NCBI GenBank assembly: GCA_037442105.1
Contig: JBBIQV010000007.1
Coordinates: forward strand, 62,001 to 100,753
DNA from: Nitrospiraceae bacterium
Lineage (GTDB): Bacteria > Nitrospirota > Nitrospiria > Nitrospirales > Nitrospiraceae
Reading direction: 5' to 3'
DNA: 38,753 nt
In this document: positions 1 to 38,753 of the stretch, in pieces
Numbering within the stretch: position 1 is the stretch's first letter
Layout of the letters: each line of letters opens with the position of its first letter
Translations under genes and position numbers: made by a program
The notes under the pieces: generated by a model
Seen by the model: the letters and a program-made list of their open reading frames with translations, nothing else
What the model was told of the DNA's origin: nothing
Database searches by the model: none

Positions 1-262
1 CGGGAATTACGCCTCCGCCAAGCACGCGATCGAATTCACCGATGCCGGTACAACGGCGGTGCTCGCCAACCACTTCGATGTCGCCGATGGGAGTTGGCTT
101 AGAGGCGGTCACGTGCTTGAGCGCAGCAGGACGGCCTTTGCCGCTGGCGGGCAGCCGCTCTTCTTTCATGGTGTTCCAGCCGCCGCAGTCTGGGCAGCGC
201 CCGATCCACCGCGGAGCCTGGTGGCCGCATGCCTGGCAGGAAAAACTGGTCTTGGCCCGCAT
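1..262 (-). CDS. radA: DNA repair protein RadA/Sms, 5' part (runs off window start)
   Basis: Not in ORF track. Manual minus-strand translation from ATG at 262 gives MRAKTSFSCQACGHQAPRWIGRCPDCGGWNTMKEE...TGIGEFDRVLGGGVIP, with the C4 zinc finger and EFDRVLGGG signature of RadA. Confidence 0.95.
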   Translation of the reverse strand, partial: MRAKTSFSCQACGHQAPRWIGRCPDCGGWNTMKEERLPASGKGRPAALKHVTASKPTPIGDIEVVGEHRRCTGIGEFDRVLGGGVIP

Positions 263-350
263 CCGCCCGAGCCTCTGAGTCAAGAGATATGGACGAACCC
301 TATTGTAGAGGAAGAAGGGGTGAAAAGGAAGGAGAGCGGGATAGGTGGCT

Positions 351-1895
351 TTAACTCGGAGAGGGAACAGGATGGGTTTTGCATAGGCCGTCGTAGACAC
401 GTATGTAGTGCTGAACAGAAGGTCCCCAGGAGACGTCCGTGCGCATTCCTGTTTGGATGAGATGGTCCCATTCGTTCTTGTGCTTGTGAACCGAGAGGGC
501 CAACAGGATAACCGAGAGGAGCGACTCTGATGACATGTCTGTGAAACGGAATCCATTTGCGCGACGGTTGCGAGTGCTTCCCGGCGAGAATGGGACAACG
601 GTGTCGGCCAATCCTCCTGTCTTTCGGACAATGGGGATCGTCCCATAGCGAAGACCATGTAACTGAGTCAGTCCGCAGGGTTCATATCGGGAGGGAATGA
701 GCAACATGTCGCTCCCCGCCTGGATCCTGTGAGCCAGACCTTCGTCAAATCCCAGACGCAGGGCGACCTTTTTCGGATAGCGATTCTGAAAGGAGGAAAA
801 CTCCTGTTCGTAGCGGCGCTCCCCGCTGCCGAGAATGATCAATTGGAGATCCACCTCCATCAATTCAGGGAGGATATCTACGACGAGGTCAAGCCCTTTC
901 TGGTTGACCAAGCGTGAGACGATCCCAAGGACCGGCGCCTCCTTCACCGGGAGCTTCATCTCTCGTTGGAGCTCCTGCTTGCAAACTCTCTTGCCCGTAA
1001 GATCCGAGGCTGAATAGGTGCGTGGAAGGAACGGGTCTGTGGATGGATCCCAGACCCCGGTGTCGATCCCGTTCACAATGCCGACGAGACGATCTTTCCG
1101 CTGGGCGAGGACTCCCTCAAGGCCGAACCCGAAATCGGGCGTCTGAATCTCTCGACTGTACGTTGGGCTGACCGTGGTGAGCATATCGGCGAAGAGGATA
1201 CCGCCCTTGAGCAAATTCACGGATCCGTAGAATTCAAGTCCGGCAGGCGTGAACACATCCGCCGGGAGCCCCGTTTTCTCAAACTCGGATTTCGGGAATT
1301 GTCCCTGATAACCCACGTTGTGCAGAGTCAGAATCGTCTGCAGGCCGGTGAATTCCGGTTGCCTTGCGTAGAGCGTTTTGAGATACACCGCGCATAACGC
1401 CGTCTGCCAGTCATGGAGATGGAGGATGTCCGGTCGCCACTGTTCTGCGGAAGCGAAGTGTGTCAACAGCGCCAGAACCCCGCGGCAGAAGAAACTGAAC
1501 CGATCGAGGTTATCAGGGTAGTCTCGGCCCTGCTCTTGATACAGGCCGGCACGAGCAAAAAACAAGTCGTGCCGAATGGCGAAGATCGACATGCGACCCG
1601 CCGTCTTGCCAGGGAACGAAGAAACCGGCCCCTGCTCGATGATCGCCTGGATAGGGCCGGCCACGGTAGGCACCGGTAGCTCGGCGACCTGCTGAAAGGG
1701 GTGCTCGGAGTCGTCGATACAGCCATACTTGGGGATGATCAGTCTGACCTCGTGCCCCAGTTTTGCCAATTCAAAGGGCAAGGTTCCTGCCACATCGGCC
1801 AGTCCTCCTGTCTTGGCATAGGGCACCGCCTCCGGGGAGACCATCGCAATCTTGAGCGTTGAGCGAACTGTGGCTGAAGGAGAAGACATCGTCAC
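351..1895 (-). CDS. glgA: Glycogen synthase
   Basis: KTGGLADV ADP-glucose motif, HLHDWQT, PSRYEPCGLTQ, RKTGGLADTV. GTG start overlaps the upstream stop (GTGA); alternative ATG at 1889. Confidence 0.95.
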   Translation of the reverse strand: MTMSSPSATVRSTLKIAMVSPEAVPYAKTGGLADVAGTLPFELAKLGHEVRLIIPKYGCIDDSEHPFQQVAELPVPTVAGPIQAIIEQGPVSSFPGKTAGRMSIFAIRHDLFFARAGLYQEQGRDYPDNLDRFSFFCRGVLALLTHFASAEQWRPDILHLHDWQTALCAVYLKTLYARQPEFTGLQTILTLHNVGYQGQFPKSEFEKTGLPADVFTPAGLEFYGSVNLLKGGILFADMLTTVSPTYSREIQTPDFGFGLEGVLAQRKDRLVGIVNGIDTGVWDPSTDPFLPRTYSASDLTGKRVCKQELQREMKLPVKEAPVLGIVSRLVNQKGLDLVVDILPELMEVDLQLIILGSGERRYEQEFSSFQNRYPKKVALRLGFDEGLAHRIQAGSDMLLIPSRYEPCGLTQLHGLRYGTIPIVRKTGGLADTVVPFSPGSTRNRRANGFRFTDMSSESLLSVILLALSVHKHKNEWDHLIQTGMRTDVSWGPSVQHYIRVYDGLCKTHPVPSPS

Positions 1896-2359
1896 CGAGA
1901 GGGAGGATGCGGGGTCAGAGGGGGCAGTTCAAGTCTGGTCTTGAACTCCGCTTCTCGCTTCCACTGCGTGCCAAGAGCGTGCAATTGTTGTGGAGGAAAC
2001 TGTTCCCGATAAACCAAACGATCGTTCAGGAAGCCCAGTAGCCAGCCCCGATCCGCATAGGCGAGAAATAACGCCACGCCCCCTGCCAAGTCCCCGTCCC
2101 ACCCTTCCGGCGTTTCACCGAGTGGGACTCTAAAACGAGGGATCAGACTCTTGTCCGGCATCTCGAAAAACTGTGTGCGCTCAAGGTGGGTGAAGCTCGC
2201 GTCGCCCCAAGTCTGCTGAAACGCCTGCGGACTGAGTTGCTGGAGGGGAAATTCGTTCTTGTCGATAAACTGCTTCTGGACTTCCACCGGAGGGAGTCCG
2301 CCGCAGGCCGACAGCACAACCATCGAGAGCATGAGCCAGGAGTGAACGACGTATCTCAC
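1892..2359 (-). CDS. Hypothetical lipoprotein
   Basis: Hydrophobic N-terminus with lipobox LSAC; fills the gap between DUF971 and glgA with coupled overlap. Confidence 0.75.
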   Translation of the reverse strand: MRYVVHSWLMLSMVVLSACGGLPPVEVQKQFIDKNEFPLQQLSPQAFQQTWGDASFTHLERTQFFEMPDKSLIPRFRVPLGETPEGWDGDLAGGVALFLAYADRGWLLGFLNDRLVYREQFPPQQLHALGTQWKREAEFKTRLELPPLTPHPPSR

Positions 2360-2396
2360 GATAATGAGTCTCGCAGCCTGCGCAAAGATGGCTCCG

Positions 2397-2753
2397 TTAC
2401 AATAAGCGCCGACTCTTCGGCTGCTCAGGTTTCACCGGCTGACAGATATCGCATTGGCACAACCGCCGGAGCAAGACATAGGAATAAATACCGGCATCGT
2501 GTCCGTCGCTCCATTGGAACTGCAAAGCATAGCGCCCAACTGGTTGGACATCCTGCAGCATGATAAGAAGGGGCACGTCGTCAGGTTTCAGGCGCATCTC
2601 GCCCGTCCACTCGTCGATGCAAGCGGCGCAGGGGCAATGTTGCCGCAGATAGCGGACAGGGTACAGCCCTTTGTGGCCGTCGCTCCACTCAATACCCAAC
2701 ACGCCTTTCTCGACCCATTCCATATCACGAGGTTCAAGGGCTGTCGTCGTCAT
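2397..2753 (-). CDS. DUF971 / GBBH-like N-terminal domain protein (putative metal/Fe-S binding)
   Basis: From ATG 2753 (ATGA overlap with recO stop): IEWSDGH...LRQHCPCAAC...VGRYALQFQWSDGHDAGIYSY. Confidence 0.88.
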   Translation of the reverse strand: MTTTALEPRDMEWVEKGVLGIEWSDGHKGLYPVRYLRQHCPCAACIDEWTGEMRLKPDDVPLLIMLQDVQPVGRYALQFQWSDGHDAGIYSYVLLRRLCQCDICQPVKPEQPKSRRLL

Positions 2754-3568
2754 GGGCGAGTCGTCCCCTCCGGCTGTATAGCCGGTCGATCGGTTGTTGC
2801 AGAAGTGTGCCAGGTCCGACCGTCTCCTGCCAGAAAGTCTACAGCAGGAAGATGCTTCCCGGCTACGATTGCCATATAGGCCTCGATCGCGGATTCCAGC
2901 TCGACACGAACCCGTCCCTCTGCTTTCAGACGGGTTACCAGCGTCTCGGGGAAACGTACCGCCTGATGTAAGAAGGCGAGGCTCCCTTTTGACAGAACAA
3001 CACTTCGACCAGGCTGGCGGCTCGCGCAGCGCCCACAAACCAATCCCCCGGCCGTAGGAGAAAAGACCGGTTCATCAAGGAGATGGGTCGTGCCACAGGA
3101 GGCGCAGTGGTCGGTTTGCGGCCTGAAGCCTGTTTGCCCTAGCAATCGAATTTCGAACAGTAAGGTGGTCAGCGGCGGGTCGCTGCTTCCCTGCAATGCC
3201 CGCAGGCCGCTTACGAGGGTCTCAAATAAGCAAGGCTCCGGCTCACCATCAGGGGTCACAGCGGATGCGACATTCGCCATTCGAGCCGCTGCAGCCATCA
3301 GAGCCAGATCTTCGCGCAGGCGAGAAAAAGACTCGACGAGATCCACCTGGGAAATACGATACAGCGTGTCGCCGGGTTTCTCGAAGAGATCCACATGGCA
3401 CAGCACGAAGGGTTCAAGACTCCCGGCAAAGCGGCTCTTGCTGCGTCGAACACCCCGTGCAACGCCACGGATTTTTCCCAACCGGTCTGTATACAGGGTG
3501 ACGATCCGGTCGGCCTCTCCCCACCTCCGGCTCTTCAGTACGATGGCTAACGTTTTGAGAAGCGGCAT
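2750..3568 (-). CDS. recO: DNA repair protein RecO
   Basis: GEADRIVTLYT..GKIRGVARG, LEPF, CASC...CGRC zinc finger; lies near era. Confidence 0.95.
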   Translation of the reverse strand: MPLLKTLAIVLKSRRWGEADRIVTLYTDRLGKIRGVARGVRRSKSRFAGSLEPFVLCHVDLFEKPGDTLYRISQVDLVESFSRLREDLALMAAAARMANVASAVTPDGEPEPCLFETLVSGLRALQGSSDPPLTTLLFEIRLLGQTGFRPQTDHCASCGTTHLLDEPVFSPTAGGLVCGRCASRQPGRSVVLSKGSLAFLHQAVRFPETLVTRLKAEGRVRVELESAIEAYMAIVAGKHLPAVDFLAGDGRTWHTSATTDRPAIQPEGTTRP

Positions 3569-3589
3569 CGTTTCAGAAAACAGCTATGG

Positions 3590-5020
3590 CTACCGGAGGT
3601 GCTCCAGGAATGCGGTCGAAAGAGTCAAATAAATCGTGATACCGGTAATGTCATTCGCAGTTGTGACAAACGGACCGGCCGCCACGGCAGGATCGACGCC
3701 CATCCGCTTGAGCACAATCGGCATAATTGTCGCCATGCTGGTGGAAACCAGGAAAGCGATGATGAGCGAAGTCCCGACCACCATGCCGAGGAACCCCTGG
3801 TGCCAGAGCCATCCGACCGCCGTCAGGATCAAGCCGCACGCCAACCCCATGAGCGCTGCGATCTTCATCTCGCGGAAGAACACCTTCCATACATCGGTCA
3901 GTTCGACGACGCCCGTGGCAAGCCCGCGGATGATGAGCGTCGAGGATTGCAACCCGACGTTCCCGCCCATCGCCGCGATCACCGGAATGAAGCTGACGAT
4001 CGCGACCACTTCCTGGATGGTAAACCGGAAGTACCACAAAATGGCGCCGGAGAGCAGACTGCCGACCAGGTTTGTGAAGAGCCAAGGCAGGCGCAAACGG
4101 GCGGCAGCCACACTGGAGGACTTGGGAACCGTCTCCTCCTCAATCGCGCCGGCCATCTTCAACATGTCTTCCGTCGCCTCTTCCCGGATGACGTCCACCA
4201 CGTCGTCTACCGTGATGATGCCTACGAGCGTCCCGTCTTTTTCGACGACCGGGATGGCGAGAAGGTTGTAACTCGCCACTTGCCGCGCCACTTCCTCTTG
4301 GTCCATATCGACGGTCACGCTCATGACATCGCGGGTCATGATGTTCTTCAACGGAGTGGCCGGAGGCACGGTGAGGAGCTGCCGCAAAGACAGAACGCCG
4401 ACCAAGCGGTCTTCCTTGTCCGTCACATAAATGTAGAAGACCATTTCGGCGTCGGTTGCCTGCTGGAGCCGGCGGATGGCGTCCTGCGCCGTGGCATCCT
4501 CCGGCAGCGAGAAAAACTCGGTCGTCATGATGCCGCCTGCCGTATCCTTGGGGTACTTCAGCAGGTCGGCAATGTCGGTGGAGTCCTCCGTCTTCATGAG
4601 CGCCAAAATTTCTTTGGCGCGTTCATCGGGCAGGACGCCGAGAATGTAGGCCACGTCGTCGGGTCCCAAGTCTTTCAGCAGCCAGGCGATATCGGAGGGC
4701 AGCAGATCGGCGACGACTTGGTTGATGCTGTCGCTATCCAGCTCGCTCAACACCTGCCCGCGTTGAGCTTCGCCTTTGACCAGTTCAAATATCGTGCGTT
4801 TCTCTTTGGGCGACGAGAGATGGACAATGACTTTGGCGGTGTCTGCCGGATGCATCCGTCCGAGCATTTTTGCCAGGTTGGTGATGGCGCCTCGTCGCAG
4901 GAGGCGCTGGAAGGACAGGAGCACGATGTCGGACTTCGTCTGACCTCGGTCGGCTTGATCCTTGAGAGACTCCCGAAGGAGATCCCGGTCGGTTTGGCGA
5001 GGGCGTTCGGGTGGTTGCAT
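3590..5020 (-). CDS. mgtE: Magnesium transporter MgtE
   Basis: CBS pair (TAGGIMTTEF, GIITVDDVVD) and TM motifs MGGNVGLQS, DPAVAAGPFVTTANDITG. ATG 5020 chosen to avoid overlapping era. Confidence 0.95.
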   Translation of the reverse strand: MQPPERPRQTDRDLLRESLKDQADRGQTKSDIVLLSFQRLLRRGAITNLAKMLGRMHPADTAKVIVHLSSPKEKRTIFELVKGEAQRGQVLSELDSDSINQVVADLLPSDIAWLLKDLGPDDVAYILGVLPDERAKEILALMKTEDSTDIADLLKYPKDTAGGIMTTEFFSLPEDATAQDAIRRLQQATDAEMVFYIYVTDKEDRLVGVLSLRQLLTVPPATPLKNIMTRDVMSVTVDMDQEEVARQVASYNLLAIPVVEKDGTLVGIITVDDVVDVIREEATEDMLKMAGAIEEETVPKSSSVAAARLRLPWLFTNLVGSLLSGAILWYFRFTIQEVVAIVSFIPVIAAMGGNVGLQSSTLIIRGLATGVVELTDVWKVFFREMKIAALMGLACGLILTAVGWLWHQGFLGMVVGTSLIIAFLVSTSMATIMPIVLKRMGVDPAVAAGPFVTTANDITGITIYLTLSTAFLEHLR

Positions 5021-5030
5021 CTCGATCCCG

Positions 5031-5915
5031 TCAGTATCCCAAGGCGGCAAGCGCCTGTTCGTCTTCGCGCCAAGCGGTGCGCACCTTCACCCAAAGTTGC
5101 AAAAAGACCTTCATGCCGAAGAGTCGTTCCATGTCGAGCCGTGCGGCGGTTCCTACGGCCTTGAGCCGCTCGCCCTGTTTCCCGATCAGAATGGCTTTCT
5201 GCGAGTCTTTCTCGACTAGGATGGAGGCGCTGATTCGAGCCAGTTTCCCTTCCTCGGCAAATTGATCGATCTCCACCGCAACCGAATGCGGCACCTCTTC
5301 ATAGGTCTGCTGGAGAATCTTTTCTCGGATCATCTCGGCTGCGAGCATCCTCATGGACTGATCCGTGACCACATCGTCATCATACTGCCGCTCGCCTTCG
5401 GGGAGAAGCCGTACGGTGAGATCGAGCAGCCGGTCGACATTGAGGCCGGTCTGTGCGGACACAGGGACGATCTCGGTCCAGGCGAACAGCTTCGCATATC
5501 GTTCGATCAACGGCAGTAATTTGGCTTTGTTTACCAGGTCGATCTTGTTCAGCACCAGAAGCACGGGACGTGGCCGTTTTGCGAGAGCCTGGCTGATCTG
5601 TTCGACGACGAACCGATCGCCGGGGCCGGGCGGGCTTGTCGCCTCAACCAGCACATAGACCAAATCCGCATCGTCCAGGGTCTCCATCGCGGTCCGAACC
5701 ATACGGCGGTTGAGGAGATGCTGCGGCTTGTGCAACCCCGGCGTATCGAGGAAGGCGATTTGCGCTTCCGGCACATGAGCGACGCCGAGGGTTCGCATGC
5801 GCGTCGTCTGGGGTTTGTCCGATACGATGGCGATCTTCTCCTGGATCAGCCGATTCAGGAGCGTCGACTTACCTACGTTTGACCGGCCCATGATGGCCAC
5901 GGCACCAGACTTCAT
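5031..5915 (-). CDS. era: GTPase Era
   Basis: GRSNVGKSTLLN, KPQTTR, DTPG, NKID and C-terminal KH domain (ILIGKQG). Confidence 0.97.
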   Translation of the reverse strand: MKSGAVAIMGRSNVGKSTLLNRLIQEKIAIVSDKPQTTRMRTLGVAHVPEAQIAFLDTPGLHKPQHLLNRRMVRTAMETLDDADLVYVLVEATSPPGPGDRFVVEQISQALAKRPRPVLLVLNKIDLVNKAKLLPLIERYAKLFAWTEIVPVSAQTGLNVDRLLDLTVRLLPEGERQYDDDVVTDQSMRMLAAEMIREKILQQTYEEVPHSVAVEIDQFAEEGKLARISASILVEKDSQKAILIGKQGERLKAVGTAARLDMERLFGMKVFLQLWVKVRTAWREDEQALAALGY

Positions 5916-5923
5916 ATACTTCC

Positions 5924-6274
5924 TCAGGGCTTCGGCTGAGCCGGTGATTGTTCGGGGATCAGTTGATACACCGTCTCTCCCTTGCGAACATAACCGAGTC
6001 GCTCGCGCGCAAGCGCTTCGATCTTGGCCGGATCGTGCTGAAGGCGATTGATATCGGCGCGCAGGGCCGTATTGTCACGCGCAAGGGCCTGAAGGTCCTG
6101 CTCCAATTGCTGGACGTGCTGGCGCATCGACAGGTAGCGAGGCAGTCCCATTTCTCCGAAGATGAGCGAGCCGATCAACAGGATGCAGAGGCCGAGCCCC
6201 ACAAACTGGAGCGTTTGCATCGACCGTCGCTGCCAGTCCAGCCAGTTGCGTCCCCGGTTGCGCTTGATCATCAT
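5924..6274 (-). CDS. ftsB: Septum formation initiator FtsB/DivIC family
   Basis: Single TM helix, coiled coil and IEALARERLGYVRKGETVY; canonical position after eno. Confidence 0.85.
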   Translation of the reverse strand: MMIKRNRGRNWLDWQRRSMQTLQFVGLGLCILLIGSLIFGEMGLPRYLSMRQHVQQLEQDLQALARDNTALRADINRLQHDPAKIEALARERLGYVRKGETVYQLIPEQSPAQPKP

Positions 6275-6298
6275 CGCGTCGGGAGATCCTCCGTTGAG

Positions 6299-7720
<1,422 letters not shown>

Positions 7721-9151
7721 TCACCCTGCCAATTTCTTCTTCAGCAACTCGTTCACCTTGCCAGGATTCGCCTTCCCCCCCGACGCTTTCATCACCTGCC
7801 CGACCAAGAACCCCAAGACTTGTTGTTTGCCGCCTCGATACTGTTCGACCTGTGTCGGATTCTTCGTTATGACCTCATCGATGATCTTTTCAAGCGCGCC
7901 TTCATCGGAGACCTGCGTCAGTCCTTTTTCCTGCACAAGCTGCTCGGGGGGCTTGCCGCTCGCGTAGAGTTCCGGGAAAATCTCCCGGGCCGTTTTCAGG
8001 CTGATCGTCCCCTTTTCAACCAATTGAAGCAGGCTCACCAAACGCTCAGGGCTGACGGGAGAGGCGGACGCATCCGTGCCGGAGTTGTTCAGCTCCCTCA
8101 GCAGCTCGCCCATCACCCAGTTGCTGACCGTCTTGGGCTGCCCGAACAGCTTCGCGCAGGCTTCAAAGTAATCCCCCAGCGACTTGGACGACGTCAAAAT
8201 ACCCGCGTCGTATTCGGGCAGGCCGTACTCCATGAGAAACCGTTGCTGCCGCGCGGCCGGCAACTCCGGAACCGTCTTGCGCAGTTCCTCAATCCACTCG
8301 TCGGAGATTTGCAACGGCACCAAATCCGGATCGGGGAAGTACCGATAGTCATGCGCTTCTTCTTTACTCCGCATCACCACCGTCTCGCCGCGATCAATGT
8401 TCCACAGCCTGGTCTCCTGATAAATCTTGCCTCCCTCGTTCAACACCTTAGTCTGGCGCTTGATCTCGTAGTCGACCGCGTCCTTGACGAACTTGAACGA
8501 GTTGATGTTTTTCAGCTCGACCTTCGTGCCGAACTCCTTCTGGCCGAGGGGACGCAAGGAAAGATTCGGTTCGCAGCGTAGATTCCCCTCTTCCATATTG
8601 CCGTCGCAGACGTCCAGGTACATGAGGATATCGCGCAGGCTTTTCAGGTAGGCGACGACCTCATCGGCGGAGCACATATCGGGTTCGGTCACGATCTCCA
8701 GCAATGGCGTCCCGGCACGGTTCAGATCCACCCGGCTCCCGCTGCCGCCGGTCTCGTGTACATTCTTGCCCGCGTCTTCTTCCAAATGCGCGCGGCGGAT
8801 GCGGACGCGTTTCTTCCGGTCGCCTACGGCGATGTCGATCCAGCCATGCTCGCAGATCGGCGCTTCATACTGGGAAATCTGGTAGCCCTTCGGAAGGTCC
8901 GGATAAAAATAATTCTTGCGGGCGAACCGGTTGGCGACGCCGATCGCGCAATTCAGGGCCAGACCGGTCCGGATCGCCATTTCGACGGCTTTTCGATTGA
9001 TGACCGGCAAGGTGCCGGGAAGCCCGAGACAGAGGGGGCATGTCTGCGCATTCGCCGTCAGCCCGAATGTCGTGCCGCAGGCGCAGAACATCTTCGACTG
9101 CGTGCGCAGTTGGGCATGCACTTCCACGCCGATCACGACTTCGTAGATCAC
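7721..9151 (-). CDS. gatB: Asp/Glu-tRNA amidotransferase subunit B
   Basis: [42 protein letters not shown] start at 9151. Confidence 0.97.
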
Positions 9152-9152
9152 G

Positions 9153-9473
9153 CTAGCTCGTCTGCTCGCCGGACAAGCGATCTCGTTCGCGATGCATGGC
9201 CTCGCGCCCTGCATCGAACGCTTCGCGCAGCACGGATTTCTTGGTCTCGACGAAGTCCTTCCCTTTCTCGACCACTTCTTCGAAAGCCTCCCCGGCTTTC
9301 CCCGCCAAATCGCGCAAATTCTCTTCAGCCCGACGAGCATACCCGCGTAATTGCTCGCGGGATTCCCGACCCGATTGCGGCGCCAACAACAAGGCCGCTA
9401 CCGCCCCCAACGCAGCACCACTTAAGAAGGCCAAAATTATCGTCGACGCTGAGACGCCCCGATCATCCGCCAT
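9153..9473 (-). CDS. YtxH domain protein
   Basis: [24 protein letters not shown] is a YtxH-type signature. Confidence 0.85.
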
Positions 9474-9867
9474 TGTAATTCCCTCCTTCCTTCCGCAGCC
9501 GCTCTCTTACGACGTTGGTGGCCGCCTTAACTCCGGCGACCATGCTGACCAGATTCGTAAGCAGGGACCCGCTCGTGCCGCGGACCATCTCATGGACTTG
9601 CTGAACCGACTCCCCCACTTCTCCCACCGCATGCAACAGAACGGCAGCATGTTCGACTCCGCCCTTTGCCTGATCCGCCAGGTCGTTGAGATTCTGACTC
9701 ATCGCGCGCAGTTCGGAAATGAGCAACGGAAGCTCGCTGTTCATCCGTATCAACAATTGCTCCGATTCTGCGACGGTCTTTTTGACTTGGATCAGCAGCG
9801 GCACGAGATACCCGACGAGGACGGCAAAGGCGATCGCTACAAGGATGGCCGCAATTTCGACGATCAT
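9463..9867 (-). CDS. DUF948 (YoxC-like) membrane-anchored coiled-coil protein
   Basis: N-terminal TM helix followed by coiled coil; typical partner of YtxH. Confidence 0.8.
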   Translation of the reverse strand: MIVEIAAILVAIAFAVLVGYLVPLLIQVKKTVAESEQLLIRMNSELPLLISELRAMSQNLNDLADQAKGGVEHAAVLLHAVGEVGESVQQVHEMVRGTSGSLLTNLVSMVAGVKAATNVVRERLRKEGGNYNGG

Positions 9868-9877
9868 AGTTTCCTCC

Positions 9878-9951
9878 AGGCTAGGGGCACGAGACTAGCG
9901 GCAATGGGCCATCCGTTGTTCCCGCTACCCCTCGCCTCTCGCCCCTTGCCT
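9878..9951. repeat. Imperfect inverted repeat built of heptamers (RGGCNAG / CTCGCCY)
   Basis: AGGCTAG GGGCACG AGACTAG CGGCAAT ... CTCGCCT CTCGCCC CTTGCCT between gatA and DUF948. Confidence 0.6.
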
Positions 9952-9954
9952 TCT

Positions 9955-11421
9955 TCATCGAACATTCGGTCGCTTCGTTCGCCATTGCGTCGCCTGTTCG
10001 TACGCGTAGGCCGCGCGCAGGATGATTTCTTCTTGGAACGGCCGTCCGATAATCTGGAGACTCACCGGCAATCCCGCCTTGCTGAACCCGCAAGGCATGG
10101 CGATTGCCGGCAGGCCGGCCAAGTTGACCGAGATCGTATAAATGTCCGACAGATACATCTGCAACGGGTCCTGGACCTTTTCACCGAGCGTAAAAGCCGG
10201 GGTAGGCGTCGTCGGGGTGACGATGACGTCCACCTCCTTAAAGGCAGCGTCGAAATCCCGGCGGATTAAGGTGCGTACGGCCTGGGCCTTGCCGTAGTAG
10301 GCGTCATAGTAGCCGGCACTGAGCACATAGGTGCCGAGCATGATGCGCCGTTTGACCTCCGGACCAAAGCCTTCCGCGCGAGTCTTCACGTACATGTCGA
10401 GCAGATCCTTGGTCTCTTTCGAGCGGAGTCCGAACTTCACGCCGTCATAGCGGGCCAGGTTGGAACTGGCCTCAGCCGTCGCAAGGACGTAATAAGTCGC
10501 AATAGCCGCGTCGGTTGTGGGAAGCTTGATTTCCGTGATTTCTCCCCCCAGATTCTTGAGCTCCTCGATCGCGGCGCGCACGGCCTGTTCCACTTCGGGA
10601 TCGAGGCCTTCGGTGAAATATTCGACGGGCACGCCGACCTTGAGTTTTTTGAGATCCTTCTTCTTGAGCGCCTTCACATAGTCCGGCACCGGTACGTCGG
10701 CGGAGGTGGAATCCAAGGGATCATGGCCGGCCAGCACGCCCAGCAACAGTGCCGCGTCGGGAACATCCTTCGTAATAGGGCCGATCTGATCCAGCGATGA
10801 CGCGAAAGCGACCAGGCCGTAGCGGGACACGCGTCCATAGGTCGGTTTCAGGCCGACAACGCCGCAAAAGGCTGCCGGCTGGCGGATGGACCCGCCCGTG
10901 TCCGACCCGACCGCGGCCACGCACTCGTCCGCCGCCACGGCAGCGGCAGACCCGCCGCTCGACCCGCCTGGAACGCAGCGCAGGTTCCAGGGATTCCGGC
11001 TGGGACCGAACGCCGAGTTCTCCGTGGACGAGCCCATCGCAAATTCGTCCAGGTTGGTCTTGCCGAGCAACAGATAGTCTTGCGCGCGAAGTTTGGCGAT
11101 CACGGTAGCGTCGTACGGGGGCACAAAGTTTTCCAGGATGCGCGAGGCGCACGTGGTCGGAACTCCTTCGGTACAGATATTGTCCTTGATCGCCAGAGGC
11201 ATGCCCATCATCGGCAGAGTTTTCCGCCAGCCTTTCAGTTTCCGGTCGAGCGTCTCGGCCTGCACCATCGCGCTTTCTTTGAGTTGCGTCAGATAGGCCT
11301 TTATTTTCGGCTCCACCTGGTTGATGCGCAGGTAATAGGCGCGCACGATTTCGACCGCGCTTACTTCACCGGCGGTGAATTTCTTCTGAAGTTCCGAGAG
11401 AGTCAGTTTCTGCAGTGCCAT
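9955..11421 (-). CDS. gatA: Asp/Glu-tRNA amidotransferase subunit A
   Basis: Amidase signature [44 protein letters not shown]. Confidence 0.97.
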
Positions 11422-11786
11422 CAGGCTGTCGCCGATCGTTCGACCATGCGGTTTTTCTCGTCCACCTTGATGATCTTCGGCGCGTGCCGCTTGATCTCCT
11501 CTTCGGCGTAGTACTCGTAGCAGAAGATGATGATCTGGTCCCCGATGGCGCCCTTGCGGGCGGTCGGTCCGTTCAGCACGATCTCGCCGCTGCCGCGTTT
11601 GCCGGCCATCGCGTAGGTCATGAACCGCTCGCCGTTGTTGAGATTCGAGATCACGACGGCTTCATACGGCAGAATGCCCGCCGCGTCGAGGAGGTCCTGG
11701 TCAACGGTCAGGCTGCCTTCGTATTCGAGACAAGCGGCTGTGACGGTGACACGATGGATTTTCGATCGTAACATTTGGCGAAACAT
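11421..11786 (-). CDS. panD: Aspartate 1-decarboxylase
   Basis: [13 protein letters not shown] self-cleavage site, [16 protein letters not shown]. Confidence 0.95.
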
Positions 11787-11795
11787 AATTGAGCT

Positions 11796-11863
11796 CCGTA
11801 ATTCGTCTTTCGTTATCCGTCAGTCGTTGTTTTCGAATGACGAGTACCGTGTGACGATGAACT
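11796..11863. repeat. Heptamer-periodic imperfect inverted repeat (YCGTNNN / GACGA)
   Basis: CCGTAAT TCGTCTT TCGTTAT CCGTCAG TCGTTGT ... GACGAGT ACCGTGT GACGATG between gatC and panD. Confidence 0.55.
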
Positions 11864-12151
11864 TTATTCCAGGATTTTCGGGACACGGAAATAACTTCCG
11901 TCCTTGTCCGGTGCATTCTCGATCGCTTTCTCCGCCGGCAAGGACGGGCGAACTGCATCTTCTCGGAACACATTGACCTGTCCCAATACGGTGGCAGTGG
12001 GCGCCACTCCCTCCGTGTTGTAGGTGTTGAGTTTCTGGACATGGGTCAATATCTGGCTCAACTGTTTGCCGAAGGTGTCTTTTTCAACCTCCGTCAGCTC
12101 CAGCCGGGCCAACTTGGCCACTTTTTCAACGTCTGTTTTAGTGATCTGCAT
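11864..12151 (-). CDS. gatC: Asp/Glu-tRNA amidotransferase subunit C
   Basis: VEKVAKLARL...FREDAV...NAP...YFRVPKIL. Confidence 0.95.
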   Translation of the reverse strand: MQITKTDVEKVAKLARLELTEVEKDTFGKQLSQILTHVQKLNTYNTEGVAPTATVLGQVNVFREDAVRPSLPAEKAIENAPDKDGSYFRVPKILE

Positions 12152-12166
12152 CCCTGATCTCCGCCA

Positions 12167-12209
12167 TCAGCTTTCAGCGATCAGCTCGGAGCTGATTGCT
12201 GAAGGCTGA
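12167..12209. repeat. Hairpin of TCAGCNN heptamers (21-bp arms)
   Basis: TCAGCTTTCAGCGATCAGCTC-G-GAGCTGATTGCTGAAGGCTGA; 19 of 21 arm positions are Watson-Crick complementary. Confidence 0.75.
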
Positions 12210-12225
12210 CCGCTTCCTTGCTTCT

Positions 12226-14055
12226 TCATTCCACCGTGACGCTCTTTGCCAAATTCCTCGGCTGATCGACATCCGCTCCGCGCAGCACCGCGACGTGATA
12301 GGCCAACAACTGCAGCGGGATCGTGAATAAGATCGGCGACAGCAACGGATGCGTGGCAGGAATCGTGAACACGGCGTCGACCGTCTTGCCCAACTCCCGC
12401 TCCCCTTCCGCGACGAAGGCGATCACCGGCGCATGCCGTGCTTTCACTTCCATCAAGTTGCTCACGGTCTTTTCATACAACCGATCCTTGGGAGCCAACA
12501 CGACGACCGGCATATCCTTATCGATCAGCGCGATCGGGCCGTGCTTCATTTCGCCCGCCGCATAGCCCTCGGCATGGATGTAGGAAATCTCTTTGAGTTT
12601 CAAGGCGCCTTCGAGGGCAACGGGGTAATTGATCCCGCGGCCCAGAAACAAGAAGTTCCGCTTCTTGTGATAGCGCTTGGCGATCGCCACGATCTCCGCC
12701 TCGCGTCCCAAGACCCTTTCGACGAGCACCGGCAACCTCACAAGGCGATCCAGCCAGGCCTTTCCGTCCGCCGCCGAGAGGACGCCGCGCACGCGCGCCA
12801 AATGCAGCGCGAGGAGGTAGAGCGCCGTGAGTTGCGCCGTGAAGGCTTTGGTCGAAGCGACGCCGATTTCCGGTCCGCAATGGGTGTAAAGGACGCCGTC
12901 GGATTCACGGGCCAGCGTGCTGCCCACCACATTGACGATGGACACGACCTTCGCCCCTTTTTCTTTGGCCTCGCGGGCAGCCGCGAGCGTGTCGGCCGTT
13001 TCACCGGACTGTGAGATGGTAATGAACAGATCTTCCTTCTGCACCAGCGGATCGCGGTAGCGAAATTCCGAGCCGATGTCCACCTGCACGGGAGTGCGGA
13101 CCATTTCCTCGAACAGGTATTTGCCCACCTGGCCGGCATGCCAGGATGTGCCGCAAGCCACGATCCATATCTTGCCGACCGCCGCGAATTGTGCGGGAGT
13201 AAGGCCGATGTCCGGCAGATCCGCCTCGCCTGTGTCGTAGGAATAGCGGCCGCGCATCGTGTCGAGGATCGTCTGCGGTTGCTCGTGAATTTCTTTCAAC
13301 ATGAAATGCGGGAACCCGCTCTTTTCTATGGCCGAAGCATTCCACGTGATCTTGGTCGGTTTTCGCTTAACGGGACGTCCTTCGATATCGGCGATATGGA
13401 TGTCGGACGCGGTGACCACCGCCACATCGCCCTCTTCGAGATAGGTCACGTCGCGTGTGTGTGCGAGCATGGCCATCACGTCGGAGGCCACGAATGTCGC
13501 CTGCTGGCTCCGGCCGACAACGAGCGGGCAGCCGGATCGCGCTGCCACGAGGGTATCCGGCTCCCCCTCCGAAATTACCGCAATCGCGTAGCTGCCACGA
13601 ATGTCCTTTGTGGCGGTTTGGACCGCCTCAACCAACTTTGCGCCCTTCTTGAGGTGCTTATCGATCAAATGGGCGACCACTTCCGTGTCGGTCTCCGACT
13701 CGAAGCGATAGCCGTCCTTCTCCAATTGCTGTTTCAATGGAACATAGTTCTCGATGATTCCGTTGTGCACGAGCACACAACCTCCGGACCGATGAGGATG
13801 CGCGTTCTGCTCGGACGGCTTTCCATGCGTCGCCCATCTGGTGTGTCCGATGCCGACATTCCCCTTGATCCCTTTTTCTTGAAGAGACTTCTGCAGATTG
13901 GCCAGCTTCCCGACGCTTCGTCGTACTTCGATCTTTTCGCCTTGCAACACGGCGACGCCGGCGGAGTCATAGCCTCGATATTCCAGCTTTGAAAGCCCAC
14001 TCAGAAGAATCGGGACGGCGTCCTGATTACCGACGTAGCCAACGATGCCGCACAT
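12226..14055 (-). CDS. glmS: Glutamine-fructose-6-phosphate transaminase
   Basis: MCGIVG, LEYRGYDSAG, GHTRWATHG, SQSGETADT, C-terminal PRNLAKSVTVE. Confidence 0.98.
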   Translation of the reverse strand: MCGIVGYVGNQDAVPILLSGLSKLEYRGYDSAGVAVLQGEKIEVRRSVGKLANLQKSLQEKGIKGNVGIGHTRWATHGKPSEQNAHPHRSGGCVLVHNGIIENYVPLKQQLEKDGYRFESETDTEVVAHLIDKHLKKGAKLVEAVQTATKDIRGSYAIAVISEGEPDTLVAARSGCPLVVGRSQQATFVASDVMAMLAHTRDVTYLEEGDVAVVTASDIHIADIEGRPVKRKPTKITWNASAIEKSGFPHFMLKEIHEQPQTILDTMRGRYSYDTGEADLPDIGLTPAQFAAVGKIWIVACGTSWHAGQVGKYLFEEMVRTPVQVDIGSEFRYRDPLVQKEDLFITISQSGETADTLAAAREAKEKGAKVVSIVNVVGSTLARESDGVLYTHCGPEIGVASTKAFTAQLTALYLLALHLARVRGVLSAADGKAWLDRLVRLPVLVERVLGREAEIVAIAKRYHKKRNFLFLGRGINYPVALEGALKLKEISYIHAEGYAAGEMKHGPIALIDKDMPVVVLAPKDRLYEKTVSNLMEVKARHAPVIAFVAEGERELGKTVDAVFTIPATHPLLSPILFTIPLQLLAYHVAVLRGADVDQPRNLAKSVTVE

Positions 14056-14057
14056 AG

Positions 14058-15629
14058 TTATCCCTTTCTCCGTTTGTTTGCCTTCGTGTGTTTCGAGACC
14101 AGGGGCTTGGGGCGAGAGGCCTTAGGTGGAAGGCGCCGATCGGTTTCCGACACGGTCCGCCGGCGAGCCGCCCAACCCGGACGGTTCACCTGGGGCACGC
14201 GCGAAATAGCCAACGCATCCGCGGGCACGTCCTGTGTAACGGTCGTACCGGCGGCAATAAGCGCTCCCTGACCGATCGTCACCGGCGCGATCAGTTGGAT
14301 ATCGCTGCCGAGAAAGACATTGTCTTCAATCACCGTACGGTGTTTATGGATACCGTCGTAGTTACACGTGATCGTGCCGGCTCCGATATTCACATTCTTG
14401 CCAATCTGCGCGTCGCCGAGATAGCTCAAATGATTCGCTTTCGACCCCTCGCCGAGTTCCGTCTTTTTCATTTCGACGAAATTGCCGACCTTGGCCTTTT
14501 GCCGCACAATCGCGCCCGGCCGCAAATGTGCGAAAGGACCGACGACCGCATCATCCTCGATCTGCGATTCTCGGAACACGCAGCTCTCGAGTACTTCCAC
14601 CCGGTTGCCGATCACGCAATCGGTGATGCGGGTATTGGGCCGGATCACACAATCTTCGCCGATGACGGTCATGCCTTCCAAGGTGACGTTCGGATACAGC
14701 ACCGTATCCCGACCGATCGTGACGCCGGCATCAATCCATGTAGTCGCAGGATCGCGCAAAGTGACCCCGGCCTCCAGCCAACGGTCCCGGATCTGTTGTC
14801 GGATCACGCGCTCCGCCGCGGCGAGTTGTTGGCGCGTGTTCACACCGAGTCCTTCTTCGGAGTCGCGCAATCGCACCGCGGACACGCGCAGACCCTGAGC
14901 CACCGCAACCTGCACGATATCGGTGAGGTAGTATTCACCCTGTGCATTCTGGGGTTGCAAGCGCTCGATCACGCTGAACAAAAAATCACCCGCTACGATG
15001 TAGGTGCCGACGTTGATCTCGCGAATACGGCGTTCCGCCGGGCTCGCGTCGCGGTCTTCCACGATGCACCGGACTCCTCCGGCCGGTAGACCATCGGCGG
15101 TGTCCGCCCCCGCCTCGTCCCGCACGACCCGCCCGTATCCGGTCGCATCGTCCAACATAGCAGTCAATACAGTGACCGTGGCTTTCTCGTTTTCGTGGAC
15201 GCGCAGCAACTCTCGAATCGTTGCATCGCTCAAGAGCGGAGTATCGCCGTTCAAGATAAGATAGCGCATTGGACTCGGGCGAGCGACCGTAAGAAAGGCC
15301 GGTTTGGTTTGCAACACCGCGTGGCCTGTGCCCAATTGTTGTTTCTGTTCGACGATTGCCAGCGGCAGTCGGTCGTTTCCTGTCGTTCGACGCTGTGCGA
15401 GCACGGCTCGGACCTGCTCAGCCTGATGGCCGATAACGACTGCTGTGCCTGCGTCGGCGAACCGTTCGGCCAGCTCTACGGCATACAGGACCATCGGTTT
15501 GCCCGCAACCGGATGGAGTACTTTACCACGCTTGGATCGCATCCGCGTTCCCATGCCGGCGGCCATCACGATGACGGCCAGTCCCTCGGCGGGAGATCGT
15601 TTGATGTGTAGGTCGGGTAATTGCTTCAT
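14058..15629 (-). CDS. glmU: Bifunctional UDP-GlcNAc pyrophosphorylase / GlcN-1-P acetyltransferase
   Basis: AAGMGTRMRS, QLGTGHA, GEYYLTD, GNFVEMKK, HLSYLGDA, TCNYDG and hexapeptide repeats. Confidence 0.97.
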   Translation of the reverse strand: MKQLPDLHIKRSPAEGLAVIVMAAGMGTRMRSKRGKVLHPVAGKPMVLYAVELAERFADAGTAVVIGHQAEQVRAVLAQRRTTGNDRLPLAIVEQKQQLGTGHAVLQTKPAFLTVARPSPMRYLILNGDTPLLSDATIRELLRVHENEKATVTVLTAMLDDATGYGRVVRDEAGADTADGLPAGGVRCIVEDRDASPAERRIREINVGTYIVAGDFLFSVIERLQPQNAQGEYYLTDIVQVAVAQGLRVSAVRLRDSEEGLGVNTRQQLAAAERVIRQQIRDRWLEAGVTLRDPATTWIDAGVTIGRDTVLYPNVTLEGMTVIGEDCVIRPNTRITDCVIGNRVEVLESCVFRESQIEDDAVVGPFAHLRPGAIVRQKAKVGNFVEMKKTELGEGSKANHLSYLGDAQIGKNVNIGAGTITCNYDGIHKHRTVIEDNVFLGSDIQLIAPVTIGQGALIAAGTTVTQDVPADALAISRVPQVNRPGWAARRRTVSETDRRLPPKASRPKPLVSKHTKANKRRKG

Positions 15630-15681
15630 TGCAAGGCAGCAGTTAACAAATCGACAGCGATGAAATCAAAACATTTCCGTG

Positions 15682-16356
15682 TCAGGCAATCGGTATCCCC
15701 GCTTCCGGTTGTTTCACCTTGGACCACTTGGCATTCTCAACCGACGCGGAACTCTCGGACGACGACGGGGTATAGAGACCGCCGGAGACGATCAGCTTCA
15801 TCGCCTCTTCCACGCTGACATCGACCGAAATCACTTCCTTCTCCGGGACGAGGAGGAAATATCCGGAGGTGGGATTGGGCGAGGTCGGCACGTAGACGTG
15901 GACCAGGTGATCATCGGGCGTCAAATCCTGCAGCTCCCCTTTCGTGACGCCGGTCACGAAGGCAAAGCAATAGTGACCGTTCTTGGGAAACTGAATGAGC
16001 ACCACCCGGTTGTAATGTTCGCGCTCGGTGAAGGACAGAATATCCATCATCGACTTCAAGGTGGAGTAGATACCGCGAACGACCGGCACGCGATTGAGCC
16101 AATCCTCCCAGAGCATCACGATACGTCGTCCGATGAAATTGGCCGCGAACAAACCGACTGCAAAGATCAAGAGCAGCAACGCCGCAATGCCGAGCCCCGG
16201 CACATAGTAACCGGGAGTCACAACGCTGGTCAGCATGTCCCCCAAGATGCTGTCGACTGTGACGAACAGAGTCTTCAAAATGAGGATCGTGCCCCAGATC
16301 GGGGTGATCACCAGCAGACCGGTCAAAAAGTATCGTTTTAATGAGGACTTCAGCAT
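15682..16356 (-). CDS. DUF502 domain membrane protein
   Basis: FLTGLLVITP, RVPVVRGIYS, VYVPTSPNPTSGY, EEAMKLIVSGG. ATG 16356 preferred (alternative 16398). Confidence 0.88.
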   Translation of the reverse strand: MLKSSLKRYFLTGLLVITPIWGTILILKTLFVTVDSILGDMLTSVVTPGYYVPGLGIAALLLLIFAVGLFAANFIGRRIVMLWEDWLNRVPVVRGIYSTLKSMMDILSFTEREHYNRVVLIQFPKNGHYCFAFVTGVTKGELQDLTPDDHLVHVYVPTSPNPTSGYFLLVPEKEVISVDVSVEEAMKLIVSGGLYTPSSSESSASVENAKWSKVKQPEAGIPIA

Positions 16357-16434
16357 GGAATTCCGGGGAAGCGCGAGCCCATTCCAGTGGTGGCTCATGA
16401 TACAGAGTTTGCACAGGCTGCCGCAAGCCTTTTC

Positions 16435-16463
16435 TTGCTATTTTCAATAACTTGGAATAGGAT
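16435..16463 (+). promoter_or_regulatory. Putative sigma70 promoter for tmk-holB-metG
   Basis: TTGCTA-17 nt-TAGGAT in the divergent intergenic region. Confidence 0.5.
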
Positions 16464-16501
16464 GCGCGCCGGTTTATTCACAGCCCTGAGCGGGGACGAG
16501 G

Positions 16502-17212
16502 TTGAAGGCCAACAAGGGGTCAAAGGCGGGGGTTTTCATCACTGCCGAAGGGATTGAAGGGAGCGGCAAGACGACTCAGATTCATCGCTTGGCCGAGACC
16601 CTGCGTGGACAAGGCTATGAAGTCGTCGAGACTCGTGAACCGGGTGGAACGTTGGTCGCCGAGGACATCCGCCGGCTGCTGTTGCAGATGGCGGGAGAGC
16701 CCATCACGCCTCAGAGCGAGGTGCTCTTGGTCCTAGCCGCTCGGAGCCAGCACATCGCACACGTGATCGTCCCGGCGCTGCAACGAGGTGCGGTGATCCT
16801 CTGCGATCGATTTTTCGACTCCACCCTCGCCTACCAGGGCTACGCACGAGGACTCAGCATACCTCAACTAGCCAAGCTCAATCGATTCGCCACGGGCGGG
16901 CTGGTACCCGACCTGACGTTGTTATTCGACGTGCCGGTTCCCATCGGTCTGGCGCGACGCCGAAAACAGGTCGCAGGACAGAATCGCCTGGATCGAGAAT
17001 CGGTGGAGTTTCACGAGCAGGTACGCAAGGGATTTCTCGCTCTCGCGCGGCAGAGCGACAAGCGTATCAAAAAGGTGAGCACGAGGCAGTCGCCCGACAT
17101 AGTGGCGCGCCGCGTGGCAAGGCTTGTCATAGAATTTCTCAACCGGCGTCGGAAAGTCGCACAGTCGTCGGGAAATAGAAACGTCGAAGGTCGCAAAGTC
17201 CTCAGGTCATAA
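16502..17212 (+). CDS. tmk: Thymidylate kinase
   Basis: EGIEGSGKTTQ, TREPGGT, LCDRFFDSTLAYQGYARG, PDLTLLFD. Confidence 0.96.
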   Translation: MKANKGSKAGVFITAEGIEGSGKTTQIHRLAETLRGQGYEVVETREPGGTLVAEDIRRLLLQMAGEPITPQSEVLLVLAARSQHIAHVIVPALQRGAVILCDRFFDSTLAYQGYARGLSIPQLAKLNRFATGGLVPDLTLLFDVPVPIGLARRRKQVAGQNRLDRESVEFHEQVRKGFLALARQSDKRIKKVSTRQSPDIVARRVARLVIEFLNRRRKVAQSSGNRNVEGRKVLRS

Positions 17213-17220
17213 CTCACCCC

Positions 17221-18246
17221 ATGCCCTTTCTCGATGTCGTCGGCCATGAACGTTCGAAGGCCCTCTTGCAGGCGGCGCTGGCGCACGACCGACTGGCCCA
17301 CGCCTACCTCTTTCATGGCGAATCCGGAATCGGCAAGCGGCTGATCGCCATCCGGTTTGCGCAAGCCGTCCATTGTGAGACCGTAGCCGATGCAGCGCCG
17401 GATGCATGCGGTGCGTGTCGATCCTGCCGACAAATCGAAGCCCGTACACACCCTGACTTCCTCGTCATCGAACCGGATGCCGAACAGGCCAACCCACAAA
17501 TCAAGATCGAACAGATCCGGGATATCGAACAGCAGGTCATCTATCGCCCCCTGATTGGAAACCGAAAGATTTGCGTGATCGATGACGCCGATCGGCTCAC
17601 CATCGGTGCCGCCAACGCCTTGCTGAAAACGCTTGAGGAACCGCCGGCTCACAGCCTGTTCATCTTGGTCACCAGTCGGCCGTTCGCGCTTCCCGCCACG
17701 ATTCGCTCGCGGTGCCAGTCTCTACGGTTCACGACGCCGGCGCGCACCCAAGTCGAAGCGGCGTTGATTCTGAAACGCGAGATCCCGCCGGCAGATGCCC
17801 GGTTTCTGGCGGTGTTGTGCGAAGGACGGATCGGTGAGGCGCTGCACACCGATCTGGGAAACGTGCGGAACACCCAACTAGAGTTCGGCCGGCTCATGTC
17901 TCCGTCGATGCTTCAATCGGCATCATCACTCCTGGCGGCCGCAGAGACGCTGGCAAAGAAAGAACAGAGCGCCGAAGCGCTGGAGTGGATAGGGCGCTGG
18001 ATGCGGGATCTTCTGCTCCTCCGCGTAGGCGCAGGGCCGGAAAATCTCTTGAACGTCGAGCAGCTTCCGGCGTTGCAGACCATCGCGGACAAGATATCGG
18101 TCGAGGTGCTCCTTGAACTGCTGGTCGAAACGGAATCGTTACAGCAACAAGCGCATCGCAACCTGAATCTCCAACTCGCCCTGGAAACCATCCTCCTGCG
18201 ACTGCGCGAGGCGACATCCGCTTCCGAGGCCGTTGCGGTCTGCTAG
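17221..18246 (+). CDS. holB: DNA polymerase III delta' subunit
   Basis: HAYLFHG..GIGK, CGACRSC, HPDF, AANALLKTLEEPP, TIRSRC; follows tmk. Confidence 0.95.
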   Translation: MPFLDVVGHERSKALLQAALAHDRLAHAYLFHGESGIGKRLIAIRFAQAVHCETVADAAPDACGACRSCRQIEARTHPDFLVIEPDAEQANPQIKIEQIRDIEQQVIYRPLIGNRKICVIDDADRLTIGAANALLKTLEEPPAHSLFILVTSRPFALPATIRSRCQSLRFTTPARTQVEAALILKREIPPADARFLAVLCEGRIGEALHTDLGNVRNTQLEFGRLMSPSMLQSASSLLAAAETLAKKEQSAEALEWIGRWMRDLLLLRVGAGPENLLNVEQLPALQTIADKISVEVLLELLVETESLQQQAHRNLNLQLALETILLRLREATSASEAVAVC

Positions 18247-18283
18247 CTTTCCCCTGCCCTGTCTTGGTATCTTCACCGTCATC

Positions 18284-20239
18284 ATGAGCCGGTCGCATAC
18301 CTTCTACATCACCACGCCGATCTATTACGTCAACGATGTGCCGCACATCGGCCACGCCTACACGACGATCGCGGCGGACGTCTTGGCGCGGTACTGGCGA
18401 CTCCGAGGCCGCGAGGTGTTCTTCCTCACGGGACTCGACGAGCATGGCCAGAAAGTGCAGCAGGCCGCGGCGAAAGCCGGCATCGATCCCCAGATCCATT
18501 GCGACAAGCTCGCGCCGCAGTTTCAAAATCTCTGGAAACGGTTGAACATTTCCAACGATGCCTTTATCCGTACGACCGACGCCGCGCACAAGGCCGTCGT
18601 GCAGCGGTATTTACAACAGCTGTATGACAACGGTCTCATTTACAGTGCGGAATATTCCGGCTGGTACTGCACCTTTGACGAGCGGTTCTGGACGGAGAAA
18701 GACGTGGTGGATGGCTTGTGTCCGGACTGCAAACGGCCGGTCGAGCGGCTGAGCGAAAGGAATTACTTCTTCCGGATGAGCCGATATCACGATCAGCTCA
18801 CCGACTACATCCGGACACATCCTGAATTTATCCGTCCGGACTCGCGCCGCTTTGAGGTGCTGGGATTTCTCAAGACCCAGAAGCTCGGCGACTTATCGAT
18901 CTCGCGTCCGAAGTCCCGTCTGTCCTGGGGCATCGAGCTGCCGTTCGATCGGGAGTACGTCGCCTATGTCTGGTTCGACGCGCTGGTGAATTACGTTTCA
19001 GCCTTGGAATATCTGGCGCCGGCGGGTTCGTCCGGTCGCTTCTGGCCGGCCAACGTCCATCTGGTGGGCAAGGATATTTTGACGACGCATGCGGTCTACT
19101 GGTCCACGATCCTCATGGCTCTGGACCTGCCCCTGCCCGAACAAATTTTCGCGCACGGCTGGTGGACCGTGAACGGCGAGAAGATGTCCAAGAGCCGTGG
19201 AAACGTCGTCGATCCCTACGCGATGGTGGACGAGTTCGGCGCCGATGCGTTCCGATATTTCCTGCTCCGCGAAGTGCCGTTCGGCTTCGATGGGGATTTT
19301 TCCCGCGAGGCGCTGATCCGGCGGATCAACAGCGAACTCGCCGACGATCTCGGCAATCTGTTGAGCCGAAGCCTGACCATGATCGAGCGATTCGCGAATG
19401 GGGTCATTCCTCATGCGGATGCCGATAAGAGCCTAACCGAGAAGGCCGGCGAGATCGTCGCCCGTGTGCATGTGCATATCGATCGTTTGGAATTTGGCAA
19501 AGCCCTTGAAGCCGTATGGGAACTTGTGCAATCGACCAATCAGTACATCGACATCGAAGCGCCTTGGAAACTGGCAAAACAATCCAACGCCACGGAGCAT
19601 CTCAGCGGCGTGTTGTTCCATCTTGCTGCTGTCCTTAAGACGGTCGGCGTCCTCATCTTCCCTTTCATGCCAAGCAAAGCTGAGGAAATCCTCAGACAGA
19701 TTGGATTGGCAGGGCAGCCTTCTGGCTCTTTCCCGCTCAACGCGGTGAACTGGACTGATCTACCCGGTCGCAGGATCGCTAAGGGAAGTCCTCTCTTCCC
19801 AAAGATCGAATTTACCCCACAAGGAGCCAACACCGTGAGCGATTCAATTTCTTTGTCTCAAACTTCTCCCGCGCCCCTCGCCCCAAGCCCCTCGCCCCAA
19901 GCCTCTCCTGCACCGTCCCAAATCACCATCGACGAGTTCCAGAAGATTCACCTCAAAACGGCCAAGGTCCTCAGCGCCGAACGGGTGCCGAAATCGGAGA
20001 AGCTGATTAAGCTGCAAGTCGATCTCGGCACGGAGCAGCGACAGATCGTGGCCGGCATCGGCAAGACATACGAGCCTGAATCGCTCGTGGGAAAGATGAT
20101 CGTGATCGTCGCCAATCTCAAGCCGGCCAAACTCATGGGCATTGAGTCCCAAGGCATGGTGTTGGCCGCCGGCGACAAAGAAGTGGGAGGGCTCGTCACC
20201 GTGTTGGAAGATATCGAGCCGGGCACAAAAGTGAAGTGA
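18284..20239 (+). CDS. metG: Methionyl-tRNA synthetase with C-terminal tRNA-binding domain
   Basis: FYITTPIYYVN, HIGH, KMSKS and C-terminal OB fold (RQIVAGI, NLKPAKLMGIESQGMVL). Confidence 0.97.
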   Translation: MSRSHTFYITTPIYYVNDVPHIGHAYTTIAADVLARYWRLRGREVFFLTGLDEHGQKVQQAAAKAGIDPQIHCDKLAPQFQNLWKRLNISNDAFIRTTDAAHKAVVQRYLQQLYDNGLIYSAEYSGWYCTFDERFWTEKDVVDGLCPDCKRPVERLSERNYFFRMSRYHDQLTDYIRTHPEFIRPDSRRFEVLGFLKTQKLGDLSISRPKSRLSWGIELPFDREYVAYVWFDALVNYVSALEYLAPAGSSGRFWPANVHLVGKDILTTHAVYWSTILMALDLPLPEQIFAHGWWTVNGEKMSKSRGNVVDPYAMVDEFGADAFRYFLLREVPFGFDGDFSREALIRRINSELADDLGNLLSRSLTMIERFANGVIPHADADKSLTEKAGEIVARVHVHIDRLEFGKALEAVWELVQSTNQYIDIEAPWKLAKQSNATEHLSGVLFHLAAVLKTVGVLIFPFMPSKAEEILRQIGLAGQPSGSFPLNAVNWTDLPGRRIAKGSPLFPKIEFTPQGANTVSDSISLSQTSPAPLAPSPSPQASPAPSQITIDEFQKIHLKTAKVLSAERVPKSEKLIKLQVDLGTEQRQIVAGIGKTYEPESLVGKMIVIVANLKPAKLMGIESQGMVLAAGDKEVGGLVTVLEDIEPGTKVK

Positions 20240-20380
20240 AGGGGCGAAAAGGGATCGGCCAGCCCCTATGCTCTGGTAGCCCGCACGATAAAAACGTGCT
20301 CGCCGGCGTGCGAAGAGCAGTCCAAACGGCTTCCCACGAGAAAGATGGCACCGAGGCAATTCTGTTCTGCCGGTTCGACC

Positions 20381-21217
20381 ATGCCATTTCTAAGTTTCCT
20401 CCTTGTCTTCGTATTGCCAATCACCGGTAGCGCATATGCCGCTGACGGGCCGATCCTGGACGAACATCTGAATGACCCTCTGGCGACCACCGTGCTGGTG
20501 CGGGTGGTCGCCCACGGATCAATGGTGCTCGGGCGGGAGGTGGGAGGGGCGCGCGTGACGATCACCGATGCGGCGACCGGCCATGTCCTCGCGTCCGGTA
20601 CGCAGCAAGGCGAGGCCGGTGATCAGAATCAGATCATGCACACCCCTCACATGATGGTGGAGCCGTGGTACAGCTCGACGCCGGCTGCATCGTTCACCAC
20701 CACGCTTTACTTGGAGAGGCCGACCCTCGTTGAAATTGCGGCTGAAGGTCCGCTCGCCTATCCGGCCTCGGCCCAGCGAGTGACCAAGACGATCTGGCTG
20801 ATTCCCGGCCACGATCTCATAAACGACGGTATCGTGCTCCATCTCTACGGGTACGTGGTGAACATTGAATCCCCCAGCCCCGGTTCGTCCCTCATTGCCA
20901 AGGATGATGTCACGCTGCGCGCCTCGGTTCGCACGCTCTCGGGCGCGCCTGTCCGCCCGCATGGCGATTGGGACTCGCGGAAGATGCATATCTACGGCGA
21001 GGTATTGATCGGCGACCGTGTGATCGAGCGCCTGCAAATGTTTTACAGCGGGGACAAGGCGAGCTTCGAGGCGCCGTTCTTTGTGCCGGTTCCCAAGGAC
21101 GCGCCGGACGGCATCGCACTGCGCGTCGTTGCGGCGGACGCGGCCAGTGGCAACTTCGGCCTGGGCCAGGCGAAGTATCCGGTGCTTTCGGAACGACTGA
21201 AACCCAGGAAGAATTGA
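20381..21217 (+). CDS. Exported hypothetical protein
   Basis: Signal peptide ending AYA-A; beta-rich sequence; TGATG overlap with ftsH. Confidence 0.75.
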   Translation: MPFLSFLLVFVLPITGSAYAADGPILDEHLNDPLATTVLVRVVAHGSMVLGREVGGARVTITDAATGHVLASGTQQGEAGDQNQIMHTPHMMVEPWYSSTPAASFTTTLYLERPTLVEIAAEGPLAYPASAQRVTKTIWLIPGHDLINDGIVLHLYGYVVNIESPSPGSSLIAKDDVTLRASVRTLSGAPVRPHGDWDSRKMHIYGEVLIGDRVIERLQMFYSGDKASFEAPFFVPVPKDAPDGIALRVVAADAASGNFGLGQAKYPVLSERLKPRKN

Positions 21218-23007
21218 TGGACCCCAAACAAAAACAGTTCTCCATCTGGTACATCTTCATCGCCCTCTGGGCCGTGATGCTGTTCCAGATTTTCGTGACG
21301 CCCTTCTTCAATCCGAGCGAGATTCCCTACAGCGAGTTCAAGGCGGCGGTGGCGGCTGGGAAGGTGGGCGAAGTTTCGGTATCGCCGCACACCATTCATG
21401 GGCGCATGAGGGATGGACAGATCTTCGATACGATCCGTGTAGAGGACCCGAATCTTGTCCGAGACCTTGATCAGCACCAAGTCAAGGTTACCGGCGTCGT
21501 CGAAAGCACCTTCGTGCGCGACCTCTTGTCGTGGGTCGTGCCGATCGTGCTGTTCGGCGGGCTCTGGCTGTTCATTTTCCGCCGCCTGGGGCAAAGCCAG
21601 GGGTTCATGACGGTGGGCCGGAGCAAGGCCAAGATCTATATGGAGAAGGACATCAAGGTAACTTTTGCGGACGCGGCCGGCGTCGACGAAGCAAAGCAGG
21701 AACTGCAAGAGATCATCGAATTTCTCAAGACGCCGGGAAAATTCCAGCGTCTTGGCGGCAAGATTCCCAAGGGCATCCTGCTGGTCGGTCCGCCGGGAAC
21801 GGGCAAGACGCTTCTCGCAAAAGCGGTGGCCGGTGAGGCCGCCGTACCGTTCTTCTCCATCAGCGGATCGGAATTCGTCGAGATGTTCGTGGGTGTCGGC
21901 GCAGCGCGGGTACGGGATTTGTTCGAGCAAGCGATGCAGAAGGCTCCCTGTATCATCTTCATCGACGAACTGGACGCGTTGGGAAAGGCGCGAGGGATGG
22001 GACCGATGGCCCATGAAGAGCGCGAGCAGACCCTGAACCAACTCCTGGTCGAAATGGACGGTTTCGATCCGCGCGCCGGAGTGATCCTCATGGCCGCGAC
22101 GAACCGGCCGGAAATTCTCGACCCGGCGCTACTGCGCGCCGGCCGGTTCGATCGCCATGTGCTCGTCGATCGCCCGGACAAAGCCGGCCGGTTGGCCATT
22201 CTGAACGTGCATGCGCGGCATATCTCGCTCGCCGACGTGCGCGACCTGGACACTATCGCGGCCATGACGCCGGGATTTGTGGGCGCCGACTTGGCGAACG
22301 TGCTGAACGAAGCCGCCTTGCTCGCCGTCCGGCGCGGGAAGGACGCGGTCAGTCTGGCGGAATTGCAAGAAGCGGTCGAACGTGTAATCGCCGGCCTCGA
22401 AAAGAAGAACCGGGTCCTGAATCAGATGGAACGCGAACGTGTTGCACATCACGAGGTGGGTCATGCGCTCGTCGCGTTGTCGATTCCAGGCACGGACACG
22501 GTCCAGAAGATTTCGATCATTCCGCGCGGGATCGCTGCGTTGGGCTATACCCTCCAGCTTCCCACGGAAGATCGCTTCCTGATGACCAAAACGGAATTGA
22601 AAAACAAGATCGCCGTTTTGCTCGGCGGACGCGCAGCCGAGGACCTGATCTATCACGAGGTCTCCACGGGCGCACAGGACGATCTGTTGAAGGCGACCGA
22701 CATCGCCAAGAGTATGGTGAAAGCTTACGGCATGAGCGAGAAGCTGGGACAGGTGAGCTTCGATCGGGAACGCCAGCCGTTGTTTCTCCAAACCGGGCAA
22801 CCACCGGCGCCCGGTGACTACAGCGAACAGACCTCGCGAGAGATTGACTGCGAAGTGCGTGAAATCATTGACGCGCAGTATGAGCGGGTCCAGGCGCTGC
22901 TCAGAACCAAAGAAGGAGTTCTCCGAGAAGCCGCGCAGGTGTTGCTCGGCAAGGAAACCATTTCCGGAGAGGAACTGAAGGCCATCGTGGCCAAAGCGGA
23001 GGCGTGA
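21217..23007 (+). CDS. ftsH: ATP-dependent zinc metalloprotease FtsH
   Basis: Two TM helices, [17 protein letters not shown] motif [17 protein letters not shown] zinc motif. Confidence 0.97.
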
Positions 23008-25157
23008 GGATGCCGATGGAACGGGACGGTGTGAAGGTCGTAATGGTGACGGCGGCTCTCGCGCTAGCGGGATGTGCCTCAGATCTTCCCTACTCCATCG
23101 CCATTGATCATCCGATCTCTCCGCAGAGTCAGAAGGTCCATGAAAAAGATTGTGTCCTGCGACTGAGTCCACTCGTGGCTGAATTCGTAGGATCACGCCC
23201 TGCCGAGCAGTGGCAGATACGAGTCCTTCAGAGGGAGTTTGAAACACGATTAGGGAGCGCGGTGAACGAGAGCAGGACATGCAAGGACAACAATTACCAT
23301 CCGCCCACGGCTTATGAATCCGGCATTGAAGATGTGGCCAAGAAATGGCTCGTTACGTACTCGCTTGATGCGACTGATCCGGATCAAAGTCTGGAACGGT
23401 TTCGCGAGTTTCTTCTCTCGTCGATCGAAGCGAAGCGGCTATCGGCCACCTCTCTGAAGCCGGATGAATCTGAACCCGATACTTATTACCTGGTCGAAAA
23501 GCGGTCGATGCGTCAATCGCAGTGGTGCGGGGAGCTGACGGAGGAGACGTATAGAGAGATCCATATTCCTTTACTCTCATCGCTCATGGAGACCCAAGCC
23601 GTTCAGCAACAGAAAGCCACACGGGGTCCCGAACACGTTTCCCCGAGAGCCCCCGAGCCAACGTCCTGTTTGGACCAGCGGTCCCTCTATCGAATTATGA
23701 CGAATTTGGCACGGGATCAGAAAAGCGCGACCGACCAACAGGAACTCTATGATCAACTCTTGGAAGAGGTGGTTCAGGGGCAGATGAAAGGGCAAGCGAG
23801 AAACGTTCGGTACCTCGTGCTCGGGTATGAGATTCCCTGGGATAAGGATCAGACTCTTGTGCGGTATGGTGTCACGTTTTACTTCCGGGAGACAGAGTTG
23901 CCGGGAAAAGACCGCTCATCCAAGGCAAGTCCTTCATCGCACCATGAACGCGCAACGCAGTTAATAGGATACGATCTGATCTATGCCAACGAGGCGACGC
24001 CGGAACCGCAACTGGCAGAACACGAATCCACAGAACCGCCCGATCAATCTGGGCCCTCGCCTTGGAGCAAGAACTGGTGGCGCGTCACCGGTTACCCGTT
24101 TTCCATAGCGATCGGGGTCAAGAACGCGGCCTTCGAGCTTGCCAAGCTGCCGTTGAGCTGGATCCCGGGCGTCCTTTTTGGACGGGACGCTCCAAACTAC
24201 CCACTCGAAAATTTGATTACGGCGTACAATGCGCTGCATGTGGAAGCGACGACGCAAACCCGCGGGGGACTTGAGGCAGGACTGTACCGGTTACTCACTG
24301 AAGTGCCCTTCGTGGGGCAGATGTTCCAATATAACTTCGGCGCGGATCATTCGGAAGGAGACGATTTATCGCGGAGCGAGGAAGTCCGGCGCAAGCTGTT
24401 CCTGTCACGCGGAATCTATGGAGGGAATAAATGGGGACAGGATACGGGTCTGTGGGCGTCTATGGCGAAGGAAGCCTATCCAACTTATGACGTGTATAGT
24501 CCGCCTTACCGCCATGGGACGGTCTTGGACGTGGCGTGGTCTATGTTCAATCTTTCGCACGGTCCGGCATATAGCGAGGCGCGCTATATCACCGACCACG
24601 CAACACGCAAAGATCGCCTGTATCTGGCTGGACATAGCGGCGGAGTCCAGCGCAGTGCGGCAGCATCGAGGATCTTGTGGCACCATGGGTATAGAGTCAT
24701 CAAAGTGATGGGTGTTGCCGGCCCAAGTATCGGGCAGGCATTTGTGGACGACCGGTATCCTGATGCATTCCGTGTGTACCTGAACTCTGGGTCCGGTGCC
24801 AACCAGGATATCGTGTCGAAGGTGGGTATGGTGGCGGGGGCTTTCTCTACCGTACTCGATTACGGCGTGATCGCACCGCTGAAGTATACGGTCGGCGGGC
24901 TATTCACTTGGAACGGTCCTGTCCGGGATCGTATCTATCGCACGGCGGACCGAATCGGATTTACCAATGCAACGATCGTCGAGGTGGAACGGAAACCGTC
25001 AAGCCAACATCAAACTCCGTTTCGTCTGTCGCTCACTGATCGTTTGGTGTTTGATGCATATCTGCGCAATGAGTTTGAGACCATGTTCCGCGAGGATCTT
25101 GAGCGACCGGAGATTCCTGACCACGAGCGCCCCAATGCAATTCAGTGGGAACGGTAG
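23004..25157 (+). CDS. Large lipoprotein with putative C-terminal alpha/beta-hydrolase domain
   Basis: Lipobox LAGC near N-terminus; YLAGHSGG nucleophile-elbow motif at 24630-24644. Exact start uncertain. Confidence 0.7.
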   Translation: MRMPMERDGVKVVMVTAALALAGCASDLPYSIAIDHPISPQSQKVHEKDCVLRLSPLVAEFVGSRPAEQWQIRVLQREFETRLGSAVNESRTCKDNNYHPPTAYESGIEDVAKKWLVTYSLDATDPDQSLERFREFLLSSIEAKRLSATSLKPDESEPDTYYLVEKRSMRQSQWCGELTEETYREIHIPLLSSLMETQAVQQQKATRGPEHVSPRAPEPTSCLDQRSLYRIMTNLARDQKSATDQQELYDQLLEEVVQGQMKGQARNVRYLVLGYEIPWDKDQTLVRYGVTFYFRETELPGKDRSSKASPSSHHERATQLIGYDLIYANEATPEPQLAEHESTEPPDQSGPSPWSKNWWRVTGYPFSIAIGVKNAAFELAKLPLSWIPGVLFGRDAPNYPLENLITAYNALHVEATTQTRGGLEAGLYRLLTEVPFVGQMFQYNFGADHSEGDDLSRSEEVRRKLFLSRGIYGGNKWGQDTGLWASMAKEAYPTYDVYSPPYRHGTVLDVAWSMFNLSHGPAYSEARYITDHATRKDRLYLAGHSGGVQRSAAASRILWHHGYRVIKVMGVAGPSIGQAFVDDRYPDAFRVYLNSGSGANQDIVSKVGMVAGAFSTVLDYGVIAPLKYTVGGLFTWNGPVRDRIYRTADRIGFTNATIVEVERKPSSQHQTPFRLSLTDRLVFDAYLRNEFETMFREDLERPEIPDHERPNAIQWER

Positions 25158-25219
25158 CCTGACCCTCCTCAGCGGGGTGCCGGTTCCGTGACTCTCATGA
25201 ACGGCTGGAGGCAAACACC

Positions 25220-25915
25220 ATGAACCGACGGATCTTGATGGCGCCGGATCTGGTCAGAGTGCTCGTCTGTTTCATCGTCTTGGCGGTGGGTCTCCCTGCG
25301 GCGGGACAATCCGAGCACCAGCACCGGCGCCCGGACGACATCGCGCAATACCTCGAACACCTCGACAGCCCGGAGCGCGACCGGCATCAGAAACCGGCTC
25401 AAGTGATCGAGGCGTTATCGTTAACGCCTGGGATGAGCGTGGCCGATCTTGGATCAGGCTCCGGCTATTTTACGCGGCGTTTCGTGGAGGCTGTGACGGA
25501 GACAGGAAAAGTGTACGCGATCGATACAGAGCAGGAGATGCTCAACTATGTGAAGGAGAGCATCGCCCACATGCATGTGCCCTATACGGCTGAATTCATC
25601 CTGGCGTGGCCGGACAGTCCAAAGTTGCCGTTCGAGTCGGTGGACCTAATTTTCGTGTGCAACGTGTACCATCACTTGGAGGATCGAGCCAAATACTTTG
25701 CCGGCGTGAAATCGTCGCTCCGGCCAGGCGGGCGGATTGCCATCGTGGATTTCTACCATGATGAGCGGTCAGGGGAAGTGGGGTTCCCGAAACGGCACCT
25801 GGTCCCGCGCGAGACCGTGCTGGAGGAAATGGCCCAGGCAGGCTACCGGCTGCGACGCGAACACGAGTTCCTCTCCCGGCAATACTTCCTCGAATTTGTT
25901 CCGGTTCAGAACTGA
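25220..25915 (+). CDS. Class I SAM-dependent methyltransferase with N-terminal signal peptide
   Basis: VADLGSGSGYF, VYAID, VDLIF, NVYHH, LRPGGRIAIVDF. Confidence 0.9.
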   Translation: MNRRILMAPDLVRVLVCFIVLAVGLPAAGQSEHQHRRPDDIAQYLEHLDSPERDRHQKPAQVIEALSLTPGMSVADLGSGSGYFTRRFVEAVTETGKVYAIDTEQEMLNYVKESIAHMHVPYTAEFILAWPDSPKLPFESVDLIFVCNVYHHLEDRAKYFAGVKSSLRPGGRIAIVDFYHDERSGEVGFPKRHLVPRETVLEEMAQAGYRLRREHEFLSRQYFLEFVPVQN

Positions 25916-25945
25916 CAGCAGATCGCGGCTGGTCGTGGGCAGGAA

Positions 25946-26140
25946 TCAGCCCGGCTTCTTGGCGGCGAACACCGTCGCATCGCAGGACAGGTACTTGAGC
26001 TGTTTCATGGGAATGATAAAGACCTCTTTGGGCGTATCGACTTCGAGCACTTCCATGTCGTCGCTGATAGTGTGACGGACGGCGTCCTTGACCAGAAGTT
26101 CCTGATTATCGACGAACACGATTTTGACCCAGTATTGCAC
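25946..26140 (-). CDS. Small hypothetical protein (64 aa)
   Basis: GGAGG RBS 5 nt before GTG at 26140; MQYWVKIVFVDNQELLVKDA...; directly downstream of proC. Confidence 0.75.
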   Translation of the reverse strand: MQYWVKIVFVDNQELLVKDAVRHTISDDMEVLEVDTPKEVFIIPMKQLKYLSCDATVFAAKKPG

Positions 26141-26152
26141 AGTCACCTCCCC

Positions 26153-26980
26153 TCAGTGATCGAACCATTCTCGACCCAACTCATGCGAACGTTTTGCCGC
26201 CGCCTCGACCGCAGAGATCAAGGCGGCTCGTAGCCTGCCCTCTTCAAGTTTCTGCAGGCCGGCAATCGTGGTTCCACCGGACGAGGCCACACGATCTTTC
26301 AATCGGCCCGGGTGTTCTCCGGTGTCGAGGAGCATCTTTGCAGCACCGAGCACCGTCTGAGCCGCTAACGATTCAGCGGCCTGACGCGGGAGTCCCATCT
26401 TAACCCCTCCGTCAGCCAACGCCTCGATGATGACAAAAACATAGGCTGGACCGCTGCCGCTCAGAGCCGTCGCCGCGTCCATGAGCCGTTCCTCAATCTC
26501 GACCACCTTCCCGATCGGTTCAAACACCGCCCTTGCCGTCGTGCGGTCCTGGTCCGAAAGTCCTTCACTGTACGATAGGGCGGTCATGCCTTCCCGCACG
26601 ATCGAGGGCGTATTCGGCATGGCGCGGACGACTCGCCCCGCGGCATTCAGCACATTCGCGATGCGAGCGATCGGATATCCCGCGGCAACGGAGATCAGGA
26701 GTTGACCGGGCCCCACCACCGGCGCGATTTCAGTCATGGCGCAATCCAGGACTTGAGGTTCAACGGACAAGACGATGATGTCTCGACCACGAGCGGCCTC
26801 TCTGTTGTCGGCGAGTGTGTCGATGTGATACGTGCTTTTGAGGTAGTCGCGACGCGTGGACAGGATATCGGAAGCGGCCAATTGATCGGGGCGAGCGCTG
26901 GCCCCTTGCAGGATTCCCGCAATGAGCGCCTCGGACATGTTACCGCCCCCGATAAAGGCGACTCGTTTGCCGGCGAGCAT
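26153..26980 (-). CDS. proC: Pyrroline-5-carboxylate reductase
   Basis: FIGGGNM, ISVAAG, RAMPNTP, ALSGSGPAY, GGTTIAG; ATG 26980. Confidence 0.95.
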   Translation of the reverse strand: MLAGKRVAFIGGGNMSEALIAGILQGASARPDQLAASDILSTRRDYLKSTYHIDTLADNREAARGRDIIVLSVEPQVLDCAMTEIAPVVGPGQLLISVAAGYPIARIANVLNAAGRVVRAMPNTPSIVREGMTALSYSEGLSDQDRTTARAVFEPIGKVVEIEERLMDAATALSGSGPAYVFVIIEALADGGVKMGLPRQAAESLAAQTVLGAAKMLLDTGEHPGRLKDRVASSGGTTIAGLQKLEEGRLRAALISAVEAAAKRSHELGREWFDH

Positions 26981-26986
26981 GGCGCG

Positions 26987-27047
26987 ATTATACTGATCGC
27001 TTCCGCGGCCTTGCAACTTGCAAGCGCCCGGCGACCTTGGGTACAGT
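26987..27047. promoter_or_regulatory. Back-to-back divergent sigma70-like promoters
   Basis: Minus strand: TTGCAA(27016-27011)-18 nt-TATAAT(26992-26987). Plus strand: TTGCAA(27018-27023)-18 nt-TACAGT. Confidence 0.55.
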
Positions 27048-27098
27048 GAATCGTTGTACGTCCCTGGATCGTGATCCTCATCAGGAGGAAGAACCGGC

Positions 27099-28175
27099 AT
27101 GAAGGGAGCAATTCTACTGGGCGTGATCCTCGGAATGTTGTTGTCGTGGACCGACGGCTGGGCTCGCCGTGAGGCGCTGACGGATCAACAGAAGCAGCAA
27201 TTGCAGAAGATCGACCGGATCCTTCTGGAAATCCTCGCCTTGACGGACAGAGGCCAGGTCGATGCGTCGGCCTTCCGCGAGCTCGTGAGTCGGCGGTTGA
27301 GCGAACTCGACTACACCATCGTCTCGGAATCTACCCAACCGCATGATGTCGTTTTTAAGGTGAAATGCGAACAGAGGAAGGTCTGGGAGGGCACTATGGC
27401 ATCGGGAGGAGACGCGGACTTGCCCGATTCGCCCCTCCGCGCCTGGAAAGGACCCGCGTGCCAGATTACCTATTTCTTGAACGGGAAAAGCACGCAGTGG
27501 AAGAAGGAAGTCCGCACCGACTTCGTCGATGCGATCAAGGCGGCGGCCGAGGCCAAAGCCGCTGATCCCGGAGCATTCGCGATCGAGCGGTTGTACCTTC
27601 GGCTCGAAGAGTACGATTTTCCCGTACTGGTCACGGCCGACTGGGGCCAAGACGAGCGTCTCTTGAGACTCCTGCTGGATACCAAGACCCCGGCGGCGCG
27701 TAAGGCCCGTATCATCCAGTCTCTCGGCGAGATGTTCTCCGCCAAGGCCGTTCCCTACCTGCAATCGTCCCTCAAAGATCCCGATCCGGAGATCTCCAAG
27801 GCCGCGGCCATCGCGCTGGGGAATATCGGCCATCAGGAAAGCATCGCGTCCCTAGTGGACATGTTGAAGACCGGCAAGCTCGAACAGAAAATCGCCGCAG
27901 CCAAGGCGCTCGGCAAGGTCGGGGCCTTTCACGGAGATGTCTCCATCATCCCACCCCTGCTTGAAGCGCTGGACACGGACGACCTGGTCCTGAAAACTGA
28001 GATCGTGTGGGCCTTGGGACAACTTCCCGACCGCCGAGCCTATGAGCCTTTGGCCGCCTTGCAACAGTCCTTGCGCAATGTGCGCACGAGCGATCGAAGT
28101 TCTCAGGAGGGAAAGCTATGGGATGCGGTCAGTTATAGTCTGAAGCAACTCGATGGATTCGACCAGATCAATTAG
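27099..28175 (+). CDS. Exported HEAT-repeat protein
   Basis: AGGAGG RBS, signal peptide, and HEAT-like repeats (AAAIALGNIG, AAAKALGKVG, EIVWALGQL). Confidence 0.85.
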   Translation: MKGAILLGVILGMLLSWTDGWARREALTDQQKQQLQKIDRILLEILALTDRGQVDASAFRELVSRRLSELDYTIVSESTQPHDVVFKVKCEQRKVWEGTMASGGDADLPDSPLRAWKGPACQITYFLNGKSTQWKKEVRTDFVDAIKAAAEAKAADPGAFAIERLYLRLEEYDFPVLVTADWGQDERLLRLLLDTKTPAARKARIIQSLGEMFSAKAVPYLQSSLKDPDPEISKAAAIALGNIGHQESIASLVDMLKTGKLEQKIAAAKALGKVGAFHGDVSIIPPLLEALDTDDLVLKTEIVWALGQLPDRRAYEPLAALQQSLRNVRTSDRSSQEGKLWDAVSYSLKQLDGFDQIN

Positions 28176-28209
28176 TCGCCCACCGTGCCACGGCCGGCAT
28201 GCGCGCGGG

Positions 28210-28731
28210 ATGTTCGCGGCTCGGCTTCTACGCGAGTTCTGTTCCATCCTCTTGGGAACCGCCATCGCGGCCATCCCGGCCATGGCTCAGACGATCGGCG
28301 ACGAAGCCGAGATGGAACGTCTTCGCACCAGAGCAGAAGAGGCCATTGCGAGCGATGATCCCGAAGGCGCCGCCATGAGCATGGGCCGGGCGGCACTCAT
28401 GGCGGCTGAACTGGCGAAGCGACAAGCGCCCGGATCGCGCCAACACTACTTTCGCGGCGCGGAAATTTTGTTCCGGTCGCAGGAGCATGCGTATCGGTCG
28501 CTGGCCCTCTTCCGACGAGCAGGCGGACAACCTCCTGCATCGTCAGGCGCCTGCGGCGGGCTCGGTCTCGCCCAGAACCATGTCCAACAGGCGATGGAAC
28601 TATTCGACCAAGGCACGGGCGCCGGCGACGACGATCAGAAGACCGCCACAAACACGGCGAGACTGAAAGAAATAGCAGAGGATTGGGTCACTGTGATCGC
28701 ATCCATGCACAAAGACTTCCAGTGCCCATAG
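28210..28731 (+). CDS. Exported helical hypothetical protein
   Basis: Signal peptide ending AMA-Q; ATG 28210 avoids overlap with the upstream gene. Confidence 0.7.
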   Translation: MFAARLLREFCSILLGTAIAAIPAMAQTIGDEAEMERLRTRAEEAIASDDPEGAAMSMGRAALMAAELAKRQAPGSRQHYFRGAEILFRSQEHAYRSLALFRRAGGQPPASSGACGGLGLAQNHVQQAMELFDQGTGAGDDDQKTATNTARLKEIAEDWVTVIASMHKDFQCP

Positions 28732-28734
28732 CAC

Positions 28735-29190
28735 TCATGAGCCGCTCGCGTCATCTTCCGGATTAATGATATGCAGGCCCAAGGGACGACAGGCCGAGAG
28801 GAGCTGTTTATCCGCGCTCACCACGGTCAGTCGTAGGGGTTTCAGCTCAAGCGCCAACGCCACATGTTGAACTTGAGAAGACATGAGGAACGGATAATCC
28901 AGCATGAGTTCCTTGGCGCTGAGATAGGTCTCCATGGTCGGCGCGATATAGTGAAAGAGTCCCTGCCCGGACTCGATTTCAAACTTGTAGAGGACGGAAT
29001 AGCAGTCGTCCCGCGTGATCTCACCGTGGTGCGCCCTGGTGGACATTACCGAATAGAGGTCGGCGACGGTCCAGATAGGAAGAATGATGACTCGTCCCCG
29101 CTTCACCATAAGCCGGTTGACGATGCGCGTTCCGCGTTCCATGCTGTACCGCTTCACGAGCGCGGTGGAATCGAAATAGTAATACGGCAT
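28735..29190 (-). CDS. PIN-domain (VapC-like) protein
   Basis: YYFDSTALVKRY..E.GT N-terminus and VSADKQL C-terminus are typical of PIN/VapC proteins. Confidence 0.85.
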   Translation of the reverse strand: MPYYYFDSTALVKRYSMERGTRIVNRLMVKRGRVIILPIWTVADLYSVMSTRAHHGEITRDDCYSVLYKFEIESGQGLFHYIAPTMETYLSAKELMLDYPFLMSSQVQHVALALELKPLRLTVVSADKQLLSACRPLGLHIINPEDDASGS

Positions 29191-29193
29191 GAA

Positions 29194-29478
29194 TCACGCC
29201 CTCCCCTTCAAAATGACTTCCGCCAACGGCGCCTGCAGTTTTGAGAGTCGGTCCTGAAGCTCATCCAAAGGTAGATCTTCGTACCCCAGCTTACGAAACG
29301 GCGCAGTCATGTTTCCGCTGTTCATGGCTTCCGTATCTCGCCGCAATCGCTCGACCAGGCGTCGCTTGATGAGCCGGCTCGGCATGCGGCGCCCGGAGGA
29401 CCCTCCGCCTTCCGGTCGCTCTGATGCTCGCGCGTCTTTCGAAGTTGCACGGGTTTTCCCCGCCTTTGTCTTGGCCAT
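29194..29478 (-). CDS. Putative antitoxin (VapB-like)
   Basis: Small ORF ending 3 nt upstream of the PIN gene; AAGGAG RBS; C-terminal PLAEVILKGR resembles VapB tails. Confidence 0.6.
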   Translation of the reverse strand: MAKTKAGKTRATSKDARASERPEGGGSSGRRMPSRLIKRRLVERLRRDTEAMNSGNMTAPFRKLGYEDLPLDELQDRLSKLQAPLAEVILKGRA

Positions 29479-29502
29479 ACATGCTCCTTCTCTCGTGAGG
29501 GT

Positions 29503-30663
29503 TCAGTGCGATGGAATGCCCCCGTCCTCTCGCGGGCATCCAGCCGGAGGACTTGCTGCAGCCGGCAGTTCGGCATCACCGTATACGTAAGCGGCGATCG
29601 CTTTCGCAAGGTCGGTAGAGAACTCTTGCTGCATGACGCGAATCGCTTTCGCCGTCGCTTCGCGGGTCGTGAGGTGCCCCTCCTTCCCGCCTTTCGAGAC
29701 GGCACCGACGACTCGTTGGGTCGCCAGTTCCTGAATCACGAAGTCGCTGCACCAGCGGACGTATTTGAATTGCGGATCGCTGATATCGATGGGCCACAGC
29801 CGAACCAGCCCCTTGGCCAGCAGGTCCGGAACAGGCCCTGTCTCGCCCCCCGACGGAGGTTCTGTTCCGGGGCGCCGGCTTGTGACCGATAACCCCGCCC
29901 GGATCAATCCCTCCATCAGCGCGCGTTGAAGCGGCTCGGTCTGATCGCCGGTTATCTCAACGGCGACGGCGAGATTCGTGGCAAGGAATTGCTCGAGCTC
30001 GGTCGTCAGTTCCGCGACCCGGTAGGAGGCAGGCTGTCCTTGGCCGCTGGTTCGGATCACCCGCAAGTCGGCGTTGTAGGCCTCGCGCGTCACAAGATTC
30101 CTGGCGGCGCGTTTCAGGTTGCGGACACGGGCAAGTTTATCCTGGCTCTGGCGCGCCTCGGCAACTTCGGTCTCGATCTTGCCATCCAACTCCCGGATTC
30201 GTTCCATCATCGCTGCCTCGGCCTGGCCGCGATTCATGCCGGCGAGGGCATAGTGCTGCCCTTTTCGACGGTCGTACCACGTATCGAGGATTTGCACGTT
30301 CTCGAGGACCTTGTCGGTGGAGACGCGCGTCACATTGTCCAGAGTCAACCGCCGTTCCGTGCTGGCCTGGCCGCGGTTCTCGATGACAAGATAGGATTCC
30401 CAATCCTTGGCCTGCGCGGAGATCTCCGCTTTGAAGACCCTCGAGACGGCGGCATAGGCTCGTTCTGTGGCCATCTCCCGGTTCTCTGCCTGCCCGACAC
30501 CCAAGAGATATTGGCTGGCAGGAAAGTCCTGACTGGCGCCATCGAGCCAAGCCGGCTTCGCCTTGGCACCAAATGAACTGCATCCAGCCAGCACCGGCAG
30601 TGCGATCACCGCCAGTGTTGCAACGACCCAACGTGCGCCGATGACGGCTGCGCGGACGTTCAC
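29503..30663 (-). CDS. LPP20-family lipoprotein
   Basis: Lipobox LAGC, KPAWL, YLLGVG.A...A..RA. Confidence 0.75.
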   Translation of the reverse strand: MNVRAAVIGARWVVATLAVIALPVLAGCSSFGAKAKPAWLDGASQDFPASQYLLGVGQAENREMATERAYAAVSRVFKAEISAQAKDWESYLVIENRGQASTERRLTLDNVTRVSTDKVLENVQILDTWYDRRKGQHYALAGMNRGQAEAAMMERIRELDGKIETEVAEARQSQDKLARVRNLKRAARNLVTREAYNADLRVIRTSGQGQPASYRVAELTTELEQFLATNLAVAVEITGDQTEPLQRALMEGLIRAGLSVTSRRPGTEPPSGGETGPVPDLLAKGLVRLWPIDISDPQFKYVRWCSDFVIQELATQRVVGAVSKGGKEGHLTTREATAKAIRVMQQEFSTDLAKAIAAYVYGDAELPAAASPPAGCPREDGGIPSH

Positions 30664-32159
30664 GGCATCACCCGCTCAATCAAAAACTTGGTCTGTCCTG
30701 CTTGGAGCGTCAACGAGAGCGCCACGTCTCCTTTAAGACTTTCCCCTTGCCGGCCAACCGGAGTGATGCGCGCTTCATAGTCGCCGGGGGCGACCCAGAC
30801 TCGCGCCAGGTGGATTTCGTCCGGCAACGTCCGCCAGCTCCGCTTATCTGCCTCTTCTGAGGCCACGGCGAGACCCTTGGCGAAGAGTCCCACCAAGAGG
30901 CCGACCAACGCAGCGTTGTCGTGTCCTGCCGCTGCTTGAGCTCCTCGAGTGGCGGCTTCGGCGGCGGAGAATTTGACCGCGGCACGGGCGAGGGCTTTGG
31001 TGGTGATGCCGGGAAGCCGATCGGACAAACTTTTTTCAGCCAGCGCAGAGATGTTTTGAGCCAACTCGGTTTTTGCCGTCACCGTCCCGTCGCTCTTTGC
31101 AATAAGGTTAATATGGTCGTACGCTACGTGGGTTTTTGGGACGGTCAGTTTCGGTAATGCCACACGGACCACGCGACCGTTGAGCCCGTAGAGTACGCTA
31201 TCGACCGCTCGCTGTTCGCGGCGGTTGTGCGACGGCCCTCCCAACCCCCGATTCAAGAGCACGAGTTGAACCGCGTCCAAGCTGATCGGAAGATCGATGA
31301 ATTGATCCTCCTTTTGAGGCGCGCGGCCATTATAACTAATCACAACCACCTGAGCGAACTGCAATTGCTCCCGGGAGGATTGCCAGATCGTTTCCGGGAA
31401 TTTCTGGCGGTACTCTTCGAACTCCGTCGTCAGATGGAGCGTCTCCGCGGTTCGCAGAAGGTCGGCTCGCAGTGCGGCAGGCACCGGCGTTCGTGACCAG
31501 CCCCGTACCATCTCATAGGCTTCTGCGGCTTTGCGATACGCAATGAAGGCGTTGTTGAAATCTCCCGTCGCCTCGTACAAGATGCCGGTCAGGTAACGAG
31601 CAAACCCGTCGTCGCGATAGCCTTCTTGGTTTTGGACCTTGTCGGCAATCACGTTCAGACGGTTGTCGATGCGCCGAGCCTCCACGAGCGCCTCGTTCAG
31701 TTGCCCCATCATGGCGTAGTTCAAGGCCTTCAAGACATTGACCATCACCTGCTCGTAAGGATCACCTTCGTAAGGCAGCGCCGTATCGTTTGTGAAGAAT
31801 GCAGCCGTTTCAGTCCGAATCTTTCGCGTATACAGCCTCTCGATTTCTTCTTCCGCCTGTCCAAGTACCGCATTGCTCTGGCTGTATTGGCCGGCGAGGT
31901 GCAGCGTCATGCCTCGATCCATCCCGTACAGGACACGGCTCTTGGAGCCGTAATCTTTTTCTGCTTGCTCGACGATCGCGTCGGCGCGCTTCGGATCGTT
32001 GGCACGAAGACTGTCGTCGATGAGAGCGTATCGATTAACGGAAGGCCCACAGCCTACCAGGGTGGCGAAAAGCAGAACCGCGGCCGGTAGAAGGGCCCAC
32101 GTGGCGAGAAGACCGCCTGCACTGGGGCAAGCGCATCCGTCTGTGGTGGAGGGGCTCAA
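30660..32159 (-). CDS. COG3014-family TPR-like lipoprotein
   Basis: Lipobox LVGC, PYEGDPYEQVM, ALVEARR, ADKRSWRTLP. Confidence 0.8.
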   Translation of the reverse strand: MSPSTTDGCACPSAGGLLATWALLPAAVLLFATLVGCGPSVNRYALIDDSLRANDPKRADAIVEQAEKDYGSKSRVLYGMDRGMTLHLAGQYSQSNAVLGQAEEEIERLYTRKIRTETAAFFTNDTALPYEGDPYEQVMVNVLKALNYAMMGQLNEALVEARRIDNRLNVIADKVQNQEGYRDDGFARYLTGILYEATGDFNNAFIAYRKAAEAYEMVRGWSRTPVPAALRADLLRTAETLHLTTEFEEYRQKFPETIWQSSREQLQFAQVVVISYNGRAPQKEDQFIDLPISLDAVQLVLLNRGLGGPSHNRREQRAVDSVLYGLNGRVVRVALPKLTVPKTHVAYDHINLIAKSDGTVTAKTELAQNISALAEKSLSDRLPGITTKALARAAVKFSAAEAATRGAQAAAGHDNAALVGLLVGLFAKGLAVASEEADKRSWRTLPDEIHLARVWVAPGDYEARITPVGRQGESLKGDVALSLTLQAGQTKFLIERVMP

Positions 32160-32174
32160 CAGAGCACGTAGAGC

Positions 32175-32804
32175 CTAAAAGATTGTTCGTTTCCGCTCGA
32201 CGACTTTCTTGATCTTTTTCTGGCCGTACCAGGACTTCACGTTATTTTCCAGATCAACCATCTCCAGGTCAACCTGATAGTAGACGGCTTTCGTGCCGTC
32301 CGCTTCGTCCAGGATCGTTGAAATGGTGCCCTTCATCATATAGTCGGCGCCCAACTCTTTGCCGGGAGCTTTCTGGGTATCCTCACGGGCATGGATGGCC
32401 TGCTCCTTCCGCTCCTCGCGGATCTCCTCCCGCTCCCCTTTGCCGGCTACAAAGGTCACCTTCTGAGAATTCGTCAGCTCCCGCTGCAAGTCGGTGACGA
32501 AGGTTTGCACGTTAATGTGCTCGTGACTGCGATTCATCACAGTGCCGACCACAACGACCGGTTGGCGCCGTTTGGAGCGCGTGAAGTTATCGAGCCACGG
32601 ATTGCCGAGCGCTTCCTTTACCATGGCTTCGGCGACCATCCGTGAGTCGGTGTCGTTCCACCGGCCGCTCAAATCGGTGACCACGCCGGAGTCTACCCGC
32701 GTCACTTTGGTTTCAGCGCTGCAGCCGCCGAGCCAGGCAAACACGACTAGGAGACCGATTACGGCTCCGCCCCAGCCGGCTTGGCTTATCCCTGAATTCC
32801 GCAT
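32175..32804 (-). CDS. lpoB: Penicillin-binding protein activator LpoB family lipoprotein
   Basis: Lipobox LGGC, DLSGRWNDTD, NRSHEHI, GADYMMKGTI, YYQVDLEMVDL; GAGGAGG RBS before ATG 32804. Confidence 0.75.
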   Translation of the reverse strand: MRNSGISQAGWGGAVIGLLVVFAWLGGCSAETKVTRVDSGVVTDLSGRWNDTDSRMVAEAMVKEALGNPWLDNFTRSKRRQPVVVVGTVMNRSHEHINVQTFVTDLQRELTNSQKVTFVAGKGEREEIREERKEQAIHAREDTQKAPGKELGADYMMKGTISTILDEADGTKAVYYQVDLEMVDLENNVKSWYGQKKIKKVVERKRTIF

Positions 32805-32848
32805 GCGTCCCTCCTCTTTCTGCGCCATACTCAAATCGCCGGATCTGG

Positions 32849-33415
32849 TCAGCGGGTGGCGCGCTTGTCTTCTTCCTTCTCAAGACGCTCGAAGAGGCGA
32901 TCCGCGTTCTTTCTCACGAAGTCACGCACCTGGGCGTTGAGTTCCTTCGCCTGCTCCAGATTGTTCTTCATGTCTTCCAGGCTGAGTTTGGCAAGCACGT
33001 AATACGTATTGCTTTTCTCGTCCTTATACCGGTCGATCGGCCGAACGCCGCTGAGCGTCGTGGTGGTGACGGTCTTGATTGCCCGCTCCACGTTCTGCTC
33101 TTCGGTGTTTCGCGTAAAATCGCCCGCCGTCGTGGACGCAGAGTAATCCCGCATCAAGTATCCCGTGTACGTTTCGAAGTTCTTGGCGATCTCGGCCCGT
33201 GCGCGATTCTCGGCGGTATCCCAAGCCAACGGTTCGTTCTTGATGCCGGTCACGGACCCGACGCCGTAAAATGCCCTATCATTCTTGTCGTTGTAGGCGC
33301 CGGAGCCCTTCTTAACCCAGGTTGGAGGTCCCCCGCAGGCCGTCAAGCCGATCAGGAGAATGATGGCAAGCCCGCTTCCGGTGAGTCTGGCGAGAAGCCC
33401 CTGTGATGCGCGCAT
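32849..33415 (-). CDS. LPP20-family lipoprotein
   Basis: AAGGAGG RBS, lipobox LTAC, PPTWV, FYGVGS, AENRARAEIA. Confidence 0.8.
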   Translation of the reverse strand: MRASQGLLARLTGSGLAIILLIGLTACGGPPTWVKKGSGAYNDKNDRAFYGVGSVTGIKNEPLAWDTAENRARAEIAKNFETYTGYLMRDYSASTTAGDFTRNTEEQNVERAIKTVTTTTLSGVRPIDRYKDEKSNTYYVLAKLSLEDMKNNLEQAKELNAQVRDFVRKNADRLFERLEKEEDKRATR

Positions 33416-33527
33416 AGGTTCCTCCTTCGTGTGTAGATGCTCGTGATGTGAGAGGAAAAGTCTGGTTGCCGGCGCGTAATCTTTCATGGAAAGGCCTTGA
33501 GAGAACAGTCCAATACCGTCAAAAAAC

Positions 33528-33556
33528 ATGCTAGCATGCGGCTGGACCTCAGTCAA
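33528..33556 (-). promoter_or_regulatory. Putative sigma70 promoter of the lipoprotein operon
   Basis: TTGACT-17 nt-TAGCAT with extended -10 TGn. Confidence 0.55.
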
Positions 33557-33644
33557 CGCGACGACTGCCGAACCGTTGACAGTGACCGGCTGATCCCGGA
33601 ATATTTTTTCACAGTAAACAAGGGACGCTAAGGAGGACACACCG

Positions 33645-33815
33645 GTGGCGGAAGTTCGGATTGAAGACGGCATCATTCGGGTGGTCGAACTCGACGTGCA
33701 AGACCCCAAAGCGGCTGCGGTCTTGGCCGAGTATCCTCAAGTCCGCTGGGCTGAGATCACGAGGCGGGCGCTCAAGATCGGCTTGGGATATTTGAAGGGC
33801 GGGGCGAAGGACTGA
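33645..33815 (+). CDS. Small protein (56 aa), not in ORF track
   Basis: TAAGGAGG RBS then GTG: MAEVRIEDGIIRVVELDVQDPKAAAVLAEYPQVRWAEITRRALKIGLGYLKGGAKD*; upstream TTGACA at 33576. Confidence 0.75.
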   Translation: MAEVRIEDGIIRVVELDVQDPKAAAVLAEYPQVRWAEITRRALKIGLGYLKGGAKD

Positions 33816-33835
33816 ATGACGAACTCCCCGAGTGT

Positions 33836-35218
33836 CTACTTCTCCGGCGATGGCGCACTGCCGGCCTGTTCGACCGCGGCTCTAGCACGAGCCGAGTCGC
33901 CGCCGAGTTCTAAATAACGGCGGAAGGCTTCGACGGATTTCTTTTCATCCTTCAAGTTGTCGGCATAGAGCGTGCCGAGAGAGTAATAAACATCGGTATA
34001 CGTCGGATTCACGGTCAGGGCTTGCAGCAAGGCGCGCTCCCCTTCGGAAAACTCGCCGCGCTTTTCGAGTATCAACCCCAGGGTGTAATAAGAATCGGGA
34101 TTCTGCGGAGCGTAATGCACCGCCAGCTTCGCCGTCGCTAACGCTTCATCCAGATCCGGAAGAACTTCCAGGCGGACATAACTCTTGAGGACATACGCGT
34201 CGCCGAACGATGGATTGTACTGAATCGCTTTGTTGAGCCGTTCCAGCGCTTCCTCGGCAGACTTTTGCTGCTGGAGAAGGGCGAAGGCCTGCTCATAGTG
34301 GATTTTCGCGGCCTGCGCCCGCTCCGCATCGGTCTTCGGTTCCTTTCCAAACGTGAAAGCGGATTTCTTGCCTTCGATCAGAATCGTATCTCCGTCTCCA
34401 TCAAGCCATGCGAATCGCGGGTGCTGGGTGTTACCCGTGGCAGACTCGACCTGTTGCTGGACGTAGGTGCCCAACTCGCTGGCCATCAGCCAACCGTTTT
34501 TGTTTTGATCCGCCGAACCGTTCAGCCCAGCCACAAGCGCCGCAATAAAGGCGCTCCGTCCATCCTTCTGGACGAGGGATTCGTCTTTGTCAGCCGCAGT
34601 CAACACCTGCACCGCGCGCTTCTCGGTTTCCTCTTCCGGGGCGGCACGCCCTTCGAGTGAGAGCTGTTGCGCAGCGGTGACCTCCCATCCTCTGACGGCA
34701 GCCTCGAAGACGAACAAGGTATGCTTCGACATCGACCGCCGGCTGAACTCTTTGAGATGATCGAACGTGACAGCCTTCGAAGGATTGTTCAGTTGGGCAT
34801 CCCATGGGACCAAATAGCCGAGTTCCTTCCCCTGCGCGTCGAGGGTTGTCCTGGCGTGACCGGCGAAGAAAATGATGACGCGATCCTGCCGCCCGACTTT
34901 TCGAGGCAAGTAGTCATCGAGTACCTGCTGCAAGCGACGAAACTTGGCATCCTCGTCGTAGATTTCTACGATGTCTTCGAACCCAAGCTTTCTCAGGGCC
35001 TCGGCAACGGTTTTGGCATCCTCTACCGCGCCCGGCACCTTGGGAGCCAGCAGGTAGTTCTCGATGCCGATAATGACGGCCCAGGATTTGTAATACAGGC
35101 CTTCGGGCTTTCCAAGTTGAGCGTCGGAGACTTGCGGCAAGGACAACCCAAGCAGAAGGATCACAAGAAAGACGGGAATCAGGCGCGCGGCAAGGATCCG
35201 ATCGGCTTGTCGAGGCAT
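33836..35218 (-). CDS. Exported caspase-like (peptidase C14) domain plus TPR repeats; catalytic Cys absent
   Basis: SWAVIIGIENY, DAKTVAEAL, IIFFAGH, GYLVPWDA, ADQNKNGWLMASELG; C-terminal TPRs; signal peptide. Confidence 0.85.
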   Translation of the reverse strand: MPRQADRILAARLIPVFLVILLLGLSLPQVSDAQLGKPEGLYYKSWAVIIGIENYLLAPKVPGAVEDAKTVAEALRKLGFEDIVEIYDEDAKFRRLQQVLDDYLPRKVGRQDRVIIFFAGHARTTLDAQGKELGYLVPWDAQLNNPSKAVTFDHLKEFSRRSMSKHTLFVFEAAVRGWEVTAAQQLSLEGRAAPEEETEKRAVQVLTAADKDESLVQKDGRSAFIAALVAGLNGSADQNKNGWLMASELGTYVQQQVESATGNTQHPRFAWLDGDGDTILIEGKKSAFTFGKEPKTDAERAQAAKIHYEQAFALLQQQKSAEEALERLNKAIQYNPSFGDAYVLKSYVRLEVLPDLDEALATAKLAVHYAPQNPDSYYTLGLILEKRGEFSEGERALLQALTVNPTYTDVYYSLGTLYADNLKDEKKSVEAFRRYLELGGDSARARAAVEQAGSAPSPEK

Positions 35219-35258
35219 CGCTGGAGTAGGACCTTCGTAAATTGCCGACAGCAAAATC

Positions 35259-35288
35259 AGCCTACCCTTGCGCGCCTTCCACTGTCAA
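35259..35288 (-). promoter_or_regulatory. Putative sigma70 promoter of the caspase-like gene
   Basis: TTGACA-18 nt-TAGGCT. Confidence 0.5.
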
Positions 35289-35366
35289 GGAAGGTACACG
35301 GAGCACGGGCACGCGTAGCCCAGAATCTCCAATGGTTGGCCTGTGATGCCGGTTTTGAAGGTATGG

Positions 35367-35395
35367 TTGCAGTTCCAGACCTCCTTTATCATAAT
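35367..35395 (+). promoter_or_regulatory. Putative sigma70 promoter of acs
   Basis: TTGCAG-17 nt-CATAAT. Confidence 0.5.
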
Positions 35396-35454
35396 GGCTC
35401 CCGTATCTCAGGCGCAGCGTCACGGTGCAGTGATTTCGCGAAGGAGTGGAAACG

Positions 35455-37347
35455 ATGGAAGAAAAAATCGACACCCTGCTCAAGCAAGGAAGAGTCATCC
35501 ACCCAACCGAGCGGACGAAAGCCAACGCCTACATCACGGACTATGAGGCGGCATACCGGAAGTCGATAGCGGATCCCGAAGGGTTCTGGAGCAGCGTGGC
35601 GAAGGAATTGGAATGGTTCACGCCCTGGAACCGTGTCTTAGAGTGGAACTACCCTTGGGCCAAGTGGTTCCTCGGCGCCACGTGCAACATTTCCTACAAT
35701 TGCCTGGATCGGCACGTCAAAACCTGGCGAAAAAACAAGGTCGCCGTCATTTGGGTGGGGGAAAACGGCGAAGAGCGCATTTTCACGTATGGCGAACTCT
35801 TCCGGCAGGTCAATCGCTGTGCGAATGCGCTCAAGGCGCTCGGGCTGCGTAAGGGCGATCGTGTCACGATCTATCTTCCCAAGATTCCCGAGCAAATCGT
35901 CGCGATGCTCGCCTGCGCCAGACTCGGCGTGATCCATAGCGTAGTCTATTCAGGTTTCAGCGCACCGGCGCTCGCCAGCCGCATCCAGGATGCGGAAGCG
36001 CGAGTCGTCATCACGGCGGACGTCGGCTATGACCGTGGCAAAACCATCAATCTCAAAGACGTGGTGGACCAGGCGCTCATCACGTGCGGCACGGTGGAAA
36101 CCGTTGTGGTGGTCCGGCGCGAGAAACCCGGCGTGACCTTATCGGCTCCCAAAGAAATCGACTGGGAAGATTGGCTGAAGGGTGAGAAGCCGGTCTGTGA
36201 GGCAGAGCGGCTGGATGCGGAGACACCTTTATATATCCTTTATACCTCGGGGACGACCGGCAAGCCCAAAGGCGTCGTGCACGTGCACGGTGGGTACATG
36301 GTCGGGACCTACATCACGACGAAGTACGTGTTCGATCTCAAGGAAGAGGATGTCTATTTCTGCGTGGCTGATCCTGGCTGGGTCACCGGCCACAGCTACA
36401 TTGTGTATGGGCCGCTGCTCAACGGCGCGACGATTTTGACGGCGGAGGGCAAGCCGGACTATCCCAACCCGGGACGCTGGTGGGAGTTGATCGAACGGTA
36501 CGGCGTGTCGATCTTCTATACGACCCCGACCGCGATCCGCCTGTTGATGAAGTACGGTGAGGAATGGCCCAAGAAGTCCGATCTCTCCACCTTGCGGGTG
36601 TTGGGAAGCGTCGGCGAGCCGATCAATCCGGAAGCGTGGGAATGGTTCCACCGCGCGACCGGCAGCGACAAGCCGATCATGGACACCTGGTGGCAAACGG
36701 AGACGGGAATGATTCTCGTCACCCCCCTCCCCTGCGTCCCGTTGAAGCCAGGCTCAGCCACGAGACCATTTCTCGGCATCGAAGCAGACGTAGTCGATCG
36801 AGAGGGAAAGAGTCTTCCTGCAAATGCCGGTGGCTTTGCGGTGATCAAGAAACCATGGCCCTCCATGATGCGGACGATCTACAAGGACCCGGATCGTTAC
36901 AAGGTCTATTGGAACACGATCCCGAACGCGTACACGGCGGGCGACGTGTGCCGGAAGGACGACGACGGCTACATGTGGTTTATGGGCCGTGCGGACGACG
37001 TCATCAAAGTCGCCGGCAATCGCATCGGCACGGCCGAAGTGGAAAGCGCGCTGGTCAGCCATCCGGCCGTGGCGGAAGCGGCGGTCATCGGCAAGCCGCA
37101 CAAGACGGTGGGAGAATCGATCAAAGCGTTTGTCATTCTGAAACAGGGCCAGCAGCAGGACGGGCGAGAACTGATCCAATCCATGAAGGACCATGTCTTG
37201 AAAGAACTGGGCAAAATCGCCGTCCCGCAGGAAATCGACATCGTGCCATCGCTGCCCAAAACGCGCTCCGGCAAGATCATGCGGCGGGTGCTGAAGGCCA
37301 AAGAGCTCGGACAAGATCCCGGCGATATCTCGACCATCGAGGAATAA
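35455..37347 (+). CDS. acs: Acetyl-CoA synthetase (acetate-CoA ligase)
   Basis: YTSGTTGKPKG, GWVTGHSY, SVGEPINPEAW, DTWWQTETG, PKTRSGKIMRR; AAGGAG RBS before ATG 35455. Confidence 0.97.
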   Translation: MEEKIDTLLKQGRVIHPTERTKANAYITDYEAAYRKSIADPEGFWSSVAKELEWFTPWNRVLEWNYPWAKWFLGATCNISYNCLDRHVKTWRKNKVAVIWVGENGEERIFTYGELFRQVNRCANALKALGLRKGDRVTIYLPKIPEQIVAMLACARLGVIHSVVYSGFSAPALASRIQDAEARVVITADVGYDRGKTINLKDVVDQALITCGTVETVVVVRREKPGVTLSAPKEIDWEDWLKGEKPVCEAERLDAETPLYILYTSGTTGKPKGVVHVHGGYMVGTYITTKYVFDLKEEDVYFCVADPGWVTGHSYIVYGPLLNGATILTAEGKPDYPNPGRWWELIERYGVSIFYTTPTAIRLLMKYGEEWPKKSDLSTLRVLGSVGEPINPEAWEWFHRATGSDKPIMDTWWQTETGMILVTPLPCVPLKPGSATRPFLGIEADVVDREGKSLPANAGGFAVIKKPWPSMMRTIYKDPDRYKVYWNTIPNAYTAGDVCRKDDDGYMWFMGRADDVIKVAGNRIGTAEVESALVSHPAVAEAAVIGKPHKTVGESIKAFVILKQGQQQDGRELIQSMKDHVLKELGKIAVPQEIDIVPSLPKTRSGKIMRRVLKAKELGQDPGDISTIEE

Positions 37348-37396
37348 GAGACGGCTGGTCTGCCGAGCCGTTGGGAGAGAAGAAGGTGAGCAGAAA

Positions 37397-37618
37397 ATGT
37401 ATGGAGCAAGAAAACCCGGCGAGCCGATTTATCTGAGACGCCACATGGTCGCGCTCGCCCTGGCGGTGGCCTTGCCGATTGTGCTGTTCCAACTCTACAA
37501 AATCTACGTCGGGCCAATCGGTCTCGGCGTCCAGATGGGAATCGGCTTGGTGGTTTCCGTCGTCGCTGGAACCGTGCTCTATCTCACCTGCAGGTCCTCT
37601 GTGCAGAACCAGCCCTAG
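37397..37618 (+). CDS. Small two-TM membrane protein
   Basis: Two hydrophobic segments; AAGGTG RBS-like element; follows acs. Confidence 0.65.
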   Translation: MYGARKPGEPIYLRRHMVALALAVALPIVLFQLYKIYVGPIGLGVQMGIGLVVSVVAGTVLYLTCRSSVQNQP

Positions 37619-37747
37619 CCACCTTTGGGGAACCTGCTAGTTTCCGCGCCAGGAGATCGTGCGGTCGCTCGCTGAAATTCAGAACATCCCCACTTTCCTC
37701 ACCCCTCGCCTGACCTTCAATGACGGACGGCATCGTCCCCTCCAGCC

Positions 37748-37806
37748 TCATAACACTTGGCGTGAGCTGCTCGCTTCGGCGAGTCGGCTCCATGCCTTCG
37801 TTAGGC
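37748..37806 (-). other. attC site (59 bp) closing the hicBA cassette
   Basis: Minus strand: R'' GCCTAAC-GAAGG-L'' CATGGAGC-CGACTCGCCGAAGCGAGCA-L' GCTCACG-CCAAGT-R' GTTATGA; begins 1 nt after the hicA stop. Confidence 0.88.
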
Positions 37807-37807
37807 T

Positions 37808-37996
37808 TCACTTGATTCTTGGGACCCCAAGATCCTTGCAGATCTTACGTGCCAAGTCGTCATCGATTTCGTTATGCCTCGGAACTGCCGAACGTTTGTT
37901 CTGGCTGGGATTATGCCACCACGAATGCCGACCGCCTTCCCTCAGCAACTCACACTGATGCTTCCTGAGATGACGAAGAAGTTCTTCTCGTTTCAT
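37808..37996 (-). CDS. hicA: HicA family toxin
   Basis: 62 aa, LLREGGRHSWW..., SAVPRHNEI...ARKICKDL. Confidence 0.92.
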   Translation of the reverse strand: MKREELLRHLRKHQCELLREGGRHSWWHNPSQNKRSAVPRHNEIDDDLARKICKDLGVPRIK

Positions 37997-38205
37997 ACGG
38001 CGATAGGCTCTTCTTGAAAGCCCTCGCCTGCCGCCTCGAGCGCCTCACGGCGATTGAACTCCAGCGCCTCTTGGAGCGTGGCCTTCAGAGTCTCGAGTAA
38101 TTCCTCTTTGGTCCCCTCCTGGCAATTGACGCCTGGCACCTCCTCAATCCATCCGATCCACCACGGACCAGACTGCTTAATGACTGCTGTGTAAGTTTCC
38201 CGCAT
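37993..38205 (-). CDS. hicB: HicB family antitoxin (short form)
   Basis: YTAVIKQSGPWWIGWIEEVPGVNCQEGTKEELLETLK; GGGAGG RBS; ATGA overlap with hicA. Confidence 0.92.
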   Translation of the reverse strand: MRETYTAVIKQSGPWWIGWIEEVPGVNCQEGTKEELLETLKATLQEALEFNRREALEAAGEGFQEEPIAV

Positions 38206-38233
38206 GCAAACCTCCCATTGGTTGTTGCTCATG

Positions 38234-38251
38234 AGCCGAACGCTTAGGCAT
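38234..38251 (-). other. Right-half attC remnant (partial L', spacer, R')
   Basis: Minus strand ATGCC-TAAGC-GTTCGGC(TCA). GTTCGGCTCA is near-complementary to TGAAGCCTAAC at the other end of the hicBA cassette. Confidence 0.65.
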
Positions 38252-38363
38252 CGACACAGCTCAAAAACTCCTCCCCCAAACCGATCCGCCGCCCCTCGTA
38301 CCAGGCGTGCGCCTCTGCGACATCTTGCTCGGCCTCCGGCGCAACGATCAACTTAGCGGCCAT
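38244..38363 (-). pseudogene. Truncated RelE/ParE family toxin (39 aa)
   Basis: MAAKLIVAPEAEQDVAEAHAWYEGRRIGLGEEFLSCVDA* is a ParE-like N-terminus that overlaps the antitoxin end and stops at the attC remnant. Confidence 0.85.
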
Positions 38364-38577
38364 CGCGACTTCGGACTCTTCGTTTGACTTCTTCCCACGT
38401 GAGTCCGGAGGCCGGGCTTGTCATCAGGCGGGCCTTTCTCCGGGCCAGCTCTTCCTTTTGCCAGTCATGAACTGGGACCGCTTGGGGAGTGGCCGCAAGG
38501 TCATCCCACAAGTCCTCGACGAGCTGAAGTTTTTCTGACGGACTCAGATCAAAGATCGAGGTATTGGTTGGGCTCAT
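38353..38577 (-). CDS. Putative addiction module antitoxin (TIGR02574-like)
   Basis: LSPSEKLQLVEDLWDDL...WQKEELARR...TWEEVKRRV; AGGAGG RBS before ATG 38577. Confidence 0.9.
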   Translation of the reverse strand: MSPTNTSIFDLSPSEKLQLVEDLWDDLAATPQAVPVHDWQKEELARRKARLMTSPASGLTWEEVKRRVRSRDGR

Positions 38578-38624
38578 CTGAAATCCTCCTGCAATGGCGT
38601 TCAAGCATGACGAATCATTCTGCT

Positions 38625-38688
38625 GCCGAATGACCCCGCTAAGCGGCGGTGCGCTTGCGCGCCGTCCGGCTTGAGCGGGTAGTGAGAC
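38625..38688 (-). other. attC site (64 bp) with mutated core triplets
   Basis: Minus strand: GTCTCAC-TACCC-GCTCAAGC-CGGACGGCGCGCAAGCGCACCGCC-GCTTAGC-GGGGTC-ATTCGGC. The L boxes pair with one extra base; AAC is changed to CAC and GTT to ATT. Confidence 0.8.
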
Positions 38689-38752
38689 GCCGAGAGGAAC
38701 GTGCCACCTTCAGGAGGGAGCGCAAAGCCTCGTTCACCGATGTCGAATCGCG
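38639..38752 (-). CDS. C-terminus of a probable BrnA-like antitoxin (partial; reads into attC)
   Basis: ...RDSTSVNEALRSLLKVARSSRRLTTRSSRTARKRTAA*. The DS.SVNEALR.L motif resembles antitoxins paired with BrnT toxins; only 37 residues are visible. Confidence 0.6.
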   Translation of the reverse strand, partial: RDSTSVNEALRSLLKVARSSRRLTTRSSRTARKRTAA

Positions 38753-38753
38753 G

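Follow-up and report, generated by a model that had tools for sequence, protein, structure and literature searches.

The window analysed here, a stretch of 38,753 bp, forms the right-hand end of contig C7 in a 2.8 Mb genome (62 contigs, 87% complete), and its last base, 38753, is the contig terminus, where an array of small minus-strand genes runs off. The host flank of this array is formed by acs, encoding an acetate-CoA ligase (35446-37347, plus strand; TIGR02188, 872 bits against a cut-off of 725), and by a small conserved ORF of 73 codons behind it (37397-37618, plus strand), which lies outside the array. The 73-aa product is hydrophobic and gave no family in a Pfam search; DNA matches to the ORF were found in 21 of 64 stretches from relatives. 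The acs gene is 73-79% identical to its counterparts in five genomes named Nitrospira, Nitrospiraceae or Nitrospirales, close to the 75-80% seen among genomes of the same family, which points to a host that is probably a Nitrospira-family bacterium and bears out, at family level, the probable Nitrospira of the initial annotation. On the other side of acs, the minus strand carries a cluster of LPP20, TPR and LpoB-family lipoprotein genes (29503-33709), adjoined by a caspase-TPR gene (33836-35254).

To locate attC sites, we used a covariance model trained on 17 sites, none of them from the window (11 from integrons of relatives and 6 from other contigs of the same genome). Over the whole window it returned 11 matches at E-values up to 5, the E-values being rough. 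A 59-bp site at 37748-37806 ranked first (32.2 bits, E 3e-6) and a 64-bp site at 38625-38688 second (22.4 bits, E 1.2e-3); the third-best match reached only 13.2 bits. Both sites had been proposed in the initial annotation, and their coordinates and their 7-5-8-variable-7-6-7 spacing were confirmed. They lie on the minus strand, co-oriented with all genes of the array. The 59-bp site, which closes a hicBA cassette and is the last attC of the array, is canonical: its boxes on the minus strand are R'' GCCTAAC, L'' CATGGAGC, L' GCTCACG and R' GTTATGA, with 6 of 7 positions pairing between the L boxes and 5 of 7 between the R boxes, and the AAC/GTT core triplets are present. Its bottom strand folds with a z-score of -2.68 (4 of 200 shuffles folded as well), and a near-identical site occurs in G144, a complete genome of another genus. 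The 64-bp site is degenerate. Its L stem is intact (7 of 7 positions pair) and its bottom strand folds with a z-score of -3.16 (1 of 200 shuffles as good), but its R boxes pair at only 3 of 7 positions and both core triplets are changed, R'' ending in CAC instead of AAC and R' starting with ATT instead of GTT, a decay that the initial annotation had not recorded. It is overlapped by the end of the adjacent gene, whose frame runs through the site, and its R boxes vary among the 14 matching genomes out of 250 others searched. As cleavage is described to occur in the AAC triplet of the paired R box, where the triplet matters for micro-homology rather than as sequence (PMC5027507), the CAC/ATT triplets predict that the 64-bp site recombines poorly.

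Of the half site that had been suggested at about 38234-38251, a 13-bp remnant stands (38235-38247, minus strand), consisting of a 6-nt spacer and an R' box, GTTCGGC, and thus keeping only GTT of the core triplets. The remnant has no covariance-model match and no hairpin, and its region did not fold above chance in the shuffle test (z -0.96). Rfam returned no matches in 35000-38753, which says nothing about a DNA site. A scan by fixed attC rules was discarded in favour of the covariance model: most of its 168 genome-wide candidates were chance matches, and its AAC/GTT requirement made it overlook the 64-bp site. By model, box parse and fold, the integron-type attC array proposed for this locus is real.

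Between the remnant and the 59-bp site lies hicBA, the sole complete toxin-antitoxin (TA) pair in view among the three modules of the array. The hicA toxin gene (37808-37996, minus strand; 62 aa) is intact and was identified by Pfam (PF07927, E 6.8e-11) and by phrog_353, annotated 'toxin'. The gene preceding it (37993-38205, minus strand; 70 aa, with an alternative start at 38232) encodes a short HicB-type antitoxin. The Atlas clusters nearest to it (0.96) carry the automatic name HicB, its Pfam matches to UPF0150/DUF1902 are sub-threshold, and tblastn matched it in 19 of 19 hicBA loci, most matches covering the same 70 aa. PDB sequence searches were uninformative for both proteins (best E 0.055 for HicB and 0.3 for HicA). 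The two genes overlap by ATGA. With hicB upstream of hicA, overlapping genes and a HicB-type gene of 70 aa (class range 63-103 codons) without an HTH or RHH DNA-binding domain match, the pair has the features of class 2 hicBA. The HicBA module named in the initial annotation is thus supported by Pfam for HicA and by Atlas neighbours, gene order, size and overlap for HicB.

The hicBA cassette was matched in 21 of 300 other genomes. In G144, it is 94.9% identical over 495 bp, compared with 79.9% over 308 bp for the 3' end of acs, and this identity runs from the R' of the half site to the R' of the 59-bp site, that is, between the G^TT points. As the G144 copy is cut at the crossover points, both hicBA boundaries are validated, and the comparison shows hicBA to be a mobile cassette, transferred between genera as one unit with those points as its limits. 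In G144, the cassette ends with the sixth of ten attC matches behind a co-oriented intI, and its array neighbours include Abi_C, HNH, transposase, PemK and esterase genes (5 of the 11 ORFs examined had matches). Since hicBA is located mid-array there, it is not inherently terminal. The hicB start lies at most 36 bp past the crossover, and a promoter scan of 37350-38753 found no sigma-70 match where 0.4 would be expected, a crude and weak test; given the lack of a promoter match, hicBA is predicted to depend on read-through transcription.

The second module consists of an intact addiction-module antitoxin gene (38353-38577, minus strand, with an alternative TTG start at 38604; PF09720, E 2.3e-18, and TIGR02574) and a parE toxin fragment (38244-38363, minus strand) which retains 39 of about 99 codons and is fused to the attC remnant, in agreement with the antitoxin and ParE fragment described initially. 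ParE was identified through homologues. A parE match was found at 64 of 80 related loci, of which 46 read at least 97 aa (38 exactly 99) and 18 were shorter, either broken or offset by the script; the two intact homologues tested match Pfam ParE_toxin. DNA identity to intact parE homologues stops at 38248, the start of the attC remnant, whereas identity to the G144 hicBA cassette starts within the remnant. An intact toxin is absent behind the antitoxin here. For the half site, a single deletion fusing parE with the attC spacer is the simplest origin; alternatively, IntI may have excised at a G^AT position within parE, in combination with a second small deletion, or R'' may have collapsed onto R'. 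An attC match was found near only 6 of the 80 addiction-antitoxin loci, and the module is therefore often no recognisable cassette. A plasmid search gave two weak addiction-module matches.

The third module is represented by the 3' tail of a gene (38639-38753, minus strand) that is cut by the contig end; 32 of its 36 residues are identical to a gene at locus L141 in a relative. That homologue sits behind a Pfam BrnT gene, brnT lies directly upstream in both L141 and L144, and in L141 the pair is preceded by an attC site. In the genome studied here, the brnT partner toxin gene would be off-contig. The BrnA-like tail of the initial annotation therefore stands by position, as the gene behind BrnT, but not by family: no Pfam or PHROG match was found, Atlas gives 'hypothetical protein', and the label BrnA is positional. 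No second copies of the three TA modules were found in the source genome.

We next consider the integrase. A profile search found no intI on C7. Elsewhere in the source genome, two genes passed TIGR02249 (cut-off 265), an intact one on contig C39 and one on C1 that is cut by the contig end; intI remnants were present on C35 and C28. The C39 IntI (470.7 bits) has an open frame and contains what we take to be the catalytic motifs of the R-H-R-H-Y type. The end of C39 has the order MFS, ribE, intI and 180 bp (attI), where the names MFS and ribE are our presumptive assignments by recognition from sequence. The last 211 bp of C39 match 86 of 201 genomes among the matches listed. At the 29 best loci elsewhere, the match reaches the junction and its GTT in 25, with unrelated sequence beyond, and an attC match follows downstream in 16. 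Because it is conserved up to GTT and variable thereafter in 25 of 29 loci, the C39 end reads as an attI at the 3' end of intI; in relatives, intI is likewise co-oriented with downstream attC sites. Two further features of this platform were observed. An inverted repeat of ∼20 bp, conserved in relatives, brackets ∼110 bp between the intI stop and attI (G000:C39:24950-25095), and both the C39 IntI (G000:C39:23652-24929) and the C1-end IntI have an N-terminal extension of ∼100 aa before the SAM-like domain.

When 201 genomes were searched for ribE and acs, both genes were found in at least 120 and on the same contig in 97 among the matches listed. In 94 of these 97, the two genes converge at a distance of no more than 30 kb, the spacer ranging between -2 and 26,266 bp; it is 400 bp or less in 21 of the 94, the interval thus being empty in many relatives. 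The C39 attI and the C7 cassettes point the same way along the ribE-acs axis. From these data we infer that C7 and C39 are the two ends of one ribE-acs locus. The ends of the two contigs do not overlap, which implies a gap with missing cassettes, and the join itself rests on synteny. The small contig C60, a candidate for this gap, was discarded because it overlaps C35 by 55 bp. Evidence against the linkage comes from the second intI at the C1 end and from the other array ends in this genome, on C10, C12 and C41. The initial annotation had placed the distal end of the array beside acs, where the last attC indeed lies, and attI/intI beyond base 38753, where ribE-acs synteny would place those of C39.

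The ribE-acs interval was surveyed in 64 stretches from 61 genomes, 40 of which were picked for long spacers or known attI matches, so that frequencies are inflated and kin are not independent. Matches to attI occurred in 14 of 64 stretches, all directed toward acs like the cassettes of the window, and attC matches in 9 of 65 stretches had the same direction, with the opposite direction in G015, which speaks against the proposed layout. No full intI was found in the interval among the 61 relatives examined, and 3' remnants were present in two. None of the TA modules of the window recurs at the interval in the 64 stretches; different cassettes were found instead, in line with the variable content that had been expected downstream of acs. 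Pfam was run on 150 of 196 ORFs from 21 intervals, and many of the 150 had no match. Genes close behind attI include TIR (two loci), CAP12-TIR with AbiGi (one locus) and DUF3644, one DUF3644 gene matching PADLOC PDC-S19, and TA genes (HigB, MazE/PIN, DUF433/DUF5615, nucleotidyltransferase/HepT) occur at various positions. In 6 of the 14 attI-bearing stretches, higA or higBA directly precedes attI. At L009, L024, L196, L200, L203 and L205, from three genera, the attI behind higA/higBA is trimmed to its last 70 bp and higA/higBA takes the position of intI on C39. The interval of G001, of the same genus as the source genome, comprises higA, a trimmed attI, a large unrelated gene and higBA. Duplicated ribE 3' ends were seen inside the interval at L186, L189, L193, L210, L214, L219 and L221, which suggests insertion by recombination at the gene end.

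Genome-wide, the covariance model gave 12 matches on 9 contigs of the source genome, 6 of them being training sites. The C12 end (G000:C12:63500-70066, L049) is a TA-dense array end with BrnT, TumE/HVO_A0114 and ParE-like genes, two strong and three weak attC matches, and also non-TA genes and a transposase; the cassettes of C28 and C31 are not TA. The C35 end together with C60, and C28:24700-27200, are platforms in which only intI 3' remnants precede the cassettes. The intI-3'/attI segment (G000:C39:24899-25109; loci L156-L184) often has at least 4-5 matches per genome among the 86 of 201. By comparison, intI scored over the cut-off in 9 of 61 genomes, a different sample from the 201 used for attI. 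Within 1.5 kb upstream of the 29 best attI loci, intI was absent from 20, a short 3' remnant was seen in 5, a long partial gene in 2 and a full gene in 2. Copies of attI without intI are widespread in the host family. Around 12 solo-attI loci share a 60-bp left flank, further upstream sequence being unrelated except in one pair. L179 (G142:C16) and L172 (G336:C21) each have an attC site, scoring 47.5 bits in the former and decayed in the latter, from whose crossover point a short stretch without genes leads to a terminal attI; it looks as though attI had travelled like a cassette. These observations could reflect a dispersed network, in which many intI-less attI platforms per genome, some arriving as gene-less attC-to-attI units, depend on one or two integrases acting in trans; ribE-acs would be a shared hotspot where TA genes bracket defence-type cassettes and higBA takes the integrase position after intI loss, and the window would represent the rare intI-bearing state with a decaying TA tail. 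As a whole, we regard this scheme as possible but somewhat doubtful.

Because IntI places incoming cassettes at attI, those farthest from it are generally the oldest of an array. The three TA modules are thus probably the oldest cassettes of a complete integron headed by the C39 intI-attI, seen at its acs-side end and predicted to be locked by decay of two of its three attC sites. According to this model, IntI would have inserted cassettes singly at attI, pushing earlier ones toward acs, and the TA modules would have persisted longest. A deletion may have taken the 3' part of parE together with most of its attC, and the 64-bp site would have lost its core triplets through point changes. The three cassettes would now seldom be excised by normal attC x attC recombination, and old TA cassettes may be in the course of being fixed in the genome as their attC sites decay. 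Degenerate arrays have been proposed as a step to fixed cassette genes (PMC4889954; 10.1101/2022.09.11.507474). The view of the window as a special, all-TA array did not hold up: the contig breaks off after just three visible modules, which accounts for the apparent all-TA composition, and both the other arrays of this genome and the corresponding locus in relatives contain TA alongside non-TA cassettes.

The initial annotation had left the choice between a chromosomal integron and a CALIN. Were the array a CALIN, or had its cassettes each inserted separately at secondary (attG) sites, it would be unlinked to the C39 integrase. The spread of attC matches over 9 contigs and the lack of a full intI at the interval in the relatives examined would fit such a reading, and insertion into the genome at GWT sites has been described (10.1101/2022.09.11.507474). 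However, the C39 attI lies directly behind ribE, the conserved neighbour of acs, the strand agreement is exact, and split integrons are reported to mimic CALINs in draft genomes (PMC9024848). We therefore consider unlinked insertions very unlikely; the distal end of a complete integron is the probable part of the initial alternative, and a CALIN would probably be an assembly artefact.

Two functional readings of the TA modules had also been offered. As a stabilising terminus, they would actively kill cells that lose or over-excise the array, as shown for promoter-containing TA cassettes in Vibrio (10.1101/2022.08.03.502626). Three TA families follow one another, hicBA is intact and TA genes are common toward the acs side in relatives too, but ParE is truncated, two attC sites are decayed, the promoter scan gave no match (albeit as a weak test) and in G144 the same hicBA occupies the sixth of ten positions. 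An active terminus of this kind appears unlikely on balance, although a stabilising role, past or partial, can coexist with a locked distal end of an integron. A bank of anti-phage cassettes seems more improbable still. Relatives do carry TIR, CAP12-TIR, AbiGi, Abi_C and DUF3644/PDC-S19 genes near attI, integrons have been described as defence banks (10.1101/2024.07.02.601686) and a defence role was proposed for HicA (10.1101/2023.12.08.570793). In the window, however, none of four proteins matched PADLOC, nor did either of two BrnT-pair homologues; a bank also needs excisable cassettes, whereas the sites here are decayed, and the proximal cassettes, the position of defence-type genes in relatives, lie off-contig. 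For hicBA itself, a defence role may apply.

We found no paper in the open-access literature on the ribE-acs locus or on dispersed attI copies in the host family. In the IntegronFinder 2.0 study (PMC9024848), two CALINs were all that was reported for the phylum Nitrospira, compared with the complete co-oriented integrons of relatives (for example G144 with its ten attC matches) and the recurrent ribE-acs platform. If the dispersed-attI reading is true, most insertion platforms of these probable nitrifiers escape tools that search for intI and attC alone. The family-wide excess of attI over intI is a lead worth following.

Several known systems resemble parts of this locus. Class 2 hicBA as described in 10.1101/2023.12.08.570793 likewise has hicB before hicA, overlapping genes and a short HicB without a recognisable DNA-binding domain; here, however, hicBA travels as an integron cassette, and the word 'integron' is absent from the main text of that paper. 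As the class is stated there to be experimentally untested, the cassette provides a clean, recently mobile example of it. The Treponema-type 'inverted integrase' (PMC3607928, PMC4889954) also runs toward an attI at its 3' end with cassettes on the same strand, as on C39, in G144 and in other relatives, but the present host belongs to a different phylum, there are several platforms per genome and the linkage to the array is inferred. Small type II TA modules bounded by attC inside an array are shared with the sedentary chromosomal integrons of Vibrio (10.1101/2022.08.03.502626); in contrast to these, which are defined by more than 10 cassettes, three modules are visible here before the contig end, the attC sites are mutually dissimilar and two are decayed, one toxin is truncated and no promoter was matched. 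The Xanthomonas integron at ilvD (10.1101/2025.06.18.660453) likewise occupies a fixed chromosomal position behind a metabolic gene, its cassettes vary, intI is frequently lost and further arrays occur elsewhere, whereas here the site is ribE-acs, is empty in many relatives and often has higBA before a trimmed attI. Degenerate or deleted attC sites fixing cassette genes recall CALIN/SALIN elements and cassette domestication (PMC4889954; 10.1101/2022.09.11.507474), except that an intact intI-attI probably heads the array of the window. Overall, TA cassettes in chromosomal integrons and the decay of old attC sites have already been described, and in that respect the window is ordinary; its value is that of a map point, a known arrangement being newly mapped here in a probable Nitrospira-family bacterium.
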